A stretch of DNA of 37,503 nucleotides from an uncultured Clostridium sp. (GTDB taxonomy: Bacteria; Bacillota; Clostridia; TANB77; CAG-508): contig CAZHCX010000001.1 of the NCBI GenBank assembly GCA_964531445.1, positions 1-37,503 of the forward strand, read 5' to 3'. This document shows, piece by piece, positions 1 through 37,503 of the stretch. The notes beneath the pieces were generated by a model. That model did no database searches and was not told where the DNA came from. It was given only the letters and a program-made list of their open reading frames with translations. The translations under genes and the position numbers were made by a program. How positions within the stretch are numbered: position 1 is the stretch's first letter; every line of letters begins with the position of its first letter.

Positions 1-84
1 TTTAGAAACAAAAGTTGGAAGTTTAGAAACAAAAGTTGGAAGTTTAGAAACAAAAGTTGGAAGTTTAGAAACAAAATTTGACAA
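1..84 (+). repeat. 21-bp tandem repeat: tttagaaacaaaagttggaag in 3 perfect copies plus a diverged 4th unit. It is in frame within the partial CDS and may continue upstream of the window.
   Basis: Units at 1-21, 22-42 and 43-63 are identical, and 64-84 has diverged. Translated in the frame of the downstream ORF they give LETKVGS heptads. Confidence 0.9.
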
Positions 85-313
85 CATGGAAACAAAACTT
101 AGTAATTTAGAAGAATCTCACAATAAATTAAGTCAAGCAGTTGCAAGAATCGAAGTAGAACATGGACAAAAATTAGAAATATTACTTGATGTTGTAACTG
201 GTCATACAAAAAAATTTGAAGAAATTGAAAACAAATTAGATATTGTCAATAAAAAAGTTGACAAACATTCAGATCAAATATATTATTTAAATTCAAAAGT
301 TCATGCGTTTTAA
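2..313 (+). CDS. 3' part of a heptad-repeat coiled-coil protein of unknown function. The 5' end lies outside the window.
   Basis: The frame of the 86-313 ORF stays open back to position 2 (LETKVGS x3, LETKFDN, METKLSN...). The heptad periodicity is charged and hydrophobic. A hairpin terminator follows. Confidence 0.6.
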   Translation, partial: LETKVGSLETKVGSLETKVGSLETKFDNMETKLSNLEESHNKLSQAVARIEVEHGQKLEILLDVVTGHTKKFEEIENKLDIVNKKVDKHSDQIYYLNSKVHAF

Positions 314-323
314 AATTTAAAAA

Positions 324-358
324 TAGAACCTATTGAGTTTAAAGTTCAATAGGTTCTA
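324..358. terminator. Bidirectional hairpin terminator between the convergent coiled-coil ORF and leuS
   Basis: tagaacctattga (324-336) pairs with tcaataggttcta (346-358), with A/T runs on both sides. Confidence 0.7.
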
Positions 359-365
359 AAAATTA

Positions 366-2774
366 TTATTTAACAACAATATTATAAATTCTATTTTTTA
401 CATAAATTTCTTTAACAATATTTTTTCCATCTAATTTAGAATCGATAGCTTCATGTACTTTTTCTTTAACAGAAGACTCATCTTCGTTAATAGAAATTGT
501 AACAGTAGCTTTTAATTTTCCATTAAATTGAATTGGTAAAGTAATTTCGTCATCAACAGTTTTTGACTCATCATATTCTGGCCAAGAGTATGTAGAAATA
601 TCATCTTCGAAGCCAGCTAACTTATTAAGTTCTTCTGTCATATGAGGCGCAAAAGGATTTAATAAAGTTAAAAATGTTTTAAATTCAGCTTTATTTATTT
701 TCTTTAATTTATAAAATTCATTAACCATTGTCATAAATGTTGAAACTGAAGTATTAAATTTCATTTCTTCAATATCTTGAGAAACTTTTTTGATAGCTTT
801 ATGCATCATTTTTTCTGTTTCTTTAGAATATGTATTACCATCAACTAACATATCTTGCATGTTCCAAACTCTATCTAAGAATTTACCACATCCACGGATA
901 CTTTCCATAGACCATGCAGCTACTTGATCAAATGGCCCCATAAACATTTCATAAACTCTAAATGTATCTGCACCAAATTCTTCAACTATATCATCTGGAT
1001 TTATAACATTTCCTTTAGATTTAGACATTTTTTCACCATTTGTACCTAAAATCATACCATGTGAAGTACGTTTTTGATATGGTTCTTTTGTAGGAACAAC
1101 GCCAATATCATGTAAGAATTTATGCCAAAATCTTGAATATAATAAGTGAAGTGTTGTATGTTCCATACCACCATTATACCAATCAACTGGTGACCAATAT
1201 TCTAATGCTTCTTTTGAAGCTAATTCTTTATCATTGTGTGGATCCATATATCTTAAGAAATACCAAGATGATCCAGCCCATTGAGGCATTGTATCTGTTT
1301 CTCTTTTGGCAGGTCTACCGCAATGTGGACATGTTGTGTTAATCCATTCAGTTTGCTTAGCAAGTGGTGATTCTCCATTTTCACCAGGAGTAAATTCTTC
1401 AACTTCTGGAAGTCTTAAAGGTAAATCTTCTTCATTAACTGGAACCCATCCACAGTCATCACAATATACCATTGGAATTGGCTCACCCCAATATCTTTGG
1501 CGAGAGAACACCCAGTCACGAAGTTTGTAATTTACTTTTTTAGTTCCAATTTTATTTTCTTCTAAATATTCAATAACTTTTTTCTTAGCATCTTTAACTT
1601 CTAATCCAGTTAAGAAACCAGAGTTAACCATTTTACCAGTTGCAACATCTGTAAACGCTTGGTTTTCCAAATCAACATTTTCACCATCAACAACTTGAAT
1701 AATTGGTAAATCGAATTTTTTAGCAAATTCATAGTCACGTGTATCATGAGCAGGAACAGCCATAATAGCACCTGTACCATAAGTAATTAAAACATAATCT
1801 GAAATCCAAATTGGAATTTCTGTATTAGTTAAAGGATTAACAGCTTTTAAACCTTTAATTTCAACACCTGTTTTATCTTTGTTTAATTCAGAACGTTCAA
1901 ATGCTGATTTTAAACTTGCCTGATGTTGATATTCTTTAACTTCATCTAAGTTTTCAATTTTATTTTCTAATTCTTTTAAAATAGGATGTTCTGGAGAAAT
2001 AACCATGTATGTAGCGCCAAATAATGTATCCGGTCTTGTTGTATAAACAGTTAAATCTTTATCCATTCCAGAAATTTTAAAGTTAACTTCTGCACCTTCA
2101 GAACGTCCAATCCAATTTTTTTGTTGAGTCTTAATTTTTTCTAAGAAATCAACATCATCTAAATCGTCAATTAATTGTTGTGCATAATCAGTAATTTTAA
2201 GCATCCATTCTGATTTTTCTTTTTGAACAACTGGACTTCCACATCTTTCACAAACACCATTAACAACTTCTTCGTTTGCTAAACCAACTTTACAACCTGT
2301 ACAGAAGTTTATTGGCATTGTTGCTTTATAAGCTAAACCATGTTTATATAATTGAATAAAAATCCATTGTGTCCATTTATAATAGTTAGGATCTGTTGTA
2401 TCAACAGTTCTTGACCAATCAAAAGAAAAACCTAAAGCTTTTAATTGTTCTGTAAAGTGAGCAATGTTTTGTGCTGTTGTAATTTTTGGATGCACATTTG
2501 TTTTGATTGCATAATTTTCTGCAGGTAAACCAAAAGCATCAAATCCAATTGGAAATAAAACATTGTAACCTTGTAATCTTCTTTTTCTTGCAATAATATC
2601 TAATGCTGTATAACTACGTGGATGTCCAACATGAAGACCTTGTCCTGATGGATATGGGAATTCAATTAGGCCAAACCATTTTTTCATTGTATAATCATTT
2701 TTGGCATTAAATGTTCCTTCTTTATACCATTTATCTTGCCATTTTTTTTCTACTTCTTTAAAATTGTATGACAT
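366..2774 (-). CDS. leuS: Leucine--tRNA ligase
   Basis: Class I signatures are present: [12 protein letters not shown] (HIGH), KMSKSKGN (KMSKS) and the CP1 editing-domain region. I prefer the ATG at 2774 ([12 protein letters not shown]), which is preceded by AAGAGG. The 6-codon upstream extension in the ORF track is not needed. Confidence 0.97.
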
Positions 2775-2953
2775 ATAATTACCTCTTTTCAAAATAAAAT
2801 GATATCGATATTATATAACAAATCTGTTGATACATCAAGGGTTTTAAAGAAAATAAAATTAATACTTTAAAAAAGTAAAGTATTGTGATAGAATAACAAA
2901 AGTAATACATATGACAAATATAAAAATTAAAATAAATATAAAAGGATGATAAA

Positions 2954-4915
2954 ATGGGCAAAAAATTATTAATAACAGAAAAACCATCTGTTGCAATGGA
3001 ATTTGTAAAAGCTCTAAAAATAAATACAAATCGTAAGAATGGATATCTTGAATCTGACAATTGGATTATTACTTGGTGCGTAGGACATTTAGTAACAATG
3101 AGCTATCCAGAAAAATATGATGAAAAACTTAAATTTTGGAGGCTTGATACATTACCATTTATACCAAAAGAATGGAAATATGAAATAATTCCAAATGTTC
3201 AAAATCAATTTAATGTAGTTCAAAGTTTAATGCAAAGAGAAGATATAGAAGAAATCTACAATGCAGGTGACTCTGGACGTGAAGGAGAATATATACAAAG
3301 ACTTGTAATGATGATGGCAAAACCAAATCCAAAAGCAAAAATAAAAAGAGTTTGGATTGATTCACAGACTGAAGAAGAAATATTAAGAGGAATAAAAGAA
3401 GCAAAAGATCAATCAGAATATGATAGTTTATCAGACAGCGCATATTTAAGGGCAAAAGAAGATTATCTAATAGGCATAAATTTTTCTAGGCTACTTTCAA
3501 TAACACATGGAAGAAGTTTGGCAAATAAAATAAATGAAGAAAAAGCATCAATTTCTGTAGGACGAGTTATGACATGTGTTTTAGGAATGATTGTTTCCAG
3601 AGAAAGAGAAATTAGAAATTTTATAAAGACAAAATATTATAAAATTGTAGGAGAATTTGGTGATGAAAGTTCATCATTTAAAGCAGAATGGAAAGTTAAT
3701 GAAAAATCAAAGGTATTTGAATCACCACTGTTATACAATGAAACAGGATTAAAAAATGAACAAAAAGCAAAAGATTTTATAATATCACTACAAGGAAAAG
3801 ATGCAGTAATAACAGAATTAAAAAAATCAAAACAGAAAGAAAATGCACCACTTTTATTTAACTTAGCAGAAGTACAAAATGAATGTACAAAAAGATTTAA
3901 GATAAAACCAGATGAAACGCTAGATGTAATTCAAAATTTATATGAAAAAAAATTGGTTACATATCCAAGAACAGACGCAAGAGTACTATCAACAGCAGTT
4001 GCTAAAGAAATATCTAAAAATTTAAATGGTCTTGCAAAAGGATACAAGGATGAAGAAGTTCAAGGTTATATAAAAAAGATGGTAGAAGAAAAATATCCAA
4101 CTAATAATTTGGCAAAAACAAAATACGTAAATGATAGCAAAATAACAGACCACTACGCAATTATTCCTACAGGACAGGGATTTGAAAATTATGATAAACT
4201 ACCAGATTTGCATAAACAAATTTATAAGTTAATTGTAAAAAGATTTTTAGCAATATTTTATCCACCAGCAGAATACAGCAGGGTTCAAGTTACAGTTACA
4301 GTAGAAAACGAAAATTTTTATGCAAGTGGAAAAGTATGTGTAAATCAAGGATATTTAGAAATTGCAAAATCAAAACAAAAAGATGTAAAAAAACAAGAAG
4401 AACAATCCACAGAAAGTACTCAAGATGTGGAAAAATCAGAAGAAAATAGCTTAGAAATATTAAAAAATCTAAAAAAAGGTCAAAAAATACTTGTAAAAAA
4501 TTACGAAACAAAAGAAGCCGAAACATCACCGCCAACCAGATATAATTCAGGTTCTATAATCCTAGCAATGGAAAATGCAGGAAAGCTAATTGAAGACGAA
4601 GAGTTAAGAGAGCAAATAAAAGGAGTTGGTATAGGGACGAGCGCTACAAGAGGTGGAATAATAGAAAAATTAGAAAAAATAAAATATATCGAAATAAATA
4701 AAAAAACACAAATTATTACACCTACAAATAAAGGAGAAATAATTTACGACATTGTTGGTTCAAGTATGCCAGATATGCTTAATCCAAAACTAACAGCAAG
4801 TTGGGAAAAAGGATTAGATATGGTAGCTAAAAAAGAAATTGAACCAAATGTATTTATGGGCAAATTAGAAAATTATATTAATTCAAAGTTTAGTAAATTA
4901 ATTGTAAAATGGTAA
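2954..4915 (+). CDS. topB: DNA topoisomerase III (type IA)
   Basis: Toprim N-terminus LLITEKPSVA, then WCVGHLV and GDSGREGEYI, and the active-site tyrosine context LVTYPRTDARVLS. RBS AAAGGA lies 7 nt upstream. Confidence 0.92.
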   Translation: MGKKLLITEKPSVAMEFVKALKINTNRKNGYLESDNWIITWCVGHLVTMSYPEKYDEKLKFWRLDTLPFIPKEWKYEIIPNVQNQFNVVQSLMQREDIEEIYNAGDSGREGEYIQRLVMMMAKPNPKAKIKRVWIDSQTEEEILRGIKEAKDQSEYDSLSDSAYLRAKEDYLIGINFSRLLSITHGRSLANKINEEKASISVGRVMTCVLGMIVSREREIRNFIKTKYYKIVGEFGDESSSFKAEWKVNEKSKVFESPLLYNETGLKNEQKAKDFIISLQGKDAVITELKKSKQKENAPLLFNLAEVQNECTKRFKIKPDETLDVIQNLYEKKLVTYPRTDARVLSTAVAKEISKNLNGLAKGYKDEEVQGYIKKMVEEKYPTNNLAKTKYVNDSKITDHYAIIPTGQGFENYDKLPDLHKQIYKLIVKRFLAIFYPPAEYSRVQVTVTVENENFYASGKVCVNQGYLEIAKSKQKDVKKQEEQSTESTQDVEKSEENSLEILKNLKKGQKILVKNYETKEAETSPPTRYNSGSIILAMENAGKLIEDEELREQIKGVGIGTSATRGGIIEKLEKIKYIEINKKTQIITPTNKGEIIYDIVGSSMPDMLNPKLTASWEKGLDMVAKKEIEPNVFMGKLENYINSKFSKLIVKW

Positions 4916-4916
4916 A

Positions 4917-4951
4917 GAAAAAAGTTTGAGCAAAAATTACTCAAACTTTTT
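4917..4951. terminator. Bidirectional hairpin terminator, shared by topB (+) and the small minus-strand unit
   Basis: aaaagtttgag (4920-4930) pairs with ctcaaactttt (4940-4950). There is an A-run before it and a T-run after it, so it has a U-tail on either strand. Confidence 0.75.
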
Positions 4952-4970
4952 AATCATTGATTAAATCTTT

Positions 4971-5165
4971 TTACTTTTTAAAATGACAACGTACTTTTCC
5001 ATTTGCTTCATCAACACAATCATTTGGTATTAGTCCAAAAGTTTTAAATGCAGCCTTTTGGCGTTCTTGACTTGATTTTACAAATAGACGTCCTTTGCAT
5101 TCTTAACAATGTACACTACTAGGTGTCTTTAAATTTTTTACTATTACCTTTGGAGATTCAATCAT
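4971..5165 (-). pseudogene. Small Cys-rich ORF (20 + 43 codons) interrupted by an in-frame TAA at 5103-5105 inside a CxxC motif
   Basis: Hand translation of the minus strand gives MIESPKVIVKNLKTPSSVHC*ECKGRLFVKSSQERQKAAFKTFGLIPNDCVDEANGKVRCHFKK*. RBS AAAGGA lies 6 nt before the ATG at 5165. The unit has its own consensus promoter and terminator. Confidence 0.45.
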
Positions 5166-5227
5166 TAATGATCCTTTCTACCTCTATATGTAGAGGCTTT
5201 TTGTACTAAACAACGAGTTACCGAACT

Positions 5228-5256
5228 ATTATAATACAAATTTACATAAAAGTCAA
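5228..5256 (-). promoter_or_regulatory. Consensus sigma-A-type promoter reading leftward into the small Cys-rich ORF
   Basis: On the minus strand: TTGACT (5256-5251), a 17-nt spacer, then TATAAT (5233-5228). Confidence 0.6.
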
Positions 5257-5350
5257 AGAAAAATAACAAAGATTAAAAAAAGTATTTAAAAATTGCTAAA
5301 AAAGGTGTATAATAATAACAATTCATAATTTGAAATTAGGAGAATATAGA

Positions 5351-8300
5351 ATGAATACAATAATAGGAGAACTTGGAAAGTCTCAGAAATTTATAGATTT
5401 AAGTCAAGAAATAGAAAAAACAAAAAGTCCGATATCAATATCGGGCTTAACTAACGTTGCAATGACGGAAATTATATCAGCAATAAATGGATATAATAAA
5501 AAAACAATATTAGTTGTGACATATAACGAAATACAAGCAAAAAAAATGGTAGACAATTTAAAAGTGTTTGGACAAGACAAAGTAGTATTTTTCCCAAAAA
5601 AAGAAATTGTAACTTATGATTACGTAGCCGAAAGCAAAGATTTACCGCATGAAAGAATAGAAGCATTAAACAAAATAAAAGACAAAAGAAATCTAATTGT
5701 AGTAACAACAGTAGAAGCATTAATGCAAAAAATACCATCAAAAGAACAGCTTTACAAAAATGAGTTAGAATTTAAAGTAGGTTCAATTTGTAAGCTAGAA
5801 GATGTAAAAAGAAAATTGGTAAACTTAGGATATTCTAGATATGATTTAATTGAAGGAAGAGGTCAATTTAGTGTAAGAGGTGGAATAATAGATATTGCAA
5901 TTGATGATAAAATAGGAGTAAGAATCGAACTTTGGGGAGATGAAATTGACTCAATAAGAAACTTTAGCATAAATAGTCAAAGATCAATAAATACACTAGA
6001 CAAAGTAAAAATATATCCAGCACATGAATATATACTTGAAGATACAATAGAGAATATCTGTAAAAAAATAGAAAAAACAATAGCAAATGAAAAACAAGAA
6101 GAAATAATAGAAAAAGATATAGAGCAAATAAAAGCAGGAAACTACTTAAGTAAAATTGACAAATACTTTGATGAATTTTATACAGAATCAGCAACATTGA
6201 TAGAATATTTAAGTAAAGAAAGTTTAATAGTATTAGATGAAATCAATAAAATAGAACAAAGAGAAATAAATATTTTACAGGATGTAGGAAATTTAACAAA
6301 AAATTTAATAGAAAAAGAAAAAATAGTACCAGAGGCATTGAGAAATATTTCATCAGCAGAACTTGATGGTTTAGAAGATAAATATCAATTAATATATCTA
6401 GAAAAACAAGATACAGTAACAAGAAAACAAGCAAATAGATATAAATTTGAATATAGAGAAATAAATTATTATAAAAGTGAAATTGAAAATTTATTTGAAG
6501 ATTTAAGAAAATGGAGTAAAGAGAAAAAAAGCGTCTACATAGTTGTTGAATCCAAAGAAAAAGCAAAAAAACTAAAAGAAATATTAGAAAAAGAAAATAT
6601 TTTATGCAAAATTGAAGAAAAATTAGACAAAACAATTATAGTGAAATCAACTGAAAGTGTTGCAACAATAACAGTTGGAAAATTATCAGAAGGATTTGAA
6701 AATTTTGAAATAAATCAAATTGTTGTAACTGCAGATGAATTAGTAGATGGTGGAAAAAAGAAGAAAACATTTGCAAATCAAGCATATAGAGAGGGAGAAA
6801 AAGTAGTATTTGCAGATTTAAAAATAGGAGATTATGTAGTACATAAAAATTATGGAATAGGAATATTTGTAGGAGTAAATACTATAACGGCAGATGGAAC
6901 AACAAAAGATTACCTAAAATTAAAATATAAAGATGATGCAATTCTTTATATACCAACAAATCAATTAGACACAATCAGAAAATACACAGGTGGAGACGCA
7001 ATAAATCCTCCAATAAACAAATTAGGAAGTAAAGATTGGATAAAAACAAAAGAAAAAGTTAAAAATAACTTAAGAGCAGTAGCAAAAGAACTAATTGAAT
7101 TATATGCAAAAAGAGAAAAAATGAGAGGATATGCTTGTGGACCAGATACACCATGGCAACAACAATTTGAAGAAAGATTTCCATATCAAGAGACTGATGA
7201 TCAATTAAGATGTATAGAAGAAGTAAAAAAAGATATGGAAAATCAACGACCAATGGACAGACTACTTTGTGGAGATGTTGGATATGGAAAAACAGAAGTC
7301 GCAATAAGGGCAGCATTTAAAGCTGTAATGGACCACAAACAAGTTGCATATTTAGTACCCACAACAGTATTAGCACAACAACAATACGAAGAATTTAAAG
7401 AAAGAATGAAGGATTTTCCAATAAATGTTGATATTTTAAATAGATTTAAAAGTGCAAAATATCAAAAAGAAGTAACAAAAAAATTAAAATTAGGTGAAGT
7501 AGACATTGTAATTGGTACTCATAGATTATTAGGAAAAGATGTAGAATTTAAAGATTTAGGATTATTAATTATTGATGAAGAGCAAAGATTTGGTGTTAAA
7601 GCAAAAGAAAAATTAAAACAATATAAAACAAATATTGATGTATTAACAATGACGGCGACACCAATTCCGAGAACAATGCACATGTCAATAGTTGGAATAA
7701 GAGATATGTCTGTAATATATGAACCGCCACATAACAGGAAACCAGTTCAAACTTATGTATTAGAATATGATGAAGAAGTAATAAAAGAAGCAATAACAAA
7801 AGAACTAGAAAGAGGAGGCCAAGTATTCTATATTCATAATAGAGTAGATACAATACAAAAAAAGGCAGATGAAATATCGAGGTTAGTTCCAGAATCAATA
7901 GTAAGTTACGCACATGGACAAATGACAGGAACACAAATTGAAGATATAATGAAAGACTTTATAGAGAAAAAGTCAAATGTATTAGTATGTACAACAATCC
8001 TAGAATCAGGAATTGATATTCCAAATGCTAATACCATAATTGTAGAAAATGCAGACAGAATAGGTCTTGCGGCACTTTATCAAATAAGGGGAAGAGTTGG
8101 AAGATCAGACAAACAAGCTTATGCATATATAACATATAGAAAAGATAAGATGCTTACAGAAGAAGGAGATAAAAGACTAAAAGCAATAAAAGAATTCACA
8201 GAATTTGGTTCAGGATTCAAAATTGCAATGAGAGACTTAGAAATAAGAGGAGCAGGAAGTCTACTAGGTGAAATACAATCAGGACATCTAGAACAAGTTG

Positions 8301-8806
8301 GATATGACACATATTGTTCACTATTAGATGAGGTAGTAAAAGAAATGCAAGGAGTACAAGTCGAGCCAGAATTAGATATTCAAATTGATTTGAATGTAAC
8401 AAGTTATATACCAGATGAATATATTCCAGACTCAGCACAAAAAATAGAAATATATCAAAATATTGCATTATGCAAAAATGAAGAAGATATACAAAATGTT
8501 GTAGATGAAATAATAGACAGGTTTGGAAATATGCCATCAGAATTAGAAAATCTACTTGACGTTGCAAGAATAAAATATTTAGCAAAAACACTATATATAA
8601 GTAAAATAGCAAGTAGAAAAACAGCAGTAGTATTTACATTTGAACAAAGCAAATATGAAGTTGATTTACAAAAATTATTAAAAATTTATAAAAATAGAAT
8701 TAAATTTTCACCTGGAATAAAAACAATGATCACATTAGATATAGGAACAACAAATGAAAGACAAATTTTAAATGATGTAACAGAGTTTTTAAAGAATTGC
8801 CAATAA
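5351..8806 (+). CDS. mfd: Transcription-repair coupling factor
   Basis: UvrB-homology N-terminal region, CarD/RID-like segment (GDYVVHKNYGIGIF), and SF2 helicase motifs (GDVGYGKTEVA, DEEQRFG, TATPIPRT, QIRGRVGR). The ATG at 5351 follows AGGAG by 8 nt. The TTG at 5330 in the ORF track is less likely. Confidence 0.97.
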   Translation: MNTIIGELGKSQKFIDLSQEIEKTKSPISISGLTNVAMTEIISAINGYNKKTILVVTYNEIQAKKMVDNLKVFGQDKVVFFPKKEIVTYDYVAESKDLPHERIEALNKIKDKRNLIVVTTVEALMQKIPSKEQLYKNELEFKVGSICKLEDVKRKLVNLGYSRYDLIEGRGQFSVRGGIIDIAIDDKIGVRIELWGDEIDSIRNFSINSQRSINTLDKVKIYPAHEYILEDTIENICKKIEKTIANEKQEEIIEKDIEQIKAGNYLSKIDKYFDEFYTESATLIEYLSKESLIVLDEINKIEQREINILQDVGNLTKNLIEKEKIVPEALRNISSAELDGLEDKYQLIYLEKQDTVTRKQANRYKFEYREINYYKSEIENLFEDLRKWSKEKKSVYIVVESKEKAKKLKEILEKENILCKIEEKLDKTIIVKSTESVATITVGKLSEGFENFEINQIVVTADELVDGGKKKKTFANQAYREGEKVVFADLKIGDYVVHKNYGIGIFVGVNTITADGTTKDYLKLKYKDDAILYIPTNQLDTIRKYTGGDAINPPINKLGSKDWIKTKEKVKNNLRAVAKELIELYAKREKMRGYACGPDTPWQQQFEERFPYQETDDQLRCIEEVKKDMENQRPMDRLLCGDVGYGKTEVAIRAAFKAVMDHKQVAYLVPTTVLAQQQYEEFKERMKDFPINVDILNRFKSAKYQKEVTKKLKLGEVDIVIGTHRLLGKDVEFKDLGLLIIDEEQRFGVKAKEKLKQYKTNIDVLTMTATPIPRTMHMSIVGIRDMSVIYEPPHNRKPVQTYVLEYDEEVIKEAITKELERGGQVFYIHNRVDTIQKKADEISRLVPESIVSYAHGQMTGTQIEDIMKDFIEKKSNVLVCTTILESGIDIPNANTIIVENADRIGLAALYQIRGRVGRSDKQAYAYITYRKDKMLTEEGDKRLKAIKEFTEFGSGFKIAMRDLEIRGAGSLLGEIQSGHLEQVGYDTYCSLLDEVVKEMQGVQVEPELDIQIDLNVTSYIPDEYIPDSAQKIEIYQNIALCKNEEDIQNVVDEIIDRFGNMPSELENLLDVARIKYLAKTLYISKIASRKTAVVFTFEQSKYEVDLQKLLKIYKNRIKFSPGIKTMITLDIGTTNERQILNDVTEFLKNCQ

Positions 8807-8824
8807 TTTAAAAGGAGAAGAACT

Positions 8825-9616
8825 ATGCAAATAATTTCAAGTAAAGATAATGAATTTATTAAACATATAAAAAAATTAAAAGAAAAGAAATACAGAGATT
8901 TGAATAAAGAATACGTAGTTGAAGGGGTAAAACTAATAAAAGAAGCTATTGAAGAAAAAGCAGAAATAAAACAAATTGTAATATGCGACAATTGTCAAAA
9001 ATCAGATATAATTCCAAAAGCCATAATGTATGAAATTGCCAAATTTGAATGCATTTATGTAACGGAAAACATATTTAAATTAATATCTGATGTTAACACA
9101 CCACAAGGAATACTAGCAGTAATAGGAAGAAATTCAACAGAAGCGGAGATAGATTATAATCAAGATTTAATAGTAGCTTTAGACGATATTCAAGACCCTG
9201 GAAATTTAGGAACAATTTTAAGAACAGTAGATAGTATAGGATTAACCCAAATATTAGTGTCAAAAGGAACAGCTGACAGCTATAATCCAAAGGTTGTACG
9301 TTCAACAATGGGAGCAATATTTAGAGTTAAAGTTATTGAATGCGAAGATTTAGCTAAAACATTAGAAGAAGTGAGAAGACACAAATTTGAACTAGTAATA
9401 ACATCATTACAAACTGAAAACAGCGTATATGACGTTAACTACAACAAAAAAGTAATAGTTATTGGTAATGAAGCAAACGGAGTTGAAAAAGAAATTCAAG
9501 AAAAAGCTGACATAAAAATAAAAATCCCAATGCTAGGAAAAACAGAAAGCTTAAATGCATCAGTAGCAACGGGAATAGTTTTATATGAATATGTAAGACA
9601 AAAAATAAGTAAATAA
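8825..9616 (+). CDS. SpoU/TrmH-family RNA 2'-O-methyltransferase (RlmB/TrmH-like)
   Basis: SPOUT motifs DPGNLGTILRTVDSIG, NPKVVRSTMGAIF, VIGNEANGV and ESLNASVATGIVLYE. RBS AAAGGAG. Confidence 0.85.
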   Translation: MQIISSKDNEFIKHIKKLKEKKYRDLNKEYVVEGVKLIKEAIEEKAEIKQIVICDNCQKSDIIPKAIMYEIAKFECIYVTENIFKLISDVNTPQGILAVIGRNSTEAEIDYNQDLIVALDDIQDPGNLGTILRTVDSIGLTQILVSKGTADSYNPKVVRSTMGAIFRVKVIECEDLAKTLEEVRRHKFELVITSLQTENSVYDVNYNKKVIVIGNEANGVEKEIQEKADIKIKIPMLGKTESLNASVATGIVLYEYVRQKISK

Positions 9617-9618
9617 AC

Positions 9619-9688
9619 GCGACAATGGTCCCAGACTTTTTGTCACAAACATAAAAAAGTTTGACAAAAAAACTGGGACAGTTGTCGC
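9619..9688. repeat. Long, nearly continuous hairpin (about 30 bp of stem) with unusually GC-rich outer arms, between two methyltransferase genes
   Basis: gcgacaatggtcccag (9619-9634) pairs with ctgggacagttgtcgc (9673-9688) with 2 mismatches. The inner stem is tttttgtcacaaac / gtttgacaaaaa. No U-tail follows on the + strand. Confidence 0.6.
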
Positions 9689-9703
9689 AAAAGGAGAAGT
9701 AAA

Positions 9704-10207
9704 ATGAAATTAAATATAGTAATGGTAGAACCAGAAATACCACAGAATACAGGAAATATTGCAAGAACATGTGCTATAACAGGAGCAAAATTACATTTAG
9801 TTCATCCATTAGGATTTAAAATAGATGATAAAACTTTAAAAAGAGCTGGATTGGATTATTGGGATAAACTTGATATTGAAGAACATGACTCTTTGGAAAA
9901 GTTTTTAGAAAAATATAAACCAGAAGAAAAAAACATGTTTTTTGCAACTACAAAAGGAAAAACAAAATATACAGATCCAGATTATTCAAATATGGAGGAA
10001 GTCTTTGTATTATACGGAAAGGAAACAAAAGGGTTACCAGAGGATTTGTTAGAAAAATATTTAGATAAGAAAACAATAAGAATTCCTATGCTTCCAACAT
10101 TAAGATCTTTAAATTTATCAAACTCTGTTGCAATTATAACTTACGAGATATTAAGGCAACATAATTTTGAAGATTTACAAGAAATTAGTACATATTTTGA
10201 TGAGTAA
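9704..10207 (+). CDS. trmL: tRNA (cytidine/uridine-34 2'-O)-methyltransferase, TrmL/YibK-type SPOUT
   Basis: The N-terminus IVMVEPEIPQNTGNIARTCA, then GKETKGLP and RSLNLSNSVAIITYE, plus the ~165-aa size, are typical of TrmL. Confidence 0.88.
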   Translation: MKLNIVMVEPEIPQNTGNIARTCAITGAKLHLVHPLGFKIDDKTLKRAGLDYWDKLDIEEHDSLEKFLEKYKPEEKNMFFATTKGKTKYTDPDYSNMEEVFVLYGKETKGLPEDLLEKYLDKKTIRIPMLPTLRSLNLSNSVAIITYEILRQHNFEDLQEISTYFDE

Positions 10208-10286
10208 AACACGTGAATTTATCAACAAAAAACGACAAAATAAAACAATATATTACGAGCTTCTACAAAATTCTGTTAACACTTTG

Positions 10287-10324
10287 GTAAGGATTGAAAA
10301 AACTGTTGCAATCCTTACTTTTTT
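10287..10324 (+). terminator. Rho-independent terminator downstream of trmL
   Basis: gtaaggattg (10287-10296) pairs with caatccttac (10309-10318), followed by tttttt. Confidence 0.8.
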
Positions 10325-10454
10325 ATGTTAATATAAATCTAGAAAAAATTTTTTCAAAAACATCATTAGTAATGGCAAAGAGAAATCATAAATTTATATC
10401 TTAAAAATCCCAAAACAAAAATTAAAATCTTAAAAGATGTAGAAAGGAGGCTAC

Positions 10455-11093
10455 ATGAAATATTATTCATATAACGACTATATGGATTATACTTTAGGTA
10501 CAAATAATAAAAAACAAAAAATAGTAGAAGAGGATGGTGAAAATTACAGACATAAAAAATATACAAATATAAAAGATAAAGAAACAGATGAAATTATTAA
10601 ATTATTAAAAAATAAACACAATTTAAATCAATTTTTACAAGATTTCTTTAATTTTACAAATTTAGAAAAAATGAAAAATATTAAGATTTGCAATAATAAT
10701 ATTGATGATGAAAATAATAGTTTAATTTACAAATTTGAAAATAATAGTATGTACATATTTATAAAAACAATTAATAAAATAGATGCAAATATAACATATA
10801 AAATGTTTGAAGATTCTTTAAAAATAATTGAAAAATGGAATGAGTGTTTAAATAAAGAAAACAAAAAATATCCTATAGTCATTCCTATTGTAATATATAC
10901 AGGAGATGAAGAATGGAAATCAAGTTATAATAAAAGAGCACAAAAAATTAATTATATTGAATATGAAAAGAATAGAATTAATTTCTCATATAATTTAATT
11001 GACGTTAATTCATTTGAAATGCAACAACTCAAAAAAATGAAATCAAAAGTTGCTAAGAAATTATTAGATAAACATATTAATAAATATTTATAA
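10455..11093 (+). CDS. Short Rpn/YhgA-like (PD-(D/E)xK putative transposase/nuclease family) protein, apparently truncated and catalytically degenerate
   Basis: The layout resembles the Rpn family: an N-terminal FLQDFF segment, a strand (MYIFIKTINKID) at the position of the family's E-x-Q core, and YPIVIPIVIYTGDEEW (family pattern: P-V-I-P-I-V-hydrophobic-Y-x-G-x-x-x-W). Strong RBS AAAGGAGG. Assigned from memory of the family pattern only. Confidence 0.5.
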   Translation: MKYYSYNDYMDYTLGTNNKKQKIVEEDGENYRHKKYTNIKDKETDEIIKLLKNKHNLNQFLQDFFNFTNLEKMKNIKICNNNIDDENNSLIYKFENNSMYIFIKTINKIDANITYKMFEDSLKIIEKWNECLNKENKKYPIVIPIVIYTGDEEWKSSYNKRAQKINYIEYEKNRINFSYNLIDVNSFEMQQLKKMKSKVAKKLLDKHINKYL

Positions 11094-11108
11094 AATAATT
11101 AAAAAAGT

Positions 11109-11137
11109 ATTGACTAATTACCTTATAAGTGATATGT
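11109..11137 (+). promoter_or_regulatory. Probable promoter of the XRE gene
   Basis: TTGACT (11109-11114), a 17-nt spacer, then TATGTT with an upstream TG (extended -10). Confidence 0.45.
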
Positions 11138-11162
11138 TTACATCATGGGAAAGGAGATAAAA

Positions 11163-11507
11163 ATGACACCAGATTATTTTGTAATAGGAAGAAGAATAAA
11201 AGAGGCGAGAATTAATAATAAATTAACACAAGAAGCGCTTGCAGATAAAATAGATGTTTCTGTTGCATTTATGAGTAGAATAGAGAGAGGTAGTTCACAG
11301 GTTAATTTAAAAAGATTAATTCAAATTGCTGAAATTTTAAATGTATCACCAAGCTTTTTGCTAACAGGAAGTAATACTAGATCAAAAGATTATTTAAAAG
11401 AGGACTTTAGACAAGTTTTAGATAAATGTACACCTCAACAACAAAATTTGATTTATAAAATATCAGTACTAGTAAGTAAATTGAATTTTGAAAATGAAGA
11501 AGTGTAA
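11163..11507 (+). CDS. XRE-family helix-turn-helix transcriptional regulator
   Basis: IGRRIKEARINNKLTQEALADKIDVSVAFMSRIERG is a canonical Cro/C1 HTH. The ATG at 11163 follows AAGGAG by 6 nt and is preferred over 11145. Confidence 0.82.
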   Translation: MTPDYFVIGRRIKEARINNKLTQEALADKIDVSVAFMSRIERGSSQVNLKRLIQIAEILNVSPSFLLTGSNTRSKDYLKEDFRQVLDKCTPQQQNLIYKISVLVSKLNFENEEV

Positions 11508-11585
11508 TATATTTTATTATATACAATCCTTTTTAAATAAAAGTTATAAAAATCAAAACAAATTCAAAAAACAAAATTTATAGCA

Positions 11586-11814
11586 ATAAATATGTTACAG
11601 TTAAGTAACAAGAAAATTAATTTATGAAAGTTTAATATATATTTTGAAAGATTGAGTTCGACTTTACAAACTTATTAATATTTATATTTAGAGTGTGTAA
11701 CATTAATTAGAATTTTCAGTATCTAAAACGCCTTGAAGAACGGAAATCTAAAAAATATATATTAAACTTTCATTTTTACAATAAGTATATTTACTTAACT
11801 GTAACATAAATATT
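11586..11814. repeat. ~230-bp non-coding element with long imperfect terminal inverted repeats (MITE-like or a long structured RNA)
   Basis: tatgttacagttaagtaa (11591-11608) is the exact reverse complement of 11791-11808. atgaaagtttaatatatatttt (11624-11645) is the exact reverse complement of 11752-11773. The blocks are separated by 15/17-nt internal loops, with further short pairings inside (agatt/aatct, gttc/gaac). No ORF longer than 20 codons on either strand. Confidence 0.7.
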
Positions 11815-11844
11815 AGAATAAAGCCTCTTTTTTTAGCAAAAATC

Positions 11845-11873
11845 TTGTAAAAAAGCAAAAAATATGATATAAC
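11845..11873 (+). promoter_or_regulatory. Probable promoter of the rpiB-led gene string
   Basis: TTGTAA, a 17-nt spacer, then TATAAC, with TG at 11865-11866 (extended -10). Confidence 0.45.
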
Positions 11874-11912
11874 ATACACAATTGCAAAAAGCAATAAAAA
11901 GGAGTGATACAA

Positions 11913-12359
11913 ATGATAGCTTTAGGAGCAGATCACGGAGGATACAGACTAAAAGAAGAAATAAAAAAATACTTTGACGAAAAAGGGATAGAATACAAAG
12001 ACTTTGGAACAGATAGTGAAGAAAGAACAGACTATCCAATATATGCAAAAAAAGTAGCAGAAGCTATAGAAAGTAAAGAATGTGAAGCAGGAATATTAGT
12101 ATGCAGATCAGGATATGGAATGACAGTAGTTGCAAACAAATTTAAAGGAATTAGAGCAGCAAACATACATGATGAAGAATCTGCAAAATATGCAAAAGCA
12201 GATGATGATATAAATGTAATAACATTAGGAGGAGATTACATATCTACAAGTGATGCTATATGCATAATAAGAAATTGGTTAGGAACAGAATTTAAAGGTG
12301 GAAGATACGCCGAAAGAATAACAATGATAGATGAAATAGAAAAAGATAATATGAAATAA
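11913..12359 (+). CDS. rpiB: Ribose-5-phosphate isomerase B (RpiB/LacA/LacB family)
   Basis: [34 protein letters not shown] and the ~148-aa size. The ATG at 11913 follows AAGGAG by 8 nt. Confidence 0.92.
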
Positions 12360-12375
12360 AATTGGAGGACAAAAT

Positions 12376-13611
12376 ATGTGGGGAAATATAGCCATAGCAT
12401 TTATACTTGCATTTGTAGTAACATTCGTAGCTACACCATATACAATGAAAATTGCCAAAAAAGTAGGGGCAATAGATATTCCAAAAGATGAAAGAAGGGC
12501 ACATAACAAAGCAATACCAAGATTTGGAGGCCCGGCAGTAATATTAGGTTTTTTGCTATCAACAGTATATTTATTAATAGTAATGAGCACAGAAAATTCA
12601 ATAAATTTATTTGGACTACAAGAATATTGGAAAAAGTTATTAGGTTTTTTGGGTGGAATTACAATAATATCAGCATTTTGTATTGTTGACGATATAAAAT
12701 CGATAAAACCAATAGTAAAATTAATTGGACAAGTCTTAGCGGCAATATGTATTGCAGCAAGTGGTATAAGAATTGAAGGCATAGGATTACCATTTTTAAA
12801 TTTTCCAGAGATGCACGAAATTACATCAATTTTAATTACAATAGGATGGATAATAGTTGTAACAAATGCTATTAATTTAATTGATGGACTAGATGGATTA
12901 TCATCTGGGATTTCAGTAATATCAGCAATTTCATTATTGATAATTTTTGTGTTAAATGGCTCATCACTAATATCAATTGTTTTAATAACAGCATTAGCGG
13001 GAGCATTAGTAGGCTTTTTACCATTTAATTTTACACCAGCAAAAACATTTATAGGAGACACAGGATCAAACTTTTTAGGATTTTCATTAGCTGTAATATC
13101 AATACTAGGATCTGCAAAAACATATACAGCAGCAGTAATAGTATTGCCACTAATAGTTCTAGGGTTACCAATATGTGATACTGTGTGGGCGATAATAAGA
13201 AGATTAATAAAAGGAAAATCAATAAAGGCCGTATTTAAAGCAGACAAAGGACATATGCATCACAGATTAGTAGCACAAGGGTTTAGTCAAAAACAAGCAG
13301 TATTAATATTATATGGAATAAGTGCAGTATTTGGAATGTTTGCGGTTATTTTGTGTGATAGTGGAATATGGAAAGCAGTGTCATTTTTATTAATAGTTAT
13401 AGTTGCAATAATAGTAGGATATAAAAACTTTTCAGTTGAAAGAACAGGAAAAGAACAATATGAGTGTACACAATGTAAATACATTTATAATCCAAAGTTT
13501 GGAAATGAAAAAGCAGGAATAGAAAAAGGAACAAAATTTGATGACTTACCAGATGATTGGGTTTGCCCAGTTTGTGGCGAAGGAAAAGATATGTTCCAAA
13601 TACATGAATAA
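12376..13611 (+). CDS. Polyprenyl-phosphate N-acetylhexosamine-1-phosphate transferase (WecA/TagO/MraY superfamily, GT4) with a C-terminal rubredoxin domain fused in frame
   Basis: Polytopic membrane protein with [22 protein letters not shown] and GHMHHRL motifs. The last 50 aa (13459-13608), [15 protein letters not shown]...[16 protein letters not shown], form a complete rubredoxin with two CxxC knuckles. Confidence 0.85.
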
Positions 13612-13630
13612 AAAGAAAGGAAAGTTATAG

Positions 13631-14527
13631 ATGCAAGACAAAATAATTAAATTTTTAGCTTATGACGGAAAAATTTCAGTAGTATGTGCAAATACAACAG
13701 AACTTGTTGAAAAAGCAAGACAAACACATGATTTAAGTCCAGTAACAACAGCGGCTTTTGGCAGATTATTAACAATGACAGCAATTATGGGAAATGAAAT
13801 GAAAAGTGCAGATAATAAATTAACAATTCAACTTAAAGGAAATGGACCAATAGGAACAATGCTTACAACATCAAATAACTTCCCAAAAGTAAAAGGATAT
13901 GTTGCAAATCCTGTAGTAGATTTACCACTTAATGATATTGGAAAATTAGATGTAGGTGGAGCAGTTGGAAATGAAGGCTTTATCAACGTAATAAAAGATA
14001 TTGGACTAAAAGAACCTTATGTTGGAATTTGTCCATTAGTATCAGGAGAAATAGCAGAAGATTTTGCAGAATACTTTGCAAAATCAGAACAAAAAAATAC
14101 AGCTGTTTCATTAGGAGTTTTAGTAAATAAAGACGGAGTTAAATCTGCAGGAGGATATATAATTACACCAATGCCTGATGCAACAGATGAAGAAATATCA
14201 AGAATAGAACAATCAATTTTCAAAGCAGGAGCAATTTCAAAAATGCTTGACCAAAATTTGAGTTTATTAGAAATTGCAAAAAAAGTAACTGGAGATGAAA
14301 ATGTACAAATTCTTGAAGAAAATATTACACCAGTATATGAATGTGATTGTTCAAAAGAACATATGGCAGATGGATTAGCAACATTAAACAAAGATGTTTT
14401 AAAAGAAATGATAGAAGAAGATAAAAAAGCAGAATTAGTATGTCATTTCTGTAATAAAAAATATGAATTTTCAAAAGAAGAATTAGAAGAGATTTTAAAA
14501 GAAAAAACAAATAAAGAAGGAGAATAA
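13631..14527 (+). CDS. hslO: Redox-regulated chaperone Hsp33
   Basis: Hsp33 N-domain pattern plus the C-terminal zinc centre CDCSKEH ... CHFCNKKY. Confidence 0.92.
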   Translation: MQDKIIKFLAYDGKISVVCANTTELVEKARQTHDLSPVTTAAFGRLLTMTAIMGNEMKSADNKLTIQLKGNGPIGTMLTTSNNFPKVKGYVANPVVDLPLNDIGKLDVGGAVGNEGFINVIKDIGLKEPYVGICPLVSGEIAEDFAEYFAKSEQKNTAVSLGVLVNKDGVKSAGGYIITPMPDATDEEISRIEQSIFKAGAISKMLDQNLSLLEIAKKVTGDENVQILEENITPVYECDCSKEHMADGLATLNKDVLKEMIEEDKKAELVCHFCNKKYEFSKEELEEILKEKTNKEGE

Positions 14528-14530
14528 AAA

Positions 14531-15457
14531 ATGGAAGAAAAAATATTAATATTTGGACACAAAAACCCAGACACAGATACAATTTGTTCAAGCTTAGTTA
14601 AAGAAATTTTAAATAAAAAAATGGGATGTACAGAATCAAAAGCTGTAAGATTAGGAAATGTAAATAAAGAAACACAATACGTTTTAAACTATTTAGGAAT
14701 TGAAGCTCCTGAATTGATAGAAAAAATTGAAGAAGGTCAAAGAGTAATGTTAGTAGACCATAACGAATTTAATCAAAGTGTTGAAGGAATAGAAAAAGCA
14801 AAAATTCTAAGTGTAACAGATCATCATAGAATCTCAAACTTTGAAACTTCAGAACCTTTATACTATAATGCAAAACCAGTTGGATGTACATCAACAATAT
14901 TATTTGACGAATTTAAAACAGAAGGAATAGAAGTAGAAAAAACAGAAGCAATATTAATGGCAAGTGCTATAATTTCTGATACATTATTATTAAAATCACC
15001 AACAACAACAGATAAAGATAGAAAAGCCTTAGAAGAATTAGCTAAAATTGCTGATTTAGATGTTAATGAATATGGATTAGAAATGTTAAAAGCAGGAACA
15101 GATTTAGATGATTTTTCAGAAGAAGAATTAATAAATATAGATGCAAAAAGCTTAGATAAAAATGGAACAAAATTTGTTATTGCACAAGTAAATACAGTAA
15201 GCATTGAAGATGTATTAAAAAGACAAGAAAAATTAGAAGAAGCGATAAGCAAAACAATATCAGAAAAAGGATTAAGTTTATTTGTATTAGCAATTACAGA
15301 TATATTAAACAGCAATTCTGAAATAATTGCATTAGGAGAAAAAGCTAATGTTGTAGAAAAAGCTTTTGATAAAAAACTTGAAAATAACAGAGTATTTCTT
15401 GAAGGAGTTGTTTCAAGAAAAAAACAACTATTACCACAAATAGATAAAAATATATAA
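14531..15457 (+). CDS. ppaC: Manganese-dependent inorganic pyrophosphatase (family II, DHH/DHHA2)
   Basis: ILIFGHKNPDTDTICSS and VTDHHRI (DHH motif), with the DHHA2-type C-terminal half. Confidence 0.92.
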   Translation: MEEKILIFGHKNPDTDTICSSLVKEILNKKMGCTESKAVRLGNVNKETQYVLNYLGIEAPELIEKIEEGQRVMLVDHNEFNQSVEGIEKAKILSVTDHHRISNFETSEPLYYNAKPVGCTSTILFDEFKTEGIEVEKTEAILMASAIISDTLLLKSPTTTDKDRKALEELAKIADLDVNEYGLEMLKAGTDLDDFSEEELINIDAKSLDKNGTKFVIAQVNTVSIEDVLKRQEKLEEAISKTISEKGLSLFVLAITDILNSNSEIIALGEKANVVEKAFDKKLENNRVFLEGVVSRKKQLLPQIDKNI

Positions 15458-15508
15458 AAATGTAACACACTAAATAATCATACATATAATAAAATAAGGA
15501 GTAAAAAA

Positions 15509-16900
15509 ATGAGAGCAAGAATGAGTATAAGAAACATCATATTGATAGTAGCAATTGTAAGTATGGCAAGTATGTTTTTTATAAATATGAGTTTTGCAAC
15601 AAATACAGGAAAAATAACAACAGAAACAGCAAGACTAAGAGAAAAACCAGAAACTGATTCAAAAGTTTTAGAACTTGCATCTTTAGGTGATGAAGTTGAA
15701 ATATTAGAAGAAGACAATGGCTGGTATAAAGTTAAATTTAAAAATATTCAAGGATATATTAGGACAGACCTTGTTGAAGCAAAAAACAATGAAAGCAAAA
15801 ATTCAGTAAAAGAAGAAAATGTGCAAAAATCAGAATCAACTAAAACTGAAGAAACAGTAAAAACATCAACATCAGTTACAGAAAATGTTGAAAATACAGC
15901 AACAGCTGAAGAAACAACAGCTAAAGAAGAAACAATTGAAAAAAATGGAAAATACAATGTATCAGAAAATCTTAAATTAAAATTAATACCATTAATATAT
16001 TCAATTGAATCTGAAAATATAAATAAAGACAGTGAAGTTGAAGTTTTAGACATTGTAAATAATTGGGCAAAAGTCAAAACAAACGACAATAAAGAAGGTT
16101 GGGTAATAACTGAAAAATTAGTTGTAAAAGAAGAAAAAACAGAAAGTGTTCAAGAAAAAACTAAAGCAGAAGAAGTAAAAACAGAAGAAAAGAAAGAAGA
16201 AACAAAAAAAGATACAACTAATACAAAGACAGAAACAAAACAAGAAACAAAAACAATGTACGTAAACTCTCAAGTTGTAAATATAAGAGCTAAAGCCGAT
16301 AAAACTTCAAGTGTAGTAACAAAACTAAACGCTAATGCAAAAGTTGAAGTATTATCAAGTGAGAATGGTTGGGCCTATGTAAATATAAATGGAACAAAAG
16401 GATACATAGCAGAAAACTTATTATCAAGCTCAAAACAAGAAACATCAAGAAGTGGTTTAACAGAAAGGACAACAAATAAAGATACAAATTCATCTCAAGA
16501 ACAAGCACAATCTACACAAACAACTGAAGCTAAAACAACAACTTCATCAGGAAGTTCAGTTGTTTCATATGCACAACAATTTTTAGGAACAAAATATGTA
16601 TATGGAGGAACATCTACAAGTGGATTTGACTGCTCAGGATTTACACAATACGTATATAAACATTTCGGTGTTAATTTAAATAGAACTGCTGCAGCACAGT
16701 ATAGTAATGGTACTTCAGTTTCTGAGTTACAAGCAGGAGATTTAGTAATGTTTGGAAAATCAGGAATAAACCATGTAGGAATATATATCGGGGGAAATAC
16801 ATTCATACATGCAGCTAATCCTAGCAGAGGTGTAACAACAGATACACTTGCAAGTGGATATTACAAAACAAACTATGTAGGAGCAAGAAGAGTGTTTTAA
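15509..16900 (+). CDS. Secreted cell-wall hydrolase: signal/anchor, three SH3b-like repeats, and a C-terminal NlpC/P60 endopeptidase
   Basis: Repeated W-x-K-V / GWV / GYI SH3b patterns are separated by E/K/T-rich linkers. The C-terminus reads YVYGGTSTSGFDCSGFTQYVY ... HVGIYIGGNTFIHA, which is the NlpC/P60 Cys-His core. Confidence 0.88.
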   Translation: MRARMSIRNIILIVAIVSMASMFFINMSFATNTGKITTETARLREKPETDSKVLELASLGDEVEILEEDNGWYKVKFKNIQGYIRTDLVEAKNNESKNSVKEENVQKSESTKTEETVKTSTSVTENVENTATAEETTAKEETIEKNGKYNVSENLKLKLIPLIYSIESENINKDSEVEVLDIVNNWAKVKTNDNKEGWVITEKLVVKEEKTESVQEKTKAEEVKTEEKKEETKKDTTNTKTETKQETKTMYVNSQVVNIRAKADKTSSVVTKLNANAKVEVLSSENGWAYVNINGTKGYIAENLLSSSKQETSRSGLTERTTNKDTNSSQEQAQSTQTTEAKTTTSSGSSVVSYAQQFLGTKYVYGGTSTSGFDCSGFTQYVYKHFGVNLNRTAAAQYSNGTSVSELQAGDLVMFGKSGINHVGIYIGGNTFIHAANPSRGVTTDTLASGYYKTNYVGARRVF

Positions 16901-16922
16901 ATAGTACAATTAGGAGGAAAGT

Positions 16923-19343
16923 TTGAAAAGACCAATTTTAATTGCTACTATTGGATATATAATAGGTATAATAGTGGGACTATACTTAAAAATTAGTATA
17001 GTCCTTTTTTATATTCCAATAGCGGTAATTTATTTTTTAATAAAGAAAAATAAAAACGAAAACAAAAAATTAAAATTATTTTCAATAAAAAGATATTTAA
17101 GATACATTAAAATCTATATTAATTCAAATGTTTTATTAATCATAATAATTAGTTCAATAATTTCCAATTCAATTACAATTTTAGAAAGTAAAAAATATGA
17201 AGTTATGTACAAAGAATTATCAAGCACAGAAAATATAGCTTTAGTTGCAACAGTAATAAGCAACAAAGAAGAAAAAGAATATTATAATAAATATAAAGTT
17301 AAAACAAAATATAAAAACAAAGATTTAAGGTTTTATATTACTGTAGATAAAAATAAAGATATAAAATATGGAGATAAAATAAAATTAAGTGGAAATTATA
17401 TTCAGCCAGAAAGCCAAAGGAATTATAAAGGTTTTGATTATTCAGAATATTTAAAACAATTAAAGATATATGGAACAATAAAATGCAAAAATATAAAAAT
17501 ATTAAAAGAAAATGATTTAAATACAATAATTTTATTATCAAATAAAATTGAAAATGATATAGAATCAAAAGCAAAAAGAACTTTGGATAAAGAAACATCA
17601 TCAATATTTTTAGGAATTATGTTAGGAAAAACACAAGAAATTGATGAAACAAATAAAGAAAATTTTAGAAATGCAAGTATGGCACATATTTTAGCAATTT
17701 CCGGAATGCATATAACTTATATTATTATAGGTGTAAATCTTACAATAAATAAACTTTTAGGAAAAAGAAAAACACAAATATTAACAATAATAATATTAAT
17801 ATTTTACTTATTTTTAACTAATTTTTCTCCATCAGTAACAAGAGCTGTAATAATGGGAGTATTGATGATAACAGCAAAATTAATTTATAAAAGAAACGAT
17901 ACAATTACATCATTATCTTTATCATTATTATTAAGTCTTGTGTATAATCCATATTTGATTAAAAATTTAGGAATACAGCTATCTTACGGTGGTGTACTTG
18001 GAATTTTGTTATTTAATAATACTATTTTAAAAATATTAAATAAAGTAAAGTTTAAAAAAATTATATCAGTGTCTATTTCAGTTCAAATTTTTATATTACC
18101 AATTAGTATTCTACAATTTAATAATTTAACACCATATTTTTTAATTACTAATTTAATTTTAAGTTTTGTTATTGGACCAATTGTTATCTGTGGGTTTGCA
18201 TATATTATTATGGTTTTAATTAGTGCAAAAATAGCGACAATATTTTCTCCAATAATAACTTTAAGTGTAGGAATATTAACATTTATTTCAAAAATAGGAA
18301 ATCTCCCATTATCCAAAATTTATGTTGCAACTCCAAAAATTAATTCAATTATTTTATATTATTTAATATTATCAATAGTATTTTCAATATATAAAATTTA
18401 TTCGCCAAGAAAACCTAATAATACACAAATAAGAATAAAAAATATAATAGCAATTATAAGAATAAAAGTAAGAAAAAACAAGAAAAAATTAATAAGAATA
18501 ATTACAGTAAGTTTTATTATAATTTTTATTTTTAATATCGTTCCGAAAGAGTTAAGAATTTATTTCGTAGATGTTGGACAAGGTGATTCAACATTTATTG
18601 TTACACCTAAAAACAAAACAATTTTAATTGATGGTGGAGGCAGTAGCAATTTTGATGTTGGAAAAAACACATTATTACCATATATATTAGATAGAGGATA
18701 TACTAAAATAGATACAATAATTATAAGTCATTTCGATAACGACCACATTCGGACGGACTATTAACAGTTATGGAAGAATTACAAGTAAAGAAAGTATATT
18801 TTGCAAAGCAAATTAAAGAATCAGAAAACTACAAAAAATTTTTGGAAATAGCAAATAGAAAACACATAAAAATATATGAAGCAGTAGCAGGGAAGAGAAT
18901 AGTAATAGAAAAAAAATTATATTTTGATATTTTATGGCCGACAAATAACCAAATACAAGAAAATGTATTAAACAACAATTCTATTGTATGTAAATTAAAT
19001 TATAAAAACTTTAAAATGTTATTCACAGGAGATATTGAAGAAATAGCAGAAAAAGAAATATTAAACTATTATAAAAATAAACGGAGAAATACTAAAAGCA
19101 AACATTTTAAAAGTAGGACACCACGGTTCGAAAACATCAAGTACAGAAGAATTTATCAAAATGGTTAATCCTAAATATGCATTAATTGGTGTTGGAAAAA
19201 ATAATAATTTTGGACATCCAAATCCAAATATAATAGAAAGATTAGAATTTTTTAAATGTAAAATTTATAGAACTGATATAAATAAAGAAATATCAATAAA
19301 AATCAATAAAAATAGTAAAATCAAAATAATGTATAAAAAGTAA
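16923..19343 (+). pseudogene. comEC: ComEC/Rec2 DNA internalisation channel gene broken into three ORFs by two compensating frameshifts
   Basis: 16923-18764 (frame 0) holds the membrane Competence domain and the start of the metallo-beta-lactamase domain (VDVGQGDS, SHFDNDHI). 18770-19168 (frame 2) continues the MBL domain (NNNSIVCKLNY, LFTGDIE). 19161-19343 returns to frame 0, and frame 0 already reads ILKVGHHGSKTSS from about 19075. The shift sites are near 18747-18752 and the A-run at 19073-19077. TTG start with AGGAGG upstream. Confidence 0.7.
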
Positions 19344-19381
19344 ATTATTGTAAATAATAAATACAAATATGGAGGAAATCT

Positions 19382-19999
19382 ATGAAAAAAACATTTACAA
19401 TAATTTGTATAATATTAATAATTTTAACAGGAATTATATTTGGAATAATAATTTTTAACAGAAAAGATAAAACAGAAACAAATAAGGGGATAGAAGAAGC
19501 TCAAGAGACACAAAAAATTTCAAAAGAAATAACTGATGAATGTGTAGATGAATATATTGAGTTAAGCCAAGTGCAAGAAGTTGAAGCAACATCATCAGAA
19601 GAGAAAATATCACCAAATTGCAAATTGATTTTAAAAAGATATTATAAAGAATGTGAACATCTAATAAATGAATATATAGATGTACCTGAAAGTTTAGTGA
19701 ATAAAACAAGAAAAGAATTTGAAGAACAATACAAAAATTGGGAGATAGATAAATTCACAAGTACAGAAATTATTATTTATAGAGAATTTGAAAGTAATTG
19801 TGGACAACATTATGTCTTAAGAAATAATGAAGGAAAAATATCAATTTATAAAATAGATGATAATAATGAAGAAAAACTTTTAGAAAATACAGAAATATCA
19901 GTAGAGTATTTAACAGAAAAAGATAAAGTAGAAATACAAAATGGAATAAGAGTTAATGGAAAAGAAGAATTAAATAAAAGATTAGAAGATTTTGAATAA
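19382..19999 (+). CDS. Membrane-anchored protein with a BofC-C-terminal-like region (sporulation-associated?)
   Basis: N-terminal TM helix. The C-terminal segment GQHYVLRNNEGKISIYKID...ISVEYLTEKDKVEIQNGIRVNGKEELNKRLEDFE resembles the BofC_C pattern. Recognised by eye only. Confidence 0.35.
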   Translation: MKKTFTIICIILIILTGIIFGIIIFNRKDKTETNKGIEEAQETQKISKEITDECVDEYIELSQVQEVEATSSEEKISPNCKLILKRYYKECEHLINEYIDVPESLVNKTRKEFEEQYKNWEIDKFTSTEIIIYREFESNCGQHYVLRNNEGKISIYKIDDNNEEKLLENTEISVEYLTEKDKVEIQNGIRVNGKEELNKRLEDFE

Positions 20000-20003
20000 T
20001 CTT

Positions 20004-20618
20004 CTAATCTTTCTTAGATTTTTTAAATGACCATTTATCTTTAACCACAACATTTTTTGTTTCTTTACTCAAATCACTTTTATCAATAAAACCACCTTGA
20101 TATAAGCATTTTATATACATAATAAGTGAAAAAATTGTACAAATTATAGCAACACAGAATATTCCTAAATCTATATTAAACCATAATTGAGAAAGCTTTA
20201 ATTGTTCTGCAACTAAAGAAACAACAATAGCTAAATAAAATAAAACAGTTGCTAATTTTCCATACCACTTACTATAAACAACAACATCCTTACCATAAAG
20301 GAATGATGCACCTACTACCATAATTAATTCTTTTAAAACAACAATAGCAAGAATACATACAGGTATAATTTTTACAGTAACCAAAGATGCAAGCACAGAA
20401 ATCTGTGTTAATTTATCAGCTAGAGGATCCATTAATTTTCCAAAATTAGAAACTAAATTGAATTTTCTAGCGATAAAACCATCTAAAACATCAGTTATTC
20501 CAGAAATTGTGAAAAACACAATTCCTAGAATATAATTTCCTGTAAAAATAAATTTTAGAATAAATGGTATAAAAATAAATCTTAATATTGTTAAAATATT
20601 TGGTATATGTTTAAACAT
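20004..20618 (-). CDS. pgsA: CDP-diacylglycerol--glycerol-3-phosphate 3-phosphatidyltransferase (CDP-alcohol phosphatidyltransferase family)
   Basis: DVLDGFIARKFNLVSNFGKLMDPLADKL matches D-x2-DG-x2-AR-x8-G-x3-D-x3-D. Multi-TM protein. It lies 10 nt downstream of clpE with its own RBS. Confidence 0.85.
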   Translation of the reverse strand: MFKHIPNILTILRFIFIPFILKFIFTGNYILGIVFFTISGITDVLDGFIARKFNLVSNFGKLMDPLADKLTQISVLASLVTVKIIPVCILAIVVLKELIMVVGASFLYGKDVVVYSKWYGKLATVLFYLAIVVSLVAEQLKLSQLWFNIDLGIFCVAIICTIFSLIMYIKCLYQGGFIDKSDLSKETKNVVVKDKWSFKKSKKD

Positions 20619-20628
20619 TTTTTTCTCC

Positions 20629-23007
20629 TTATTTTTTTGTAGTTATTAACAATTTATCATTTTCTAAATCAACTGTAACAGTTTGACCATCAAGAATTTC
20701 TCCTTTTAAAATCATTTCTGATATTTCATCTTCAACATATCTTTGGATAGCTCTTCTTAAAGGTCTAGCTCCAAATTTAATATTTGTTCCTTTTTCTAAA
20801 ATATATTGTTTAGCTTCTTTTGTAATTTCAAAAGAAATATCTTTTTGTTTTAAAGCATTAATTGTAACATTAAGCATTAAATCAACAATTTGAAGTAATT
20901 CTTCTTTATTTAAAGAATTAAATACAATAATTTCATCAATTCTATTTAAAAACTCTGGTCTAAATACATCTTTTAAGCTATCTTCTATTTTTGATTTATC
21001 AACAGTTTGTTTTCCAAATCCAATTGAATTATTATTTAAATTTGAACCAGCATTTGATGTCATAATTATAATTGTATTTGCAAAGCTTACAGTGTTTCCT
21101 TGAGAATCTGTTAACTTTCCATCATCTAATACTTGTAATAAAATATTAAATACATCAGGATGAGCTTTTTCAATTTCATCTAAAAGGATAATTGAATAAG
21201 GTTTTCTTTTAACTTTTTCAGTTAATTGTCCTGCATCATCATAACCAACATATCCTGGAGGAGCACCAATCAATTTAGATGTAGAATGGCTCTCCATATA
21301 TTCTGACATATCAACTCTAATTATTGAATCTTCTGAACCAAACATTTCGTAAGCAAGTGATTTTGCAAGTTCTGTTTTACCAACACCAGTAGGTCCAACA
21401 AATATAAATGATGGTGGTCTTTTTTCGTTTTGAAGACCTGCTCTGTTTCTTCTAATAGCTCTAGAAACAGCACTTACAGCTTCCTCTTGACCAATTATTC
21501 TTTTATGAAGATTAGACTCTAAGTTTAATAATTTTTGTGTTTCAGCTTCTGTTATTTTCTTAACAGGAATTTTAGTCCAACTTTCAATTACATTTGCAAT
21601 ATCTTGAACAGTTAAATTCTTAACAGTCATTTTATTGTTTAATTCATCAATTTCTTCCATAAGTTTGCATTCTTGAGTTTTTAAATCAGCAACTCTTTGG
21701 TAATCTTCTGTTGTTTCGGCATCAGTTGTCTCAGTAACCTCAGAAAGTTCTTCCTTTTGAGTTTGAACTTTAACTAATTCTCTTTTTAAAATTTCTAATT
21801 TGTATAAATCTTTATTCTCTAAATTGATTCTTGAACAAGCCTCATCAAGAATATCTATTGCTTTATCAGGTAAAAATCTATCATGAATATATTTTTCAGA
21901 CATTATAACTGTTTGACGGATAACATCTGTTGATATTTTTACTTTATGATATTCTTCATAATATTTTTTGATACCTTCAAGAATTCCAATTGAATCATCA
22001 ATATTTGGTTCTTCAACTAAAACTTGTTGGAATCTCCTTTCCAAAGCAGAGTCTTTTTCTATATATTTTCTATATTCTTTTAAAGTAGTAGTTCCAATTA
22101 ATTGAACCTCACCATTTGATAATGCAGGCTTTAAGATATTTGCAGCATTCATAGAATGTTCACCATCACCAGCACCAATAATGTTGTGGATTTCATCAAT
22201 AACTAAAATAATATTACCAAAAGATTTACATTCATCAATAATTCCTTTAATTCTTGACTCAAATTGCCCTCTAAATTGAGTGCCAGCAATAATTGCAGTC
22301 ATATCTAAAAGATAAACTTCTTTGTTTAAAAGTTTTGCTGGAACATTTTCATTAGCAATTCTAATAGCTAAACCTTGTGCAATAGCTGTTTTACCAACAC
22401 CAGGTTCACCAATTAAACAAGGATTGTTTTTTGAACGTCTATTTAAAATTTGAATAATTCTTTGAATTTCCTTATCTCTACCAATAACCATATCTAATTG
22501 ATTATTTTTAGCCTTAACAGTTAGATTTGTACCATAAGTGTCTAAGAATTTTTTCTTCTTATTTTGTTTATTTTCTTTCTTTTTATCTGATTTTACATTT
22601 TTTGAAGAAGATTTATTTTCATTTCCATCTTTTTCTCCGCGTTGAAACATATTTGAAAATATTGAACCAAGAGGTATTGCAGCTCCTGTTATTTTTGGAC
22701 CTTCACCATCATCATTGTCTTCATCATTTAAATCACCAAAAGTAATTGCGCCATCAATATTTTCTATATTATTTAAATCTAAATTATCAGCAAAATCTTT
22801 AAAAATAGATTCCAATTGTTTATTCATATCTGAAAGGTTGATTTTATCCTTTGATAAAAAATCTTGTTGGTTAGATAAAACCTCCATTGGATTAATTCCT
22901 CTTTTTTTAGCACAATCAAAACATAAACCTTCCATTGTGTTTTTTCCATTATCTATTTTTTCATAAAAAATTATTGCTGGGTTTTTATTACAATCTGAAC
23001 ATATCAT
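20629..23007 (-). CDS. clpE: Clp/Hsp100 AAA+ ATPase of the ClpE type (N-terminal zinc ribbon instead of a Clp_N repeat domain)
   Basis: N-terminal CSDC...CFDC zinc ribbon, then two AAA+ modules ([10 protein letters not shown]; [12 protein letters not shown]), a middle coiled coil, and a ClpP-docking type loop region. A long acidic/basic low-complexity linker follows the zinc ribbon. Confidence 0.85.
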
Positions 23008-23049
23008 AACTTTCTATTTCCTCATTTCTATAATTAATAAATATTATAT

Positions 23050-23111
23050 ATAATATCTCAAAAATGCCAAATAGTCAAATGTTTGACTATTTTTTTTAAA
23101 AATGATATAAT
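23050..23111. promoter_or_regulatory. Back-to-back divergent consensus promoters whose -35 boxes form one palindrome
   Basis: + strand: TTGACT (23083-23088), 17 nt, TGaTATAAT (-10 at 23106-23111). Minus strand: TTGACT (23078-23073), 17 nt, TATTAT (23055-23050). Together these read AGTCAAA-tg-TTTGACT. Confidence 0.65.
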
Positions 23112-23144
23112 AAATTGATAATTAAAATTTTAGGAGAAAAAGTT

Positions 23145-23993
23145 ATGAAATTAGAACTTCCGGAAAAGGAAAAATTAAATAGAAAAAGAATAGCACTATT
23201 TACAGTTATATTAATAATAATCATAATAGCTATAACTGTAGTTGTAGGAGTGCAAATTCTTGGAAATGACGTTGTAAACAATATGTTTGGAATAAGCAAA
23301 ATAGTAAAAAGAACAGAAGAGGAAAAGGCAGAATTAAAAGTTAATTTTGAAAATATAATAGACAACCAATTTCAAGATAACAATAATTATGAAGTAAAAA
23401 AAATAGAAGATGATAAAAATCTTATTTTTACAAGTTACAGCAAAGAAGAAAAAAATGAAAAATATGAAATAAATGTAAATTTACCATATATAAATATAAA
23501 AAATAAAACTGTGCAAAATTTCAACAATGAAATTGAAAACACATTTAAAGGAAAAACAGAAGATATTTTAAATAACCCAGACAAAAACGCAATATATACT
23601 GTAAAATATAAAGCGTATGTAGAAAATAAAATTTTATCAGTAATAATCTATTCAGATTTAAAACAAGATACATCAGCTCAAAGAGATATTATTCAAACAT
23701 TTAATTATAATCTAGAAGAAAATAAAGAATTAACATTAGAAGATACATTAAAAATTTATGAACTTGATAAAAAAGATACTCAAAAAATAATAAATGATGA
23801 TATACAAGCAGAACAAAAGAAATCGGAAGATTTAATACAATTAGGATATAATGTTTTTTCTAGAGATTTAAATAGTGAAATATATAAGATAGAAAACATC
23901 AAAGAATATTTTATACACAATGGCAACATATATATAATATTTGCCTATGGAAACACAAACTTAACAACACAAATGGATATAGTAATAATATAA
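23145..23993 (+). CDS. Membrane-anchored hypothetical protein (DUF4163/DUF3298-like pattern, low confidence)
   Basis: The ATG at 23145 follows AGGAG by 8 nt. One N-terminal TM helix. The segment YEINVNLPYINIKNKTVQNFNNEIENTF resembles RsiV/PdaC-type extracellular domains. Confidence 0.6.
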   Translation: MKLELPEKEKLNRKRIALFTVILIIIIIAITVVVGVQILGNDVVNNMFGISKIVKRTEEEKAELKVNFENIIDNQFQDNNNYEVKKIEDDKNLIFTSYSKEEKNEKYEINVNLPYINIKNKTVQNFNNEIENTFKGKTEDILNNPDKNAIYTVKYKAYVENKILSVIIYSDLKQDTSAQRDIIQTFNYNLEENKELTLEDTLKIYELDKKDTQKIINDDIQAEQKKSEDLIQLGYNVFSRDLNSEIYKIENIKEYFIHNGNIYIIFAYGNTNLTTQMDIVII

Positions 23994-24020
23994 GAGCAAG
24001 ACACTTAAGTCTTGCTCTTT
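23991..24020. terminator. Hairpin terminator between convergent genes
   Basis: agagcaagac (23991-24000) pairs with gtcttgctct (24007-24016), followed by ttt. Confidence 0.75.
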
Positions 24021-24134
24021 TGAAAATAAAAGGGGATGTTTTTCAATTTGAGTCAGTTCCTACTGACTATGGCTAAATTATAATAATGAATTTTGTCCAT
24101 TGTGTGAATTCAAAGTGAAGATTATAAGAAATTA

Positions 24135-25382
24135 CTAAGGTTGTTCACCTAGAGTTAAAGTGATATCTTTTTCGCTTCCATCTCTATTAACCTTTAAATT
24201 TAAAGTATCACCAATTTTATGAGAATTTTTAATTTCATTTAACTCATCCATTGTTGTAATTGATTTACCATCAACTGCAATAATAACATCTCCAGATTTT
24301 AAACCTGCTTTTTCTGCTGATGAAAAATCTTGGACAGATTTAACATATACACCAACAACTAAATTATAACGCTTAGCAGTTTCTTCATTTAAACTAATTC
24401 CTTCAATACCAATATATGGTCTTTTAACTTTACTAAATTGAATCAATTGTGTTGTAACATCAGTAGTTGCATTTATAGGAATAGCAAATCCAATACCTTC
24501 AATTCCTGTTCCAGATAATTTTAAAGTATTAATACCAATAACTTTACCTTCGCTGTTTACCAAAGCACCACCACTGTTACCAGAATTTATAGCTGCATCT
24601 GTTTGAATGCATTTATATGTTTTTCCATCAGAATCAGTAATTTTTCTATTAAGTGCACTTACAATACCAGTTGTAACAGTGCTTTGCATATTTATAGGGT
24701 TTCCAACAGCCATTGCAAATTCACCAACTTTTACATCATCAGAATCAGCAAATTCTGCTTTAGTTAAACCAGTTTTTTCAATTTTAATAACAGCTAAATC
24801 TGTTTGTTCATCTTGACCAACAATTTTTGCTTCATATTCTGTTTCATCATCAAATAATTTTACTGTTACTTTTGTAGCTTCAGAAATTTGATAATATAAA
24901 CTTGATTCAGATGAAGATGAAGAAACAACATGGTTATTAGTTAAAATATAACCGTCTTCACTAATTATAATTCCTGAACCAGAAGCAGATGCTGTTGAAG
25001 TTGCACCTCTGCCAAAAATAGAATTTGTATTTACAGTATATTCGATTTTAATACCAACAATTGAAGGTAAAACCTTATTTGCAGCATATACAGCTGTATC
25101 AGAATAATTTTTTAAAGAAACATCTCTAACATATCCTGTTGATTGAGTTGAATTATTATTTGTAGTACTTACAGGAGAGTTTGTGCTTCCAACAACCTTT
25201 GTTCTAATTGAAGGAACACCAAAAACAGTTCCTAATACAACAGAACATCCTGCAACACCGCTGACAAATGGTATTAAAACACTCTTTCCAAATCCTGATT
25301 TATTTTTTGTTGATTGATTATATGAAGCAGAACCTGTAACAGGTATAGCTTTGAATTTTTCACTATTGTTATTTTCTTCCAT
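24135..25382 (-). CDS. htrA: HtrA/DegP-family serine protease with an N-terminal membrane anchor and a C-terminal PDZ domain
   Basis: Catalytic triad contexts TNNHVV, DLAVIKI and GNSGGALVN. PDZ segment GVYVKSV...AGLKSGDVIIAVDG. RBS AGGAGG. Confidence 0.93.
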   Translation of the reverse strand: MEENNNSEKFKAIPVTGSASYNQSTKNKSGFGKSVLIPFVSGVAGCSVVLGTVFGVPSIRTKVVGSTNSPVSTTNNNSTQSTGYVRDVSLKNYSDTAVYAANKVLPSIVGIKIEYTVNTNSIFGRGATSTASASGSGIIISEDGYILTNNHVVSSSSSESSLYYQISEATKVTVKLFDDETEYEAKIVGQDEQTDLAVIKIEKTGLTKAEFADSDDVKVGEFAMAVGNPINMQSTVTTGIVSALNRKITDSDGKTYKCIQTDAAINSGNSGGALVNSEGKVIGINTLKLSGTGIEGIGFAIPINATTDVTTQLIQFSKVKRPYIGIEGISLNEETAKRYNLVVGVYVKSVQDFSSAEKAGLKSGDVIIAVDGKSITTMDELNEIKNSHKIGDTLNLKVNRDGSEKDITLTLGEQP

Positions 25383-25451
25383 AACTTTTTCCTCCTAAAT
25401 TTATAAACTGAGTATATGATAACTCGAATTATAAATATAATACAAGTGTTT

Positions 25452-25481
25452 TGTGAAAAAATTGTGAAAAAAATGTAAAAA
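25452..25481 (-). promoter_or_regulatory. Three direct octamer repeats at 11-bp periodicity upstream of htrA (candidate response-regulator, CssR-type, binding site)
   Basis: In the htrA sense: TTTTTACA-ttt-TTTTCACA-att-TTTTCACA. The proximal copy overlaps a TTCACA -35-like hexamer about 17-18 nt from a TATAAT. Confidence 0.55.
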
Positions 25482-25492
25482 TTATTTGGTAT

Positions 25493-25675
25493 TTAATATA
25501 GTTTAATTAGAAAAATAATACTTGTAAAAATAGTAACTAAAATAGCAAATGATATTATTGCTATACCGCCAGCCCTATTGTTTTCAGTTTTTATTTCATA
25601 CATTGCATAATATATTGTTTTTAGTAATGTAAAAGCAACAATTATTACATAAAAAATAAGATATATTAGATTCAT
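25493..25675 (-). CDS. Small two-TM membrane protein, hypothetical
   Basis: 60 codons with two hydrophobic helices. Good RBS (GGAGG, 6-nt spacing). Confidence 0.5.
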   Translation of the reverse strand: MNLIYLIFYVIIVAFTLLKTIYYAMYEIKTENNRAGGIAIISFAILVTIFTSIIFLIKLY

Positions 25676-25718
25676 AAATTGCCTCCTAGTATTTAGAAAA
25701 ATATTTATATATATAACA

Positions 25719-25748
25719 GCAAACCTAAAATAATAATCTTAGGTTTGC
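25719..25748 (-). terminator. Hairpin at the end of the germinant receptor operon
   Basis: gcaaacctaa (25719-25728) pairs with ttaggtttgc (25739-25748). It overlaps the stop codon of the C-subunit gene. Confidence 0.6.
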
Positions 25749-26953
25749 GTCAACAAAAATCCAGAATTAATTATAGTATTAACATCAACATCAAAAGTAG
25801 CATTTTTATAATTATCAAGCCAGCCATAATTGTTAAATTCATTAGTAGTATTAAACTCAGACAAAGCGCGTAAACCAAAACCATTAATATCACTACTATA
25901 AACAGTAGATGTTTTATACAAATACTCAGAAAATTGTTGTTCTAAATATCTATCACAAGAATTAGAAACAGCACTTAAAACTTCATTATTCAAATACTTA
26001 GAATCATTTGTCATTGAATAAATCTTACCAGTAAAATTAAGCTGCACCTTTATATAAGGAGAACCATTTACATTAGAAACTTCAATCTTTTTATTAGCCT
26101 TAGGAGTTAGATAAATATCTACTTTAGAATTATTATTTTCAGGATCAGGAACCGAAACAAGAAAACTATTAACTTCACCCTTTAAATTTAGAAAACAATC
26201 AGTTTCTATAGCATCAAGTTCGCCAACCAATTTATCAGCCTTAAAAATTGCAAGACCTATATTTTGAGTTTTTCTACTACCGTCAATAGAAGTATTATCA
26301 GCTTTCATAGTGTCGTCATCAGACTCAGTAGATGTACTTGATTTTGAACTCACACCACCAAGCATTGCATAAGGCTCACAACTATTACATTTTAAAGAGT
26401 TGAAAAAATCTCCAATAGTAGCATTGCTTGTGTAACCAGAATATTTTCCGGTGTCAGGGAAGATATCATAATATCTAGGTATTACAATTCCTAAACTAGG
26501 AATTGAATTTTCCATATAATATTTTGTATTACATTTACTTACAATTATATTTGCAGAAGGTCTTACTTGAACTTCATTTATCAAAGAGAAAATCTCATTA
26601 GAAATACCTTCTTTTGCAAGTTCTTCAGAAAATACAATTAATTTGCAATGAGAAAGATTAACTTTTCTACCTAAATATGCATTCATCATATTTATTCCAT
26701 TAGTAATAGAAGAGCAATCTACGCTATTAATTACAGGAGTCATCTCAGATGACCCCTCTCCACTTGAAGAAGGTGAAAGAAACTCAAAAGATACTTTTAA
26801 ATTATTAGTATCTGATTTATCTATACCCATTGCGGCCACAAAAGCAGCATTATCAAGATTTAACGCTCTGTATGATGGGGAAAAACTAAATATAAATAAA
26901 ATAATTAATATTAAAATTGATATTTTTTTAAGTGTTGAGTTTATTTTTTTCAC
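25739..26953 (-). CDS. Spore germination protein, GerA-family C subunit (Ger(x)C)
   Basis: The size, the FVAAMGIDKSD motif near the N-terminus and its position after the A and B subunits all fit. GTG start overlaps the B-subunit gene by 26 nt. There is no Cys in the signal-peptide region. Confidence 0.82.
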   Translation of the reverse strand: MKKINSTLKKISILILIILFIFSFSPSYRALNLDNAAFVAAMGIDKSDTNNLKVSFEFLSPSSSGEGSSEMTPVINSVDCSSITNGINMMNAYLGRKVNLSHCKLIVFSEELAKEGISNEIFSLINEVQVRPSANIIVSKCNTKYYMENSIPSLGIVIPRYYDIFPDTGKYSGYTSNATIGDFFNSLKCNSCEPYAMLGGVSSKSSTSTESDDDTMKADNTSIDGSRKTQNIGLAIFKADKLVGELDAIETDCFLNLKGEVNSFLVSVPDPENNNSKVDIYLTPKANKKIEVSNVNGSPYIKVQLNFTGKIYSMTNDSKYLNNEVLSAVSNSCDRYLEQQFSEYLYKTSTVYSSDINGFGLRALSEFNTTNEFNNYGWLDNYKNATFDVDVNTIINSGFLLTQT

Positions 26954-28034
26954 CTACTTTCTTCTTTTTTAAATTAGCTAAAATTAAAATTGTTAAACCT
27001 AAAATATAACCAATAGCAATTCTCATATATCTATAAATATGTGTTTCAAATAAGTTTGAAAAAGCATAATTTTTAGGTAGTAATGCAATTCCAAACATTA
27101 AAATTACAAATAGACTTAGGATAGGTGTCATATCAGAAAGATTAAACATTCTTCCAAAAATATGTGCACAAAATTTACAAGTAATACTCAAATAACAAGA
27201 AAAAGAAATAATCCAAATTAACAAAAATAAAGATTCAAATCTTTGAAAAAATGATCCAAACTCAATATATCTTGCTGTTGTAAAAAGTGGCATAATCTCA
27301 TCTGTTGAAGTAAAAAATGCAAACATAAAAAACAATGTCGCGACACAAAGAGCGATAAATGCACCAGTACATAAAACTGAAATTATAGCAATTTTTTTAA
27401 ATTTTTCTGGTTCTTTAAGCATAGGTGGAAGAAAATATAAATAACATATTCCACCAAAAGCACCAATATTTCTAAGCCCCAAAACAAAAGTATCATAAAG
27501 TCCATTTCCTAAAATAGGATAAATTCTATTAAAGTTAAAATTACCAAGATTTCCACAAAACAATAGAACAACACTTATAAGTACAATTGGAAAAAATATT
27601 GATGATGCATTTATAGTTGCATTAAAACTTAATCTATTAACTATTGCAATTGCAAATAAAAACATTAAAATTACTGTTATATAGCTAGTTAAGGGATAAT
27701 AAACAACAACCAAACCTTCACAAAAATTTCTAAGCATTAAAGAAGAACTTACAATAAAATAAAAAATAAAAAATGTACCAACTATATTTTTTAAAACATC
27801 TCCACCTAAAAATTTTGAAATATCTAAAATATCCAAAGAAGGAAATTGTTTAAATAATCTACAAAATATTAAAATAATAAATAGAACAATAGCCGTAATA
27901 TATATAATGTTTAATAAAGTAGCGGATTTTGTTTCGTTTATAAAACTATTCGGCAAAGAGCTAGTTATATAAGAAACAACAATTGAAAGTGTTAGCATGA
28001 TTGCGCTAATTGTATTAATTTTTGACTTTAACAT
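26928..28034 (-). CDS. Spore germination protein, GerA-family B subunit (APC-type permease-like)
   Basis: A protein of about 10 TM helices and 368 aa, located between the A and C subunits. Confidence 0.88.
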   Translation of the reverse strand: MLKSKINTISAIMLTLSIVVSYITSSLPNSFINETKSATLLNIIYITAIVLFIILIFCRLFKQFPSLDILDISKFLGGDVLKNIVGTFFIFYFIVSSSLMLRNFCEGLVVVYYPLTSYITVILMFLFAIAIVNRLSFNATINASSIFFPIVLISVVLLFCGNLGNFNFNRIYPILGNGLYDTFVLGLRNIGAFGGICYLYFLPPMLKEPEKFKKIAIISVLCTGAFIALCVATLFFMFAFFTSTDEIMPLFTTARYIEFGSFFQRFESLFLLIWIISFSCYLSITCKFCAHIFGRMFNLSDMTPILSLFVILMFGIALLPKNYAFSNLFETHIYRYMRIAIGYILGLTILILANLKKKKVGEKNKLNT

Positions 28035-28040
28035 TAATAA

Positions 28041-29750
28041 CTAATCCTCCTTTGAAATATATTTCCAACCCATAGAAATTTTTTCTTCTTTTCTTTCTTT
28101 TTTAGGAGAAAGAGAAGAAAAACGATGTTCTCTTTGCCAAATTGATGGAAGTATAACTCCACTGTTTTTTAAATTTTCCATATAAGAATATGGAACTGAA
28201 TAAGAAACTCCAAAAGAATTCATATCACAAATAATTGCAACATAAACAAATAAGCCTAAACCAATTCCTAAGAAACCAGATGAAAAGCCAAGTACTATAA
28301 ATAAAAATCTAAAAACTCTTAAGTGAAAACTGTAAGAATAATCTGGAATTGCAAAAGAGCTTAAAGCAGTTATAGCAACAATAATGATTAATATAGGACT
28401 TACAATACCAGCACTTACAGCAGCCTGACCAATAACCAATGCACCGACTATACCAATTGTAGAACCAATTGCAGATGGAACTCTGAGACTAGCTTCACGT
28501 ATAATTTCAAAAGAAACTTCCATTAAAAGAATCTCAAAAATTATAGGAAAAGGAACGCTTTCTCTTGCTGCTAAAATAGAGTAGAGGAGTTCTGTTGGTA
28601 ATATCTCAACGTGAAAACTTGTTACAGAAACATATAATCCAGGTAGCAAAAGAGCAAAAAATGCACATATAATTCTAATTACTCTTAAAAAATTAGCAAA
28701 AGTTGTTTTTAAATTTCTATCTTCAGGTGAAGTAAGAAAATCAATCAAAACAGTAGGCAAAATAAGAGCATAAGGACTTCCGTTTAGTAAAACAACAACT
28801 CTACCTTCAAGAAGATGTTGGGCTGCATTGTCAGCACGTTCTGTTGAAATAGTTTTAGGCAGACCAAGAGAATTACTATCGCTTATTAATTGGTCTAATT
28901 GACCTGTAGAAAGAACAGAATCAACATCAAGATTATTTATTCTGTATTTAACTTCTGCAACTAAATCATCATTTGCAATATTTTTCATGTAACAAACGGC
29001 ACATACAGTTTTAGTTATTTTTCCAACATTTAAATTTTCAACAATAAGGTTTTCATTATGTGTAAAACGTCTTAATAAAGAAGTATTTGTACGAATATTT
29101 TCTACAAAAGCCTCATGAGCACCTTTAATTACGATTTCATTTTCAGGTTTATTTACTTCTCTTTGTTTAAAACCTTTTATATCTATATCAAAAACAACAT
29201 TAAGAGTGTCAACAAAAAGAGAGCAGTTACCAGAATTGACTCCAGAAAAAGCATCACTAAAAGAAGAACACATAGAAATATTATTTTGAGGAATCAAGCA
29301 ACTTTGTATATATTCAGATAAATCGAATTTTTTAACTTTTCTAACTGTAATATTATTGGTAACAGCTTCTGAAACAACTCTATTTTGATCACCATTAAAG
29401 AGGTTGTTATGATTTCTAAGCATTAAAGGTTCTAAAACAAAATCATTTAAAAGTTGAGAATCAACCATACCATCAATATAAAGTAAAAATGCTTTATATT
29501 GCTTGCCTCGAGCATTTAATACAAATTCACGAATAACAACATCACTGTTTATTAAAGCATTATATTTTGTTTTTACAAAATCTAAATTTACATCTAAACT
29601 TTCAAAAACTTTTGTTGAATCACTTGGAATTGAAATATTATCTTTTTGCTGACTTTTTTCTGAAAGATGTGGGTTGTCAGGTAAAGAAAAGTTGTATGAG
29701 TTTTGTGGTTTATATGCAAATGTGTTGTTTAAAATTTTTTTTATATTCAT
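28041..29750 (-). CDS. Spore germination protein, GerA-family A subunit
   Basis: Soluble N-terminal domain followed by a C-terminal TM bundle. Conserved stretches include GRVVVLLNGSPYALILP, LLRRF and PFPIIFEILLMEVSFEIIREA. Confidence 0.92.
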   Translation of the reverse strand: MNIKKILNNTFAYKPQNSYNFSLPDNPHLSEKSQQKDNISIPSDSTKVFESLDVNLDFVKTKYNALINSDVVIREFVLNARGKQYKAFLLYIDGMVDSQLLNDFVLEPLMLRNHNNLFNGDQNRVVSEAVTNNITVRKVKKFDLSEYIQSCLIPQNNISMCSSFSDAFSGVNSGNCSLFVDTLNVVFDIDIKGFKQREVNKPENEIVIKGAHEAFVENIRTNTSLLRRFTHNENLIVENLNVGKITKTVCAVCYMKNIANDDLVAEVKYRINNLDVDSVLSTGQLDQLISDSNSLGLPKTISTERADNAAQHLLEGRVVVLLNGSPYALILPTVLIDFLTSPEDRNLKTTFANFLRVIRIICAFFALLLPGLYVSVTSFHVEILPTELLYSILAARESVPFPIIFEILLMEVSFEIIREASLRVPSAIGSTIGIVGALVIGQAAVSAGIVSPILIIIVAITALSSFAIPDYSYSFHLRVFRFLFIVLGFSSGFLGIGLGLFVYVAIICDMNSFGVSYSVPYSYMENLKNSGVILPSIWQREHRFSSLSPKKERKEEKISMGWKYISKED

Positions 29751-29811
29751 TTAAATCACCGTTTTTTTATTATATATAGATGTTATAAATTACATATTAT
29801 AAGTTTGTTTT

Positions 29812-29895
29812 GTCCTGCTATGGGTAAATTTTTTATTTTTTTGTTCGTCCCAATACAAGCTCACTAAAAAAATAAAAAGTTTACCCAGCGCGGAC
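29812..29895. repeat. Long imperfect inverted repeat in the divergent intergenic region upstream of the ger operon
   Basis: gtcc..tgggtaaattttttattttttt (29812-29842) pairs with aaaaaaataaaaagtttaccca..ggac (29866-29895). The 23-nt loop is relatively GC-rich. Confidence 0.55.
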
Positions 29896-30015
29896 TAAAA
29901 GTTATAAACTGTAAATTATAACATCTTGTAGCTATTATTAACAAAAATAATTAAAATATACTGGTGTTTATTATCAATAAATGATATAATTAAAATGTAT
30001 GTAAGAAAGTGAGTG

Positions 30016-31131
30016 ATGAAAATGAAAGCAAAAATAACATCATTTATAATGACATTATTAACAATATTCACAATCGCTTTAATAGGAATAATAGGATTTT
30101 TAATATACAACGAAATAACAGGAAGCAGTTTAGTTAGTGAAGTAGAAGATTTTGTATCAAATATTACTGTTTCAACAGGTGGATTAGATGAAAGATTAGA
30201 AGAACCAGAAATATTACAAATACCAGTTGAAAATGAAAAAATAAAAAGTACAAACGTAGAAGCAACGTCAACAACAAGATATTTTTACAATCAATTGGAC
30301 GAAAATGCAAAAATAATATATAATGCATTAGAAACAAACAAAGAAAATATGAAAACAGGAACTTTTGAAATAAATTTCGGAACAAAATTTTCATCAGTAT
30401 TATCAAAAACAAATGGAGACCAAATATTAGGTGAATATTATCAAAATGCAATTGATGTATTTACAAATGATAATCCAGAAATATTTTATATGGATTTTAC
30501 AAAATTATACTTAAATATAGAAACAACAACTAGAGGAAATAACAAAACATATAAAGTTATGTTGAATCAAGGAAACAATACAAATTACCTAAATAGTGAA
30601 TTTCCAAGCCAAGAAAGAGTTAAAGTGGCATTAAATGAAGTTCAAAATGTAAGAGAATATTTTATACAAAATAAAAAAGCGACAACTTATGAAAATATAA
30701 AGATGGTTCATGATTATTTAGTAGATAGTATTGAATATGACGAAACTTTAGCGCAAGAAAATATATACAATTTATATGGAGCATTAATAAATAAAAAGTG
30801 TGTATGTGAAGGATATGCAGAAGCATTCAAATTTATAATGGATGGACTTGATATTCCATGTGTTATAGTATCAGGTCAAGGAACAAACTCTGAAGGACAG
30901 ACAGAAAATCATGCATGGAACTACGTTCAAATAAATAATGAATGGTATGCAGTAGATGTAACATGGGATGATCCGATAATAATTGGCGGAGGCTTTTTAA
31001 ATAAAGAGGCTAAATATAAATATTTTCTAAAAGGAGAAAGTGATTTTAATAAAACACACAGCCCAAGTGGACAATTCACAGAAAACGGGAAAATATTTAA
31101 ATATCCAGTGTTAAGTCAAAATGATTATTAA
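30016..31131 (+). CDS. Membrane-anchored transglutaminase-like cysteine peptidase domain protein
   Basis: N-terminal TM helix. The core is CVCEGYAEAFKFIM ... HAWNYVQINNEWYAVDVTWDD (Cys-His-Asp transglutaminase-like core). Confidence 0.8.
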   Translation: MKMKAKITSFIMTLLTIFTIALIGIIGFLIYNEITGSSLVSEVEDFVSNITVSTGGLDERLEEPEILQIPVENEKIKSTNVEATSTTRYFYNQLDENAKIIYNALETNKENMKTGTFEINFGTKFSSVLSKTNGDQILGEYYQNAIDVFTNDNPEIFYMDFTKLYLNIETTTRGNNKTYKVMLNQGNNTNYLNSEFPSQERVKVALNEVQNVREYFIQNKKATTYENIKMVHDYLVDSIEYDETLAQENIYNLYGALINKKCVCEGYAEAFKFIMDGLDIPCVIVSGQGTNSEGQTENHAWNYVQINNEWYAVDVTWDDPIIIGGGFLNKEAKYKYFLKGESDFNKTHSPSGQFTENGKIFKYPVLSQNDY

Positions 31132-31146
31132 AAAGGAAGTAAAGAA

Positions 31147-32004
31147 ATGTTATTAAAAGATATATTATCAAATAAAATAAAAGTATATGCATTTGTAGGA
31201 CCATCAGGAACAGGAAAAAGCTATAGAGCACAAATGGTAGCAAGTGAAAATGATATAAAATTTATAATAGATGATGGATTACTTATAATGGATAATAAAG
31301 TAATAGCTGGAGAATCAGCAAAAAAAGCATCAACAAAAATTGAAACCGTAAAACATGCATTGTTTTATACAGAAGAAGAAAGACAAGAAATAATAAAAGC
31401 ATTAAAAAAATATAAACCAGAAAGTATTCTTATATTAGGAACATCAGATGGAATGGTGCAAAAAATAGCAGCAAATTTAGGATTGCCAGAAATAACACAC
31501 ACAACATATATAAATGAAGTTGCAACACAAGAAGAGATGGAAACAGCAAGAAAAATAAGAGTAACAGAAGGTAAACACGTAATACCAGTACCTACATTTG
31601 AAATAAAAAAAGATTTTTCAGGATATTTATTAGATCCACTTCAAATATTTAAAACAAAAGGAAGAGGAAACAAGCCATATATATCAGAAAAATCAATAAT
31701 AAGACCGACATTTAGTTATATGGGTAATTTCACAATATCAGACACAGTATTTAGACAGATATTAGAATATCTTGTTTCAAAAACACCAGGGATATACAAA
31801 GTTCAAAAAATAAGAGTTGATAATTTTGGAGAAGGCGTAAGGTTACAAATGGATGTAACTGTTGTGTATGGATTTAACGTTATAGAAGGAATTAAAAATT
31901 TTAAAAGTAAAGCTAAAAAAGAAATAGAAAAATTAACTGCAATGAATGTAGAAGATTTTGAAGTTGTGGTTAAAAATATTTATGTACCAGAGGAGGATAA
32001 ATAA
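31147..32004 (+). CDS. Uncharacterised fusion protein: N-terminal P-loop NTPase plus C-terminal Asp23/Gls24-like domain
   Basis: Walker A FVGPSGTGKS at the N-terminus. The C-terminal ~100 aa (GNFTISDTVFRQILEYLVSKTPGIYKV...GVRLQMDVTVVYGFNVIEGIKNFKSKAKKEIEKLTAMNVEDFEVVVKNI) follow the Asp23-family pattern. Confidence 0.6.
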   Translation: MLLKDILSNKIKVYAFVGPSGTGKSYRAQMVASENDIKFIIDDGLLIMDNKVIAGESAKKASTKIETVKHALFYTEEERQEIIKALKKYKPESILILGTSDGMVQKIAANLGLPEITHTTYINEVATQEEMETARKIRVTEGKHVIPVPTFEIKKDFSGYLLDPLQIFKTKGRGNKPYISEKSIIRPTFSYMGNFTISDTVFRQILEYLVSKTPGIYKVQKIRVDNFGEGVRLQMDVTVVYGFNVIEGIKNFKSKAKKEIEKLTAMNVEDFEVVVKNIYVPEEDK

Positions 32005-32005
32005 A

Positions 32006-32602
32006 TTGAAAGAAGCATTAAAAAAAGTTGGAAGAGGAATTGTTAAAGGTGCAATTTGGATTTACTGCAAAGTTGTATATAGATTTGAAGTAATAGGAAA
32101 AGAAAACATACCTAAAGAAGGGGCAGTAATTATATGTGGAAACCACAGAACATTCTTAGACCCACCTTTAATTGAAGTAACAACTGGAAGATACACAAGA
32201 TTTCTTGCAAAAGAAGAATTAACAAAAAGCAAATTCTTAGCTTTTTTAGGAATTGTATTTGATGCAATTTTAGTAAAAAGAGATTCAAAAGAAGTTAAAG
32301 CTTTAAAAGAATCGTTACAAACATTAAAAAAAGGTGATTGTCTTGCTTTATTCCCAGAAGGTACAAGAAATGGATTAGCAAAAGGAGAAAAAGTAAAAGA
32401 TGGTGCAGCATTTTTTGCAGTTAGAAGCGGTGCACCTGTTATACCTTGTGGAATAAAGGGTGGGGAAAAGGGTAATAGAAAAGTTACTATTACTTATGGT
32501 AAACCATTGGACTTTAGTGAGTATAAAGGAAGCAAAGATAAAGATGTTTTAGATAAGGTAACAGATGAAATTATGAATAATGTAATTGAATTGACAAAAT
32601 AG
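32006..32602 (+). CDS. plsC: 1-acyl-sn-glycerol-3-phosphate acyltransferase
   Basis: NHRTFLD (H-x4-D) and FPEGTRN motifs. The TTG start at 32006 lies 8 nt after AGGAGGA and 1 nt after the upstream stop. The ATG at 31958 would overlap the upstream gene by 47 nt and lacks an RBS. Confidence 0.85.
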   Translation: MKEALKKVGRGIVKGAIWIYCKVVYRFEVIGKENIPKEGAVIICGNHRTFLDPPLIEVTTGRYTRFLAKEELTKSKFLAFLGIVFDAILVKRDSKEVKALKESLQTLKKGDCLALFPEGTRNGLAKGEKVKDGAAFFAVRSGAPVIPCGIKGGEKGNRKVTITYGKPLDFSEYKGSKDKDVLDKVTDEIMNNVIELTK

Positions 32603-32626
32603 TTCGACCAATGGTCGAATTTTTTT
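32603..32626 (+). terminator. Rho-independent terminator after plsC
   Basis: ttcgac-caatg-gtcgaa followed by ttttttt. Confidence 0.8.
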
Positions 32627-32636
32627 GCTATACCAA

Positions 32637-32665
32637 TTGACAAATGTTACAATTAGTAGTATAAT
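32637..32665 (+). promoter_or_regulatory. Consensus sigma-A promoter of typA
   Basis: TTGACA (32637-32642), a 17-nt spacer, then TATAAT (32660-32665). Confidence 0.7.
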
Positions 32666-32719
32666 TCAAAAGTTAGACAAAGGAGATTACATAAAATATT
32701 ATAAGAAGGGGTAATAAAA

Positions 32720-34534
32720 ATGAACAACCAAAAAATAAGAAACGTAGCCATAATCGCACACGTTGACCACGGAAAAACAACATTAGTAGATGCACTATTA
32801 AAACAAAGTCATATATTCAGAGAAAACGAACAAGTACAAGAGAGAGTAATGGACTCAAACGACCAAGAAAAAGAAAGAGGAATAACAATACTTTCTAAAA
32901 ACACATCAGTAATGCACGGAGACATTAAAATAAACATAGTTGATACACCAGGACATGCTGACTTCGGTGGAGAAGTAGAAAGAGTTTTAAAAACGGTTGA
33001 TGGTGTTGTACTTTTAGTTGATGCATTTGAAGGAGCTATGCCTCAAACAAGAGAAGTTCTTAAAAAATCATTAGCATTAGGATTAAAACCAATCGTTGTT
33101 ATCAACAAAATAGACAGACCTGGAGCACAACCAGACAAAGTTGTAGACCAAGTTATCGAATTATTCATTGAATTAGATGCAACAGATGAACAATTAGACT
33201 TCCCAGTTGTATATGCATCAGCAAAAAATGGAATTGCAAAAATGGATTTAGCAGATGAAACAACAGATTTATCTTGTTTATTTGAAACAATAATAAATAC
33301 AATAGAAGCACCAAAATGTGATTTAGATGGTTACCCACAAATGCAAGTATCTAACATAGATTATGATGACTATGTTGGAAGAATGGGTGTAGCAAGAGTT
33401 GAAAGAGGAACATTTAAAGTTGGAATGCCAGTAAGTATATGTGGTAAAGAAGACAAAGTTACTCAAGGAAGAATTGCAAAACTATATACACACGTTGGAC
33501 TTAAAAAAGTTGAAGTTGAAGAAGTTGGAGCAGGAGATATTATAGAATTTGCTGGACTACCAGACATCAACATTGGAGATACAGTATGTGATTTTGAACA
33601 TCCAGACAAAATGCCATTTGTTGACATTGATGAACCAACAGTTACAATGACATTTAGTGTAAATAATGGACCATTTGCAGGTAAAGAAGGACAATTCATC
33701 ACATCAAGACATATAAGAGATAGATTATACAAAGAACTTGAAAGAAACGTTTCATTAAGAGTAAAAGATGGAGAAACTCCAGACTCATTTGAAGTATCAG
33801 GAAGAGGAGAACTTCACTTATCAGTATTAATCGAAACAATGAGAAGAGAAGGATTTGAACTATTAGTTTCAAGACCAAAAGTTATCTTTAAAGAAATTGA
33901 TGGTGTTAAATGTGAACCAATCGAATTATTAGTATGTAATGTACCAGATGATTGCGTAGGAAACGTAATTGAAAAATTAGGTAGAAGAAAAGCTGAAATG
34001 ACAAATATGGAACCTGCAGAAGCTGGACATACAAAAATAGAATTCAGAATTCCTGCAAGAGGAATAATTGGATATAGAACAGAATTCCTTACAGACACAA
34101 AAGGTGAAGGAACAATGAACCACATATTTGATTCTTACGAACCATATAAAGGTGATATCCAATCACGTGTTAGAGGAACAATTATAGCATTTGAACCTGG
34201 TAAATCAGTAACATACGGATTATACAACGCACAAGACAAAGGTGATTTATTTATCGGTGCTGGTGTAGAAGTATACGAAGGAATGATTGTTGGATTAAAC
34301 TCTAGAGGAGAAGATTTAGCAATTAACGTATGTAAAGAAAAACACTTAACAAATACTAGAGCATCTGGATCAGATGAAGCATTAAGATTAGTTCCACCAA
34401 TTCAAATGTCACTTGAAAAAGCTATTGAATTTATTCAAGATGATGAATTAGTAGAAGTAACACCAAAATCAATCAGATTAAGAAAGAAAATATTAGACTC
34501 AAAAGAAAGAGAAAGAGCTAATAGAAGTAAATAA
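32720..34534 (+). CDS. typA: Translational GTPase TypA/BipA
   Basis: IRNVAIIAHVDHGKTTL, DTPGHADFGGEVER and NKIDR, with EF-G-like domains and a BipA-specific C-terminal region. Confidence 0.96.
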   Translation: MNNQKIRNVAIIAHVDHGKTTLVDALLKQSHIFRENEQVQERVMDSNDQEKERGITILSKNTSVMHGDIKINIVDTPGHADFGGEVERVLKTVDGVVLLVDAFEGAMPQTREVLKKSLALGLKPIVVINKIDRPGAQPDKVVDQVIELFIELDATDEQLDFPVVYASAKNGIAKMDLADETTDLSCLFETIINTIEAPKCDLDGYPQMQVSNIDYDDYVGRMGVARVERGTFKVGMPVSICGKEDKVTQGRIAKLYTHVGLKKVEVEEVGAGDIIEFAGLPDINIGDTVCDFEHPDKMPFVDIDEPTVTMTFSVNNGPFAGKEGQFITSRHIRDRLYKELERNVSLRVKDGETPDSFEVSGRGELHLSVLIETMRREGFELLVSRPKVIFKEIDGVKCEPIELLVCNVPDDCVGNVIEKLGRRKAEMTNMEPAEAGHTKIEFRIPARGIIGYRTEFLTDTKGEGTMNHIFDSYEPYKGDIQSRVRGTIIAFEPGKSVTYGLYNAQDKGDLFIGAGVEVYEGMIVGLNSRGEDLAINVCKEKHLTNTRASGSDEALRLVPPIQMSLEKAIEFIQDDELVEVTPKSIRLRKKILDSKERERANRSK

Positions 34535-34565
34535 TAAGCAGTTCGAAGAATTGCAAAAACAAGAA

Positions 34566-34594
34566 AGTCGGACTTATAATGGTCTGGCTTTTTA
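34566..34594 (+). terminator. typA terminator
   Basis: agtcggac (34566-34573) pairs with gtctggct (34582-34589), including two G-U pairs, followed by ttttt. Confidence 0.65.
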
Positions 34595-34709
34595 TATAAT
34601 AGGAAATTAAAAAGAATTTCCTATTATATAAAAGCTAACTGCACACAAAATTATTTCATAATTTTGGCGCACGAACAAATCAGAAAATCTACGATTTTTT
34701 GATTTGTTC
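34593..34709. repeat. Three further hairpins or palindromes packed ahead of the O-methyltransferase gene
   Basis: Perfect 16-bp arms tatataataggaaatt / aatttcctattatata (34593-34630). A 9-bp stem caaaattat / ataattttg (34646-34666). A 16-bp stem gaacaaatcagaaaat / attttttgatttgttc (34673-34709) with one G-U pair. Confidence 0.6.
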
Positions 34710-34727
34710 TATGAAAGGATAAGAAAT

Positions 34728-35321
34728 ATGAATAAAGAAGAATTAGAAAAAATAAAACGAAAAGCGTTGGAAGACCATATTCCAATAATTATGGACGACA
34801 CATTAGAAGTAATAGAAAAAGAATTAAAACAAAATCCACCAAAAAAAATACTTGAAATTGGTGCGGCAGTTGGATATTCAGCAATGTGCTTTTCAGAATT
34901 TTTAGTAGAAGGCGGAAGAATAGACACAATAGAAAGAGATGAAGAAAGAATAGCCGAAGCAAAAGAAAACTTCAAAAAAGTTGGAGTACAAGACAAAATT
35001 AAATTATATGAAGGTGATGCTGTAGAAATATTACCAACACTAGATGACAAATATGATATGGTTTTTATTGATGCGGCAAAAGGAAAATATCCATTTTTCT
35101 TAAAAGAATCATTAAGAATGATAAATGAAAAAGGAATAATATTTGCAGATAACATTTTATATAAAGGATATGTTATGAGTGATTATAACAAACACAAACA
35201 AAGAACAGCTGTTAGAAATTTAAGGGAGTACATAAAAGAGGTATCAGAAAATCCAAATTTAGAAACAGAAATTTTGGAAGTAGGAGATGGATTGGCAATA
35301 AGCAAAATAAAAGAGCAATAA
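34728..35321 (+). CDS. Class I SAM-dependent O-methyltransferase (YrrM/TrmR-like, catechol-OMT fold)
   Basis: ILEIGAAVGYS (SAM motif I), FIDAAKGKY and the ~200-aa size. The ATG at 34728 follows AAAGGA by 8 nt. Confidence 0.78.
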   Translation: MNKEELEKIKRKALEDHIPIIMDDTLEVIEKELKQNPPKKILEIGAAVGYSAMCFSEFLVEGGRIDTIERDEERIAEAKENFKKVGVQDKIKLYEGDAVEILPTLDDKYDMVFIDAAKGKYPFFLKESLRMINEKGIIFADNILYKGYVMSDYNKHKQRTAVRNLREYIKEVSENPNLETEILEVGDGLAISKIKEQ

Positions 35322-35330
35322 AATAAAAAG

Positions 35331-35369
35331 TAGAGAATTTGAAAACTATTTTTCAAATTCTCTATTTTT
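35331..35369. terminator. Bidirectional terminator shared by the O-methyltransferase and the convergent RSH gene
   Basis: tagagaatttgaaaa (35331-35345) pairs with ttttcaaattctcta (35350-35364), with T-runs after it on both strands. It overlaps the last codons of the RSH gene. Confidence 0.8.
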
Positions 35370-36512
35370 AGATTTTGAACATTCTCTTAATTTAGAACTT
35401 AAATCTTTAAAACTCATATTTAAAGCCTGCTCTAATTCATATTGCTCATTAGTGTATAAATCATATGTAATAGGGACTCTATCTTTATCAATGTGAGTAT
35501 GGTCAGTTTTTTCAGAATTGAAGAAATGGTAAAATCTATTTTCAAAAGGAACTTCAAACATCTCGTAATTTCCATCAGAATTTTTAAAAGCAGTAACTTC
35601 AAAATATTTAGGAATTCTATTTGGAGATTTATCATTCAATAATCTTGGCTTATATTTGTTATGAGCAATTTCACCTGAAGACTTAGACTCCATTTCTAAA
35701 GTACGAATTTGAGTCTCGTAAGTAAAATCCTTATTTTTAATATTTTCCATTAATATATGTATAGATTCATATCCATTATCTTTAGGGACAGAAATATAAT
35801 CCTTAGTTATATATTCTTTATCAGAATTAGATTTATTAGGTGCAACATCAGTTTTCATTCTAAAATTCGTGTTGATTCTAAAATCATATAAAGCTTTAGC
35901 AACATCATCACACATTCTTCTTAATTCTTGTTCATCTTGTTTGTATAACTCTTCAAGTTTTTCAGGATTGTTTGCATATTTTTCTTTTAATAAATCTCTT
36001 TCAGGGCTTTTTATAGAAGATAAAATAATTCTTTCAGCAATTATATCCTTAATATATGGAGTTTTACCGTTGGAAATATTTTTGCTCAATTTTTCCATAT
36101 AACTATCAAAAGATTTAATCCTTACTTTGATATTAAAAACTAAATTTGGAAATTTTTCTTGTAAAAACTGTCTCTCCAATAAAGAATATTTTTTAATTTC
36201 ATCAACATAAGAATTTATATATGTATGATATCTAGAAAGTAATTCAGCATAATCGTTTCTTTTATGCAATTCAGAATAATCTAATTCCTCTAATGGAAAT
36301 TGAAATAATAAATGTTTTTCTTTATCTGAATCTTTTAATTTTATATTTAAATAAGAACCATCTGGTGAAACAGTTACTTGAACATTTTCAGGTATAGGGA
36401 ATAAACCTAAGCTTGATAATATTGTATTTGTTTTATCTATATTTTGAGTAGGAACTTCTAACCTACTTGAAACATCATATTTTAATGATGATTTAAAATT
36501 GTTATTTTCCAT
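35346..36512 (-). CDS. RelA/SpoT-homologue synthetase-domain protein: small-alarmone-synthetase-like, with N- and C-terminal extensions (toxSAS-like candidate)
   Basis: The motifs occur in canonical order: VRIKSFDSYMEKL (R-x-K-x3-S), DIIAERIIL, GYESIHIL, ETQIRTLEME (E-x-Q-x-R-T) and AHNKYK (H-x2-YK). RBS AAAGGAG, with its own promoter and terminator. Confidence 0.75.
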   Translation of the reverse strand: MENNNFKSSLKYDVSSRLEVPTQNIDKTNTILSSLGLFPIPENVQVTVSPDGSYLNIKLKDSDKEKHLLFQFPLEELDYSELHKRNDYAELLSRYHTYINSYVDEIKKYSLLERQFLQEKFPNLVFNIKVRIKSFDSYMEKLSKNISNGKTPYIKDIIAERIILSSIKSPERDLLKEKYANNPEKLEELYKQDEQELRRMCDDVAKALYDFRINTNFRMKTDVAPNKSNSDKEYITKDYISVPKDNGYESIHILMENIKNKDFTYETQIRTLEMESKSSGEIAHNKYKPRLLNDKSPNRIPKYFEVTAFKNSDGNYEMFEVPFENRFYHFFNSEKTDHTHIDKDRVPITYDLYTNEQYELEQALNMSFKDLSSKLRECSKSKNREFEK

Positions 36513-36547
36513 AATTTTCTCCTTTGATTTTTATAATGCCAAATGTT

Positions 36548-36576
36548 ATTATAACAAAAATATATTGATAAATCAA
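36548..36576 (-). promoter_or_regulatory. Promoter of the RSH gene
   Basis: On the minus strand: TTGATT (36576-36571), a 17-nt spacer, then TATAAT (36553-36548). Confidence 0.6.
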
Positions 36577-36617
36577 GTAAAAATAGAAAAAATATTATGT
36601 AAAATAATGTCGAAAGA

Positions 36618-36646
36618 TTGACAATATGGTAGAATAAAGTTATAAT
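36618..36646 (+). promoter_or_regulatory. Consensus promoter of the U32 peptidase gene
   Basis: TTGACA (36618-36623), a 17-nt spacer, then TATAAT (36641-36646). Confidence 0.65.
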
Positions 36647-36701
36647 ATTTGGACAGAGCAAAATAGAAACATTAAAATGGATAGGAGGATAATATATTAA
36701 T

Positions 36702-37503
36702 ATGAAAAAAATAGAATTATTAGCACCAGCAGGATCATTTGAAAAAGCAAAAACAGCATTTAGATATGGTGCAGATGCAGTATATTGTGGAACATCATCA
36801 TTATCACTAAGAACAAGAGCAGATATGGACAATGATGATTTAATAAAAACAATAGAATATGCACATAGCATAGGAAAAAGAGTACACGTAACTTTAAATA
36901 TATTTGCATGGGACGATAAATACGAAGAACTAATAGAAATGGCAAAAATGTTAAATGAAGTAAAACCAGATGCAATAATAGCAGCAGATGGTGGAGTAAT
37001 AGACACACTTAGAGAATATGCACCAAATGTACCAATACATGTAAGTACTCAAGCAAATGTTATAAGCTCTAGAGATGCATGGTTCTGGAAAAAGAACGGA
37101 GCCGAAAGAATAATAATGGCAAGAGAAATAAACAAAGAACAACTAAAATATATAATGAAAAACAAACCAGAAGACCTAGAAGTAGAAATGTTTGGACACG
37201 GATCAATATGTTTTGCGTTTTCAGGAAGATGTTTCTTAAGTGACTTTATGTGTGGAAGAAGTGCAAACTTAGGAGATTGTGCACAAAGTTGTAGATGGTC
37301 ATACAATCTATATGCAGAAGAAAAAAATAATCCAGGACAATTAATGCCAATAGAAGAAAGTGAATACGGCACAGCAATATTTTCATCAAAAGACTTATGT
37401 TTAATAAAAGAAATACCAGAAATAATAGATATGGGAATAGATAGTTTAAAAATAGAAGGAAGATTAAAAACAGAATATTACCTAGCAAGCGTAATAAACG
37501 CAT
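36702..37503 (+). CDS. Peptidase U32 family protein (YrrN/YrrO/YegQ-TrhP-like). The 3' end lies outside the window.
   Basis: This ORF is absent from the supplied track because it runs off the window. Hand translation from the ATG at 36702 (RBS AGGAGG) gives MKKIELLAPAGSFEKAKTAFRYGADAVYCG...HVSTQANV...EVEMFGHGSICFAFSGRCFLS...GDCAQSCRW...LKIEGRLK, which are typical U32 motifs. Confidence 0.9.
   Translation, partial: MKKIELLAPAGSFEKAKTAFRYGADAVYCGTSSLSLRTRADMDNDDLIKTIEYAHSIGKRVHVTLNIFAWDDKYEELIEMAKMLNEVKPDAIIAADGGVIDTLREYAPNVPIHVSTQANVISSRDAWFWKKNGAERIIMAREINKEQLKYIMKNKPEDLEVEMFGHGSICFAFSGRCFLSDFMCGRSANLGDCAQSCRWSYNLYAEEKNNPGQLMPIEESEYGTAIFSSKDLCLIKEIPEIIDMGIDSLKIEGRLKTEYYLASVINA

Follow-up and report, generated by a model that had tools for sequence, protein, structure and literature searches.

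The RSH (RelA/SpoT homologue) enzymes include housekeeping alarmone synthetases at one end and toxins that modify tRNA at the other. Their small alarmone synthetases (SAS) comprise about 30 subfamilies, most of them uncharacterised; published names of RSH subfamilies include cloRel and fpRel. RelP (SasA/YwaC) and RelQ (SasB/YjbM) of Firmicutes are about 210-230 aa long (RelP about 210-237 aa), consist of one SYNTH domain without HD, TGS or ACT, and are encoded by chromosomal, monocistronic genes without an antitoxin. An RSH SYNTH core is also present in Tas1 and in the bicistronic toxic SAS (toxSAS), namely FaRel2/ATfaRel2, PhRel, PhRel2 and FaRel; in the bicistronic systems the antitoxin gene is adjacent, conserved and often overlapping. 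CapRel(SJ46) (7ZTB) is a single polypeptide of 373 aa, in which a SYNTH-type core is combined with a C-terminal extension and which has no separate antitoxin gene; the sensor domain of CapRel is reported to be among its least conserved parts, and its genes are found in a prophage or defence-island context (PMC9712102). The C-terminal antitoxin and sensor domain of CapRel is a pseudo-zinc-finger (pZFD), a conserved YXXY motif that docks into the ATP donor site serves to neutralise the toxic N-terminal domain, and a phage protein activates the system. In B. subtilis, trmR and trhP are adjacent and co-operonic (PMC6599085).

The window analysed here is a stretch of 37,503 nucleotides from an uncultured Clostridium sp. 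Near its end a SAS gene lies on the opposite strand between a trmR-like and a trhP-like gene, an arrangement that an earlier note on this DNA had pointed out together with the adjacency of the two genes in B. subtilis, and which the following features bear out:

32720..34534, + strand: BipA/TypA translational GTPase (NCBIfam TIGR01394, 936 bits, cutoff 757), constant in the BipA-methyltransferase-SAS block
34704..35321, + strand: O-methyltransferase family 3 gene (TrmR/YrrM-like), convergent neighbour (Pfam PF01596 Methyltransf_3, 104 bits)
35331..35364, both strands: bidirectional intrinsic-terminator-like hairpin with a 15-bp stem, 3 G-C pairs and T-runs on both strands
35346..36512, - strand: SAS gene, a small RelA/SpoT homologue of 388 aa plus stop with an ATG start (ORF translation)
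35349..35642, - strand: SAS C-terminal extension, residues 291-388, modelled by AF2 as a beta-hairpin plus one helix (NRFYHFFN) plus a long helical hairpin
35643..36257, - strand: SAS SYNTH core, residues 86-290, from invariant columns in 27 members and profile/fold matches to RelP, Rel, RelA and RelQ
36258..36512, - strand: SAS N-terminal alpha/beta element, residues 1-85, with a helix at 22-34 and strands at 44-48, 54-59 and 70-73 (AF2)
36525..36519, - strand: SAS ribosome-binding site (RBS) AAAGGAG, visible in the sequence itself and 6 nt ahead of the ATG
36576..36548, - strand: SAS promoter TTGATT-17-TATAAT with a TG extended -10, consensus score 10/12
36618..36646, + strand: promoter of the U32 gene, TTGACA-17-TATAAT, 12/12 consensus, back-to-back with the SAS promoter
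36702..37503, + strand: Peptidase_U32 / TrhP1(YrrO)-like putative tRNA U34 hydroxylase, divergent neighbour (PF01136, 240 bits), running past the window end

The promoter, RBS and bidirectional terminator that had been assigned to the 388-aa minus-strand ORF were all located, as was the separate consensus promoter of the U32 gene, which is a perfect one. Most related loci have the extended -10 upstream of SAS as well; there the + strand reads ATTATA(C/A)CA, equal to TGnTATAAT on the SAS strand (13 intergenic sequences). The hairpin overlaps the SAS stop codon, lies 10 nt after the methyltransferase stop, and is common to both convergent genes. SAS would form a transcript of its own, started at a conserved extended -10 promoter of the sigma-A type back-to-back with that of trhP and ended at the hairpin that it has in common with trmR. 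No partner gene accompanies it, in agreement with the description of SAS as solitary; the gaps in 11 loci hold no conserved small ORF with an RBS. An Rfam scan across the window gave no riboswitch or other Rfam element, and a search for tRNA genes gave no relevant result.

The SAS protein matches Pfam RelA_SpoT (PF04607) over residues 131-288 with 54.2 bits, above the curated gathering threshold of 27, and this is its sole significant Pfam domain, with no HD hydrolase, TGS or ACT. The matched residues correspond to 108 model positions, so that SAS has an internal insertion of about 50 residues; this is the long insertion that had been noticed between the D-x2-A-x-R and GY-x-S-x-H strands. The motifs quoted in the earlier note are all present in the order given there, VRIKSFDSYMEKL, DIIAERIIL, GYESIHIL, ETQIRTLEME and AHNKYK, and RxKxxxSxxxK, DxxAxR, GYxSxH, ExQIRT and (A)HxxYK are invariant in 27 homologues that are only 39-77% identical; the catalytic residues are thus intact, as had been supposed. 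In the core, N-terminal helices are followed by RxKxxxSxxxK (R131, K133, S137, K141), DxxAxR (D156, A159, R161), the helical insertion at about 168-216, the G-loop PKDNGYESIH (K244, Y248, H252), ExQIRT (E266, Q268, R270, T271) and AHxxYK (H284, Y287, K288). The donor-site, Mg and acceptor-site motifs are mostly kept in short relatives (243-281 aa) too.

Outside the core, the extra stretches at the N-terminus (about 85 aa) and the C-terminus (about 98 aa) are real and are kept as parts of a protein family whose members, 340-400 aa in length, align over their full length. AF2 models every domain with confidence (pLDDT 85, pTM 0.80), the N-terminal element included, where pLDDT is about 88-92 from residue 30 onward. 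This element is missing from the short relatives and gave neither a Pfam nor a PDB match. In the C-terminal extension (region conservation 0.51 and 0.26), the beta-hairpin and the first helix are present in the short relatives as well, and conservation is lowest in the terminal helices.

Compared by fold, the model comes closest to RelP, to RelQ and to the N-terminal domain of Rel (E 7e-6 to 1e-3, with RelP 6ewz at 7e-6 by Foldseek). By sequence profile, the PDB gave 21 matches at E<=10, every one a (p)ppGpp synthetase, with long Rel/RelA among them via the AHxxYK helix. RelP is the best PDB match (6fgk, E = 6.6e-10 by sequence profile) and RelQ 5ded is matched also, yet the RelP matches cover only about 50-110 residues (E 1e-6 to 7e-10), which is not orthologue-level, and the structural alignment with RelP has about 17% identity and a TM of 0.29 when normalised to the query. 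The NCBIfam equivalog NF053588 of RelQ gives 23.7 bits against a cutoff of 320, over residues 230-309 only. SAS therefore falls outside RelQ and RelP, as had been anticipated. It shares with them the single SYNTH domain, all the catalytic motifs and a chromosomal, monocistronic gene without an antitoxin, whereas it differs in its length, in the added N-terminal alpha/beta element, in the insertion between beta2 and the G-loop, in a C-terminus of a beta-hairpin plus a helical hairpin and, unlike RelP and RelQ, in a divergence that outpaces its neighbours. With long Rel/RelA the profile matches run through the G-loop, ExQIRT and the AHxxYK helix (E 6e-8 to 6e-6), but SAS lacks the hydrolase and C-terminal regulatory domains of these enzymes, and its match to TIGR00691 is partial (39.9 bits against a cutoff of 499).

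The earlier note had regarded SAS as a toxSAS-like fused toxin-antitoxin or defence module. In a wider version of this explanation, SAS would be a single-chain autoinhibited effector that follows the logic of CapRel with non-homologous parts, is fixed in the core genome and is shaped by arms-race evolution; its N- or C-terminal extension, or both, would block the ATP donor site until a phage protein or stress signal frees it, and the freed enzyme would put a pyrophosphate on the tRNA 3′-CCA terminus or make (pp)pApp, so that growth halts. A gene that stands alone, without a partner ORF and behind a promoter of its own that looks strong, is consistent with such an effector, and so are the conserved extra domains around an intact SYNTH core. 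Indeed, SAS resembles CapRel(SJ46) in being one polypeptide of comparable length with a C-terminal extension and no separate antitoxin gene, and its least conserved parts are peripheral, namely the C-terminal helices, the N-terminus and the insertion, as for the CapRel sensor domain (PMC9712102). Sequence comparison with CapRel itself points the other way. First, the CapRel model of PADLOC, PDC-S33, scores SAS at 29.6 bits over 40 residues (232-271 only), against 290 bits over residues 11-370 for CapRel(SJ46) as a control, and a weak match like that of SAS also came from 52 out of 60 unrelated SAS-like proteins. Second, hhalign aligns SAS with CapRel(SJ46) over only 46 core columns at 26% probability, with zero C-terminal columns, and SAS, unlike CapRel, has an extra domain at the N-terminus too. 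Third, the proposal that the C-terminal part works as in CapRel finds no support in its fold: modelled on their own (pLDDT 79), the last 100 residues gave no PDB neighbour and no pZFD- or ATfaRel2-like fold, the best E being 1.5, and neither CapRel 7ZTB nor ATfaRel2 was retrieved. SAS is thus a member of neither the CapRel nor the RelQ family. As a practical point of control, PDC-S33 gives weak generic matches to any RSH core.

Other signs read from the protein bear on the same question. Helix 323-331 reads F-Y-H-F-Y, and so contains YxxY, in most relatives, which would suit an autoinhibited toxSAS, but the window SAS reads Y-H-F-F and the short forms have no such motif. Across the family, pI values lie at 5.8-9.0 around a median of 7.0; the charge is near neutral and variable, and a basic character is not conserved, which argues against a toxSAS. 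The bicistronic toxSAS have only the SYNTH core in common with SAS, which lacks an adjacent conserved small gene and has neither a phage nor a secretion-system context; PDB searches with SAS brought up neither FaRel2 nor ATfaRel2, and Tas1 only at a Foldseek E of 0.02. The family profile of SAS matched long Rel/RelA in the PDB and never CapRel, FaRel2 or Tas1, a pattern that stays informative and suggests that SAS is not a toxSAS. Two candidate arguments were discarded: the nearness of RelP and RelQ in the PDB was downgraded as evidence against a toxSAS, for CapRel also matches RelQ and RelP best, and the G-loop PKxNGY with K237/K244 was rejected as a sign of a guanosine acceptor, because tRNA-targeting CapRel(SJ46) has PKPSGY at this place, so that the acceptor does not appear to be readable from the SAS sequence.

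The position of the gene across relatives is more telling for its history. The slot is identical in all SAS-containing contigs examined, from 61% down to 30% identity: SAS lies tail-to-tail with the O-methyltransferase gene next to BipA and, on its other side, as a rule head-to-head with the U32/TrhP gene, with gaps of 2-77 nt (248 nt in one case) on the methyltransferase side and 145-230 nt on the U32 side. The exceptions are locus L037, with two genes between SAS and the U32 gene, and locus L025, without the methyltransferase gene. When the locus was entered through the methyltransferase, independently of the presence of SAS, 23 and 24 contigs from two species were found and SAS was there in every one that reaches the slot, so that these 47 population contigs show no presence/absence polymorphism. 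The surroundings are housekeeping genes with no defence-island, prophage, mobile or secretion-system context; no relatives of SAS were found on viral contigs or in phage genomes, the PHROGs search gave only a 23.7-bit core match to a family of unknown function, and the BFVD structure search turned up no more than weak matches of the core with phage RelA/SpoT proteins. SAS therefore is a fixed chromosomal gene throughout this clade of uncultured gut Clostridia. It had been thought to have landed inside the trmR-trhP operon and split it; the insertion that parts the two genes is real, but it is ancient and not a recent landing. The earlier note had itself named conservation of the gene at this place in all related genomes as a sign against its view, and such conservation is what the relatives examined show. 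CapRel, in contrast, is patchily distributed in prophages and defence islands, and with the CapRel model, the C-terminal fold, the context and the distribution all against it, a mobile, CapRel-like fused defence module is not what the locus holds. The wider version with non-homologous parts, for which one fixed slot both clade-wide and within populations is also awkward, is unlikely; if it were true, SAS would be the first fused-toxSAS analogue that is non-mobile and belongs to a core genome.

What is unusual in SAS is its rate of change. Between species, SAS proteins are 36-61% identical, against 79-95% for the neighbours, dN is about 4-100 times that of the neighbours, and omega is 0.18-0.50, against 0.01-0.16. 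Omega being below 1 everywhere, SAS is under purifying selection at an unusually high rate. With an omega of up to 0.5, SAS evolves fastest of all genes in a locus that is frozen otherwise; this is atypical of housekeeping RelP/RelQ, resembles conflict-driven genes and might reflect an arms race. Within species, however, hypervariability was looked for and none was found, dN being 0 within one species. The dS of SAS (0.8-1.4) exceeds that of BipA, the methyltransferase and the U32 gene and is similar to that of a nearby acyltransferase (0.9-1.2) for the same genome pairs, so that fast evolution in situ suffices for the divergence. Allele replacement or recombination, considered since the divergence of SAS does not follow that of its neighbours, was provisionally rejected on this ground, the NG86 estimates being near saturation.

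The divergence could also mean dispensability, with SAS under relaxed constraint and heading for loss. Omega at 0.2-0.5, several-fold above the neighbours, would fit this, as would a frameshift in the copy of locus L025 and a 28-residue Lys-rich insertion inside the G-loop of one homologue (P0268), whose Pfam match is only weak. The ORF is intact, however, in every other locus and in the 47 population contigs, about 45 residues including all the catalytic ones are invariant among homologues down to 39% identity, omega nowhere reaches 1, the promoter is conserved and the AF2 model is confident across its domains. Decay of the gene is therefore extremely improbable.

A further explanation is that SAS is functionally coupled to its neighbours, its product acting locally on BipA, a translational GTPase known to bind ppGpp, or its expression being co-regulated with the hydroxylation/methylation of tRNA U34 by way of the divergent promoter region in common, or both, and that the gene order is selected. 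In the presence of ppGpp, BipA changes from 70S to 30S binding (PMC5207388), the BipA-methyltransferase-SAS block is constant while the outer flanks vary between loci, and the SAS and U32 promoters are back-to-back within 189 bp. Moreover, TTATGTAAA-N-TTGACA stands upstream of the U32 gene in 9 of 42 loci and would not be expected by chance in the window. Nevertheless, the genomes compared are closely related (BipA 84-95% identical), so that the order may simply be inherited, SAS on the opposite strand is not co-transcribed with its neighbours, the arrangement is broken in L037 and L025, and no Rfam element offers a common control. Such coupling seems quite unlikely. Very unlikely, too, is a domesticated self-regulated RSH, in which the fast-evolving terminal elements would gate a SYNTH core that pyrophosphorylates tRNA 3′ ends, or whose alarmone acts on BipA; this would be a core-genome stress or phage-abortive switch embedded among bipA, trmR and trhP, a fixed and non-mobile functional analogue of CapRel with unrelated accessory domains.

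On balance, SAS probably belongs, though not by a wide measure of certainty, to a subfamily of small alarmone synthetases that is specific to this lineage, passed on vertically and marked by novel elements at both termini. As its motifs suggest, it would be a monofunctional RelA/SpoT-family pyrophosphokinase that transfers the beta,gamma-pyrophosphate of ATP to the 3′-OH of a purine nucleotide, most likely GTP, GDP or GMP, to give putative (pp)pGpp. The gene would have been gained between trmR and trhP, on the strand opposite to theirs, by an ancestor of these uncultured gut Clostridia, a low-GC and spore-forming clade, and the clade would have kept it there since. By analogy with the C-terminal helices of RelP/RelQ, both lineage-specific additions, the alpha/beta element at the N-terminus and the hairpin with its helices at the C-terminus, probably serve regulation or oligomerisation. 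A solitary gene for about 390 aa, with extra domains flanking a SYNTH core, looks superficially like a single-chain self-regulated toxSAS. The family shows that a solitary, long and fast-evolving SAS need not be a defence module, and adds to the core genome of these organisms a fixed gene with two accessory elements that have no matched fold relationship. If SAS is the clade's own source of alarmone, it bears on growth control in abundant uncultured gut organisms.

Two details concern the neighbours. The assignment of the methyltransferase as TrmR-like follows its family and synteny (PMC6599085), and its start is probably the ATG at 34728 rather than 34704, because 100%-identical homologues have 197 aa; homologues in general have 195-197 aa. 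For the U32 gene, the full-length orthologue in locus L027 has TrhP as its best NCBIfam match, at 335 bits and so below the model cutoff of 534, and possesses the U32_C domain.

The gene under study, a RelA/SpoT homologue of the small alarmone synthetase class (SAS), lies convergent to a TrmR/YrrM-like methyltransferase gene and divergent from a TrhP1/YrrO-like U32 gene, with BipA/TypA just upstream of these genes:

34704..35321, plus strand: family-3 O-methyltransferase gene, true start probably 34728
35331..35364: 15-bp hairpin with T-runs on both strands, common to SAS and the convergent methyltransferase gene
35346..36512, minus strand: SAS ORF, 388 aa
6 nt 5′ of the SAS ATG, minus strand: ribosome-binding site AAAGGAG
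36576..36548, minus strand: SAS promoter TTGATT-17-TATAAT with a TG extended −10
36702 onward, plus strand: peptidase-U32 gene with its own perfect consensus promoter

The promoter, ribosome-binding site and bidirectional terminator that the earlier note had assigned to SAS are all borne out in the sequence, and transcription of SAS alone, from a conserved extended −10 promoter, is the best-supported arrangement. The RelA/SpoT motifs quoted there were likewise all found in the ORF translation, in the order claimed. The protein contains one Pfam domain, RelA_SpoT (PF04607; 54.2 bits, gathering score 27), and since the match at residues 131-288 spans only 108 model positions, this domain carries an insertion of ~50 residues. 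In B. subtilis, yrrM (trmR), yrrN and yrrO (trhP2 and trhP1, respectively) form a single operon for mo5U34 synthesis (Sakai et al., 2019, PMC6599085). At this locus the present clade (window 36702-37503 and fetched loci L001-L036) has only one U32 gene, which is of the TrhP1/YrrO type (U32 and U32_C, ~410 aa), with no adjoining TrhP2/YrrN paralogue, whereas B. subtilis requires both. Directly 5′ of the U32/trhP promoter −35, and taking it in, is TTATGTAAA-N14-TTGACA (36595-36623, plus strand), found once in the window against 0 copies expected by chance. Of the 42 fetched loci, 9 have the motif at the equivalent position; it may be a UP element or a regulator site of the divergent promoter region.

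On balance, SAS appears to represent a subfamily of small alarmone synthetases that is lineage-specific and vertically inherited and whose N- and C-terminal elements are novel. Among 5.8 billion proteins searched, 127 relatives turned up; nearly all are metagenomic, unnamed and 340-400 aa long, and they align with 97-100% of the query at identities as low as 36%. Because these align near full length, the two extensions are conserved parts of the family, not random tails. Invariant in a 27-member alignment are R131, K133, S137, K141, D156, A159, R161, Y248, S250, H252, E266, Q268, R270, T271, H284, Y287 and K288, together with several extension residues. The family profile gave only 25 matches at E<=1e-30 among 1.84 billion representative proteins, and beyond that threshold it merges gradually with SAS-like proteins 230-300 aa long, themselves unclassified, that have no N-terminal element. 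All genomic matches, Clostridium sp. CAG:389 among them, are MAGs of uncultured gut Clostridia, the hosts being goat, rabbit, mouse and human; the protein is of interest chiefly to RSH specialists and students of such bacteria. Short relatives (243-281 aa) lack residues ~12-85 and the terminal helices. In such forms (L024 4998-5762, L025 and proteins P0263-P0268) the donor-site arginine of DxxAxR is changed to Lys or Ser (D-N-F-A-N-K, D-I-F-A-K-K, D-F-F-A-S-K); in CapRel and FaRel2 this arginine stacks on the ATP adenine. The 281-aa P0268 (L037 5001-5846) also has a 28-residue Lys-rich insertion within its G-loop (PKTKKQKPQKTVKAKSNIRKKYVASQKITEQIIYQALH).

The order BipA, methyltransferase, SAS on the opposite strand and U32 was the same in every SAS-bearing contig examined (SAS identity 60, 54, 52, 39, 39 and 36%), genes farther out being variable, and the short forms sit in the same slot as the long ones. 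In L037, ThyX and a CmpB-like gene intervene between the short-form SAS and U32. In L025 (4948-5670), from a MAG labelled Lachnospiraceae, the homologue adjoins U32 and an MscS channel gene takes the place of the methyltransferase; it is frameshifted near ...GKSRKYL*/IYDIFANKYII, the result of gene decay (a pseudogene) or of faulty assembly. The loci were first collected via SAS itself, which biases the sample, and a second entry was made via the methyltransferase: among 23 contigs examined for the allele 100% identical to the window's and 24 for a 93% variant, every one that reaches the slot had a RelA_SpoT gene. No family relatives were found on IMG/VR viral contigs or in 50,697 phage records, and no conserved small ORF was found in the gaps flanking SAS. 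The earlier note had SAS landing as a single-gene module within the tRNA-U34 modification operon; its conservation at this position in related genomes, an outcome named beforehand as speaking against that idea, instead makes it an ancient, fixed insertion, not a mobile module.

Functional coupling of an alarmone synthetase to BipA, TrmR and TrhP would accord with BipA being a documented ppGpp-binding GTPase (PMC5207388) and is quite unlikely. The divergence of SAS does not follow that of its neighbours. Identity to the window copy is 84-95% for BipA, 69-92% for the methyltransferase, 69-93% for U32 and 30-61% for SAS; at the L009 locus the figures are 95% for BipA, 91% for the methyltransferase and 39% for SAS. 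Between species, dN is 0.14-0.58 for SAS versus 0.004-0.09 for these three neighbours, and omega 0.18-0.50 versus 0.01-0.16, values that are approximate with the NG86 method and dS near 1. Divergence peaks in the N-terminal 30 residues, at 171-195 within the insertion, and in the C-terminal 50 residues, and the core itself is only 63-66% identical. Within one species, hypervariability of SAS was not found (dN = 0), and since its dS is similar to that of a nearby acyltransferase, allele replacement is not needed. Weak constraint on a non-essential regulator is the simplest reading of this fast evolution, and a conflict-driven sensor is possible; that the gene is decaying is very improbable.

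The earlier note also took SAS for a toxSAS-like fused toxin-antitoxin, and this was not supported: it belongs neither to the CapRel family nor to the bicistronic toxSAS systems, the latter rejected by comparison with known RSH groups. With the true CapRel(SJ46) gene of phage SJ46 (PDB 7ZTB) as positive control, the unnamed PADLOC candidate PDLC04999 (PDC-S33) proves to be effectively a model of the CapRel family: the control scored 290 bits over its full length, and the window protein 29.6 bits over 40 residues, a kind of weak match also given by 52 of 60 unrelated SAS-like proteins. Generic RSH cores match PDC-S33 weakly as well (E 1e-7 to 1e-17), and such matches are not to be taken as a defence signal. 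CapRel membership was rejected on this score, on an hhalign alignment of the family with CapRel(SJ46) that takes in only the surroundings of the G-loop and ExQ motif, 46 columns in all (26% probability), and on the C-terminal extension, which modelled alone (pLDDT 79) forms a beta-hairpin, a helix and a helical hairpin without a PDB neighbour (best E = 1.5). A YxxY-like F-Y-H-F-Y occurs in most relatives, whereas the window protein has Y-H-F-F and the short forms lack the motif. A self-regulated toxSAS-like effector, CapRel-like in working but unrelated, is unlikely.

The profile search of PDB (E<=10) returned only RelP (E = 6.6e-10), Rel (6e-8), RelA (6e-6) and RelQ (3e-5 to 3e-4). In a Foldseek search with the confident AF2 model (pLDDT 85, pTM 0.80), the leading matches were RelP, the N-terminal domain of Rel, and RelQ; Tas1 appeared only at E = 0.02. 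RelQ identity itself was ruled out (equivalog 23.7 bits, cutoff 320). Neither the G-loop motif nor closeness to RelP proves a guanosine acceptor, because the CapRel G-loop also carries PKPSGY and CapRel too has RelQ and RelP as best PDB matches. In published work, two features are associated with tRNA targeting: a basic patch where the active site exits, and an acceptor phosphate patch that is reduced (PMC11782079; bioRxiv 2021.04.30.441581). Basic character is not conserved in the SAS family (pI 5.8-9.0, median 7.0), and the AHxxYK helix gives its profile, unlike CapRel, a match to long Rel/RelA; these two weaker points favor an alarmone-type enzyme.

Elsewhere the window carries housekeeping genes (LeuRS, topoisomerase, Mfd, SpoU methylases, Hsp33, ComEC, Clp ATPase, HtrA and a GerA operon). 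Tandem SpoU-family RNA methyltransferase genes (8825-10207, plus strand; 263 and 167 aa) lie directly 3′ of mfd, and a YhgA-like putative transposase (10455-11507, plus strand; PF04754, 212 aa), followed by a small HTH_3 protein, is found amid the housekeeping genes. For three plus-strand ORFs of 132, 205 and 292 aa (18770-19168, 19382-19999 and 23115-23993), Pfam gave no hit at E<=1e-8. In an unusual fusion, a 411-aa protein (12376-13611, plus strand) has a rubredoxin domain C-terminal to one of glycosyltransferase family 4 (MraY/WecA-type).
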